Assembly: GCF_963921235.1 (NCBI RefSeq)
Contig: NC_086097.1
Span: 91,018,001-91,082,000, forward strand
Origin: Mobula hypostoma
Lineage: Eukaryota
Direction: 5' to 3'
Length of the DNA stretch: 64,000 bases
Notes under the pieces: generated by a model
Database searches by the model: none
Told to the model about the DNA's origin: nothing
Seen by the model: the letters and a program-made list of their open reading frames with translations, nothing else
Part shown: positions 1 to 64,000 of the stretch, piece by piece
Numbering within the stretch: the first letter of the stretch is position 1
Layout of the letters: each line of letters opens with the position of its first letter
Program-made: the position numbers and the translations under genes

Positions 1-3000
1 CCTGGTGTTACACCACACAGTACAATCATTCTCCTGGTGTTACACAACACAGTAAAATCATTCTCCTGGTGTTACACCACACAGTATAATCATTCTCCTG
101 GTGTTACACCACACTGTACAGTCATTCTCCTGGTGTTACACCACACAGTATAATCATTCTCCTGGTGTTACACCACACTGTGTAATCATTCTCCTGGTGT
201 TACACCACACAGCATAGTCATTATCCTGGTGTTACACCACACAGTATAGTCATTCTCCTGGTGTTACACCACACTGTACAGTCATTCTCCTGGTGTTACA
301 CCACACTGTATAATCATTCTCCTGGTGTTACACCACGCAGTACAGTCATTCTCCTGGTGTTACACCACACAGTACAATCATTCTCCTGGTGTTACACCAC
401 ACAGTATAATCATTCTCATGGTTCGTACACCACACAGTATAATCATTCACCTGGTGTTACACCACACAGTATAATCATTCTCCTGGTGTTACACCACACT
501 GTACAGTCATTCTCCTGGTGTTACACCACACAGTATAATCAATCTCCTGGTGTTACACCACACAGTTCTCCTGGTGTTACACCACACAGTATAATCATTC
601 TCCTGGTGTTACACCACACTGTACAGTCATTCTCCTGGTGTTACACCACTCAGTATAATCATTCTCCTGGTGTTACACCACACAGTATAATCATTCTCCT
701 GGTGTTACACCACACAGCATAGTCATTCTCCTGGTGTTACACCACACAGTATAGTCATTCTCCTGGTGTTACACCACACTGTACAGTCATTCTCCTGGTG
801 TTACACCACACAGTATAATCATTCTCCTGGTGTTACACCACACAGTATAGTCATTCTCCTGGTGTTACACCACACTGTACAGTCATTCTCCTGGTGTTAC
901 ACCACACAGTATAATCATTCTCCTGGTTCGTACACCACACAGTATAATCATTCTCCTGGTGTTACACCACACAGTATAATCATTCTCCTAGTGTTACACC
1001 ACACAGTATAATCATTCTCCTGGTGTTACACCACACAGTATAGTCATTCTCCTGGTGTTACACCACACTGTACAATCATTCTCCTGGTGTTACACCACAC
1101 AGTATAATCATTCTCCTGGTGTTACACCACACAGTATAATCATTCTCCTGGTGTTACACCACACAGTATAATCATTCTCCTGGTGTTACACCACACAGTA
1201 TAATCATTCTCCTGGTGTTACACCACACAGTATAATCATTCTCCTGGTGTTACACCACACAGTATAATCATTCTCCTGGTGTTACACCACACAGCATAGT
1301 CATTCTCCTGGTGTAACACCACACAGTATAGTCATTCTCCTGGTGTTACACCACACTGTACAGTCATTCTCCTGGTGTTACACCACACTGTATAATCATT
1401 CTCCTGGTGTTACACCACACAGTATAGTCATTCTCCTGGTGTTACACCACACAGTACAATCATTCTCCTGGTGTTACACCACACAGTATAATCATTCTCC
1501 TGGTGTTACACCACGCAGTACAGTCATTCTCCTGGTGTTACACCACACAGTACAATCATTCTCCTGGTGTTACACCACACAGTATAATCATTCTCATGGT
1601 TCATACACCACACAGTATAATCATTCTCCTGGTGTTACACCACACAGTATAATCATTCTCCTGGTGTTACACCACACTGTACAGTCATTCTCCTGGTGTT
1701 ACACCACACAGTATAATCAATCTCCTGGTGTTACACCACACAGTTCTCCTGGTGTTACACCACACAGTATAATCATTCTCCTGGTGTTACACCACACTGT
1801 ACAGTCATTCTCCTGGTGTTACACCACTCAGTATAATCATTCTCCTGGTGTTACACCACACAGTATAATCATTCTCATGGTGTTACACCACACAGCATAG
1901 TCATTCTCCTGGTGTTACACCACACAGTATAGTCATTCTCCTGGTGTTACACCACACTGTACAGTCATTCTCCTGGTGTTACACCACACTGTATAATCAT
2001 TCTCCTGGTGTTACACCACACAGTACAGTCATTCTCCTGGTGTTACACCACACAGTACAATCATTCTCCTGGTGTTACACCACACAGTATAATCATTCTC
2101 CTGGTGTTACACCACACAGTATAATCATTCACCCGGGTGTTACACCACACAGTATAATCATTCTCCTAGTGTTACACCACACAGTATAATCATTCTCCTA
2201 GCGTTACACCACACAGTATAGTCATTCTCCTGGTGTTACACCACACTGTACAATCATTCTCCTGGTGTTACACCACGCAGTATAATCATTCTCCTGGTGT
2301 TACACCACACAGTAAAATCATTCTCCTGGTGTTACACCACACAGTATAATCATTCCCCTGGTGTTACACCACACTGTATAATCATTCTCCTGGTGTTACA
2401 CCACACAGTATAATCATTCCCCTGGTGTTACACCACACAGTATAGTCATTCTCCTGGTGTTACACCACACTGTATAATCATTCCCCTGGTGTTACACCAC
2501 ACAGTATAGTCATTCTCCTGGTGTTACACCACACAGTATAATCATTCTCCTGGTGTTACACCACACTGTATAATCATTCCCCTGGTGTTACACCACACTG
2601 TATAATCATTCTCCTGGTGTTACACCACACTGTATAATCATTCCCCTGGTGTTACACCACACTGTATAATCATTCTCCTGGTGTTACACCACACTGTATA
2701 ATCATTCTCCTGGTGTTACACCACACAGTATAATCATTCTCCTGGTGTTACACCACACTGTATAATCATTCTCCTGGTGTTACACCACACTGTATAATCA
2801 TTCTCCTGGTGTTACACCACTCAGTATAGTCATTCTCCTGGTGTTACACCACACAGTATAATCATTCCCCTGGTGTTACACCACACTGTATAATCATTCC
2901 CCTGGTGTTACACCACACAGTATAATCATTCTCCTGGTGTTACACCACACAGTACAATCATTCTCCTGGTGTCACACCACACAGTATAATCGTTCTCCTG

Positions 3001-3810
3001 GTGTTACACTACACTGTACAGTCATTCCCCTGGTGTCACACCACACAGTATAATCATTCTCTGGTGTTACACCACACAGTATAATCATTCTCCTGGTGTC
3101 ACACCACACAGTATAATCGTTCTCCAGGTGTTACACTACACTGTACAGTCATTCCCCTGGTGTCACACCACACAGTATAATCATTCTCCTGGTGTTACAC
3201 CACACAGTATAATCATTCTCCTGGTGTTACACCACACTGTACAGTCATTCTCCTGGTGTTACACCACACAGTATAATCATTCTCCTGGTGTTACACCACA
3301 CAGTATAATCATTCTCCTGGTGTTACACCACACAGTATAATCATTCTCCTGGTGTTACACCACACAGTATAATCATTCTCCTGGTGTTACACCACACAGT
3401 ATAATCATTCTCCTGGTGTTACACCACACAGTATAATCATTCTCCTGGTGTTACACCACACAGCATAGTCATTCTCCTGGTGTTACACCACACTGTACAG
3501 TCATTCTCCTGGTGTTACACCACACAGTACAATCATTCTCCTGGTGTTACACAACACAGTAAAATCATTCTCCTGGTGTTACACCACACAGTATAATCAT
3601 TCTCCTGGTGTTACACCACACTGTACAGTCATTTTCCTGGTGTTACACCACACAGTAAAATCATTCTCCTGGTGTTACACCACACTGTATAGTCATTCTC
3701 CTGGTGTTACACCACACAGTATAGTCATTCTCCTGGTGTTACACCACACAGTATAATCATTCTCCTGGTGTTACACCACACTGTATAATCATTTTCCTGG
3801 CATTACACTG
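1..3810. repeat. 32-bp tandem satellite/minisatellite (consensus CCTGGTGTTACACCACACAGTATAATCATTCT), roughly 118 units, open at the window start
   Basis: The unit recurs at 1, 33, 65 and onward. ORF-track peptides repeat every 32 aa (3 units). The array decays into degenerate units after ~3790. Confidence 0.98.
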
Positions 3811-4219
3811 CTCCATACAGTCACACACTTGGAGTTCTACAAGGCTGCACAGCCACGTTCCAGAGGTCACACTATACAGAAGAGTCACGCTTCTGGAGAT
3901 ACTCCCTAGTCACGTACAGTGAACAAATTACCAAACAGAAAATGATGTGATCCAGGCAGTTAGGAAGCAGAAGCTACAATATGACCTTCCTGCTAAAACG
4001 GGCAGCAGATTTAGCCTTTTCTTTGTTCTGCCCACCCTCACATCATTTATAGCTCAGTTAAGCTGGTCTCATTAACCATTTGTTATGAGTCATTTAGTTC
4101 CTCTCATCTGATGTTTCTTTCCATTTGTTTTCAGCAGGCTACTCTGTCCCAATACACTTGGTCAGGAAGAGGGGATTAAGGGTCAGTGCTGACACATGAA
4201 GTTTGATGTGACCTTCAAC

Positions 4220-4740
4220 TTCAAAGTTCAAAGTGTATTTATTATCAAAGTACATATATGTCACCCATATAATCTCGAGATTCATTTTCCTGCGGGCATA
4301 TTCAGCAAATCCATTAGCCATAACAAAATCAATGAAAGACCGTACCCAATGGGGCAGACAACCAGTGTGCAAAAGACAGAAAACTGCAAATACAAATAAA
4401 AGCAAAGAATAAATAATAATAAATAAATAAGCAATAAATACTGAGACCATGAGATGAAGAGTCCTTCAAACTGAGTCCATAGATTGTGGGAACATTTCAG
4501 TGATGGGGCAATAGAAGCTGAGTGAAACTATCTCCTCTGGTTCAAGAACCTGATGGTTGGGGCTAATACCTGATCCTGAACCTGGTGTTATGAGTCCTGA
4601 GGTCCTGTACCTTCTTCCTAATGGCAGCAGTGAGAAGAGAGCATGATCTTGGTGGTAAGGGTCCCTGATAATGGATACGGCTTTCCTGCAACAGCACTCC
4701 ATGTAGATGTTCTCAGTGGCGGGGAGAGCTTTACAACTTG
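4220..4740 (-). mobile_element. Rex1/Babar-like LINE 3' end (ORF C-terminus plus 3' UTR)
   Basis: ORF 4466..4702 reads RKAVSIIRDPYHQDHALFSLLPLGRRYR, the typical Rex1/Babar C-terminal motif. The ...ACTTTGAACTTTGAA tail is shared with the copy at 60515-61270. Confidence 0.75.
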
Positions 4741-5089
4741 AAAGGTTTTACAGATCTGACTACAGTACCACAAAAATATTCCAGGAGAGGTAGCAACAAC
4801 ATTTGCTGTGTCATATTTTAGAGCTGAAAAGCTTATTGAAGGAAGACGCTGAGAAGGGAATTCTGGAGTTTCTGTACCCACCTGCGGTGGGGGGAGCAAA
4901 AGATGTTATGAGCAAAAGGCTGGAAGCGGATAAATGCAGAGACCTCACTGAATTGTAAGGTTGAAGGTGATTCCATGTTCCGTATTTCCAAACCACTTGG
5001 CCCATTGAATTCTTGATGGCTCACAGAGCAATGTCATTTTTTCAGTAATTTTCCCTGTAACTTATTATCCCTACATAATCATCAATTGC

Positions 5090-5282
5090 CACCAGATTTT
5101 ATTCCTCACTCAATCACCAGGAGCAATCTACAGGGGCCAAGCTAATCTTCTACCATATTTGAGATGCGGAATAAAAACCGGAGTCCTTGATGTAAACCCA
5201 TGCATTCACAGAGAGAGCACACAGACCTCAGGCAAACAGTCCTGGAGGTCAGGTTTGAATCTGGGAGCCAGCAGCTCTACAG
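5090..5282 (-). mobile_element. Degenerate V-SINE/HE1-like SINE
   Basis: The reverse complement resembles the SINE body at 34030, 35340, 42220 and 56700. Confidence 0.55.
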
Positions 5283-5340
5283 GAGGTTAGTTAAATGGAC
5301 AGTGGGAATAGGTAAATAATTAGGTCAATCATTTGGTTGA

Positions 5341-6504
5341 TAAGACCATAAGACAAAGGAGCAGAAGTCGGCCGTTCAGCCCATCGAGTCTGCTCCACCA
5401 TGTTATCATGAGCTGATCCATTCTCCCATTTATTCCCACTTCCCCGCCTTCTCACCATAACCTTTGATGGCCTGGCTACTCAGATACCTATCAATCTCTG
5501 CCTTAAATACACCCAATGACTTGGCCTCCACTGCTGCCCGTGGCAACATATTCCACAGATTCACCACCCTCTGGCTAAAAAAATTCCTTCGCATCTCTGT
5601 TTTGAATAGCCGCCCTTCAATCCTTAAATCATGCCCTCTCGTACTAGACTCCCCCACCATGGGAAACAATTTTGCCACATCCACTCTGTCCATGCCTTTC
5701 AACATTCGAAATGTTTCTATGAGGTCTCCCCTCATTCTTCTAACCTCCAAGGAATACAGTCCAAGAGTGGACAAACGTTCCTCATATGTTAACCCTCTCA
5801 TTCCCAGAATCATTCTAGTGAATCTTCTCTGAACCCTCTCCAATGTCAGCACATCCCTTCGTAAATAAGGGGCCCGAAACTGCCCACAGTACTCCAAGTG
5901 AGGTCTTACCAGTGCCTTATAGAGCCTCAACATCACATCCCTGCTCCTATACTCTATTCCTCTAGAAATGAATGCCAACATTGCATTTGCCTTCTTCACT
6001 ACTGACTCAACCTGGAGCTTAACCTTAAGGATATCTTGCACGAGAACTCCCAAGTCCCGTTGCATCTCAGAACTTTGTATTCTCTCCCCATTTAAATAAT
6101 AGTCTGCCTGTTTATTTCTTCTACCAAAGTGCATAACCATACACTTTCCAACATTGTATTTCATTTGCCACTTCTTTGCCCATTCTCCCAATCTATCCAA
6201 GTCTCTCTGCAGACTCTCTGTTTCCTCAGCACTACCGGCCCCTCCACCTATCTTCATATCATCAGCAAACTTAGCCACAAAGCCATCTATTCCATAATCC
6301 AAATCGTTGATGTACAACGTATAAAGAAGCGGCCCCAACACTGACCCCTGTGGAACACCACTGGTAGCCGGCAGCTAACCAGAATAGGAACCCTTTATTC
6401 CCGCTCTCTGTTTCCTGCCAATCAACCAACGCTCTATCCACGTATGTAACTTTCCCGTAATTCCATGGGCTCTTATCTTGCTTAGTAGCCTCATGTGCGG
6501 CACC
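5341..6504 (-). mobile_element. CR1 LINE, 5'-truncated, with an open RT C-terminal ORF
   Basis: ORF 5430..6341 (303 aa) contains LGPLLYTLYINDL, KFADD, LYKALVRPHLEY and RGDLIETF. CR1-type 3' repeat tail. Confidence 0.95.
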
Positions 6505-6869
6505 TAATTTTGAAGGTTTAGAAGTTTGGTGGAAGTAAGAAACAGTGGGGAGCTGTGCATCTCAGTGTTAATGTGTCTCTTTATCACACCACTTTCTAAT
6601 GATTTGACTAACTTCTTGCCTCTTTCTCTCATGCCTGAAACTTGTAGGTGACCATTCTTGTGGGTTTTTTTCTTGTCTGCCTGCCTGTCCACTTCTGTCA
6701 GCATTATGCTTCACTGCTTATGTGTCCACCTCTGTGTTGCTGACACACATTGTGGCTTTTGTTTTTATCTATACACCACACAGCCAATCTGTTCCCCTCC
6801 GTGTCTCATGTCTGAGACACCACTTCTGTTTGTGTGGTTTGTACTTCTATCCCGATGTGTAGATTTCCC

Positions 6870-7100
6870 AGACACAAGAAACTGCAGGCACTGGAACCTG
6901 GAGCAACACACAAAAGCACCGAGGTGCTCAGAGCGTCGAACAGCATCTGTGGAGGAAACAGATAATCAGCATTTTAGGACAAGACCCTTCGGTTGGAGAA
7001 GGTTGATATCCAGAGGAAGGATCAACCCAAGACATTGATTGTTCCCTCCATAGATGTTGCCTGCTTCACTGAGTTCCTCCAGCATTTTGTGTGTTGCTGT
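6870..7100. mobile_element. Old Penelope-like terminal-repeat mini-element with inverted ends
   Basis: GCAACACACAAAAGC...CTCAG at the left end is inverted relative to CTGAGTTCCTCCAGCATTTTGTGTGTTGC at the right. Degraded hammerhead segment at ~6968-6995. Confidence 0.65.
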
Positions 7101-7464
7101 AAATTTTGCAATCTATTTGCAATCAGCCTGTGTCCATCTCTGACCTGTATCTGTTGGGTAGATATTAGACCTCTTCATTTTATCAAGACCAATGCAGGGG
7201 TGAAGAACAGGATAATGGGTCTATTTGCACTGTGTTCCTTGATTATTTTCCACTGACCCTAATGACAGTCCCTCTGACTAGGAGTGAGGCTGTCTCTGAC
7301 CTCCCAGTTAGGTCAGACCAAAAAGCTTCCCCTCAATTCCCCGTTTGTTCTCTCTATCTGTGTGCTCATCTCTGCATGTCTTTTTTTAATGTTTATGTCT
7401 CTCTGCCAGTATCAAGCTTTACTTGCCTCTCAGTATACAGCACTGTGCAAAAGGCACAGATATA

Positions 7465-8537
7465 ACTGGATCAGAAAATTTGCGGATGACACCAAGATTA
7501 GGGGTGTAGTGGACAGTGGGGAAGGCTATTATGACCTGTAGAGGGATCTGAATCAGCTGGAAAAATGGGCTGACAATAGCAGATGAAATTTAATACAGAC
7601 AAGTGCGAGATAGGACCAACCAGGGTAGGTCTTACACAGTGAATAGTAGGGCACTGAGGATTGCGGTAGAACAGAGGAATCTGGGAATACAGGTATGTAA
7701 TTCATTGAAAGTGGTATCACAGGTAGATAGGGTTGTAAAGAAAGCTTTTGGCACATTGGCCTTCATAAATCAATGTATTGTGTATAGCAACATACATCAA
7801 AGTTGCTGGTGAACGCAGCAGGCCAGGCAGCATCTCGGCCTGAAACGTCGACTGCGCCTCTTCCTATAGATGCTGCCTGGCCTGCTGCGTTCACCAGCAA
7901 CTTTGATGTATGTTGCTTGAATTTCCAGCATCTGCAGAATTCCTGTTGTTTGCGTTTATTGTGTATAGCTGAAGTTGTACAAGACGTTAGTGAGGCCTAA
8001 TTTGGAGTATTGTGTGCAGTTCTGGTCACCTACCTACAAGAATGATGTAGACAAATTTGAAAGAGTGCAGAGAAAATTTACAAGGATGTTGCTGGGTTTG
8101 GAGGACATGAGTTATAAGGAAAGATTGAATAGATTAGGACCGTAGAATGTAGAAGATTGAGAGAAGATTTGATAGAGGTATACAAAATTATGAGGGTTAT
8201 AGATAGGGTAAATGCAAGCAGGCTTTTCCCACTGCATTAGGTGGGACTACAACCAGAGGCCATGGCATAAGGGTGAAAGGTGAGATATTTAAGGAGAACA
8301 TGAGGGGAAACTTCTTCACTCCAGGGGTCATGAGAGCGTGGAATGAGCTGCCAGCACAAGTGGTCCATGCAAGCTCAATTTCACCATTTAAGAGAAGTTT
8401 GGATAGGTACATGGATAGTAGGGAAATGGAGGGCTGTGGTTTTGGTGCAGGTCAATGGGAGTACATGGTTTAAATGGTTTCGGCATAGACTAAATGGGCA
8501 AGGGCCTGTTCTGTGCTGTACTTCTCTACGACTCTAT
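7465..8537 (+). mobile_element. CR1 LINE 3' fragment, interrupted by a Penelope-derived insert
   Basis: [11 protein letters not shown] and RGNFFT...AWNELP motifs in frameshifted ORFs. Confidence 0.9.
7789..7956 (+). mobile_element. Penelope-like pLTR mini-insert with a perfect 49-bp inverted repeat and 13-bp TSD
   Basis: IR at 7787-7835 and 7868-7916. TSD TATTGTGTATAGC at 7776-7788 and 7957-7969. Nearly identical to the Penelope end at 13424-13540. Confidence 0.9.
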
Positions 8538-9109
8538 ATATAGCTAGGGTGCCTAAGACTTTTGGACAGTCCTGTATGTGTGTGTGGATGCAGGTGTGCG
8601 CATGTATAAATCTATGCAATATCCACATACCTCTTTGCTTCCCTACCTGCCTGTGTCTCCCAGTGCCAGAAGGACCGAAAGCCCAAATCCCAGTGAAACT
8701 GATCTATCAGCATTTCACCAATTGAGGCATTTCCTCATAACCCACTTCCCTAACTAAACCTGGCAAGCAACACTCACCTTGAATGTGAATGCTGTGTGAC
8801 AAAAAAAAGGCTTGTTAAAAAAAAAATGATTAATGCCTTCAGAAAATCTAGGGGCCAAACAGAGGGCCTCTCTCCCAGCTGGCTGCCTGGTCCTGTGACA
8901 GTTTCATGGCTCAGAGCCGTTGAATATAAAACACATGCACTCACTGTGAATGAAAGGGCGCAGGGAGGCTCAAGACTGTGACTACTAGTTATGACGTCTC
9001 CTTTCTGTTGAGCTGACAGAAATGCATACTAAGAAGCAGTAACACATTCTGAAGAGTCTGAATGACAACCTTACCATGGGAATCAGGGACTGGCTGTCTG
9101 CTCTCATAT

Positions 9110-9430
9110 ACTTCTATCATATCTGCCTTCACCCTCCTTCACTGCAGGAAAACAATCACAGTGTATTTAATTTCTCCTGAGAACTCCAGACTTCTGATCT
9201 GCACAACATTGTAGTGAATTTCCTCTGAACCCTCGCTAGCTTTTATCTTTCCTTTAACGCGGTAACCAGAACTGCGTAGAGCATCCCAAGAGGGCTTACC
9301 CGATGTTTTGTACAACTGTAACATGATGTTTCAACTCCTGGCCAATGAAGGAAAGTATGCTGTTTAGTTCTCTCAGCACGCTGTCTACCTGGGCCCTCAC
9401 TTTTAAGGAACTATGTACTTGTAGCTCAAG
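9110..9430 (-). mobile_element. Old CR1 fragment
   Basis: MLQLYKT... motif in ORF 9139..9324; heavily decayed. Confidence 0.6.
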
Positions 9431-10070
9431 CAACAAGCAATCTGCTGGAATAACTTAGAGGATCAAACAGCTGTAACATTCATAGTTCTGTACATGCAGA
9501 ATATAAATTCCACGGAGAGAGGATATTGAGTTGGAAATCATTAGGAAGGATATATATAGAGCTAGGGTGCCTCAGACTTGTGCATAATACTGCAGTAATT
9601 TTATGTATTGCACTGACTGCTGCTGCTGCCAAAAAAATCATGATATGTGAGTGATGATAAACCTGATTCTGATATATCTATTGTGGACTGAGAGTGGGAA
9701 GGGAGCAGGGAGAGTGGAATCCTGGTTGGGAAAAGGGGAAGGGAGAGGGGAGGGAGTGAGGAGGGAGAGGGGAGGGAGAGGGGAGGGAGAGGGGAGGGAG
9801 AGGGGAGGGAGAGGGGAGGGAGTGGGAATCACCAATAAATCAATTGTTTGGAATTGTCTCAGAGCTGGGTGTGCTTCCATCCGAGCCACCTCCTGCCCCG
9901 GCACTCATTGCTTGCCACCTATCCCACGCCCCTCCTGCTGCGCACCATCCTCGCCATTCCCAACATCTTCTGCTCCTGCCAGATTTACAAACCCACTCTC
10001 CGCTCCACGTTGGCAAATACAGTAGTGTGCAAAAGCCTTAGACACCCTAGCTATTTATATGCGCCTAAGA

Positions 10071-11250
10071 TGTCACGAGCCCTGCGGCTTGCCTGAGAGC
10101 ATTGCGTTTCTCGGGCTATTGTGCACCTGTACTTTCTAATCAATATTTTAGCGAGAGTTGTTAAGTCGTCGTGTTTTCAGTTTAATCTCATCCAGTTAAT
10201 TGTGGCTGGCACACGTTTCCAGCATTCTAAGATTATTTAAAGAGGTCTCCCATTCAGTGCCCTAGTGGGGTCATTGTGACAGAGAGAACGAATTGTCTTG
10301 TAGTGTCACTCAGTAGGTCCTCTGAGGCTCTGTTAGTATTCCGATGCCTAACCTCTTGTTTCTATGTCTCCCTGGGGATCCCGCCGTTCCTCTGCACCTC
10401 AGTCCAGTCCTTCATGGGCTCACCATGATGGAATAACCCCATTAACCCTATGGACCAACGAAAGGTTCTGAGCTTCTCCAGTCTTTGTTCAGGATTTTTT
10501 CCAAGTTTCTCTGGGTCAACAAGGTTCATAAAGTCTCCAAGTTATATGCAATGTTTCCAAGTTATTTGCAATGTTTCCAAGTTATATGCTATATTTCCAA
10601 GTTATATGCTATGTTTCCAAGTTATATGCAATGTTTCCAAGTTACATGCTGTGTTTCCAGGTTATAGCCTATGTTTCCAAGTTATATGCTGTTTCTGAGT
10701 CAAATGCAATTTTTCTGAGCTATATGATCCGTTCCTGATTTTTCCAGCGCTGCCTTGTGGTTTTTTGGACCTGCCTCGAGACCATCAGAGCTGTTCGGCA
10801 TTTTTCTGGCGCTGCCTCGAGCTCCGGGTTTGCCTTGTATTTTTCAGACCTGCCTCGAGAGTGTTGTCAGGTGCCAGCCTTGGAGGAGAAGGTATTATCA
10901 TGAGCCTTGCAACTTGCCACAGAGCATTGAGCTTCTAGGGCTTTTGAGTACCTGATTTTACTAAACAATATCTTAATTAGAGTCGTTAAACCCTTTTTGG
11001 TTTAATCTTGCCAAATTAGTTGTGGCTGGCACATGTTTCCTGTATTCCATGATTATTTAAGGAGGTCTCCCATTCAGTGTCTTAGTGGGGTTAATATGTA
11101 GGAGAGAATGAATTATTTTGTGCTGTTTTTCAGAAGGCCCTCTGAGGCTCTGTTGGTATTCCGATGTCCAACCTCTTGTCTCCCTGTCTTCCTAGGGATC
11201 TTGCCGTTCCTCCGCACCTGGGACCAGTCCTCCGAAAGTGCATCATGACA
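10071..11250 (+). mobile_element. TRIM-like non-autonomous LTR retroelement (LTRs ~10071-10430 and ~10896-11250)
   Basis: TGTCA...TGACA termini, 5-bp TSD TAAGA (10066-10070 and 11251-11255), two alignable ~355-360 bp direct repeats, and purine tract GGAGGAGAAGG just before the 3' LTR. Confidence 0.88.
10498..10735. repeat. 20-bp tandem repeat (TTTCCAAGTTATATGC[A/T]ATG) inside the TRIM
   Basis: About 8 clear copies at 20-bp period from ~10534 to 10700, with degenerate flanks. Confidence 0.9.
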
Positions 11251-11934
11251 TAAGATTTTTGCTTAATACTATAAAATATCCCCTCCTCCCGTGCCAACAC
11301 CACCATATATATGCTGAGATTGTTTGTTTACATCAATATGTGGACAACAACAGAAAAGAAAGTGAAGAAGTTTTGAATTTTTGTTTTCCTACCTGAAATA
11401 TGACACTGTTGCAAACACATAATTTAATCGAAATTGTTTTCTAAATTGAAGCCCCACTGCACTGAAACTATGAGATTGCAAATGTAACCCCTTTGTAACG
11501 ATTTTGAAATTGTGGCTTTGTACCATACCAAGATTGTATTAAATAGGCCATGTATTTATCAGACAGGAGCAAAAGGTGAGTATTGAAGCTTTGATTGGTG
11601 TGGTCTGGATTAGTTGGATTAGGGGAGGGAGCTACAGGATAGTGTGAAATAGTGAGACAGCTTGAAAGTACTGCAGTTCAGGAAAGGTCGACAAGTAGTT
11701 TACCAGAAGTCATGCCTCATTGGATTGTCTGAAGATTCATTGTAAGATGTTCGTGTGCACATATGCTGGTCTTGTAGTACAAAGGGATAGGGAGATAATG
11801 AATGATATAATTACATCAGCTTTCATTGTAATCTTCCAATCACATGTAAGGCATGACCACAAAATAAAAAGCTGTTCCATTATCTATAGATTATTATTAT
11901 GGATCTATTATTATCTTCGCAGTGATTGATTGGG

Positions 11935-12836
11935 AAGATGGCACCAGCGAACAATACGCCCAAGAGTGACGTCTTTCAAATGGCTCACAAAACTACTTCT
12001 TTCACTCCTTCTTTCAAATGTGGTTCTGCTACTGATGGGGCCTGTGATTTGCATTTTGGTGGTGTGCTTTCAGGCCGATTGAGCTGTTTCTGAGGGGGTT
12101 TGGTGAGGTTTGGAGCGAAGTGATGTGGCCTGGAGGCCAAGAAGCCTGAGGACTAGATGAAAGCCCATGAGCAACTCCATTTCTCTGTGATCTCACTGAT
12201 TAAAGTGTTGAGGAAGATTGAAATCACTGAGGACAAGAGTGGAAGACAAGCTGGTGTTCAGTGCTGTCTACCTGTGGGTGACTAAACTCTCTTTCACTTT
12301 TGCTCACTACTACTAGAAAAGTTGTCTGCATGTGATGGTCTCTCTCTCTCCCCCTCTCTTCCGATGCTCCTGGAGGAAGGTCCCAGAGCTCGAATGGTTT
12401 CTCTGTCCTTCTTGCTTGATGATGCCGGAGGATGGTGCTGGAGTGCTAGGCAAGGTTTAATCGACGTGCTTTGTGGACTGGAATCTGTAGTTCATGTTAT
12501 GATATGTTTCTGGTTTCTGGTTGCTCTATCTTTGCTGCTATTTTGTGCAATTTTGAATGGGGCAGACTGGCTCTGAATGAACACAGCACCAGATTGAACT
12601 GAGCTGAGCCGAACGGAATACGCCTGGACTGATTGACTGGTTTGATGGTTTGTGGTTTGGTGTTTTATATTCTGTGTTTTTTTCCACTCATTTTTTTGTT
12701 CTTCTCTTTTGCATGTTGGGGGTTTGATGTTTTTCTTTGAATGAGTGCCATGAATTTCTTTCTTTGTTTCGTGGCAGTCTGTGGGACGATGAATCACAAG
12801 GTTCTACCTATCATAAAAGTACTTTCAAACTTTGAA
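11935..12836 (+). mobile_element. Non-autonomous LINE derivative with a Rex/Babar-like tail
   Basis: Starts AAGATGGC, has a T-rich 3' region and ends ...ACTTTCAAACTTTGAA like the tails at 4220 and 61260. No coding similarity. Confidence 0.5.
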
Positions 12837-13519
12837 ATATTTATTCAGGACTCCTGCAATAAACACCAGTCATTCAACTGCTGGTGCATTGTAAGCATAG
12901 GCAGACGTGGAAAGACACCAGACCAGAAACTTTGAAGTAAGTTACTTGGCTGCAAAAAAAATATTGGGGAACCTGAGGCAGTGGAAGGCATCGCAGAATT
13001 CCAAATCTTCCTTTTGCAGCCAAGTATTAAGTTTGCCTGATGATATCTTGCAACATTGACATCTTAAGTGTGTTGCTGCTGCTGACCTGCCAATGATATA
13101 GGAAGCTGAGATGCTGAGAGAAAACGTCCAGCTGTGTGAAGGGTGAGAGACCTGCGATCCAGCCCTGCTTGTGTAAAGAAAATGACACACGCGACGTGCC
13201 AGAATTCTCTACATTTTCCTCAGCAAAGTGCAATTGGAAAGATGATCCCTGTAGCAGAGTTACTATCATTTCTCGATTGGCTTGGATCTTCCAGAGATTA
13301 AATCTAATTTACAACGTGCAACTCAGAGGGAAAAGTTATAAGGCATTAAAAAATATGCTATGTCTTTTGTTACATTTTATTAGTTATAAGATGTTGGAAA
13401 TTAAATATAAAAAGGCTGCTTCAAACAACAGGAATTCTGCAGATGCTGGAAATTCAAGCAACACACATCAAAGTTGCTGGTGAACGCAGCAGGCCAGGCA
13501 GCATCTCTAGGAAGAGGTA

Positions 13520-13557
13520 CAATCGACGTTTCAGGCCGAGACCCTTCGTCAGGACTA
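13520..13557 (-). ncRNA. Minimal type I hammerhead ribozyme motif
   Basis: Minus strand reads TAGTC-CTGACGA-AGGGTCTCGGCCT-GAAA-CG-TC-GATTG: intact core, stem I, stem II, palindromic ACGT mini-stem III and a GUC cleavage triplet. Confidence 0.85.
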
Positions 13558-13858
13558 ACTGAAGGAAGAGTGAGAAAGGGATTTGAAAGTTGGAGGGGGA
13601 GGGGGAGATCCAAAATGATAGGAGAAGATAGGAGAAGACAGGAGGGGGAGGGATAGAGCCAAGAGCTGGACAGGTGATAGGCAAAAGGGATATGAGAGGA
13701 TCATGGGACAGGAGGTCCGGGAAGAAAGACAAGGGGGGGGGACCCAGAGGATGGGCAAGAGGTATATTCAGAGGGACAGAGGGAGAAAAAGGAGAGTGAG
13801 AGAAAGAATGTGTGTATAAAAATAAGTAACAAATGGGGTACGAGGGGGAGGTGGGGCA

Positions 13859-14185
13859 TTAGCGGAAGTTAGAGAAGTCGATGTTCATGCCATCAGGTTG
13901 GAGGCTACCCAGACGGAATATAAGGTGTTGTTTCTCCAACCTGAGTGTGGCTTCATCTTTACAGTAGAGGAGGCCGTGGATAGACTTGTCAGAATGGGAA
14001 TGAGATATGGAATTAAAATGTGTGGCCACTGGGAGATCCTGCTTTCTCTGGCGGACAGAGCGTAGGTGTTCAGCAAAGCGGTCTCCCAGTCTGCGTCGGG
14101 TCTCGCCAATATATAAAAGGCCACATCGGGAGCACCGGACGCAGTATATCACCCCAGCCGACTCACAGGTGAAGTGTTGCCTCAC
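13859..14185 (-). pseudogene. GIY-YIG endonuclease domain of a Penelope-like element (fragment)
   Basis: VIY-x-CxxC-x-YIG-x-R-x-EH motif; the upstream RT is missing. Confidence 0.9.
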
Positions 14186-14844
14186 CTGGAAGGATTGTTT
14201 GGGGCCCTGAATGGTGGTAAGGGAGGAAGTGTAAGGGCATGTGTAGCACTTGTTCCGCTTACACGGATAAGTGCCAGGAGGGAGATCAGTGGGGAGGGAT
14301 GGTGGGGACGAATGAGCAAGGGAGTCGCGTAGGGAGCGATCCCTGCGGAATGCTGAGGTGGGGGGAGGGAAAGATGTGCTTAGTGGTGGGATCCCGTTGG
14401 AGGTGGCTTAGTGGTGGGATCCCGTTGGATCCCGTTGGCTGCTTCATGTGGAATTGACTTGAATATACACACATTCAAGCCGTTTGTCTTACCCTATTTT
14501 CGTTTTGTGTCTGCCTGTTGGGCAGTTAGAGTATAATGTAAGTTCGGGGTACCACGTCCAAACAAGCACAACCTGCATTTATAAGGTATAACCTATGTGC
14601 TAAAACAATAAAAAGACACTTCATTGGCTTTTGGTCAGATTAAATATGGCATCAAACCACATTGAGACTAATGATTAAAAGCTCTATAGAATGGTTTGGT
14701 TTTATGGAACAGCTGATAGTAGGAAATACTGCAAGTGCAAGATAAAGTAATGGATACGTTTGGAGAGGAAATTCAGGAGTTAGGGGCCTATGTGGATGAA
14801 GGCACAGCTGCCAAGAGGGGCAAAAAAAAACAAGGATATGAATC

Positions 14845-15300
14845 ATAGATCATATAGCAAAGAGGAGCTTTTTGGCCCAGCATGTCCTTGTGAACCATTG
14901 CACCCACTTATACCAATCACATTATCCAACATTAGTCCATTGCCTCCTATGCCTTGGTGATTGAAGTACATGTCTCAATGCTTCGTCAATGTTGTGAGAC
15001 TCTCTACCTCCACACTTCCTCAGGTGGCATGTCCCAGATCCCTTCTACTCCTTGTGTGAAAATAATTCCCTGCAGATCCCCTCTATATCTTCCTTCTCTC
15101 ATTTAAAACTTTAACACACCTTGTCTTAAAGCATGGGAAACCTTATCTCTTCTTCTCATAACTTAGTATTCCTCTGTCAAATTATGTCTGACCCTTCTCT
15201 GCTCCAGTGAAAACAAACCCAGCTTTTCCAATCTCAGAAACAAAATGCTCCAGTTTAGGCAACATCGTGATGAATTTCTTCTGCACCATTTCCAGCGCAA
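14845..15300 (-). mobile_element. Old CR1 3' fragment
   Basis: RLEKLGLFSLEQRR motif in ORF 15163..15453, plus a CR1-like tail. Confidence 0.7.
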
Positions 15301-15448
15301 ACACATGTGAAAGGATAGGCAAATTGTGTGAATTAGGAAGCCAACCCCACTGACATCTTTCAGAGAGGGTCTGACTTTTCCATGGTTACATCCAGCTAGT
15401 ACGCAGTTCTGGGCTCTGTAACTCAAGAAGGTATATTTGTCAGGGAGA

Positions 15449-18400
15449 TACATAGAAACATAGAAAACCTACAGCACAATACAGGCCCTTCAACCCACAA
15501 TGCTGTGCCGAACATGTACTTACTTTAGAAATTACCTAGGGTTACCCATAGCCCTCTATTTTTCTAAACACCATGTATCTATCCTGGAGCATCTTAAAAG
15601 ACCCTATCTTATCTGCCTCCACTACCATTGCCAGCAGTCCATTCCATGCACTCACCACTCTCTGTAAAAAAAACTTACCCCTGACATCTCCTCTGTACCT
15701 ACTTCCAAGTACCTTAAAACTGTGCCCTCTCATGTTAGCCATTTCAGTCCTGAGAAAAAGCCTCTAACTATGCACGCGATCAATGCCTCTCATCATCTTA
15801 TACACCTCTATCAGGTCACCACTCATCCTCCGCCACTCCAAGGAGAAAAGGCCGAGTTCATTCAACCTATTCTAATAAGGCATGCTCCCCGATCCAAGCA
15901 GCATCCCTGTAAATCTCCTCTGCACCCTTTCTATAGTTTCCACATCCTTCCTGTAGTGAGGTGGCCAGAACTGAGCACAGTACTTCAAGTGGGGTCTGAC
16001 CAGGATCTTATATAGCTGTAACATTACCTCTCAGCTCTTGAACTCAATTCCACGATTGATGAAAACCTTCTCATCCATCCACTTCCTCATCCAGGTCATT
16101 TATGAAAATTATGAAGAGAAGGGGTCCTAGAACAGATCCTTGAGGCACACCACTAGTCATGGACCTCCATGCAGAATATGACCCGTCCACAACCAATCTT
16201 TGCCTTCTGTGAGCAAGCCAATTCCAGATCAACAAAGCAAGGACCTCTTGGATCCCATGCCTCCTTACTTTCTCAATAAGCCTTGCATGGGGTAACTTAT
16301 CAAATGCCTTGCTGAAATCCATATATACTACATCTACTGCTCTACCTTCATCAATGTGTTTAGTCACATCCTCAAAAAATTCAATCAGACTTGTAAGGCA
16401 CAACCTGCCTTTCACAAAGCCATGCTGATTATTCGTAATCATATTATGCCTCTCCAAATGTTCATAAATCCTGCCTCTCAGGATCTTTTCCATCAACTTA
16501 CCAACCACTGAAATAAGACTCACTCGTCTATAATTTCCTGGGCTATTTCTACTCCCTTTCTTGATTAAAGGAACAACATCTGCAACCCTCCAATCCTCTG
16601 GAAAATCTCCCATCCTCACTGATGATGCGAAGATCATTGCCAGAGGCTCAGCAATCTCCTCCCTCGCCAAGCACAGTAGACTGGGGTACATCTTGTCTGG
16701 TCGCGGAGACTCAGCCAACTTGATGCTTTCCAAAAGCTCCAGCACATCCTCTTTCTTAACGTTTATATGCTCAAGCTTTTCAATCTGCTTTAAATCATCC
16801 CTACAATCACCAAGATCCCTTTCCGCAGTAAATACTGAAGCAAAGTATTCATTAAGTATTTCTGCTATCTTGTCCGGTCCCATACAGACTTTTCCACTGT
16901 CACACCTGTATGTCCTATTCTCTCATGTCTTATCCTCTTGCTCTTCACATACTTGTAGAATGCCTTGAGGTTTTTCTTAGTCCTGCTTGCCAAGGCCTTC
17001 TCATGGCCCCTTCTGGCTCTCCTAATTTCATACTTAAGTTTCTTCCTGCTAGCCTTCCTTATAATCTTCTGGATCTCTATCATTACCTAGTTTTTTGAAC
17101 CTTTCGTAAGCTCTTCTTTCCTTCTTGACTAGATTTCAACAGCCTTTGTACACCACGGTTCCTGTACCCTACCATCCTTTCCCTGTCTCATTGGAATGTG
17201 CTACACAAATATCCCCTGAACATTTGCTACTTTTCTGCCATACATTTCCCTGAGAACATCTGTTCCCAATTTATGCTTCCAAGTTCCTACCTGATAGCTT
17301 CATATTTCCCCTCACTCCAATTGAATGCTTTCCTAACTTGTCTGTTCCTATTCCTCTCCAATGCTATGGTAAAGGAGATAGAATTGTGATCACTATCTCC
17401 AAAATGCTCTCCCACTGAGAGACCTGACAACTGACCAGGTTTATTTCCCGAAACCAGATCAAGAACAGCCTCTCCTCTTGTAGGCTTATCTACATATTGT
17501 GTCAGGAAACCTTCCTGAACACAACTAACAAACTCCACCCAATGTAAACCCCTTGCTCTAGGGAGTGCCAATCAATATTTGGGAAGTTAAAATCTCCCAC
17601 CACAACAGTCCCATTATTATTACACCTTTGCAGAATCTGTCTCCCTATCTGCTCCTCAATGTCCCTGTTGCTATTGGGTGGTCTATAAAAAACACCCAGT
17701 AGAGTTATTGACCCCTTCCTGTTCCTAACGTCCACCCACAGAGACTCAGTAGACAATCCCTTCATGACTTCCTCCTCTTCTGCAACCGTGACACTATCTC
17801 TGATCAGCAGTGCCATACCCCCACCTCTTTTCCCCACCCCCCTGTCCTTTCTGAAGCATCTAAAGCCTGGCACACTAAGTAACCACTCCTGCCTCTGAGC
17901 AATCCTAGTCTCCGTAATGGCCAAAACATCATAGCTCCAAGTGCTGATCCACGCTCTAAGCTCATCCGCTTTGTTCATGATGCTTCTTGCATTAAAATAG
18001 ACATATCTCAAACCATTGGTCTGAGCACATCCCTTCTCCATCACCTGCCTATCCTCCCTCCCAAGCTTTCTCTATTTGTGAGCAAAAAGCCCCTTCCTCC
18101 TTATCTTCAGTTCAGTTCCCACCCCCCACCAATTCTCGTTTAAACTCTCCTCAATAGCCTTAGCAAACTTCCCTTCCAGGATATTGGTCCCCCACGGATG
18201 CAAGTGCAACCCGTTCTTTTTGCAGAGGTCATGCCTGCCCCAAAAGAGGTCCCAGTGGTGCAGAAATCTGAATCCCTGCCCCCTGCTCCAATCCCTCAGC
18301 CACACATTTACCCTCCACCTCACTCTATTCCTATACTCACTGTCGCATGGCACAGGCAGTAATCCCAAGATTACTACCTTTGAGGTCCTGCTTCTCAATT

Positions 18401-18683
18401 TCCTTCCTAACTCACTGTGGTCTGTTTTCAGGACCTCCTCCCGTTTCCTAACTATGTCATTGGTACCAATATGTACCACGACTTCTGGCTGTTCACCTTC
18501 CCACTTTAGGATATCGCAGATGCAATCAGAAACATCCCGGATCCTGGCACCTGGGAGGCAAACAACCGTCCATGTTTCTTTCCTGCGTCCACAGAATCAC
18601 CTGTCTGACCCCCTAACTATAGAGTCCCCTATTATTGCTTCCATCTTCTTCCTTTCCTTACCCTTCTGAGCCACAGAGGGATA
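15449..18683 (-). mobile_element. Long CR1 LINE: ORF1 SGNH esterase, APE endonuclease and RT, disrupted
   Basis: 18072..18479 VHIGTND...GLHL (esterase); 17502..18044 YFNARS, AITET, YRPP, VGDFN (APE); 16071..16883 [21 protein letters not shown] (RT). Internal deletion near 16070, (TAGAAACA)n tail and possible TSD AGGGAGA. Confidence 0.95.
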
Positions 18684-18859
18684 GGGAGAAGGCAGAGCTC
18701 TCTTGATGATGCTTAGGCGAGAAGGACTGAGCTTCGACTGTAGTGACCAGACAATGAAGGGAGGGGTGGTCCAATGAAAATATTGGTTAAAGAACTGAAA
18801 TGGTAGATTGCAAGGAGCTAATTTCTCTTATGAGAGAAATGGGAAATGCAACCTTAAAA

Positions 18860-21475
18860 CTTGAACAATATATAGAAGAACTTACTTGAGAAGAAGCAAT
18901 TCTGAGCCTCCTCTAAGGGAATGAGGCAGACTACGTAACTGAAGTGGCAGTTGGGAAATACTTTAGGTCCAGTGACCATAATTCCATTATTTTTTAAAAT
19001 AGTTAGAATAGTTATGTTTAAAATAGAACAGGTTCTCAGGTTAAAATCCTGAGTACATTGAGGGCTTTCAGTAGGAACTAGCTGGGATCAAGTGGGCAAC
19101 TTTATTTATAGGCAAAGGAATAGTTGCAAGTGGCAAGTTTTTGGAAGAGTTAGCGGCAGCATGTTCCTGTTATGGTGAAGAATAAAAATACCAAGTTCAT
19201 CGAACACTGATTGAAAAGAGATATCGAGGCTCGAGCCAGGAGAAAGAAGGAAGGGTATATTGCTTTGAGGCAGCTGGGTACAAATGAATCCCTTAATAAA
19301 TATTAACAAATTTTAAGTCTAGGGTTAGGAGGGAAATCGGGAGGACAAAAGGCAGTATGAGATAGATTTAGCAAGCAGGGTTAAAGATAATTCCAAGAGG
19401 TTCTTCGGTCAGTTATAGTAAAAAGTGACTAGGGAAAGAGTAGGTAATTTTAAGGACTATTAGAGCTGCTTATGTGTGCAGTCACAGGATATGGCTGAAA
19501 ATTTTAATGTCTATTTCTCCTTGGTATTAACTAAAGAGAATATCATGGATGCCAAAAACTGAGGGCAATAGGTAGTGAAGTCTTGAGACATATACATATT
19601 ATAAGGAAGGAGGTATTTGGAGCCTTGAGGTGTGTTAATGTGGGCAAATCCCCAAGGCCTGATCAAGTGCACTCTCAAACCTTATGGGAGATCAGGGAAG
19701 AAATTGTGGAGGCTCTTGTAGAGATAGATGCTTTACTGTTAGCCACTGGTGACATTCCAGAAGCCTGAAGGGTAGCTAATGTTGTTTTATTGTTCAAGAA
19801 ATGGCAGCAAAATGGCTCACCAGCTAGTGAAATACAGGCTGGTGAGCCTGTCTTCAGTTGTAGGGAAGTTACCAGAGGGATTTCTGAGGGACAGGATTTA
19901 CCATCACAAGGACAGTGAAGGCCTGATCAGGAATAGTTAACCTGGTTTTGTGTGTGGGATGTCATATCTGATGAATCTTCTCGAGTTTTTTAAATAAGTA
20001 ACTAAGGAGATAGATGAAAGTAAGGCAAAGGATGCCCTCTATATGGACTTTACTAAGGACTTTGAGAAGGTCCCACATGGCAGACTGATCTGGAAGATTA
20101 GACCTCATGGGATTCAGGGGATCAAGTGGATTGAATTCAGAATTGGCTCAATGACAGGAAGCAGAGGGTGATGGTTGAAGGTTGATTGGAAGCCTCTGAC
20201 CAGTGGGGTGCTCCAGGGGTGAGTGTTGGGACATCTGTTATTCATAATTTATGTGAATGATTTGGAAGCAAATGTACACAAAGCAATCAAAAATTTGCTG
20301 ATAATATGAAATTAGGGGGTCTTGTTGATAGTGAAGCAGATTACAATGAATTACTAAGAGATCTTGATCAGGTGGGAAGATGGGTTTGAGGTGACACATT
20401 TTGGACATTCCAAGCAGGGTACGACCTATACAGTGAATGTTAGAGCACAGACAAGTGTTGTTGAACAGAGGGACATAGGAGTACAAGCGCACAGTTTGCT
20501 GGAAGCAGCCGCAGAAGTAGGCAGGGTGTTGAAGAAGGCATTTAGCATATTGGCCTTCATCAGGAATAGTGATGTTATGTTGCAGTTATGTAAATTGTGG
20601 ATGAAGCTGCACTTAGAGTACTTTGTATAGTTTTGGTAACCCTGTCACAGGAATACGAGGGGTGATTGATAAGTTCGTGGTCTAAGGTAGAAGGAGTCAA
20701 TTTTAGAATACTTATAGAAGGAGTCAATATTATACAGCTCTCACTACATGCACGTGCAGTTTAACTCTTTGAGTGATTATGCAGAAAGTTTTGAAATTAA
20801 TAACTCATCTCCTTCTACCTTAGGCCACGAACTTATCAATCACTCCTGCTGTGGACCAATTCCTGGAGGTCTAAGACGCCGACTTCTACAAAGAAGGGAT
20901 CCGTATGCTCCACGACCGCTGGGCTAAGTATGTAAATGTAGGAGGAGTCTATGTTGAAAAATAAATGTGCTAGGTTTTCTAAAATTGACTCTTTCTACCT
21001 TAGGCCACAAACTTATCAATCACCCCTCGTAACACTGTCAAGTTGGAGAGGTGTAGAAGAGATTTAGGAGGTTGTCAAGGGCCACAATTACAGGAAGACA
21101 TTGGCTACACTAGATCTTTATTCCTTGGAGCGCAGGAGAACGAATGGTTTATAAAATCATGAAGGGTATGCACGGATAGGGTGGATAGTCAGTCTTCTCT
21201 CAGTGTGGGGGAGTCTAGAACTCGAGAGCATAGATACAACCTAAGAGGGGAGAGATTAAAGAAGACCTGAGAGATAATTTCTTTACACAGAGGAGAGCGA
21301 GTATATGGAATGAGCTGCTAGAGGAAGTGGGTGAGGTGAGTACAATTGCAACATTTAAGAGGCAGTTAGATAGGATCATGGAGGGGAAGGGTTATAGGCC
21401 GAACATGGGCAACTGGGACTAGCAGGGAAGAGGCTGCAGTCAGGATGGATCATATGGGCTAAAGGACATGTTCTT
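18860..21475 (+). mobile_element. Old degenerate CR1 ORF2 and tail
   Basis: Fragments such as KSPRPDQVH...EIREEI and VMLQLCKL...HLEY; (CTATGA)-like tail at ~21490-21515. Confidence 0.85.
20656..21029 (+). mobile_element. Mariner-derived MITE
   Basis: TA-flanked TIRs CGAGGGGTGATTGATAAGTTCGTGG and CCACAAACTTATCAATCACCCCTCG. Retains a transposase tail FYKEGIRMLHDRWAKYVNVGGVYVEK* at ~20884-20964. Confidence 0.9.
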
Positions 21476-21914
21476 ATGCTGCCTTACTCTATGAATCTAT
21501 GGTTATGACTCCATGACGTGAAGTCTTGAACTCTGATTCAAGAAGCCACATGGGGAGCTTCTGAACTAAGATAACAGGTAACTGTGGAGTTCAATGTGGA
21601 AGCTGCAATTTCACCTGTTAACAGCTAATGGATTTCTACTCTATCAGGAACCCTCTCAGCCAGGAGGATGACCAGCTCGGTAACCAGATATCACACCTCG
21701 CTGAATTGCAGGCAGGCTGACCCGTGAGGTTGTTGCTGAGTACACTAGGTTAAGATCCTAGCATTGAACGGTATGGTGGGTAAACAGAGTTAACATAAGA
21801 TCAGTTGATTGAAGAGGGAATGATTCTATTCTCTTATCTTCCTAACCTTTCCATCTACCTGTTCTCTTGTTCTCCTGAAGACTGGTTCCCACTGCCCTAT
21901 TGCATGTCCAAAAT

Positions 21915-24230
21915 ACTATAAGACCGTAACACATAGGAACAGAAGTAAGCCATTCAGCCTATCGAGCCTGCCCTGTCATACCATCACGGCTGATTTAATA
22001 TCCCTGTCATGGTCCGGATCAGGGTCCCTTTAAATTTACTTTGTTTATGTTATGATCTGGACCGTTGACTCCCTGTTTCCCTTTGGTTCCCTGTTTTTCC
22101 ATGTCTCTCGGCCTTGGTGATTGGAGGCCATTAACTCTTGGCTGAACCAGTAGTTTATAGTCTCCGGCTTTCAGCCGTTCGGCGCGAGAGCGTTTGCAAA
22201 GTCACCAAGGTACGGCGTGCCAATGTCATCTGGCCGGAGCAAGCCTAGTCTCCGCCCGAAGCGATTGCCGATAATTCGCCTTTCCTCACCAGAGCAACCC
22301 TGTCAAGTTACCTCGCCAAAGCAAGCCTGCAAAGGTTCCTCACCGAGGAGGGTCCGTCAGTTAACCCGCCGGAGGGAATCAAGAACCGCTGTCTACTGTT
22401 CCCGGGCCGAGTCGAGAGCTCGCCACTACCCGGAGGCTCCAAGTCAAGTCCTGGCTCCGGGTGCATCCAAGTACCGAGTCAAGTCCTGGTCCTGGTGGTC
22501 TGTGATTCCTGTCCTACCCCCACCCGTCTGAAACCCTTCTCTGCCCCTCTCGCCTCTAGCCCTCGTCTGCAGCCCTCACCAGCACTTCAGTCTAGTTCTA
22601 TCGCCGGAGCTAGTTAGGTACTGTCTGGTGTTCTTTCATGTTGGTCTTGTTTTGTCCTCGCCTCCGTGGGGTAAGTCAGGCCGTCTTGCCGTTGCCCCGT
22701 GGGGGGTCATGAGTCCCAGCCCTGTGTCCTGTACCCAAGGAGGGGTCCCACTCTGTGTTCTGTGTATGTGTCCATGGTTCCATGTACCTGCTCTCCCGAG
22801 ACTGAGGCTCTGATTTTCCATGTTCCTCTTCTCCCTAGCCCATGTCATGTCCATGCCTGATTCTGGTGTCCGAGCCCGAGGCAAGACCCAGGTACTGGGC
22901 CCTTGCCCAGTCTCTGGCTCGGAGTCCATACCATAGCCTCTTCATGTCACCTCTCGTTTTGGGATCCGATTCCGAGTCCTAGCCCAGTCCCTTAGTCTCA
23001 GCCTAGTCGTAGTCCTCAGTCCTTGTCCAGTTCGCTCTTCCTGCTCCTGCCTTGCTCTCTCGGTATCGAACAATAAACTAAATTTAATTAACCTCACAAG
23101 ATGTGTTTTACATTTGGGTCCACCCTTGCTCCCAATGCCCCCCATTGTGACAATCCCTCACAACCCCAGTCTCCTGCCTCTGCCCATAACCTTTGACACC
23201 CTGACTAATCAAAACCTATCAATCTCTGCTTTAAATATACCCAATGACTTGGCTCCACAGCTGCCCATGGCAATGACTTCCCCAGATTCATCACCCACTG
23301 GCTAAAGAAATTCCTCCTCATCTGCGTTCTAAATGGACGCCCCTCTATTCTGAGACTGTCCTCTCATCCTAGACTCCCCCACTATAGGAAACATCTCCTT
23401 ATATTGACTCTATCTACATCTTTCAATATTCAATAAGTTTTAATGAGATCCCTTCTCATTCTTCTAAACTCCAAGTACAGGCCCAAAGCCATCAAGTAGT
23501 TCTGATACATTAACCCTTTGATTCCCGGAATCATTCTCCTAAACCTTCTCTGGATCCAATGCCAGCACATCTTTTCTTAGATAAGTGGCCCAAAGCTGCA
23601 CACAATATTCCAAGCGTGATTTGACCAATGTCTTAAAAACCCTCAGCATTAAATCCTTGCTTTTGTATTCTTGAAATGAATGACAGCATCGCATTTGCTT
23701 TCCTTACCACCGGCTGAATCTGCAAGTTAACCCTTAGGGAATCCCGCTCACACTCCCAAGTCCCTTTGCACCACTAACTTTTGAATATTGTCCATGTTTA
23801 GAAAATAGATAATGCTTTTATTCCTTCTACTAAAGTGCATGACCTACACTAGATTCCATCTGCCACTTCTTTACCCATTCTCCTAATCTAGTTTTGCAGA
23901 CTCCCTGCTTCCTTAACATTACCTGCCCCTCCACCTACCTTCACACTATCTGCAAACTTGGCCGCAAAGCCATCAATTCCATCACCTAAATCAGTGACAT
24001 ACAGTATGGAGACTGACACAAAATACATATTAAGTTTGTCTGCCATTTCTTTGTTTCCCCCATTACTACCCCTCAAGCATCATTTTCCCGCGGTCTGACA
24101 TCCAATCTTGCCTCTCTTTTGCTCTTTACATGTCAGAGACATTTTTTTGTATCCCCTTTTATGTTATTAGCTAGCTTAACTTCATATTTCATCTTTCTCT
24201 CCTTATGGCTTACTTTAGTAGTCTTCCTTT
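21915..24230 (-). mobile_element. CR1 LINE, degenerate with an internal deletion, interrupted by a solo LTR
   Basis: Tail like that at 5341. ORF 23888..24076 fuses KEMADKLNMYF to DGFAAKFAD. Confidence 0.88.
22005..23152 (+). mobile_element. Solo LTR (Gypsy- or BEL-like), 1148 bp
   Basis: TGTCA...TGACA ends, 5-bp TSD ATCCC (22000-22004 and 23153-23157), TATA-like TTTATAG at ~22153, AATAAA at ~23072, CpG-rich. Confidence 0.9.
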
Positions 24231-24504
24231 AGTTGCTTGTGTTCTGTTTTGCTGTGTTCTGTGATGTTCTGCTAAACATTGTGAGCATGCTATGTTGGTA
24301 CTGAGAAGTGTAGTGACTCTTTCGGACTACCCCCAGAATATCCTTAAGTGTTGGCTGGGAATGCAGATGATGCATTTCATTGTATGCTTTGATGTACATG
24401 TGATAAATTAAAACATCTGAATCTGAATCGTACTCTTTTCTATAGTAAAAGCAATATACCAATAAAAGCTATTGATTCTATTAATCAAAAATTGATCGGC
24501 ATAG

Positions 24505-24705
<201 letters not shown>

Positions 24706-25577
24706 CACAGCCCAACATAGACAGAAGCAGTGAGAATCTTGTACCAGAATAAGGAGCGATCGATGAGTAGGCCTGATCAACAATTGGCCTACTAGAGTCA
24801 CTGATAGTTGATTAATAGCACAGCAGTGAATTGAACTAAGCTATCAATGGAATTTAACTGAGAGAGAGGATCTAGTATAGAAAAGGAAGAGGTGTTGCAG
24901 AGATTGCCTGACTTCATAAGAATATAAGAAGCAGAAGTCGTCCATTCAGCCCCTCAACCCTGCTTCTTCATATAATCAGATCAGAACAGTGCTGATTTCT
25001 TGCACTCACCCCATTTCACTTGATTGCCCTAATAAAATCTATCCACTTCTGTCCCATATCTATTCAGCCACTGAGTGTTGGGTAGAGAAATGCAAAGATT
25101 TACCAAAGTTTCAACCGCAAACATCTGATGCAGAGTTATAACCTGAAATGTCAAAAATTCTTTTGCACCCCATATGCTGTTCAAGCCACTGAATCCCTCT
25201 GGCAGACGGTTTGCTGCTAATAAAACTATTTAACCTTCCTCTCATGAAACTGCCTGCCTCACGTGCACCTATCCATAATAATAGAAGTGATCACGACACG
25301 GTCCTCTTGGAGAAGTTCCAAATTCACACTAAGGATTCTCACCATGGTGATGTCTTACTCCACAACGACATTTAATGGGACAGAGTTAGAACACATCTAA
25401 TGGCCAAACGGTGGCTATCTCCAACAATGGGGTCTATCTATATACGCTTGACATTCAACAGCTTTACCATCAATGAGTCATTTCCCATACCATCCAAGGG
25501 GACATCCTTGACAAGGAATTAAACTGGAATTGCCACACAGATACTCCAGCTACAACTGTGTTGAAGATGATTGGCTC

Positions 25578-26112
25578 AGAATAGAACATAGAACAGCACA
25601 GTACTTGATGTTGGTACAGCTTTTTAATCTACTCTAAGATCAATATAATTGCCTCCTCTATAGCCCTCCATCTTTCCAGCATATATGTGCCTATCAAAGA
25701 GCTTCTTAAATGGCCCTAATGTATCCTTCTCTACCACCACCCCCGGCAGCATGCTCGACTCACGCACCACTCTTTGTGTATAAAACCTCTTTCTAACATA
25801 GTCCGTATACTTTTACCAATCACTTTAAAATTATAGTCCCTTGTATGTACTAGACACCTCCAACCTGGGAAAAAGTCTCTGCCAGTCCATTCAACTTATG
25901 CCTGTTATCATCTTATGCAACTCTATCAAGTCACCTCTCATCCTCCTTCACTCTGAAGAGAAAAGCTATAGTTTGCTCAACGTGAACTCATAAGACATAC
26001 GTATTCTCTAATCCAAGCAGCATCCTGGTAAGTCTCCTCTGCACCCTCTCTAAAGTTTCTACATCCTTCCCATAAAGATGAAACCAGAACTGAACACAAT
26101 ATTCCAAGCATA
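25578..26112 (-). mobile_element. Old CR1 3' fragment
   Basis: AGAATAGAACATAGAACAGCACAG tail and a body alignable to 15449-16000. Confidence 0.8.
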
Positions 26113-27469
26113 GAATAGATCTGTCAGCTCAGAAACCTGTGGACCATTGGCAACAGCAGACTAGCACATCACCACAAGGCAGTACCTCATGGAGTGGCCT
26201 ATCACACATTTACTGTCAGTCTGGGTGATCAACCCTGGTTAATAAAGAGTGTAGTAAGGTACCAGACATCCCTAAAATTAGGTGTTAGTGTGTTACGCTG
26301 GCACCCAGGACTACACATATGTTGAACAACAAAAGTATGCTCTAGGCTGCGCTGAGGGACTTCACAACCAAGAGATTACTAGATTGTGGCCTTGTTGTCC
26401 CACAACATTAGTCAAGAATAGTGGAGGACAACTTTTGGGAACAGGAAGCTCCCAGAATACCCATAACATCAATGTTAATGGAGCCCATCAGGTGACTGCT
26501 AAGGGCAAGACAGAAGCAGGTGTAGCCGAGTTCAGCAAAGGTGAGGGGATGATCAACCTCAGCTGATCTCCACCAGCACAGGAACAAGTCTTCAGCAGAT
26601 TTGATTCCCCCCAAATTTATGTCAAGGAACTATTGTGTGACAGGACCTAATAACATCCCAACAGTGTTCATGAAGACCTGCATTTCAGATCAAGCTGTAT
26701 CTCCAGCTAATTTGTTCTAGTACAGTTATAGCATTGGTATCTACTCGACTAGGTGGAAAATTTCTTAGGAACATCCCATCCACAAACAGCAGGACAAATT
26801 ACCTAACATGCCCAGTCTGACTTTATGATGGAAGGAAGGACTGATGAAGCATATGATAGTTGGGCCTAGGTAGCAGCCTTGAGAAGCTCCTGCAATGATA
26901 TTCTGAAGCGGAGTTGATTGGCTTCTAACAACTGCAGCCACTTTCCTTACTGTGAGGTATGGCTTCAAAATGATTTAACCTTCTTGAGTGGTACTCTGGC
27001 ATTGTTTTAAACAAGATCCCCTCCATGTCATGCACCATCCCAGCTTGGAAATTTATCACTTGACCTTTTTCACCACTGGGTCATAATCCTGGAATCCCCT
27101 CTTCAATAGCATGGTGAGAGTGATTTCATCAGAAGGACTCTGGCAGTTCAAGAAAATGGATCCCATCACCTTCTCATGACAATTTGGGATGGACCATAAA
27201 TGTTAGCCTTTCCTCAGTGACTCCCAGATTCAAATAAATAAATAAATAAAATAAATGGGAAGAGACGTATACGTAAATACCTAAATTGATATTTATGCAT
27301 TAATTCCTGGTATTGAGTGGGAAGATCTGAGACGTCTGAACCAATCCAATTCCCTGGTTACACTCATTACTCTAATAAAGAGGCTTTCTTGAGAAATGGA
27401 TTCATGGTGATATTTGCTTCACTATTTGAATGAGGGATACGTAGTCTTGAAATCTCCAGACAGAATTAC

Positions 27470-27655
27470 TATGGAGACAAAAGAGACTGCAGTTGCTAGA
27501 ATCTGGAGCAACAAACAATTTGCAGGAGGAAATCAATGGACTGAGTAGCATCTGAAAGGATCTGTCAATGGCTCAGGTTTAAGCTATGCATCAGGACTCC
27601 CAGAGCTGTTGCTACTCGACCTGCTGAGTTCCTCTGGCAGATTGTTCGTTGCTAC
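27470..27655. mobile_element. Old Penelope-like terminal-repeat mini-element
   Basis: GCAACAAACAATTTGCAGGAGGAA is inverted relative to TTCCTCTGGCAGATTGTTCGTTGC; same layout as 6870-7100. Confidence 0.55.
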
Positions 27656-27659
27656 TGAA

Positions 27660-27932
27660 TTATGCAGAGAAGTTCGCTGCTGACCGTACCATTTGGCGAC
27701 AGCTGTATAGGAATGGGGTTTGTATTCTGGAGATGGAAAGAACAACCAGAAGACAGCAGAAGAGAGCCAGGAGAGATGCAGCCATGGTTACCACCACTAC
27801 TACATATACATGTCCCACCTGCAATAGAGCTTGTGGGTCCAGGATAGGACTGTATAGTCATCAAAGATTTCACTGTTAAAGGAGTGGACGTTATCATTGG
27901 ATTTCAATGGACAACCCAAGAGAAGAGAGAGA
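27660..27932 (+). mobile_element. RTE-clade LINE 3' end
   Basis: AADRTIWRQ...YTCPTCNRACGSRIGLYSHQRFHC (C-terminal CCHH finger) followed by a short AAGAG-type tail. Confidence 0.8.
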
Positions 27933-28397
27933 TTGTAGTGGGAAATTGGGTAGGACTTGGCAAAATCTGGAGGGTGAGGAAAGGGAGGATTGAAGAGGTC
28001 TGACCTGCCCCTTGCCTACGTCTTTGATCTTGTCCAAATTAAAACAGCCACCAGCTCAATGTCCCTTAAGGCAATGGGCTGAGATCAAGCTGACACCATG
28101 ATTTTATTGATTTGCTGAGCATATTTCAGAGTTCAGGTGCCAGACTCTGCTCCCATTGGCTTGTAAACCAATACTCCATTTCTAAGTTATGAATGAGGAA
28201 TAGCAATTGAGGGAATATTGCTGTTATAAATCTGACCACAGATTTAAATTGGGCCAGACATCGACATGTGGTTCCATGTGCTCTTTCAGGTGAAATTTCT
28301 CTTGGCATTATTCCTAGAGTAAGGGAATTCACTATGGCAGCCCAGCCAATGGCTATCTCTCAATCAACATTACTGAAGTGATTTATCTGGTTAGTAT

Positions 28398-29392
28398 CTG
28401 TTCTGGATCCCTTACTCTTCGTGATTTTTATAAATGACCTGGATGAGGGAGTGGAGGGATGGATTAGTAAGTTTGTTGATGTCACAAAGGTTGGGGGTGC
28501 GTTGGATAGTGTAGAGGGCTGTCAGAGGTTGCAGGGGGACATTGATAGGATGCAAAACTGGGCTGAGAAGTGGCAGATGGAGTTCAACCCAGATAAGTGT
28601 GAAGTGGTTCATTTTGGTAGGTCAAATATGATGGCAGAATATAGTGTTAATGGTAAGACTCCTGGCAGTGTGGAGGATCAGAGGGATCTTGGGGTCCGAG
28701 TCCATAGGATGCTCAAAGCAGCTGTGGCAGGTTGACTCTGTGGTTAAGAAGGCATATGGTGTATTGGCCTTCATCAATAGTGGAATTGAATTTAGGAGAT
28801 GAGAGGTAATGTTGCAGCAACAAAGGACTCTGGTCAGACCCTACTTGGAGCACTGTGCTCAGTTCTGGTTGCCTCACTATAGGAAGGATGTGGAAACCAT
28901 AGAAAGGGTGCAGAGGAGATTTACAAGGATGTTGCCTGGATTGGGGAGCATGCCTTATGAAAACAGGTTGAGTGAACTTGGCCTTTTCTCCTTGGAGGGA
29001 CGGAGGATAGGAGGTGACCTGATAGAGGTGTATAAGATGATGAGAGGCATTGATCATGTGGATAGTCAGAGGCTTTTTCTCAGGGCTGAAATGGCTGCCA
29101 CAAGAGGGCACAGGTTTAAGGTGCTTGGGAGTAGGTACAGAGGTGATGTCAGGGGTAAGTTTTTTATGCAGAGAGTGGTGACTGCATGGAATGGGCTGCC
29201 GGCAACGGTGGTGGAGGTGGATACGACAGGGTCTTTTAAAAGACTTTTGGATAGGTACATGGAGCTTAGAAAAATGGAAGGCTATGGGTAACCCTAGTAA
29301 TTTCTAAGGTAGGGACATGCTCAGCACAACTTTGTGGGCCGAAGGGCCTGTATTGTGCTGTAGGTTTTTTGTTTCTATCATATTCTATTTAT
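28398..29392 (+). mobile_element. CR1 LINE 3' fragment, relatively young
   Basis: ORFs 28421..28735 and 28809..29291 encode the RT C-terminus; highly similar to 38826-39785 and 15449-16070. Confidence 0.95.
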
Positions 29393-30269
29393 TTGAACCA
29401 TTGGCAGCAACATTTCCTACAGGGGTGATAATTCATTGACAATAAATTCTTTGTAATGCCCTTGGTTTGTGAAAGGTATTATTTAAACACTTATATAATC
29501 ATAGCACAAAACCAGGCCTTCAGCCCAACTCATCCATGTACACCAAGGTAACTAGATTAGATTAGATTAGATTATGAGGACACTACCAAAGCTTATTGCA
29601 TATTTCCCTAAACCTTTCCTGTCAATGTACTTATCTGAATGTCTTTTAAATATCATTATTGATCTTGCCTCAACTGCTTTCTCTGACAGATTGACCCATG
29701 TATGCACTGCCTTCTGGCTGAAGAAGTTGCCCTCCCATCCAGGTCCCTTTTAAATCTTTTTTTTCCTATCACTTTAAATTTACACCTTCCAGTGTTAGGT
29801 TTCCTTTCCCTGGGAAATAAAGACTGTGTCCCTCATACTTGTGTTTCATTTCCTTCCCAATTGTGGGCAGATACAACCTTCAACCAGCCACGAATTTACC
29901 AACCACACAAGAAATAACAGAGAATTTGCCTCAGCACTATTAACTGTCTGTATACAGCTTATCTGTATCAAGCTGTCTCTTTCACTCAGTCTGCCTGTCT
30001 ATAACTCTGTATTTTAAAAAGTGCTTAGTGAAATGGACTCTGAATAAACCTTCAGAAACCTGGACCTACCAGGGAACTGGTTAAAAATGAAGGAAACTCT
30101 CTCCTCCTGCACCAATGCCTTTTACTATAGACTTTTTAAAATTCCTACATTGTTAATGCAAATAGTATGGAAAATAATCTGCGTCCGTTTATCGTGAATC
30201 AATTTACCAAAAACTTGGCAGAAGGTTTTGAGGTGTTCAGCCAAAAGCAACTACTTGCCTAATTTTAAA

Positions 30270-30885
30270 CTCTCTCTCTCTCTTTCTCTCTCTCACTCTC
30301 GCTCTGACCTCCAGGAACACTGGACTAACGGGCTGTTAGAATTCATCTTCCAAATGACTGCACAAGAGACTGTTCGGTGTCAGTGAAAGCTCTAGATTTT
30401 GTGAAAGGGGAGGGGATGAGAGGAGACAGCTAGCGATGGAGGGCTGCAGGCAGCACAGATATTAGACAGTTGCAGGGCAATGTGACAGTATTTCGTGCAG
30501 GCAAAATGCTGATAAATTACCCACACTGAGAGTCAGCGCCTTCCCTTATTCTGTCGGGTTTGGCAGTGGCAAGCAAGAACGGAGGCTTGTCAGCAGTGAA
30601 TGTGTTGATATGTATGTGTGTGTGTGACAGAAAGAGAGAGAGAGAGAGAGAGAGAGAAAGGAGGTGGGGGGGGGGATTTGAAAGGGGTCTCTCTGGTGCG
30701 GGGGAGACAAAAACCCGCCGAGGATTCCCGCCGCTCTCTCAATGTCACGATCCACCACAGGAAATCTATCTACACAGCTTCCTTTCTCCCGGGGAAGGGA
30801 GATTACAATTAGCTTTTCATCGTGAGTTTTTGGCAGATTCGGCAGCATACTCGGTCCCGAGGAGAAAACCAGGCATCGGGTAAGA
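30270..30885 (+). promoter_or_regulatory. Candidate promoter or non-coding first exon ending at splice donor CGG|GTAAGA (GT at 30880-30881)
   Basis: TE-poor unique sequence with locally raised CpG, (TC)n at 30271, (TG)n/(GA)n at 30612-30658 and a near-consensus donor. Inference only. Confidence 0.4.
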
Positions 30886-32989
30886 CAAAACTGCAATTTT
30901 ACTTGGATCGCTTAACTTGAGGGGTTACATGACATGAGGGGATGGGTTGCAAAGGTTATTTACAAAACTACAGAAATTAGCGATTTTTTTTTCAAAATGC
31001 ATAAAATGATATCCTTTTCTTCCCCTTGCTTGTTTTTCCCCAGAAACTCTGTCCATTTGTATCATATCTCCCTCTCACAATTTAGCCCCAATGGCAGTTT
31101 CTGATTTCAGTATTCTGTTGGGATTGTAGAGGATGAATGAGAGACCGTTGTCCCTTACTGAGGCATCCCTGAGTATTGCAAATTGCTTGTATTGCAGACT
31201 GGAGCCTCCAGAGGTACAGTGGGCTGTGGGGGTGGTAGGGGAACATTTGTCAGAGAAGCTGATCTCTCTATATGGAGCTGTTTTAAAAAGCATTTGAACT
31301 TATTTCTGTGTTGTGCTGCCGCTGTTTGGAACCACAGAGCATAGACTTTCAGAGACGAGCTTTACGGTATGCTTCATAACTAAAGTTGTTGAAATCCCAC
31401 CTGATTAGCTTCATGAAGGGTTTTGTTTTTTCCTCAGTTGTAATTACTTTGTTTGAGAAACTTGCCAATGCAGCAATTCTGGGTGAAATTCGGGTTATGC
31501 ACCTGCGGTTCCTTGCAAAGGGCAAGGGATGGGAGATGGTGATGTGGGGATGTGAAAGGGTAGCGGGTGTGATTTGCAGGAGGGGGAGGTTCCAGGTTTT
31601 GTGGCTTCGGAAAAGATTACAACGGCAAACGCCTCACCACCTTTACAGTTGCTGCCATGCTTTGAAAACTGCCAACTTGATCTGAAAAGCAGCTGCAAAG
31701 TTATATACTGTATTGCCAAACATGGTGACGGGATGCAGGCTGAAGCGCAAGGTCCATGTGATGAAAATGGCGCTAAATCCCGCCAGCCAATCTTGCATGC
31801 TGACAAGGAAAGCATTGGTTCTTAGAGGGACAGGGACCTCAGAGGTAATTTTAAAAAGAGTCCACTACCACAAGCCCTCAGAAGTTATCGTAGAACACCT
31901 CAACCGAATGCTTTCCAACAACATTGATATGAAACGCTTAGTTTATTGGAGACTTCAATATAATTGAGCGTTTATGCCTATCATTGTGTATTTGCTTTGC
32001 AACAATAACCGCAGAACACAACAAATAAAAATTCCCTTTCTTTTTCTGAAGTAAAAGTTGAAACAGGTTGGATTGAATTCACAGCAGGTGGCGGCAGGGA
32101 GTCACTATCCAATAGCTCGTGGGCTGGGGCCGCCTGGGGGGGGGGAATAATATTTAAATAGCTCTCAAACGGTGGCAACCTTTTCAGCAATTGTTCTTGT
32201 TACCCCCTCTGTGATTTGTGATAACTTAAGAGTTCGTAACCGCTGTGTGCGTTTTTTTTTACTAAAGAATGATTTGCAGTAAATAAACAATGCCGAAACA
32301 ATTGTGGTGGACAGTGGGAGAGGAACAGTCTGTGTCAGGCGGAAGGGTCCATTTGTTGGACTTGGCTTGTGCACTTGAGTGAAGGAGGGTCGCGTTTTTG
32401 ACTTTCAGCGTGCTGCGTGTGTTGGACAATGCCTATTCAGTACTTGCTATTCATTACACAGTCGTTATTGGTTCACTCTGCAGCACTAGACGATCCATAA
32501 TGCAGAATATGTCCGAGATTTTAATTAAGAGCCCATTCCGCCACACTTTGTGTGATCAAAGCTTTCAATGACTCTCCCCGAGGGGAATTAAAATAAGATA
32601 TACAGAAGTTTTTTCTAATACATTAAGTGTGCCTTAACTAATATATGCCGTTTAATTTGATGAAGGGAAGTATACGAACGGATTGTGGAATTCAGTGACT
32701 GAGAGAATTAGGTCAGTCCACAGATACAAGCAGCTCCCAGGAAACTGCAAAAACAAATTTTAAACAAATTAAGTTCTATATAAAAATGCCAAATAGTCTT
32801 GTAAGATATTTGCTGCAGGCAAATTTTGAACGTATAGATTTGTAGAGTAAGTGCAATATGGTTGAAAATAGTGAGTAAGTTTGGGGGTTTCTTTAAGATC
32901 AACATGTCTCCTCATCGCTTTTGAATTCTTTTTTGATCAGTGATTGCAGTTAGGAATAAAATGATCGAAATCTTCGCATATCACACAGA

Positions 32990-33135
32990 GTGGAGGATAG
33001 GCAATGTTGTTTTGCTGTTCAAGAAAGGCTCTAAACATAAACCAGGAAATTATAGGCCAGTGAATCTAACATCAGTTGTGCGAAAGTTATTGGAAGGTAT
33101 TCTAAGAGATTAACTCATTGGAGATATAGCGATAA
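32990..33135 (+). mobile_element. Short CR1 RT fragment
   Basis: GATAGGCAATGTTGTT...AAACCAGGAAATTATAGGCCAGTGAATCTAACATCAG (KPGNYRPV motif). Confidence 0.75.
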
Positions 33136-34019
33136 CGTGTACTGGGGGAAAAGGCTCCGTCAGAGAGCTGGACTATCATCAAAATCATTACAAATCTCAA
33201 AACTAGATCTAATAGCATCTGTTGTTCATGCATAGAACAGATAGATCGTCCGAGTCTTCTAGACGGAATCATGGCCTCCAGTATATTGGGGTAGGCAATG
33301 TGCTGATGGACGGCTACGGCCTGAAGCATTGACTGTTTGCTCCTTTCCATGGGTGCCGCCTGGCCTGCTGAGTTCCTCCAGCATTGTGTGTGTGTTGACT
33401 TCCATGTATAATACATTGTAGTTTTGCTAGAGTCAGCTGTGCGCACAGTGATGCCAGTCTGCCAGTCTACTTATCGCATGCTCCCTCCACAACCTGCACA
33501 AGTTGAAGAGTGGAAACAGTCTGAGACCTTTGGTGAATATCCCATGGAAAGCAGGGGACTCAACTCACTGTGAGTGCCAATTGACTGATGTTGATGGCCA
33601 CAGTATCTCCAGTCTCAGTTCCCAATGCTATTGGACACTACATCAGGGTGACCCTCCACGGTCTGAAGCCTCCATGTAGTTCACGTCAGAGCTGCTACCT
33701 GTGGTCACTGGCTCCTTGACCAGCCCCTGACCTAATGTGGGTGGGCCCACACATGGTGGGGGAAGGGTGTCAATCGGGGCAAATGATCCGCACTCGGCTG
33801 GTTCGACACAGAGGAGAGTGCCATGTCCCCTCACCAACCCTCCTGCCAACCGCTGTGCTTTCCGTCCTCCCCCATGGCAGTCTTTATACAGATGGTCAGG
33901 GACTTGACACCTTTCCTTCTGATGCAACAGCTGTGAGCTTTCCATGCAGCCTGCATTGGTGTTACACAGGTCCCATTTTAGTGCAAGGTTGCAGGTGCAA
34001 ATCTGTTTCTAACGTATTA

Positions 34020-34330
34020 TGGAGCAGCTGGTAGAGACTCAGGTTCAATCCTGATCCCAGTGCTATCCACATGGAGTTTGCATGTCCTCCTTTCCTTTGG
34101 GTGCTCTGGGTTCCCCCCCCCTCCTCCCTCAGACTAGTGGGTTGCTACTATAAAGGCTTGGTTCAGACTGCTCTTGGTGCAAAGGTAAGCGGTAGAACCT
34201 GGGGAGAGTCCATAGGTGTGTGAAGAGAATACAGTGAGTCAGGATATGATTAGTGTAAAAATGGGAGCTTGATGGTTGGTGCACACAATGGGTTGAAGAC
34301 CCTATGTCTATGCTGCATCTCACTATTATT
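34020..34330 (+). mobile_element. V-SINE/HE1-like tRNA-derived SINE
   Basis: B box GGTTCAATCC, V-domain-like TGGAGTTTGCATGT...GGGTGCTCTGG and a CR1-like tail. Confidence 0.7.
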
Positions 34331-35269
34331 CACTCTAACTCTCCCTTTACCTAATTTAGCAAATTATTTCAAGTAATGCATTGAGCACCTGTTATAGCAC
34401 TTGTTTAGTGCACATGAGCAGAATGAAGTGCAATTTCTAGGCAATAGCCAGTAACATCGGGTGTTTAGGAATTTGCTATTGAGTAATAGTGCGAGGGAGT
34501 TAGATTAACGTGAACAAAAGTATATGTATATTTGGCACAGGGGTGGTGGGGATGGAGTTGCACTTTGAAGCATCTGGATTAATGTTATACATTCAGCTTT
34601 CTTTGGGATGGGGTTGAGGCTTACTGAGCAACTATTGGACTAAATGTCAGAAGAGATTCAGACCACAATTCTGCCAACATTTAGTCAATAATGTAATTTA
34701 ATCTAGATATTCGATAATTCAGCCCTGCATAGCGTGTCACTGAATGATGTTAGCACAGGGTTTTGGCATTAATCAAACCATTTTTGTTGTTATTTAGCTT
34801 TTAGAAAGGGTAGTAGCGGCAAGACCCACTTCAAGGCTGATCATGGTGACACGACTGATTTAAGATCTGATGATGTCTCAAGCTTTAAAATGATGGCAAT
34901 ACTGCCCCTTAAAAACCATTATGAAGTGGTACCCCTGATGAAAAGCTGGAATAAATTCTCTTAAAAATGTGTTATTCAATTTGACCAACTCCCTCCTCCA
35001 ACTACTCATCAAAGCATATTTGAATGCTTGAGTTTTAATATTCTTCAAATGACATTTAAATTAAGAATAAAATAACTCAGTGATAAATTATTTTCTTTCC
35101 TTTATTGCATGCTGGGAGAAAGCAGTACACTGATCCTGTCCCTGTCCTGTAATCCACAGTGGAATATTCTAATAAAACGAGGCTGTTAAGGTCATACTGG
35201 GTTAACTTTGACCTCCCTGGCAGACATGAAAGTTAATGTCTGATGACACTGTATCAGACATGAGAGTTC

Positions 35270-35600
35270 TAGAGGCATACAACACTGAAACACACTCTTC
35301 TCTCACTAATACCATGCAGACCATCAATTACTATTTACACTGAACCTACAGTAATCCATTTTTTAAAATTCCCCACATTCCAATCAACTTCCACCAGTTT
35401 CCATCACTCACCTACACATTAGGGAAAATTTACAGTGACCAATCAACTACTACTATGTATGCAAACTTGAGTTTGCAGAAGAAATTATAACAGGAAGAAC
35501 ATGCAAACTCCACACGGACAGCACTTGATGTCAGGATTGAACCCATGTCTCTGGGACTGTGAGGCAGCAGCTTTACTAGCTGTGCTACTATGCCAGCTAG
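35270..35600 (-). mobile_element. V-SINE/HE1-like SINE
   Basis: Minus strand reads GGCATAGTAGCACAGCTAGT (A box)...GGTTCAATCC (B box)...GTGGAGTTTGCATGTTCT. Confidence 0.75.
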
Positions 35601-35685
35601 TCTCCTAGACTGGTGGTAGAACTGCTGGTGGAAAGAGAACAAAAGTCCATCTAATTCAGTTTCCTGGTGGTTGCATAATCCAGTG

Positions 35686-38678
35686 ATAACCATAAGACAT
35701 AGGAGCAGAATTAGGCCATCTGGCCCATTGAGTCTGCTCCACCATTCATTGATGGCTGACTCTTTTTTTTTCTCCCCGTAACCTTTGATGCCATGTCCAA
35801 TCAAGAACCTATCAATCTCTGCCTTAAATACATCCAACAACCTGGCCTCCACAGCTGCACGTAGCAACAAATTCCACAATTTCACCACCTTTGGCTAAAG
35901 AAATTTCTTCACATCTCTGTTTTGGAAGGGTACCCCTCTATCCTGAGGCTGTGCCCTCTTGTCCTAGACTCTCCCACCATGGGAAACATCCTTTCCACAT
36001 CTACTCTGTCTAGGCCTTTCAACATTTGAAAGGTTTCAATGAGATACCCCCTCATCCTTTTGAATTCCAGTGAGTACAGACCCACAGCCATCAAACATCC
36101 CTCGTATGATAACCCTTTCCTTCCTGGAATCACCCTTGTGAACCTCCTCTGAACCCTCTCCAATGCCAGCATACCTTTCCTAAGATGAGCGGCTCAAAAC
36201 TGTTCACAATTCTCAAGGTGAGACCTCATCAGTGCCTTATAAAGCCTCAGCATCACATCCTTGCTCTTGTATTCTGGACCTCTTGAAATGAACATGGCAT
36301 TTGCCTTCCTCCCCACCGACTCAACCTGCAAGTTAACCCTTAAGGTATTCTGCACAAGGACTCCCAAGTCCCTTTGCATCTCAGATTTTTGGATTTTCTC
36401 CCCGCTTAGAAAATAGTCTGCACATTTATTTCTACTTTCAAAGTGCATGACCATGCATTTTCCAACATTCTGTATGAGGGGTGTTTGTGGCCTAGGGTAG
36501 AAGGAGTCAATTTTATAAAACCTAGCATATTTATTTTTCAACATAGTCCCCTCGTACATTTACACACTTAGTCCAGCAGTCGTGGAGCATACAGATCCCT
36601 TCTTTGTAGAAGTGGTCCACAGCAGGGATGATTGATAAGTTTGTGGCCCAAGGTAGAAGGAGTCAATTTTAGAAAACCTAGCACATTTATTTTTCAACAT
36701 AGTCCCCTCCTACATGTACACACTTAGTCCAGCGGTCGTGGAGCATATGAATCCCTTCTTTGTAGAAGTGGCCCACAGCAGGGGTGATTGATAAGTTTGA
36801 GGCCTAAGGTAGAAGGAAATGAGTTATGAACTTCAAACCTTCTGCATTATCACTCAAAGAGTTGAACTGGATGTACATTTAATGAGAGTGTCTTGGACCT
36901 CCAGGTGGTCCACAGCAGAGGTGATTGATAAGTTCGTGACCTAAGGTAGAAGGAGATGAGTTATACAGCTCTCTTTGAGTGAAAATGCAGAAAGTTTGAA
37001 GTTAGTATCTCATCTCCTTCTACCTTAGGCCATGAACTTATCAATCACCCCTGCTGTGGATCACCCCTGGAGGTCCAAGAAGAAAACCATGCTGACTTCT
37101 ACAAAGATGGGACCCGTATGCTCCACGATCGCTGGACTAAGTGTGTAAATGTAGGAAAAATAAATTTGCTAGGTCTTCTAAAATTGACTCCTACCTTAGG
37201 CCACAAACTTAACAATCACCCCGTATCATTTGCAACTTTCTTGCCCATTCCCCGAATCTGTCTAGGTCCTTCTGCATCCTGCCTGTTTCCTCAACACTAC
37301 CTGCCCCTCCACCAATCTTTGTATCATCTGCAAACTTGGGAAAAAGCCATCTACCCCATCATTTAAATCATTTATATACAGCATAAAAAGAAGTGGTCCC
37401 AACACCGACCCCTGCGGAACACCACTAGTTATTGGCAGCCAAACAGAAAAGGATTCTTTTATTCCCACTCGCTGCCTCCTACCAATCAGCCAATGCTCTA
37501 ACCATGTTAGTAATGCTCCTGTAATACCATGGGCTCTTAATTTGATAAGCAGCCTCATGTGTGGCACCTTATGAAAGTCTAAATATACAACATCTACTAT
37601 ATCCCCCTAATCCATCCTACTTGTAATCTCATCAAAGAATCCTAACATGTTTGTCAGGCAGGATTTTCCCTGAAGAAAACCATGCTGACTTTGTACTATC
37701 TTGTCTTGTGTCACCAAGTACTCATCGCCTCATCTTTAACAATTGACTCTAACATCTTCCCAACCACCGAGGTCAGGCTAACTGGTCTATAATTTTCTTT
37801 CTGCTGCCTTCCTCCTTTCTTAAATTTCTTAATGAATGGAGTGACATTTGCAATTTTCCAGAACTCTGGCACCATGCCAGAGTCCAATAATTTTTGAAAG
37901 ATCATTTCTAATGCCACCACAATCTCTAACATTACCTCTTTCAGAACCCTAGGATGCAGTTCATCTGGTCCGAGTGACTTACGTACCTTTAGGTCTTCCA
38001 GCTTTTTGAGCACCTTCTCTCTTATAATAGTATCTGCACCCACTTCTCTTCCTTCACACACTACAACATCAGGCATACTGCTAGTATCTTCCACAGTGAA
38101 GACTGATGCAAAATACTCATTTAGTTCATCAGTCATCTCCTTGCCCCCTGTTATTATTTCTCCGGCCTCATTTTCTAGCAGCCTTATTTTCACTCTCATT
38201 TCTCTTTTATTTTTAACATACTTGAAAAAACTTTTACTGTCCACTTTGACATTGTTTGCTAGCTTGCTTTCATCTTTCATCTTTTCCCTTCTAATGATAT
38301 TTTTAGTTGCTCTCTGTAGGTTTCTAAAAACTTCCTAATTCTCTATCTTCCCACTAACTTTTGCTTTGTTGTATGCCCTTTCTTTTGCTTTTACAATAGC
38401 TTTGACTTCCCTTGTCAGCCATGGTTGTACTTGAGCATTTCTTCATTTTTGGAATACAGATGTCCTGCACCTTTCTCATTTTTCTCAGAAACGCACACCA
38501 TTGCTGCTTTGCTGACATCTCTGGTAGCAGTTCCTTCCAATTTCCTTTGGCCAGCTCCTCTCTCATACCACTGTAATTTCCCTTACTCCACTGAAATACT
38601 GCTACATCAGGCTTTACTTTCTCCCTATCAAATTTCAAGTTAACCTCAATCATATTGTGATCACTGGTTCCTAAGGAT
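35686..38678 (-). mobile_element. CR1 LINE (much of ORF2), interrupted by a mariner MITE
   Basis: ORFs 37711..38280 (KSLGPDELHPRVLKE, NYRPVSLTS), 37262..37567 ([10 protein letters not shown]) and 35909..36172. Confidence 0.95.
36475..37223. mobile_element. Mariner-derived composite MITE with multiple internal TIR copies
   Basis: TA at 36473-74 and 37224-25. TIR GGGGTGATTGATAAGTT forward at ~36625, 36781 and 36919 and reverse at ~37035 and ~37205. Same family as 20656. Confidence 0.88.
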
Positions 38679-38825
38679 CTGTTGGCTCACAATGGCAATA
38701 ACTCACTATCAGTTATCCAAAACATACCCAGGGATGTACTGAAAAAGTTACAGCAGTAAACGGGATTTACAAGCTATTGAACTCTGTCATTGTTCTTTCA
38801 AAATAAGCAGTTATCAACACATCTT

Positions 38826-39785
38826 GTGCTACAAAGTTGTGCCAAACATGTCCCTACCTTGGAAATTACTACGGTTACCCATAGCCCTCCATTTTTCTAA
38901 GCTCCATGTACCTATCCAAAAGTCTCTTAAAAGACTCTGTTGTATCCGCCTCCACCACCATTGCTGGCAGCCCGTTCCATGCACTCACCACTCTCTGAGT
39001 AAAAAACTCACCCCTGACATCTCCTCTGTACCTACTCCCAAGCACCTGAACCCTGTGCCCTCTTGTGGCAGCCATTTCAGCCCTGGGGAAAAGCCCCTGA
39101 CTATCCACACGATCAATGCCTCTCATCATCTTATACACCTCTATCAGGTCACCTCTATCCTCCGTCGCTCCAAGGAGAAAAGGCCAAGTTCACCCAACCT
39201 GTTTTCATAAGGCATGCTCGCCAATCCAGGCAACATTCTTGTAAATCTCCCCTGCACCCTTTCTATGGTATCCACATCCTTCCTGTAGTGAGGTGACCAG
39301 AACTGAGCACAGTACTCCAAATGGGGTCTGACCAGGGTCCTATATAGCTGCAACATTACCTCTCAGCTCCTAAATTCAATTCCACGATTGATGAAGGCCA
39401 ATACACCGTATGCCTTCTTAACCACAGAGTCAACCTGTGCAGCTGCTTTGAGCGTCCTATGGACTCGTACCTCAAAATCCCTCTGATCCTCCACATTGCC
39501 GAGAGTCTTACCATTAATACTATATTCTGCCATCATATTCGACTTACCAAAATGAACTACTTCACACTTATCCGAGTTGAACTCCATCTGCCACTTCTCA
39601 GCCCAGTTTTGCATCCTATCAATGTCCCCCTGCAACCTCTGACAGCCCTCTACACTATCCACAACACCCCCAACCTTTGTGTCAATAACCCATCCCACCA
39701 CTTCCTCATCCAGGTCATTTATAAAAATCATGAAGAGTAAGAGTCCCAGAACAGATTTCCAAGGCACACCACTGGTCACCGACCG
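38826..39785 (-). mobile_element. CR1 LINE 3' fragment
   Basis: ORFs 39363..39779, 39144..39356 and 38875..39138 encode the RT C-terminus. Confidence 0.95.
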
Positions 39786-40399
39786 AGGAAAAATTCAGAG
39801 GAATTTTTTTTTACACAGAGAGTGGTGAGTGGATGGGACACCCTGCCAGAGTAGGTGGTAGAGGTTGATACATTAGGAATATTTAAGACAGGCTGAGAGG
39901 CCTCAAGGTTGGTCAGTGGGACCAGATGTAACCAGATGTAACCAGATGTTGTGGTTGAAAGGAGAGTCATTTAAAGGGGATGATGAAACTGAGGGAGATG
40001 GATGTACTAGGCAGATTGTTGACCTTGGGGGATGCATATCCTGTTATTTCTCACAGGCAGTGCCACAAAAACAATCTCATGGCATCAACCCTTACCAGCA
40101 TTTCCAGGGAAATGAGGCTGTCATGTTACAAACATGAAAGTAAAGACTGGCTTCCTCATTGTATGTCAGTAATGGCCAGTCTATTTCCTGAGATTGGTTA
40201 CCAAAGTCTCTGCTCATATCAGAGATGGTGATTATGGTTGGAGAGGATTGGGTGGCTCAGGTATTTAGAATTTTAACCTCACGGTCCCACCTCACCAAAT
40301 TTTTGTGTACACTAGTTACTAAATCCCTCTCCAAGAATCCCAAAGAAGTGGTCCTGGACATTGCTAAATGGTTTGTTACAACTATTTAATCCTTTCTGA

Positions 40400-41300
40400 A
40401 TAAGACCATAAGGCCATAAAACCTAAGACCAGAATTAGGCTACTTAGACCATTGAATCTGATATGCCATTCAATCATGGCTGATTTATTTTCCCTCTCAA
40501 CTCCATCCTCCTGCCTTCTTCCCATAACCTTTGACACCCTCACTAATCAAGAACCTATCAAACTCCGCTTTAAATATACCCAATGACTTGGCCTCCACAG
40601 CTTTCTGCGGCAATGACTTCCACAGATTCACCACACCACTCTCTGGCTAAAGGAATTCCTCATCATCTCTAAAGGGATCTAAAGGGATATTCTTCTATTC
40701 TGAGACTGTGCCCTCTGGTCTTAGACTCCCCCCGCCCCCCCCCGCCACTCTAGGAAACATCCTCTCCACATCTACTCTATCTAGGCCCTAGGCCTTTCAG
40801 TATTCAATAGATTCCAATGAAATTCCTCCTCATTCTTCTAAACTCCAGTGGATACAGGCCCAGGGCTATCAAACACCCCTCATACATTAACCCTTCCATT
40901 CCCAGAATAATTCTCATGAATCTCTTCTTGTCCTTCCCCAACACCAGCACATCTGTCTCTTAGATAAGGGACCCAAAACTGCTCACAATACTCCAAGTGC
41001 GGTCTGACCAATACCTTATAAAGCTTCAGCATTACATCCTTGCTTTTATAGCCTAGTTCTCTTGAAATGAATGCTCACATTGCGTCTGCATTCCTTGCCA
41101 CCGACCCAACCTGTAAGTTAACACTAAGGGAATCCTGCACAAGGACTCCAATTTCCGTTGCACCTCTGATTTCTGAGTTTTCTCCCCATTTCGAAGGTAG
41201 TCTACATCCTTATTTCTTCTGCACAAAGTGCATGACCATACACTTCCCTGCACTGCATTCCATCAGCAACTGCTTTTCCCATTCTCTTAATCTGTCTATT
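40400..41300 (-). mobile_element. CR1 LINE 3' fragment
   Basis: TAAGACCATAAG tail; alignable to 5341-6200. Confidence 0.9.
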
Positions 41301-42219
41301 AACACTCAGCCTTCTCTTTTCCAGTGAGACTGTGTCCAATATTAATGATTGCTTCTCGTAATCTTAATCATGTTAATTGCTCTTTTCCAAATCCTTTCAG
41401 TAGCTACAGTATTATTTACACACAGGAATAGCAGATTGGCACACAGCAGTTTCTCCCCTTCATAGAAAATGTGAACTATCTTTCATGCTTGCCTTTCATT
41501 TCAAGTCTGTCTCACTACCCAGAATCATTATCGTCTACTCTCCTATATAAAGAAAGGATTTCCATTATCAGGATTGTTTGCTAACTGAAGCTCAGAATTG
41601 TTCTTTCAGAACCTTTTGCGGTGCCTACTCCACCAAGAGCAACAATTTCAGTTTCTAGTCAGTTTCATTTTCCATGCACGTATTCTTTCCATTTAAATTA
41701 TAGGACCCTCTGCACATTTTTCATCGCTCATTCTTTACAGTTTTGGAGACTGTCATCTTCAATGGTTTGCAACGTCAGCCACTCCAAACACGTGCTGAGA
41801 GTGTTAAATGAAGGAGACCCCTGAACATTCGCCAAGGATGAAGAAAATTTCTGTGTTTCAATCTCCCTCCACCATTGCGTGCCAGTTATAAAATATTCCA
41901 GCAATCCCTCTTTTTAAAAAAAAAATTCAGTTTCAGTGGTAGCCTTTCCAATTTGTAAGACCTTGCTGAAGTCCAAGTGCATTTCAAAGAATTAGATGGT
42001 CTCTTTTCACATCCTTTGATGTTGGTCATCCTTTCCTTGTAGAAGGGGGCAAAGAACTGTCTGGTCACATTAGTTGCCTGACTGTTGGTTATCACACTTT
42101 TCCCTATCCTACTTCAAGCACACTCAGTCTATCCATTAAGTCTATTTATTTCTTAATCTAGCAAATTATTTTTAGTGTTATTCTCCCCTCCCATTGCCAT
42201 TTTCAAACTAAAATCCTTT

Positions 42220-42670
42220 CAGAGTGGCACAGCCAGTGGAGCTGCTATCTTACAACCCTCAGAGACTTGGGAATGATCCAGACCTCTGGTGCTGTCTATG
42301 TGGAGTCTGCATGCTCTCCCTGTGACAGTGCAAGTTTGCCCAGGTAACCTGCTTTCCTCCCACATCCAAAGCAGGCTGGCAGGTTAATGAAGGGTCTCGC
42401 TCGAAACGTCAAATGTTTATTCCCATCCATAAATGCTGCCTGACCTGCTGAGCTCCTCCAGCACATTGTGTGTATTGCTCGAGGTTTCCAGCATCTGCAG
42501 TTCCTCTTGTGGCAGGTTACTTGGTTGCCCTGGATTACCTCTGGTAGCTGTGTGGTCGGAAAGTCAGAGTGGAGACATGAGAGAGAATGGACGGCAGAGA
42601 AATGAGTGGAGGAGAGGGTTGGTGTGAGATGATGGCATAGATATGATGGGCTGAGTAGCTTCCTTTCAAG
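42220..42670 (+). mobile_element. V-SINE/HE1-like SINE carrying a Penelope pLTR insert (42387-42509)
   Basis: SINE body GTGGAGTCTGCATGCTCTCCCTGTGAC...TTTCCTCCCACATCCAAAG. Insert flanked by TSD TGGCAGGTTA (42377-42386 and 42510-42519). Confidence 0.8.
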
Positions 42671-43244
42671 TCATAAGAAAATTTATAAGGTTATTTTATT
42701 TTTATACTTGCAGTGTGTCTTTTTGCATTAAATCTTCTTTTATTCTGTGCCATTTCCTTACATGGAGATTACAATTTTTAGCAATTAGCAACAAATGGAT
42801 TAGTATCACACTTTTAAACAAGTGTCAACTAATCCTCCATCTCCAGAATTTAAAATAAAACCTGCAAGGTGGTTTGCAGACATAGTTAATAGCTCAATCC
42901 AAGCAATTTTAGCAGCAATTTGGATACAATGTACATAAATTTCCTGAACTTCCTGGAATTTACCAGCGAGAGAAAGGAGGCAGTGGAATAATACTGGATT
43001 AGGTTGAAGATGAAACTGATAAATCTAACAACAAGTCTGCTGCCTCGCAGCTGAAATGTCTCTCTTAAATTTTGTGAAATTTAGAAAGCATTTTGCAGTT
43101 TGGTGCCCAACATTCTGGAGGTGACGTGTTTGTGAGCGGCACTTTTTGCTGGGCTCAGTGGGCTCTGGTGTCAGGGTGGATTGTGGTGCTAGACCTTGGA
43201 GCTGACAGGACAAGCAGCATGAAGGGGAGCAGCAGAGGTGTCAG

Positions 43245-43725
43245 GAACAGCAGCAGTCCAAACCAGACATACCTACAGTCCAGTCCAGGCACAGCAGCAG
43301 TCCAGACTGGACACACCTGTTGTCCAGACCGGACACACCTACAGTCCAAACTGGACACAGCAGCAGTCCAATTGGGACACACCTGCAGTCCAAACCGGAC
43401 ACACCTGCAGTCCAGTCTGGTCACACCTGTAGTCCAGTCCGGTCACACCTGTAGTCCAAGCCGGACACACCTGTAGTCCAATCTGGACACAGCAGCAGTC
43501 CAAATGGGGCATAGCAGCAGGCCAATTGGGACACACCTGCAGTCCAAACCGGACACACCTGCAGTCCGGTCCGGGCACACCTACAATCCAGGCCGGTCAC
43601 ACCTGCAGTCCAGTCCAGGCACACCTGCAGTCCAGTCTGGTAGCACCTGCAGTCCAGTCCGGGCACAGTAGCAGCCCAATCCAGACACAGCTGCAGTCTA
43701 ATCCGGACACACCCGCAGTTGTCTG
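43245..43725. repeat. 22-bp minisatellite (ACACCTGCAGTCCA-NNN-GGAC type), about 21 copies
   Basis: CAGTCC recurs every 22 bp; ORF peptides repeat with a 22-aa period. Confidence 0.92.
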
Positions 43726-43920
43726 GAAGGAGGGGTTAACGAGTGGAGAGAAGGGCACACTAGCCACTTGATGAGTCAGAACGAGGGCAGCCTTCCTTGT
43801 CATCTCAGTACAACAGAGTTGTGGGGCATCAGTGACAGTTGTCAGCAATTACTGGAATAAGATTCAAAGATTAATAAGAGATCCATAGAGTTATACAGCA
43901 CAAAACCGACACTTCTGTCC

Positions 43921-44560
43921 AACGCTCTGTCCACCAGAGAAAGCAGGATCTCCCAGTGGCCACACATTTTAATTCCACATCCCATTCCCATTCTGATATG
44001 TCTATCCACGGCCTCCTCTACTGTAAAGATGAAGCCACACTCAGGCTGGAGGAACAACACCTTATATTCCGTCTGGGTAGCCTCCAACCTGACGGCATGA
44101 ACATTGACCTCTCAAACTTCCGCTAATGCCCCACCTCCCCCTCATACACCATCCATTATTTATTTATATACACACATTCTTTCTCCCTCTCTCCTTTTTC
44201 TCCCTCTGTCCCTCTCACTATACCCCTTGCCCATCCTCTGGGTTTTTCCCCCCTCCCCCTTTTCCTTCTCCCTAGGCCTCCTGTCCCATGATCCTCTCAT
44301 ATCCCTATTGCCAATCAACTGTCCAGCTCCTGGCTCCATCCCTCCCCCTCCTGTCTTCTCCTATCATTTTGGATCTCCCCCTCCCCCTCCCACTTTCAAA
44401 TCTCTTACTAGCTGTTCTTTCAGTTAGTCCTGACGAAGGGTCTCAGCCCGAAATATCGACTCTACCTCTTCCTAGAGATGCTGCCTGGCCTGCTGAGTTT
44501 ACCAGCAACTTTGATGTGTGCCGCTTGAAATTCCAGCATCTGCAGAGTTCCTCGTGTTTG
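43921..44560 (+). mobile_element. Penelope-like element 3' end (end of GIY-YIG plus pLTR)
   Basis: Closely matches the reverse complement of 13424-14065. TSD CACTTCTGTCC at 43910-43920 and 44561-44571. Confidence 0.92.
44425..44461 (+). ncRNA. Minimal type I hammerhead ribozyme motif (second copy)
   Basis: TAGTC-CTGACGA-A-GGG-TCTCAG-CCC-GAAA-TA-TC-GACT; core intact, AUC triplet. Confidence 0.75.
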
Positions 44561-44660
44561 CACTTCTGTCCGACTGCCCAGACTGATCAAGATGTCTATC
44601 TAAGCTAGTCCAATTTGCCTGGATTTGGCCCACATTCCTCTAAACCTTTCATGTCCAAAT

Positions 44661-44919
44661 AACACACACAAAATGCTGGAGGAACTGATTCCTCCCCCTC
44701 CAAGTTTCACCTATCGCCAGGCATTTCTCTCTCCCTCCCCCCACCTTTCAAATCTGCTCCTCAGCTTTTTTTCTACAGTCCTGCCAAAGGGTTTCGGCCA
44801 GAAACGTCGACTGTACTTTTTTTTATAGAGGCTGCCTGGCCGGCCTGCTGAGTTCCTCCAGCATTTTGTGCATGTTGCTTGGATTTCCAGCGTCTGCAGA
44901 TTTTCTCTTGTTTGTGACC
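44661..44919 (+). mobile_element. Penelope pLTR mini-insert with a short 5' inversion and decayed hammerhead
   Basis: TSD TGTCCAAAT at 44652-44660 and 44920-44928. CACAAAATGCTGGAGGAACT is inverted relative to 44850-44870. Confidence 0.85.
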
Positions 44920-45394
44920 TGTCCAAATGTCTTTTAAATGTCTCAATTTTACCACTTCCTATGGCAGCTTATTCCATATACCCATCACTCTTTCTGTGTG
45001 AGAAAATTCCCCCTCAGGCCCCTTCTGAATCTTTCCTCTCTCACCTTACATCTGTGTCCTCTGATTTTTGACTCCCCTACCTTGGATAAAAGACTATGGC
45101 TATCAACCCTAGCAAAGCCCTACATAATTTTATAAAGCTCCATAAAGTTATCCCTCAAACTCCTGTGCTCCAGAGAAACTATTTCCAGGCTATTCGGCCT
45201 CTCCTTATGATTCAAGCCCTCCAGTCTAGTCAACAGCTTTTCTGCAAACCTCCCCTTGACCCTAGCTGTAAGGATCCCCACCTCCTTTAATAAATTTGTC
45301 TCAGTTTTCTTTCAGGGCTCAGCTGCTGACATTCATAGCTCTCTCCGTCACTCTGGTACAGCAGTAAACAAGGCAAGTGACTGAGAGGACAAGT

Positions 45395-46060
45395 CTATGA
45401 ACATAGGACACAGAATATATAACATAGAGCAGTAACACAGGAACAGGCTCTTTGGCCTGCAATATTGTTCAAACTAGTTCACTACTGATGTCTAATGACA
45501 CTAACTCCTTCTGCTTGCTAATGGTCCATATCCGTCCATTCTTTCCAGACTCGTGTGCCTATCTGACAGCCTCTTAAAGATCACTATTTTAACTGCTTCC
45601 ACCACCACCCTGACCAGTGCTTTCTAAACATCCACCATGCCCTGTTCAAACTCTTACCCTCTTACCTTAAATGCCCTGAGAAAAAGATACCAGCTTTGCA
45701 CTCCATCTGTGCCCCTCATAATTTTATAAACCTCTGTCGGGTCTCCCTCAGACTCACCCACTCCAGAGAAACAGCTCTAGTTTGTCCAACCTGTCCTTAC
45801 GGCACATGCCCTGTAATCCTGGTAAACCTCTTCTGCACCTTCTCCCAGACTTCCAGCTCCTTTCTGTAATGGGATGGATGTAATATTCCAGAGATGGGCT
45901 AACTGGAGTTTGTTTAAAGCTGCAACATAACTTTATGGCTCTTGCATTCAGTGCCTCGATAAATTAAGGCAACCATGTCATACATCTTCTTTACCACCCC
46001 ATCAGCTTGTGTGGCCACTTTCAGGGAGCTATAGACTTGGACCTTAATATCACTCTACAT
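45395..46060 (-). mobile_element. Old CR1 3' fragment
   Basis: GAACATAG-type tail and a body alignable to other CR1 copies. Confidence 0.7.
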
Positions 46061-46902
46061 CTATTGTAATGAAGTGCTTTTAGAGGCTTGCCATGGCTCA
46101 AATTACCTTCTGCCTCAGCAAGGACCTGCGCCCACTTCAATTTGCCTATCGCCATCATAGATCTTTAGCAGATGCTATCTCGCCGTCTCCCCACTCTACT
46201 CTTGAGCATTTGGACAACTGAAGTACATATATCAGGATGCTGTTTATCTCCTCAATGTCATCTCCTCAAAACTTATTATCATGTTCCAAGACCCATGCTC
46301 TATACCTTCCTCAAGGATGCATTTGGGTCCTTGACTTCCTCAGTGAGAGACCAGAATCAGTGTAGACCGAAACCTTACCTGTTTGTCACCGACTATCAAC
46401 ACAGGTGTGCTCAGGGTTGTGTTCAGCCTTCTGTTCGGTCTCTGCTCTACTCTCTCTATAGCTACAACTATGTGGCTAATCACAAAATATGAAATCTCGA
46501 ACAGTACAGCACAAAAACAACCCATTCAGCCCACAGTCCTGTGATTAATTAAATGTCTAAGCATACTAATCCCTTCTTTTCACACAATAACTATATACTA
46601 CTTGATAACTACTTGATTGTCTGCAAATTCACACACCAAAGAGCCTCTTTAAACACCTCCATCATAATACTTGCTTCTTCTACAAGGCCTGGCAGTGCAT
46701 TCCAGGCACCCACCACTCTTTGTAAACGAACTTGTCCAGCACATCTCCTTTGAAATGATCCTCTCTCACTTTGCATATAGCCACCTAAAGAGCATTACTT
46801 CAACACCATCTTCAAGTTTACAGGTGCCACCACTGTTGTTGGAAGAATCAAGGATTATGACAAGGAGAATTAGGTCAGCTGGTTCAGTGGTGTTTTACCA
46901 AT

Positions 46903-47560
46903 AAGGTTCGTCCATCATCATCGATGAAGACCTCGACACCATTAGTACTTTTTACGAGGTCGAGTTGCTAGCTCGACACTCAACCCGGCACGGATGGAAA
47001 GCGTGCCTGAGAGTGGCCTGACTGGATTCGAACTCGGGAACCTTCGCCCCGGAGGCCGGCGTTGATGTCATTGCGCCACCAGCCGGCTTGATGGTGCCAA
47101 GACTAGCGCTTGATTTGGATTTAAGTGAGGGAGAGTTGCGCAGTGTCAGCCTCACTCTCTCTTCCCAATTCCCATCTGGATCCAGTGGCAAGACAAGAGT
47201 CGAGACGGCTGCAGATGGGACTAGGCACAGTGGATGACCAAGGCGTCCTCTGTGTCGAGTCCTGTTCTACACGTTCCACGACGCTTGCAGAGACCGCCTT
47301 CTTGACCGTTGGACCTTCCATTGGTCTTGTCCGCTCCATCCGCCAGAGTCTGTCTTTACATGCTGGGATAGACAACTCCCTATCTCACCGAGTGTTTGAG
47401 ACCCGTCGGCTACCCTCACCTGGTTTACCCAGCTTGTTGAAGCCGTCGCCCGGGGTGTGGACGCTGTCGCATGCAAACAGCTACGGGGAGCCACAGGTGA
47501 GAGCTGAGTGCCAGGTGGGGACCAAAGGTGGACTAACCGCCTTGAAAGGGACGCGACATA
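46903..47560 (-). mobile_element. Young CpG-rich non-autonomous element, probably RTE-derived
   Basis: Interrupts the Rex/Babar RT, non-coding, and ends in a hairpin plus GAT-repeat tail on the minus strand. Family assignment is tentative. Confidence 0.55.
46945..47088 (-). mobile_element. Short tRNA-derived SINE
   Basis: Minus strand reads GCCGGCTGGTGGCGCAATGA (A box)...GAGTTCGAATCC (B box)...hairpin GTCGAGCTAGCAACTCGAC, then CTCGTAAAAA. Confidence 0.8.
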
Positions 47561-49666
47561 GCCTTGCAGTCAAAGTCAGCAAAACTGATTGTGGACTTTA
47601 GGAAGGGAAAGCAGGAAAATCCAGCTCCATTCCTTATTGAAGGGTCTTTAGTGCAAAAGCTGAGCAGCTTCAAGTCCCTGGGTGCCAATATCTCAGAGGA
47701 TCTCTCTTACACCCAGCGCATAGATGCAACCACAAAGAAGGTATGGCAGCGTCTCTATTTCCTTTGCATTTTAAGGAGAGTTGGCCTGTCATCCGCTATG
47801 GATGTACAGTGGGAGGCATTCTGGCTTGTTGCATCGTGGCCTGGTATGGGAACTACAATGCACAGAAACACGAGCGGTTACTGGCACTGCTGGACTCAGC
47901 CAGTTCTATAGTGGATGCAGCTCTCTCCACCATCAAGGGCACCTACAGGAGATGGTGTCTCAGGAAGGAAATATCCATCATCAAGGCCCTCACCATCCAA
48001 GGCATGGCTCTCTCCTCATGGCTGCTGTTGGGCAGGAGGTGCAGAAGCCTGAGGACCCACACCTCAAGGTTCAACAATAGCTTCTTTCCCATTGCCATCA
48101 GTTGCTTGAAGCAACCTTACAAACCCAAACACTACCGTGGACAACATTTCTCATAACTTGCACTAAGTTCATTGTGTTTATTCTGTCATCTCTCTCCTGG
48201 GCTGCCCCTTCAAAAGGCTAATTTTCATGGCATTTATACACTGAAAAATAACAGTGTGCCCTGGAAAATAACTCGAACTTGAGCATCAGTGCCCTTAATC
48301 TTGCCATTAACTGTGTACTTTCCCATTACATTTCACTTGCCAAACTTAACAAATCCCATCAGGATGAGGGAGTGTTCATTTCTGCAGCTCAGGCTGGCTG
48401 CCCGTAGGTACGAGGTGTCTCCGAGTGGGCTGGTGGCTCTCATGCCTCCACAAGAGTGCAGCTGGTCTGGACCCACAGGACGAACCTGCGACCCCCGTGT
48501 GAACACAGGACTCCCAAGCCGTTGCCATGATGGCAATGACATGCCTCAGCCTAGCCTCCATCTTCACACCCAGAAATGACCCACAGCCGGCAGCCAGAGA
48601 CAGGGATATTCCTGTTAAAGGAGCAGATACTGGTCGGTGAAACAGCGTGGAGCAGTAGTGGTGTGGCCATAGGTTTCTTGATGGTGCAGAGTCAGTCTGA
48701 CCTCTCTTGAGGAGGAAACTCTGTTGTCCTTCTGCATAGCCCACTTGATGGTTGAGGTTCTTGTGGGGGACTAAACACATGAGTAGAAATTGCCAAGGGT
48801 TAAGATAATCATTTTGCACACAATTAATTTTCACTCACTGCTGAATTCAAGCTCACATTAACGACTGCTGTGTACAGTGAGGAGAACCAAAATTGGATTC
48901 TGTCACCAGGTAGTGGCGACACACCGTCATCCTACCTCCAAACGCACCTCCAGTTATTCTGTCTGTCCGTGGTGTTCTGTGAGTGTGCCCGGGTGTGTTG
49001 AATCACGATTATAACAGGTTGCAGCACGGAAAAGAGCCTGTGGTGATCACTGAGCCCAGACTTCCACACTCAGCTTTTACCCCAAGCCTATGTAGAGTAA
49101 GATTCTTCAAGCGCTCAGCTATGTATCTTTGAGTGTTTATATCATAGTTTTGGCATTTATTATTTGCAGGATCTTTTGAGGCAGACGGTCCATGTTAGAT
49201 AGTGAACCTGTGTTTGTTGCAAGACAGCAAATAGGAGTCTGTATTTGTTGCTGTTATTGGGGGGTATGTTCTAAAGTTATGGTGTCCTCCAGCATGGAAA
49301 AAGGCCCTTTGGTCTAACTGATCCATGGTGACGAAGATGCCATTCTAAGCTAGTCCCATTTGCCTGCACGTGGCCCAGATCTGTATGTCACGGTGTTCGC
49401 TGACAGACAACTGAACCCAGGTGTGGAGGATGACTTATTCCCATGTTGAGACTGAAACAAGAGCTTATTCATAGGAATTCCATCAGAAAATTGGTGTCTC
49501 GTCCGAGTAACACCACAAGGACCCACACAAGGACTCCACGATCTGCACTAATCAGAAGTCTGCTTTAAATAAGCGCAGTATGCTAAAAGCCCGTGCCAGT
49601 CAAAATAGACTAAACAGAAGCACAGAAGCTTAACAACTCTAGATAAGACAACAATTAACAAACATA

Positions 49667-51633
49667 AAGTTTGTGAACCCTGTAGAATTTTCTCCATTTC
49701 TGCATAAATATGACCTAAAATTTGATCAGATCTTCATATAAGTCCTAAAACTAGATAAAGAGAACCCAATTAAATAAATAACACAAAAACGTTATACTTG
49801 ATCATTTGTTTATTGAGAAAAATGATCCAATATTACATGTATTTGGTGGAAAAAGTATTAAAATCTTTGTTTTCAGTAACTGGTATGATCCCTTGTTCTG
49901 CAAAAATTTCAGCCAAGCATTTCTGGTAACTGTTGATTAATCCTGCACATTGGCTTGGAGAAATTTTAGGCCATTCTTCCTTACAAAACTGCTTCAACTC
50001 TAGGATGTTGGTGGACTTCCTTGTATGAGCTGCTTGCTTCAGGTCCTTCCACAACATTTCTATAGGATTAAGGTCAGGACTTTGACTTGGCCATTCCAAA
50101 ACACAATTTTTCTTCCTTATAAACCATTCTGTTGTTGATTTACTCATGGTTTTCAGATCAATGTCTTGTTGCATTATCCAGCTTCTATTAAGCTTCAGGT
50201 GATGGACTGCTACCCTGACATTATCCTGTAAAATGTATTGATACGATTTTGAATTCATTGTTCACTCAACGATCAAGGCCCTGAGGCAGCTACCCCAAAC
50301 CATGGTGCTCTTTCCACCATGCTTCACAGTTGGGATGAGGTTTTGGTGTTGGTGTGCAGTTCCCTTTTCCCTCCAAACATAGAAATGTGCATTTCTGCCA
50401 AGAAGTTCAACTTTTGTCTCATCTGTCCACTGAACATTGTCCCAGAAGTATTGTAGAACATCCAGGTGGTCTTTTGCAAACTTGAGACGTGCAGCAATAT
50501 TTTTTTGGAGAGCAATGGTTTCCTTTGTGGTGTCCTTCCATGAACACCATTCTTTTTCATGGTGGTTTTTCTTATAGTGGAAAGGTGAACAGAGACTTCA
50601 GCAAGTTCCAGTGATTTCCTTGGGTTCTTTTTCATCTCCTTCAGCACTGCACATTGTACTCTTGGTGTGATCTTTGCAGGACACCCACTTCTAGGGAGAA
50701 TAGCAGCAGTACAGTTTCCTCCATTTGCAGATATTTTCTCTTACTGTGGACTGATGAACACTCAGGTCTTTAGAAATGCTCTTGTAGCCTTTTCCAGCTT
50801 CATGCATCTGTACAATTCTTCTTCGAAGGTCCTCTGAAAGTTGTTTTGATTGAAGCATCATGCACATATTCTTGAGAAGAGCAGGCTCCATCAGTAAACT
50901 GACTTTGTGTGTCTTTTTTATAGGGCAGGGCACCTCTACAACCCATACCTCCAATCTCATTTCATTGATTGGAATACCTGACTCCAAAAAGCTTTTGCAG
51001 AAGGCATTACCCCAGAAGTTCACATACTTTTTCCAACAATTGCATGTAATATTGGATCATTTTTCTCAGGATGATGGTCTTCGTCCTGAAGAAGTGGCCC
51101 ACAGAGTGAGTATGCCTGTGCGTGTATTTGTTTAAGATGTACTTGACGTTGCACTCCAAGAAACACACGATACTTCACAAATCAAGCAATTGATTCCAGT
51201 GGCATGGAATCCACGACGATTGGAGCTGATGGATTTGTTGCAGCCTTCATCCGCCGTCACAGCCATTGAGTTCGAAGTAACTTCATCTGCCTGTTCCACC
51301 GCTGAGGTCTTGGTTGGATTGTTCTTTGTCAGGGATCTCACCCTCGACCTTACCGCCATGAGTGACCCTACCAGGAGCATAGTTCCAGACGGCATTGCTC
51401 TCGGGATCACAGAACCACACAAGCTTCTCCACCACGACAAGGTGACAATCCATGGAGAAGCATTTTTCTCAATAAATAAATGAACAAGTGTAATGTTTTT
51501 GGTGTTATTTATTTTATTGGGTTCTCTTTAACTAGCTTTAGGACTTATGTAAAGATCTGATCACATTTTCAAGTAGTACTTATGCAGAAATAAAGAAAAT
51601 TCTGCAAGATTCATGAACGTTCCAGCACCACTA
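49667..51633 (-). mobile_element. Tc1 (DD34E) DNA transposon with long TIRs and a frameshifted transposase; left end clipped
   Basis: ORFs 50691..51023 (SEDLRRRIV...GKGYKSISKDL), 50324..50647 and 49833..50258 (QQD...WPSQSPDLNPIE, with 34 residues between D and E). ~200-bp inverted ends. Confidence 0.95.
51069..51460 (-). mobile_element. Non-autonomous retroposon (RTE-like) inserted in the Tc1 TIR
   Basis: Flanked by CATTTTT(T)CTCA duplication at ~51058-51068 and 51461-51471; removing it restores TIR symmetry. Strand is tentative. Confidence 0.7.
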
Positions 51634-51817
51634 TAGGTGCTTAGACCCTCCGGGCACATGGTAATGTGTTTGTCTAAGTGTTTTCCAAATATTGTTAATA
51701 TATCTGCCTCAATCACTTCCTCTGGCTGCTCATTCCATGCATGGCCACCCTCTGGTGAGAAAGCTACCTCTCAGGTTCCTATTCTCTTCTCTCTTATCTA
51801 GCCTATGCTCTCTCATT

Positions 51818-51970
51818 ACAAACAGGAGAAAATCTGCAGATGCTGGAAGTCCAAGCAACACACACTAAGTGCTGGAGGGTTCTGCTGAAGGATCTCAGTC
51901 AAAACGTCAACTGTACTCTTTTCCATAACTGCTGCCTGGCCTGCTGAGTTCCTCCAGCATTGTGTGTTGC
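51818..51970. mobile_element. Penelope pLTR mini-insert with inverted ends inside an old CR1 tail (51660-52370)
   Basis: GCAACACACACTAAGTGCTGGAGG is inverted relative to CCTCCAGCATTGTGTGTTGC. Decayed core CTGCTGAAGG...AAAACGTC. Possible TSD CTATGC[T/C]CTCT. Confidence 0.75.
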
Positions 51971-52615
51971 TATGCCCTCTAGTTCTCAGTTCTCCATCCC
52001 TGGGAAAAAGACTGCGTACATTGTCCCTATCTATGCCCCTCATGATTTTATACACCTCTATCGGATTACGTGTTTGTCCTCCTATGCTATAAGGGAAAAA
52101 TTCTTAGCCTGTCCAACCTCTCCCTATAACTCAGTCCCTTGAGTCCTGGTTTTTTGTGCACTCTTTCCAGTTCGCTAAAACAGTTGTATAGCAGGGCAAA
52201 CATATCTGAACACAATACTGCAAGTCCAACTGCAGCAATATGTTACACTACAGTACCATGATCTCAATGCCCTGACTGATGAATATCAGTGTGCTATAAG
52301 CCTCCTTCACTGCTCCGTCTACCTGTGACTCTATTTCCAGGGAACCATGTACCTGAACCCCAAGGCCCAAGGAACACAGTTGTGGCTAGAGATGAGTGTA
52401 GGAGGACTAGAGGATAGCCAGTGTGCTCTGCTGTTTAAGAAAGGCTCTAAACGTAAACCAGGAAATTATAGGCTGGTGAGCCTAACATCAGTAATGGGAA
52501 AGGTATTGGGCAGTGTTCCAAGGGACTAGATATATGACTATTTGGATAGATACATACTGATTAAGGATAGTCAGCATGGCTTTGTGCATGGTAGGTCATA
52601 TCCAAACAATGTTAT

Positions 52616-55298
52616 TGTCGCCTGCTGTGGATATGGCCTGTGTGGAGTGAGAGACACTGAAGCAGGTCAATAGATCACAGACTTTAATGCGAACAGTGTG
52701 AAAGAGAAAAGAAAACAATAAACACTAGACCAAACAGCGCTGTTAGCTATAACTCTCAAATGGGAAATAAAGCTTACAATGCAGATGCAAAGAACAACTA
52801 AGGATAAAATGAATACCACTAGTCTTCAGAGTCAGTTGACTCGACAGTCCAATTTCCGAGGCAAAGCCGAATGAAAGCAGGCAGCTAAGTGTTGATGTGT
52901 CCAAGTCTCAACAAGTACTACGACAGAATGAATGGAGTTAAAAACTATCATGATGAAATAATAATTAACCGACACATGCATATTCACGACCGCAATTACT
53001 GTATCTGCTCTGTTGCCGAATCCATGGTTGACAGAAACAAGAGCTTTTACAGAGGTAACTCGACCAAGTGACACTGTGAGATGAATCATTATCAAAATGA
53101 GGACCCTCCGATTGGAGCTAATCGGGCATCTGCTTCAAGAATAAAACTAACACAGGATCTCTGAGCCTATTGAAATAAACTTAACAAACCTAAACAGAAA
53201 GCACCAGGAGACCGCTTTACAAAGAGTGAGTCACCCGAGAAAAACACAAGGAACTCTTAAACCATTAATAACTGTTGATAGGCAACAATTAACCAATTCA
53301 GGTGCTCTGAAAATCTGAGAGTCCAATGCTCTGCTGCCCTGCACAGGCCTAAAGAAATCACTACAGGACCCCCCTCCCTATAGCTGGCACTTGATGGCCA
53401 AGAAAGACCTGAAAACCCAAGATGCAGAGATGACTTGAGAGACCTGGGGAACTTGAGAGGGAGGCATGGAGACTTGGGGATCCAGAGAAACTGAGAGACT
53501 GAGAGACCTGGGAGCCTCAAGTGAGATCAAGAAACATTGGGCAGGGCTGAGAGGGAGGAGTCCTCGAGATGGCGAGGACATTGAAAAACCCTAAACACAT
53601 TGAATAAGCCTTGGAAACAACTGGAAAAAATAAAAACCTTGGGAACAGAGAAAAGTCCTTGGGAAACCTTGAAAACATGAAACTTGAAACCTAGAGAAGG
53701 AACCTTTTCAAATCTTGTTCAGTGTTTTATCTTTCACAATTTTTCCAGAGGCAGTTAGGATATACTCTCAATTTTACAGATCAAGACAGCATAGACAAGT
53801 TTCTTTCATCGCAAACCTAGCTGGTTCTCTGTAGGTCTGTTTAATTTGCTACATGAAAGTTCAATTTTCCCTGTCTGTACCATGACTTTCATCAAGAGGT
53901 TAAAAATACCCCTGATAGGGTTACTTTATTTGTGTATTTGCACACTCCAGCCGGGGATCAGCCTTTGGAGTAGTGCTCTTCCAGAATTTACTCTGTATTG
54001 ACTTGAATGATGATTTGTTGAATCAATCGATAAGCTTGCTTGAAGTGCTCATTTGTTATGCAGACCTGAGTCACAGGACCACAAAGCTGGGAACCTGGGT
54101 TCTTGTGACTTGAAAAGCTTGGAATGGATGCCGGATAACTCAATGTAGACTAGAGAATCTCGGAATGTAGACTCGGGACTCTCGGAATGTAGAGTCAGGA
54201 CATGCATTCAGAATAAAGGCACCCTCTCTTCAAGCCACCAATGTCAAAACGTCACTGTTCAAACTTTGCTGGGCCCATCACTTAGCAAAACTCTCCTGTC
54301 ACAATGGAGACAGAAACAACAGTTTATACATAGGAATTCCATCGAAACATTGTTGCATTGACATATCACTCTGACCAATGGATCTCATGGCCAAGGTCAG
54401 CTGCTCTCTCTCTGCTGGGTCCATCTTTGTGTGGTCGAGACTGTCTGTCACCCGATGCGGAAATGACTCAAGTGTGGAGTGAGAGACACTGAAAACAGGT
54501 CGACAGTTCACAGACTTTAATGCGAACAGTGTTAAAGGGAAAAGGAAACAATAAATGCTGGGCCAAACAGGGCCGTTGACTAAAACATTCAAACGGAAAC
54601 CGGAGCCTACACTGCGGCTGAAAAGAACAACTAAGAATAAAACGAGTATCGCTAGTCTTCAGAGCCAGTGGCCTCGACAGTTCAATTTCTCAGGCAAGGC
54701 AGAATGCAAGCATCCAGTGAAGCGTTGCTGTGTCTAGGTCTCGACAAATGCTACAACGGAATAAATAGCGTTAAATACTATCACAATGAAATAATAATTT
54801 ATTATTAGCAGAGGATGGTGCTTGGTGCTGGGTGTTAAAGGGCTGGTCGGAGGCTCGAAGTTTTTGGACGGACTCAGAATCCGCTGCGGTCGGGTGCTTC
54901 CAATGGTGCTGCATCGGCAAGTTTACGGCACTTGGAGGTTCTTGGCAGGGAGAGTTTCTCCCTTCTACCGTTTGCGTGAGATGATGAGGCTATCAGGACT
55001 TTGAGACTTTTTTTTTACTGTGCCCATGGTCTGCTCTTTATCAAATTACGGTATTGCTTTGCACTGTTGTAACTATATGTTATAATTATGTGGTTTTGTT
55101 AGTTTTAGTCTTGGTTTGTCCTGAGTTTCTTGTGATATCATTCTGGAGGATCATTGTATCATTTTTCAATGCATGCATTTCTAAATGACAATAAACGAGG
55201 ACTGAGTGTCCTCATAATCTAATCTAGTTAGCTGACACGTACATATTCAGGAACACAATTGCCGTATCTGCTGTGCTGCCAAATCCATGATTGTGCCA
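52616..55298 (-). mobile_element. Non-autonomous Gypsy-like LTR element (3' LTR 52616-53033; 5' LTR 54446-55298 containing an insert)
   Basis: Two alignable ~420-bp direct repeats. A gag-like start MDPAERE lies directly after the 5' LTR on the minus strand. No pol. Confidence 0.8.
54808..55227 (+). mobile_element. Retroposon 3' end with a (TAATC)n tail, inserted in the LTR
   Basis: Absent from the partner LTR. The tail AGTGTCCTCATAATCTAATCTA also occurs reversed at 29553-29584. Confidence 0.7.
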
Positions 55299-56694
55299 CT
55301 TAAACAGAGTTTTTTGAGGGAGCTATCGGGAAAGTTGATGTAAGCAAAGCAGTGGATGTTGTCGACACGGACAAGGCATTTGGCAAGGTCCTGTATGGGA
55401 TGTTGGTCAAGAAGGTTCAGTCGCCCGTCATTCAAGATGAGGTAGCAGATTGGATTAGATATTGGCTTTGTAGACAATATCTAATTTGCCTCTCTGACTG
55501 GGGTCCTGTGACTAATGGATCCTTTGTTGTATGTCATCTATATCAATGATCTGAATGGTAATGTGGTTAACTGGATCAGCGGATTTGCAGGTGACATCAA
55601 GACTGGACGTATAGTGGACAACGAGAAAGATAGTCATGGCTTGCAGAGGGATCTGGACCAGCTTGAAAAATGGCAGATGGAATTTAATGCAGACAAGTGC
55701 AAGGTGTTGCACTTCAGTAGATTAGCTAGGGTAGGTCTTCCACAGTTAATGGTAGGGAACAGAGGAGTGCAATAGAACAAAGGGATCTGGGAAAATAGGT
55801 CCATAATTCATTGTAAGTGGTGCCACAGGTTGATAGGGAGTAAAGCTTTTGGCAAATTGGCCTTCATAAATCAAAATACTGAGTACAGGAGATAGGATGT
55901 TATGTTGAAGTTGAATAAGATATTGATGCGGCCATAATTTGGAGTGTTGCATGCAATTTTGGTGACCTACCTACAGGAAACATTTAAGTAAGGTTAAAAG
56001 ACTTCAGAGAAAATTTACAAGGATGCTGCTGGGTATGGAGGACCTGAGTTATATGGAAAGATTGAATAGGTTAGGATTTTGCTCCTTGGAACGTAGAAGA
56101 TTGAGAGGAAAATCGATAGAAATATACAAAATTATGAAGGATATTGATTGGGTAAATGCGAGCAGGAGATTTTCACTGAGGTTGGGTGGGACTACAACTG
56201 GAGGTCATAAATTAAGGGTGAAAGGTGAAAAGTTAAAGGGGAACATGAAGAGAAATATCTTACTCAGAGGGTCGTGTGAGTGTGGAATGAGCTGTCAGTA
56301 TGCAAGCTTGATTTCAATGTTTAAGAGAACATTGGGCAGGTACATGGAAGGTCTATAGTCAATGGGTGTAGGCAGTTTAAATGGCTCAGTATGGACCAGA
56401 TGGGCCAAAGGGCCTGTTTCTGGGTTGTATGTTTCTATGACTCTATGACTCTAATCTAGGGACATACTACACTTTATTTTCTTGTATGTACAGCCAGCGT
56501 CAGAATCCATCGAGTGTTATATTTACAATAACCTTTTAATTAGTGTACCTGATATTGAGATATGCAGATTACTAAAATACTCCACACCCTACCCGTCAAC
56601 CTAATGTATCAGGAATTTTGAAATAATACCAAAGGATAAAGTCCACTGGTAAGCATGTTGGTACAATACTTGGCCTCAACAAAGCAAATTCAGT

Positions 56695-57080
56695 CCCGGA
56701 TGCCACGGTCGCGTAGCGTTTTGCACGATGCTGTTACAGCTTGGCATGTTTTAGACAGTTCATTTCCAGTGGCGCCTGTAAGAAGTTTGTACATTCTCCC
56801 TGTGACTGTGTGCATTTCCTCCGGGTGCACTGGTTTCCTCCCACAGTCCAATGACGTAACGGTTAGAGCAGGCATTCACAACCTGGGGTCCAGAAACTCC
56901 TTGGTTAATGGTAAGGTTCCATGGCATAAAAACGGTTGGGAACTCCTGGGTTAGGGGGTTAATTGGACATTGTAGATTGTCCTGTGATTAAGCTAGTGTT
57001 ATATAAGGGGGTTGCTGGATGGTGCAGCTCGTTGGGCCAGAAGATCCTGTTCTGTGCTGTATCTCCAAATAAAATAAATA
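56695..57080 (+). mobile_element. V-SINE-like element
   Basis: AGTTTGTACATTCTCCCTGTGACTGTGTGCATTTCCTCCGGGTGCACTGGTTTCCTCCCACAGTCCAA (V-domain-like), a CR1-like tail and an AAATA repeat. Confidence 0.8.
56869..56948. mobile_element. 80-bp hAT/Charlie-like MITE inside the SINE
   Basis: Imperfect TIRs CAGGCATTCACAACC and GGTTGGGAACTCCTG; 8-bp TSD GGTTAGAG / GGTTAGGG. Confidence 0.75.
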
Positions 57081-57719
57081 ATGGAGACATATGATTTCCT
57101 TGCACTAACAGAGGCAAGATATTAGGATTAATGGGGTGAAGAGATAATTGAACAGAGATAACGCAGACAATGGCCAACATTATTTCACATTGCCAATTGT
57201 TGCAATGTTGAGATCAAGACAAGACTTGATTGGTTGATTGCATGTCTGAAAATCAAAGGGTGGACTGATGCAATTTCTCACTATCACATAAACGAGTTCC
57301 TTGACTTCTTCCACAAATGCCTGCCAAAATTATAGCAGGAAAGCCCTGCCACGGCATTTCTAAACATTGTTCACCTTCCCCTAAGCCATTGTTGAACAAA
57401 ATGTCACTCTTTCATATGATGAATATGTCAAATGAACTTGGCATGGTGTCTACTTTAATATTTCAGTTCAATTGATTTAATAATAAAAAATCAATAACTC
57501 TTTAATTTTATTAAGAAGGTGTTGTTTCACATAATGAGATATGATTTGTCTTAAAATCTGCTGAACACAGCTAAAATTGAAGTGGGAATTTCAAGTACTT
57601 TGCTCAAAGTTCAATGCAGTTAAGTCTTTTCATTACTTAAAATAGACACCTATTTAGGGTAGGATCTGATGAACAAGCAAAGACCAAGTTCCATCCAGTC
57701 CATAGTCTATCCTTTCTAT

Positions 57720-59217
57720 CAAAGAAATGGCAGAGGAACTTATTAAGTATTTTGCATCAGTCTTCACTGTAGAAGACAGTAACAGTATGCCAGAACTATG
57801 AGGGCAGAATTGAGTGTTGTTACTATTACTAAGATGAAGGTGCTTGGCAAGGTCTGAAGTTAGGTAAGTCACCTGGACCAGATTGCCTACACACCAGGGC
57901 TCTGAATGAGGTAGCTGAAGAGATAGTGGAAACATTAGTAATGATCTCTCAAGAATGCCTAGATTCTGGAATGGTTCTGAAGGACTGGAAAATTGCAAAT
58001 GTCACTCCACTATTTAAGAGGGAGGGAGGCAGAATTTACAGACCAGTTAGCTTGACTTCTCCAGTTGGGAAGATGTTGGAATCCATTGCTAAGGATGAGG
58101 TTTCAGGATACTTGGAGGCACATGACAAAATAGGCCAAAGTCAGCCTGGGGAAATCTTGCCTGACAAATCTGTTAGAATTTTTTGAGGAAGTAACTGGCA
58201 AGATAGACAAAGGAGAGTAAGTGAATGTGGTTTACTTGGATTTTCAGAAGGCCTTTGGCAAGATCCCACACACGAGGTTGCTTAAGAGCACAAGATATTA
58301 CAGGAAAGATACTGGCATGGATAGAAGATTGGCTGACTGGCAGGAGGTAAAGAGTGGGAATAAGGTGGGGTGTTTTCTGGTTGGCTGCCAGTGACTTTTG
58401 GTGTTCCGCAGGGGCCAGTGTTGGGACCGCTTCTTTTTGCGTTATATGTGAATGATTTGGATATCAAGAATTTGTGTGTTTGTGAACAATAAAAATGTAG
58501 GTGGAGGGGCAAGTAGTGTTGAGGAAGCAGGGAGTCTGCAGAAGGACTTAGACAGATTAGGAGAATGGGCAAATAAATAGTGTAAGGAAATGTATGATCA
58601 TGCACTTTGGTAGAAGAAATAAAGGCACAGAATATTTTCTAAACGTGGAGGAAATTCAAAAATCAGAGGTGCAAAGGGTCTCCTTGTGCAGGATTCCCTA
58701 AAGGTAAGCTTGCAGGTTGAGTCAGTGATAAATAAGGCAAATGCAATGTTAGCATTCATTTTGAGATGACGAGAATATAAGAGCAAGGATGCAATGCTGA
58801 GGCTTTATAAGGCATTGGTCAGATATCACTTGGAGTATTGTGGGAAATTTTGGGCTGCTTATCTAAGAAATGTGCTGGCATTGGAGAGGGCCCAGAGGAG
58901 GTTCACAAGAATATGTGAGGAGTGCTTGATGGCTCTGGGCCTGCATTCACTGGAGTTTAGAAGAATGAGGGGGGGAATCTCACTGAAACCTATTGAATAT
59001 TGAATCCATGGAACTCTGCCACAAGCGCATGTGGAAGCCAAGTCATGGGTATATTTAAAGCAGAGTTTTTTGATTAGTCAGGGCATCAAAGGCTACAGGG
59101 AGAAGGCAAGAGAATAGGGTTGAGAGGGATAATGAATCAGCCATGATTTATTATGGCAGAGCAGACCCAAAGGGCCAGATGGTCTAATTCTGCTCTTATG
59201 TCTTAAGGTCTTATGGT
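57720..59217 (+). mobile_element. Degenerate CR1 ORF2 and tail
   Basis: DWKIANVTPLFK...YRPVSLTS, MLRLYKALVRYHLEY and a TCTTATGG tail. Confidence 0.92.
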
Positions 59218-59312
59218 ATATTGGTCTGGTTTTCCAGAAAAACAGTGAAGGAGTTATGAACAATTTTCCCATTGATGCACTATATAACTGACACACAATC
59301 TGTTATGTTAAA

Positions 59313-60512
59313 TCACAAACAAGAGAAAATCTGCAGATGTTGGATATCCATGCAATGCATACAAAATGCTGGAGGGACTTAGTAGGTCAAGCAGCATCTA
59401 TGGAAAGAGTACACGCGACGTTTTGGGCCAAGACCCTTCAGCAGAACTGGAAAGAAGATGAGGATTCAGCGTTAGAAAGTGGGGGGAGGGGAAGAAGAAA
59501 CACAAGGTGATAGGTGAAACCAGGATGGGTGGGAAGGGTGAAGTAAAGAGCTGGGGAAGTTGATTGGTGAAAGAGGTACAAGGCTGGAGAAAGGGGAACC
59601 TGATAGGAGAGGGCAGAATTCCATGGAAGAAAGAAAAGGGGGAGGAGCACCAGAGGGAGGTGAAGGGCAGGTAAGGAGATGAGGTGAGAGAGGGAGAAGG
59701 GAATGGAGAATAACGAAGGAGAGGAGGGTTGGGGGCATTACCGGAAGTTCAAAAACCTGAGTGTGGCCTCATCATGACGGCAGAGGAGACCACATTGGAA
59801 TGGGAATGGGAAGTGGAATTAAAATGGCTGGCCATTGGGAGATCCTGCATTTTTAGGCGGACAGAGCGTAGGTGCTCGGTGAAGCAGTCTCCCAATCTGT
59901 GTCGGGTATCACCAATATATAGGAGGCCACACCAGGAGCACAGATACAGTAGATGACCCCAACAGACTCACAGGTGAAGTGTCACCTCACCTGGAAGGAT
60001 TGTTTGGGGCCCTGAATGATAGTGAGGGGGGAGGTGTGGGAGCAGATGTAGCGCTTGTTCTGCTTGCAAGGATAAGCGCCAGGAGGGAGATCAATGGGAA
60101 GGGACGAGAGGACAAGGGAGTCACATAGTCACTAAGATCTCCTTAGTCCTGGAATGAAAGGCCTCATCCTGTGAGCAGATGCTGCAGAGACGGAGGAATT
60201 GAGAGAAGGGGATGTTGTTTTTTACAAGTAACAGGGCGGGAAGACGTATAGTCCAAGTAGCTGTGAGAGTCACTGGGTTTATGAAAGGTATCAATAGATA
60301 TCAGAGATGGAGACAGAGAGATTGAGAAAGGGGAGAAGGGTGTTTGAAATGGACCAGGTAAATTTTAGGGTAGAGTGGAAGGTGGAGGCTAAGATGACAA
60401 AGTCGATGAGCTCAGCATGGGTGCAGGAAGCAGCACCAATGCAGTTGTTGATGTAGCATTGGAAAAGTTGGGGAGTGCTATCAGTGTAGGCTTGGAACAT
60501 AGACTGTTCCAC
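59313..60512 (-). mobile_element. Older Penelope-like element (RT C-terminal part, GIY-YIG and pLTR)
   Basis: ORF 60291..60512 reads EQSMFQAY...FQCYINN (decayed RYIDD)...LKFTWSIS...LPFL. 59740-60120 aligns to 13860-14330. Decayed hammerhead at ~59415-59450. Confidence 0.88.
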
Positions 60513-60514
60513 AG

Positions 60515-61270
60515 ACCCCCATCGTCCAAGCTGCTGCCATCAGAAAGAATGTACAGGAGAGTCAGGACCTACACCACCAGGTTCAGGAACAGCTCTAGCC
60601 CCTCAACCATCAAGCTCTTGAACCAGTGGGAATAACTTCAGTTAACTTCACTGCTCCATCTTTGAAATTTCCCACAACCCATGGACTCATTTTCAATGAT
60701 TCTTCACCTCATGTTCTCAATATTTATTGCTTATTTAGTTATTCTTTGTATTTGCACAGTTTGTTGTCTTTTGCACACTGGTAGTTGTGGCATTCATTGT
60801 TTCAGTAGGTTTCAATAGGAACATGTAATGTCAGAGAAATGTATACAATATACATCCTGAAATTCTTTTTCTTCATAAACATCCACGAAAACAGAGGAGT
60901 GCCCCAAAGAATAATTGACAGTTAAATGTTAGAACCCCAAAGCACCCCCCCAGCTCCCCCCTCCCACGCACAATCAGCAGCAAGGCAGTAATACCTCCCC
61001 CCCACCATCAAAAAAGCATCAGCGCCCCCACCGAGCACTCAAGCATGCAGCAAAGCATCAGTAAAGACACAAACTTACAGTACCCTAAGGACTACTCATA
61101 ATTCAACATACCACAGGCTCTCTCTCCCTCCCGAATAAGGGAAAAAGAGGTTATAAAACCTCTATTATGGTTATTGGATTTACTGAGCAGGCCTGCAAAC
61201 GGAAGAATCTTAGGGTTGTATATGGTGACCTATATGTACTTAGATAATAAATTTACTTTGAAATTTGGAA
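60515..61270 (+). mobile_element. Rex1/Babar-like LINE 3' end with a nested insert (~60800-61150)
   Basis: LLPSERMYRRVRTYTTRFRNS...IKLLN; the 3' UTR matches the reverse complement of 4220-4640. Confidence 0.8.
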
Positions 61271-62040
61271 CATTGCAAGACAGCTTTCTGTCTACACTGC
61301 CTCTGATGAGCATACAAATAGAACGATGCTACCTTGCATGGAAGAGTTGGAAAGATGAATTCTCTCCTGTAGAGTTATATGGACAATAGGTATCCACATA
61401 TATTATAGATACATCTTGTTTCTCTTTAAATTGGTTATAAAGCTCTACAATTAACAAATTTAGGATGGTTGATTGGTGAATGGTAGTTCAGTGTCACACT
61501 GTTACCTGGGCTATTATCAGTGTAAGCAAATAAATTCCCAACACTCAGATCAAATCCATTGCTCTTGCATCTCCAATATAATAGTTCAAATCATCCCAGT
61601 TGGAATAATAGACACTATATAGGAAAGAGGATAGGAAGATCCTGATGTTGCACTAACCTAACAATCCACATATCTTCAATATAGCCCCAAGTCTATGAGT
61701 ATTTAATTGCATAATAGAGACACAGAGCTCAGCAAGTGACAGAACCAATTACCTCATCACTTTCAAGTGTCTGTCAGCTCATATTATTCTATTGTGTATT
61801 GTAAACTGTGTGTAACCCTCTCACTGTCACTCGTAACAAACTTGGCTAACTCTGCTAACAACCACGTGACTCAGCAGTGAGAAGGCCACTTTCAATAGCC
61901 AATACATGATTAGACTCAGTATGATTCTGGTTCAACCAAATGAGGAAAGTCGAATTTTCCAATGAAAGAACTAAAATTGTGGTGAATGCTGTGTAAATAC
62001 TGTCCCATGCAAAGCTATTTTTCACCAGGAAATAACACAT

Positions 62041-62711
62041 TGTACAGCGGCATACAATTAAAGTGGAAGTATATTTACCAATATTTCAACTTTAACAAAC
62101 ATCTAACAGAAAAATAAAAGCTAAAGAAAAAGGGCCCATTACAGTTAAACCAGTCTAAATGTGCACATAAACATTGGAGCTCATTTTTGTAGTAGTTGGG
62201 TGCATTGCTTTACTCATGGCGCTGAACTCTCATCACCAGCCAAAGGTCAAACTTCCCTTGAAGAATGTCATGAACAAACTGGCTAACTCAGAAATTTTGA
62301 CACTTCCTCCTTGGAACCATTCATCTGCACAAAGCACTCCTTGCAATAGGGTTTCTATTTTTATGGGATCCTCCAAGCATCTTCTCTTGTGCTCTTCTCC
62401 ACACCTCCTCACAAAAGTCCCCAAACCAGACTACTGTCCTTCAGAAATCTGATCCTACCCAGCTCTCTCGAATCTTCCATAGCAGCCCACTAGGCAGAAT
62501 GTTACAACATGTAACCAAAAAAACCTGATTGGCTGGCTGACACAGCATCCCAAATGGCTCCTTGTCTTCACCCAAAATCAAAACACTAGTCTATGACACT
62601 TAGCTAATAGGAAGGACACACTGCTTTTGCAGAAGAACTGCTAAAATAAAAATAACTCACAGCATAGCAATAGAAATAATATTAAAATATGTTCTTAACC
62701 AGGACATTACA
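62041..62711 (-). mobile_element. Possible solo LTR
   Basis: TGTA...TACA ends and LTR-like composition, but no clear TSD. Confidence 0.35.
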
Positions 62712-62794
62712 TGTAAAATGGATGTGTAAGTTACGGCAATGATGCAAAAAAGATGACATTAAACCCTGTCCTTGTAACAGAACAATCCTAGGTT

Positions 62795-62965
62795 AAAATC
62801 AAGACTGGTGGAAATCTGAAATAAAAGACGCTGTAAGCATTCAGTAGGTCAGGCAGCATCTGTGGAAAGAGAAACAGGGGTAATATTTCAGGTCAATGAC
62901 CTTCTGTCAGAAATGAATAAACAGATAACCAGATCCCAGATAGAAGTCTGATTTTCAGCATCTGT
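62795..62965 (-). mobile_element. Old Penelope-like terminal repeat with a variant hammerhead
   Basis: Minus strand reads CTGACAGA-AGGTC-ATT-GACCT-GAAA-TATTA followed by ...AGATGCTGCCTGACCTACTGA. Confidence 0.6.
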
Positions 62966-63084
62966 CTCCAACTCTGTAAGTGCTTCACGAGCTTTAAGTA
63001 GCTGGGAAAAAAAGAATAAACAAAACAAAGTGGACTTTAACACAACAGGTCACACCACGAACATCTTAGTGCTCAGTGTATTGT

Positions 63085-63373
63085 TTTTTAAAGTCTGTCA
63101 CGAGCCTGTGGCCCATCAGGCCAGTGCTTATGCCGGTTTCCTTGGCGTGAAGCGACTGAGAGTACGAGACTCCCCCCCCCGGATAGGATGCCAGTCTATC
63201 GCAAGGTTAGCGCCCAGCACTTTTGCCAGTACCCATACTCAGCTGGGTAGACTGGAGCACTGTGTGGTTAAGTGCTTTGCTTAAGGACACACACGCTGCC
63301 TCGGCCGAGACTCGAACCCATGACCTTCAGATTGCTAGTCCAACGCCCTAACTACTTGGCCACGTGCCACACT
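63085..63373 (-). mobile_element. Full-length tRNA-derived SINE with a 12-bp TSD
   Basis: Minus-strand A box TGGCCAAGTAG and B box GGTTCGAGTC. TSD TCAGTGTATTGT at 63073-63084 and 63374-63385. Confidence 0.9.
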
Positions 63374-64000
63374 TCAGTGTATTGTGGGCAACAGATTATC
63401 CAAGCACAGCAGCCTCTATCCCATTGTCCAGCCACTCGGTGTATAATATGACCTATTGCAATATCTCCTGTCCAAATAACCATCTCTGAAAATCTGTTAG
63501 CATCTTGTCCCTATGTAACTCTCATCAGTCGCTGCCTCCCAGCTTCAAACCATAGCACAGTTTGATTCCGTACACTCTACGCTGTCCAATCACTATTAGT
63601 CTGAGTATAAGGATGAGAATGCATTGGATGTGATTATAAGCTGTCTAGCTGCTATGTCTAGACAATCAATACTTACTGACTTACTCATAGTGTGTAGCAG
63701 AAGCTTTTTTGAAGCAGAAGTCCAACATGAAGAGATGAGGCAGAAATCACTGACGAAAAGGTAGGGCAAAAAAATGGACATGACAAGTGTACTTAACAAT
63801 CAGGTAATCACTGCCACTCAACTAATTTGTATCATCAATTGTTACTTTATTAATGTATTCCATTCATCATGGATTAATCAGTAGTGTTAACTTGCATCAG
63901 TTAATTAGCACTCATTTATACATCCTTCTTATCATCCCCTCTCACATTGATCTCGACTGTCAATAATCTCATAGCCCTATGTTATCATGAGCTTGTAAGT

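Follow-up and report, generated by a model that had tools for sequence, protein, structure and literature searches.

A hammerhead motif in the tail of a truncated Penelope-like element

The 64-kb window, which is the whole stretch of Mobula DNA that was analysed, carries on its minus strand the 3' part of a Penelope-like element (PLE). A hammerhead motif lies in the tail of this copy, and further pieces of the same family are found elsewhere in the window. The features are as follows.

13422..14407, minus strand: 5'-truncated PLE copy that retains ~985 nt from the 3' end of a ~3.5-kb unit, from alignment to 29 other genomic copies and to the full-length copy L044
13859..14407, minus strand: C-terminal ORF remnant with a CKRNKCYTC cysteine linker and a GIY-YIG endonuclease domain (182-aa open frame, PF01541)
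13558..13858, minus strand: 3' untranslated stretch from the stop codon to the hammerhead, read from the sequence
13520..13557, minus strand: minimal type I hammerhead motif, from a descriptor match and the feature list of minimal PLE hammerheads
13457..13478, minus strand: stem-loop AGCAAC/GUUGCU, present in the MFE and centroid structures
13422..13456, minus strand: optional 'tail' extension of ~35 nt, the longer 3'-end class, from a 3'-end comparison of copies
43924..44529, plus strand: second 5'-truncated copy of the same family, from comparison with the family
7788..7923 (7788-7836 minus, 7833-7923 plus): head-to-head pair of very short tail fragments, from family comparison

The original prediction had placed the motif in the same sense as, and downstream of, a GIY-YIG ORF, and this arrangement was found: the ORF at 13859..14407 (minus strand) lies upstream of the hammerhead, which follows after 301 nt and is itself located ~100 nt before the 3' end of the PLE copy. 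The copy aligned to positions 2389-3339 of L044 at 94% identity, and its GIY-YIG domain scored 22.3 bits with Pfam PF01541 (E 1.6e-4; curated cut-off 22.6). Helix I is immediately preceded by a polypyrimidine run and TTCAGTT, with which the untranslated stretch between ORF and motif ends. Downstream of the motif, the shorter 3'-end class of the genomic copies ends in or just past the 3' arm of the stem-loop.

In the second copy the hammerhead occupies 44424-44463 (plus strand) and has C11.1 and AUAU in place of ACGU, and both tail fragments at 7788..7923 are without a complete core. Since no promoter region of its own was identifiable for the window copy and no second same-strand copy with a core, a possible dimer partner, was found within the window, the copy is most likely inert and probably a relic.

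Older relatives of the same PLE, including tail pieces, were detected at 44688-44863 (plus), 51879-51959 (plus) and 59754-60513 (minus), with 72-82% identity to the young family. Several PLE lineages in the genome share the hammerhead and a GATGCTGCCTG...CTGCTG tail. The PLE copy is adjoined by an unrelated non-LTR retrotransposon remnant (16071-18596, minus strand), the frames of which encode a GDSL-lipase/OSK-like domain, an AP-type endonuclease and RVT_1.

Anatomy and detection of the motif

Read directly, the minus strand from 13557 to 13520 is UAGUCCUGACGAAGGGUCUCGGCCUGAAACGUCGAUUG, in agreement with the letters given in the original prediction, and is segmented as UAGUC-CUGACGA-A-GGGU(CUCG)GCCU-GAAA-CG-UC^GAUUG. 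In hammerhead numbering its parts, all on the minus strand, are the following.

UAGUC, 2.5-2.1: 5' strand of helix I
13552-13546: core box 1, C3-A9, CUGACGA, intact
13545: extra base between 9 and 10.1, A
GGGU/GCCU: helix II of 4 bp, closing a CUCG loop
13532-13529: core box 2, G12-A14, GAA(A), intact
ACGU, A15.1 C15.2 G16.2 U16.1: helix III, loop-less, with C15.2-G16.2 at 13528-13527
C17, then GAUUG, 1.1-1.5: 3' strand of helix I
13524..13525: self-cleavage site predicted by the numbering only, 3' of C17 (13525) and 5' of G1.1 (13524)

All 11 invariant core positions are present in the window motif, together with A15.1/U16.1, GUC and helices I and II of 5 and 4 bp; the N-U-H cleavage triplet with A15.1-U16.1 appears as A15.1 ... 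G-U-C17. Thus both core boxes, stems I and II, the GUC and the ACGU that takes the place of stem III are as had been described. Because there is no loop between A15.1 and U16.1, A15.1 can pair only with U16.1 of a second copy. Loops for tertiary contacts are absent from the motif. Helix I of the window copy (UAGUC/GAUUG) consists of three Watson-Crick and two G.U pairs. That there are two G.U pairs is due to a C-to-U change at 13522 which is private to this copy: nearly all others have GACUG, and with it a helix I of four Watson-Crick pairs and one G.U pair.

For the minimal hammerheads of metazoan PLEs, Cervera & De la Pena (2014, PMC4209133) list three traits beyond their search descriptor: an extra base between 9 and 10.1, a palindromic 15.2-16.2 and a conserved G10.1-C11.1 pair. 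The first two are found here as the A after A9 and as C-G at 15.2-16.2. The motif departs from the third, as the window has G10.1.U11.1 (or A-U in another register). U11.1 is shared by the two copies with the longest ORFs (L044 and L045) and by most copies. Position 11.1, when C, lies within a CpG, so that the U may have been derived by deamination in the master lineage.

A strict descriptor, CTGANGA-N(8-20)-GAAACGTC, gave a single match in the window, at 13525..13552 (minus strand), and none in 100 dinucleotide shuffles. This result agrees with the proposal of a type I minimal hammerhead as described for PLEs, intact in sequence, and with the suggestion that a descriptor would detect it. The companion suggestion, that Infernal with the Rfam hammerhead models would do so, was not borne out. 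Hammerhead models gave no match at gathering score in a scan of the whole window, and no hammerhead family was among the three matches to 13300-13800 at E<=10. A motif that lacks helix III would be expected to escape these models; the outcome nevertheless counts as a failed check. The three weak matches in that segment (PrrB/RsmZ, snoR117 and CRISPR-DR56) were dismissed as chance.

A large and young PLE family

Exact patterns were searched in 3.48 Gb of genome. The 33-nt core had 36,355 exact matches, a version of the core in which N7, 11.1 and one loop base could vary had 49,196, and a 28-nt stretch of the tail had 62,315, while each of the reversed controls had none. The motif belongs to a very large young PLE family. 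C11.1 was present in 17 of the first 100 places listed of the 49,196 free-position matches and made up 19-47% of contig depth in four runs.

With a 160-aa piece of the reverse transcriptase, 39,786 first-look candidates were obtained in the genome. The identity of the 150 that were scored ranged from 90 to 100% and was mostly 93-96%, and their open frames reached 1,058 aa. In the longest frame (L044, 1,058 aa from stop to stop) a reverse transcriptase is followed by GIY-YIG in a single ORF, both domains scoring just under the curated cut-off (RVT_1: E 2e-6, 28.1 bits against 29.6; GIY-YIG: E 0.0099). Judged by this domain order, the host element is a PLE with the canonical C-terminal EN+ layout. 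The CKRNKCYTC that precedes GIY-YIG fits the CX2-5CxxC linker form between reverse transcriptase and endonuclease that Craig et al. (2021) attribute to Neptune.

Full-length units open with GCGTTTAAATTCAC..., have their first ATG ~50 nt in and close with ...CCTGTTGTTT. In five of the seven full-length copies examined (L184, L191, L195, L045 and L194) a direct partial copy of the tail, a pseudo-LTR, lies immediately upstream; counted from the cut site, these five partial copies start at -108, -36, -422, -21 and +68. An inverted partial copy flanks other full-length copies. The 3' ends fall into two classes ~35 nt apart, which correspond to 13421-13425 and 13449-13467 in window coordinates. PLEs have been described as heavily 5'-truncated, with pseudo-LTRs in direct or inverted orientation, a tail of 30-40 bp and a hammerhead close to the 3' end (Craig et al., 2021), and the anatomy of the family matches this description. 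The original prediction had assigned the motif to a Penelope terminal repeat. This term is right for the family, as the region forms a pseudo-LTR in full-length tandem copies elsewhere, and is wrong for the window copy, which is a solo 3' fragment.

Contigs in two runs switch at 13467 to other sequence (...CTGCTGAGTTCCTCCAGCATTTTG, element strand). It therefore appears that another abundant repeat family has the final ~45 nt of the tail (13422-13467, minus strand) in common with this one.

Conservation of the motif block

An older lineage of the element was recognised by the marker GAAACGTCGACTGTTTATTC, which had 1,200 exact matches, 30 of which were sampled. Across the 37-nt block (2.4 to 1.5), N7 was the one position at which the majority base of these copies was not that of the young family; as the last 20 nt of the block were fixed by the search pattern, only its 5' two-thirds are a free test of conservation. 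N7 was the least fixed core position in the older lineage (T in 16 copies, A in 6, G in 5 and C in 1), and the sequences that flank the block on both sides differ between the two lineages. On this comparison the motif block is kept between two lineages.

The motif was also present in contigs of four runs under four organism codes, where only 13522 and 13533 (11.1), and in one run 13532, varied at 10% or more. Covariation was not counted as support, since the copies are too uniform and the changes at paired positions are one-sided (U/C at 2.5, C/U at 1.3 and U/C at 11.1). AUAU as helix III is a single case, that of the second copy in the window. A decayed core, UUGCUGA, was noticed in a diverged PLE relative at L044 1-420 (minus strand), one uninformative copy.

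These data bear on the explanation that the match is a chance or decayed look-alike without meaning at the level of the family. It could appeal to the state of the window copy, which is a dead fragment with a private mutation in helix I, and to the covariance models that return no match. Against it stand the absence of matches in 100 shuffles, the 36,355 exact copies as opposed to none for the reversed control, the conservation of the block across lineages despite diverged flanks, and the position of the motif in a PLE tail, where such motifs are described. We consider this explanation highly improbable.

Predicted folding

Thermodynamic support for a hammerhead or double-hammerhead fold was found neither in the 38-mer, nor in the dimer, nor in the 139-nt tail. 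The MFE structure of the isolated 38-mer is an inactive rod in which G5-G8 pairs with C15.2-C17 (-8.7 kcal/mol, compared with -4.7 for the hammerhead pairing). The double-hammerhead dimer reached -6.9 as against -25.7 for the best duplex, and the 139-nt tail folds no better than its shuffles (z -0.19). The rod follows from the sequence: with C at N7, G5-A6-C7-G8 is fully complementary to C15.2-G16.2-U16.1-C17 (13520-13552, minus strand), so that the core of a lone motif is predicted to be trapped by the motif itself. The U that predominates at N7 in the older lineage would allow the same pairing through a wobble.

Comparison with known hammerhead-bearing elements

Hammerheads of PLEs have been in print since 2014, and the motif is an ordinary member of this known kind. 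No published description of this particular PLE family was found in the literature search, the supplementary alignments of PMC4209133 and of Lunse et al. lying outside it. With the minimal hammerheads as presented in PMC4209133, the Mobula motif shares the type I topology, a helix III without loop, the extra base 9/10.1, the palindromic 15.2-16.2 and a short helix I (4-5 bp). It likewise sits in the region that forms pseudo-LTRs and occurs mostly as a solo motif within truncated copies, some of them closely paired on opposite strands. Its helix II, by contrast, has 4 bp and a tetraloop, whereas that of the schistosome families in the same paper has 7-8 bp, and 11.1 is mostly U (G.U) in the Mobula family. 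The 36,355 exact cores exceed several-fold the ~4,000 motifs of coelacanth and ~9,000 of Xenopus given there, in a comparison across different counting methods, and the Mobula copies are nearly uniform while those in PMC4209133 are highly variable. The same source reports that minimal hammerheads cut poorly in vitro even as dimers.

A second point of reference is the hammerhead of the Anolis Poseidon element PAc (PMC11167929, Mob DNA 2024), which according to that account cleaves in vitro only with the element protein, as controlled by C3/G8 mutants and their rescue. The account also states that no RNA-seq ends lie at its site and that it is not needed for insertion in vitro; reverse transcription starts internally at two sites downstream of the hammerhead, which define the 'tail'. 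Both are vertebrate PLE hammerheads without a stable helix III, some tens of nucleotides upstream of two reverse-transcription start sites. In the Mobula family the distance from the cut site to the 3' end is ~65 nt for the shorter class, which ends at the stem-loop, and ~102 nt for the longer, a layout that parallels the PAc tail. The two motifs differ in that the PAc motif overlaps the start codon, whereas the Mobula motif is ~150 nt before the ATG of the next unit and 301 nt after the stop codon. Further, the CKRNKCYTC linker fits the CX2-5CxxC of Neptune and not the Poseidon clade to which PAc belongs. Cleavage, protein dependence and the C3/G8 controls are experimental results for PAc, whereas cleavage of the Mobula motif is predicted from its sequence.

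The small PLE hammerhead variants of Lunse, Weinberg & Breaker, here compared through the summary in PMC6765202, resemble the Mobula motif in their very short palindromic helix III, which is stated to force dimers for cleavage. Metazoan non-LTR retrozymes form tandem arrays and are thought to spread via circular RNA (Li, Clavereau & Pollet, 2026 preprint; Cervera & De la Pena, 2020). Like these, the Mobula family has hammerhead sequences related to PLE pseudo-LTRs and short non-coding copies that far outnumber coding ones. Unlike the arrays of retrozymes, its short copies are dispersed tail fragments, single or arranged head-to-head, that have target-site duplications, and tandem arrays of short copies were not seen in the sampled loci.

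Proposed mechanism and the 5' ends of genomic copies

Taken together, we put at about three in four the probability that a sequence-intact minimal type I hammerhead lies in the 3' tail of a 5'-truncated PLE and likely cuts after C17 only when a second copy pairs with its ACGU or the element protein assists its folding. In the proposed mechanism, which extends to this family what the papers cited above consider for such motifs, a monomer would be unable to form helix III and its ACGU palindrome would pair with that of a second copy; alternatively, the element protein would assist folding. The cut after C17, between 13525 and 13524 (minus strand), would occur in multi-copy transcripts and would, if anything, remove the head of the template or, at the 3' copy, its priming tail. 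Catalysis, the need for a dimer or a protein and any role in the life cycle are inferred for the family by analogy with the elements discussed above, and the RNA processing by self-cleavage that the original prediction proposed for it stays putative.

The genomic copies were examined for a footprint of cleavage. The first 100 places with the 28-nt tail word were sampled (L046-L075 and L106-L175), a choice that is blind to the presence of the hammerhead, and the 5' end of each copy was mapped relative to the predicted cut site.

<= -380: 16 copies of 100
-379..-101: 23 copies of 100
-100..-61: 7 copies of 100
-60..-39: 12 copies of 100
-38..-28: 20 copies of 100
-27..-1: 13 copies of 100
0..+3: 2 copies of 100
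+4..+24: 7 copies of 100

No excess of 5' ends was detected at G1.1 or the cut, where the two ends at 0..+3 are no more than a uniform spread would give. The ends instead piled up at the front edge of the motif: the 11-nt interval -38..-28 held 20 of the 100, ~5x the density of the other positions in -100..+24, and one further copy (L057) was placed there by eye. In window coordinates this edge is at ~13552-13562 (minus strand), directly downstream of the polypyrimidine run that ends in TTCAGTT. The pile-up may stem from a transcript start, from processing or from a stop in copying. In every sampled copy that reaches the motif, the motif was still joined to the tail, so that the templates that were inserted carried an uncut hammerhead. 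These ends argue that the inserted RNAs contained an uncleaved motif, and, judged by them, insertion does not proceed through cleavage in this family.

Among the 11 front-edge copies without an inverted partner, five (L150, L147, L140, L151 and L163) have target-site duplications that abut the junction, which identifies these as true insertion ends and not as chimeras with host exons. An origin by splicing, with host exons joined to the tail through a 3' splice site at this point, was rejected for the copies checked, as all upstream flanks differ and target-site duplications abut the junction.

A different explanation is that the element RNA retains the conserved block chiefly for a role other than cleavage, either as a structured 5' end of the template or as a binding or folding module near the start sites of reverse transcription, and that self-cleavage is rare or a side reaction in vivo. 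The front-edge ends (20 of 100 copies within 11 nt), the abutting duplications in 5 of 11 copies and the one of five upstream pseudo-LTRs that starts at -36 are consistent with it, as are the mere two copies that start at the cut and the greater stability of the rod over the hammerhead fold. It also accords with reports that the ribozyme is dispensable for insertion in vitro (PMC11167929) and that PLE clades without canonical hammerheads still proliferate (Craig et al., 2021). However, the positions kept between the lineages are exactly those of the catalytic core and the free one is N7, a pattern expected of a hammerhead and not of a generic hairpin, and cleavage of a homologous PLE motif has been shown with core-mutant controls (PMC11167929). 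We therefore regard a mainly non-cleaving role as unlikely and prefer the reading of a hammerhead that cuts with the help of a second copy or of the protein.

More tentatively, and with considerable doubt, the hammerhead may be the 5'-terminal module of the RNA that is actually copied. Transcripts or processing would then begin 1-8 nt before helix I, reverse transcription would start internally in the tail, and cleavage would be a brake or switch and not a maturation step. The polypyrimidine-TTCAGTT junction, at which they would begin, resembles an initiator. If this were true, every pseudo-LTR would be a self-contained template of ~100-135 nt, tens of thousands of ribozyme-headed mini-copies would be explained, and cleavage would take off the capped head of the template or its priming tail.

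On its own the motif matters little. The family to which it belongs is possibly an active vertebrate PLE and, being young and nearly uniform, with tens of thousands of copies and intact frames of >1,000 aa, offers a convenient natural data set on the purpose of the ribozyme. The 5' ends of its copies serve as a genomic read-out in which the inserted templates appear uncut and often begin at the front edge of the ribozyme; this bears on whether PLE hammerheads process a transposition intermediate at all.

One front-edge copy, L151 (C1:3927546-3928373), continues beyond the point at which copies usually end and takes in ~12 nt from the start of the next unit (GCGTTTAAATTC), with its target-site duplication following only then. 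This indicates that its template was a tandem, read-through or circular RNA.

Of the sampled copies, 61 of 100 end within -100..+24 of the cut, and 32 of these 61 have a head-to-head inverted partner. Head-to-head pairs with their junction in or beside the hammerhead were seen for many copies, for example L062/L063, L164/L165 and L169/L170, or the places 109234/109304, 2546806/2546841 and 4659452/4659497 on C1. Some of these inverted junctions lie 2-40 nt from both cores and give rise to near-perfect palindromes.
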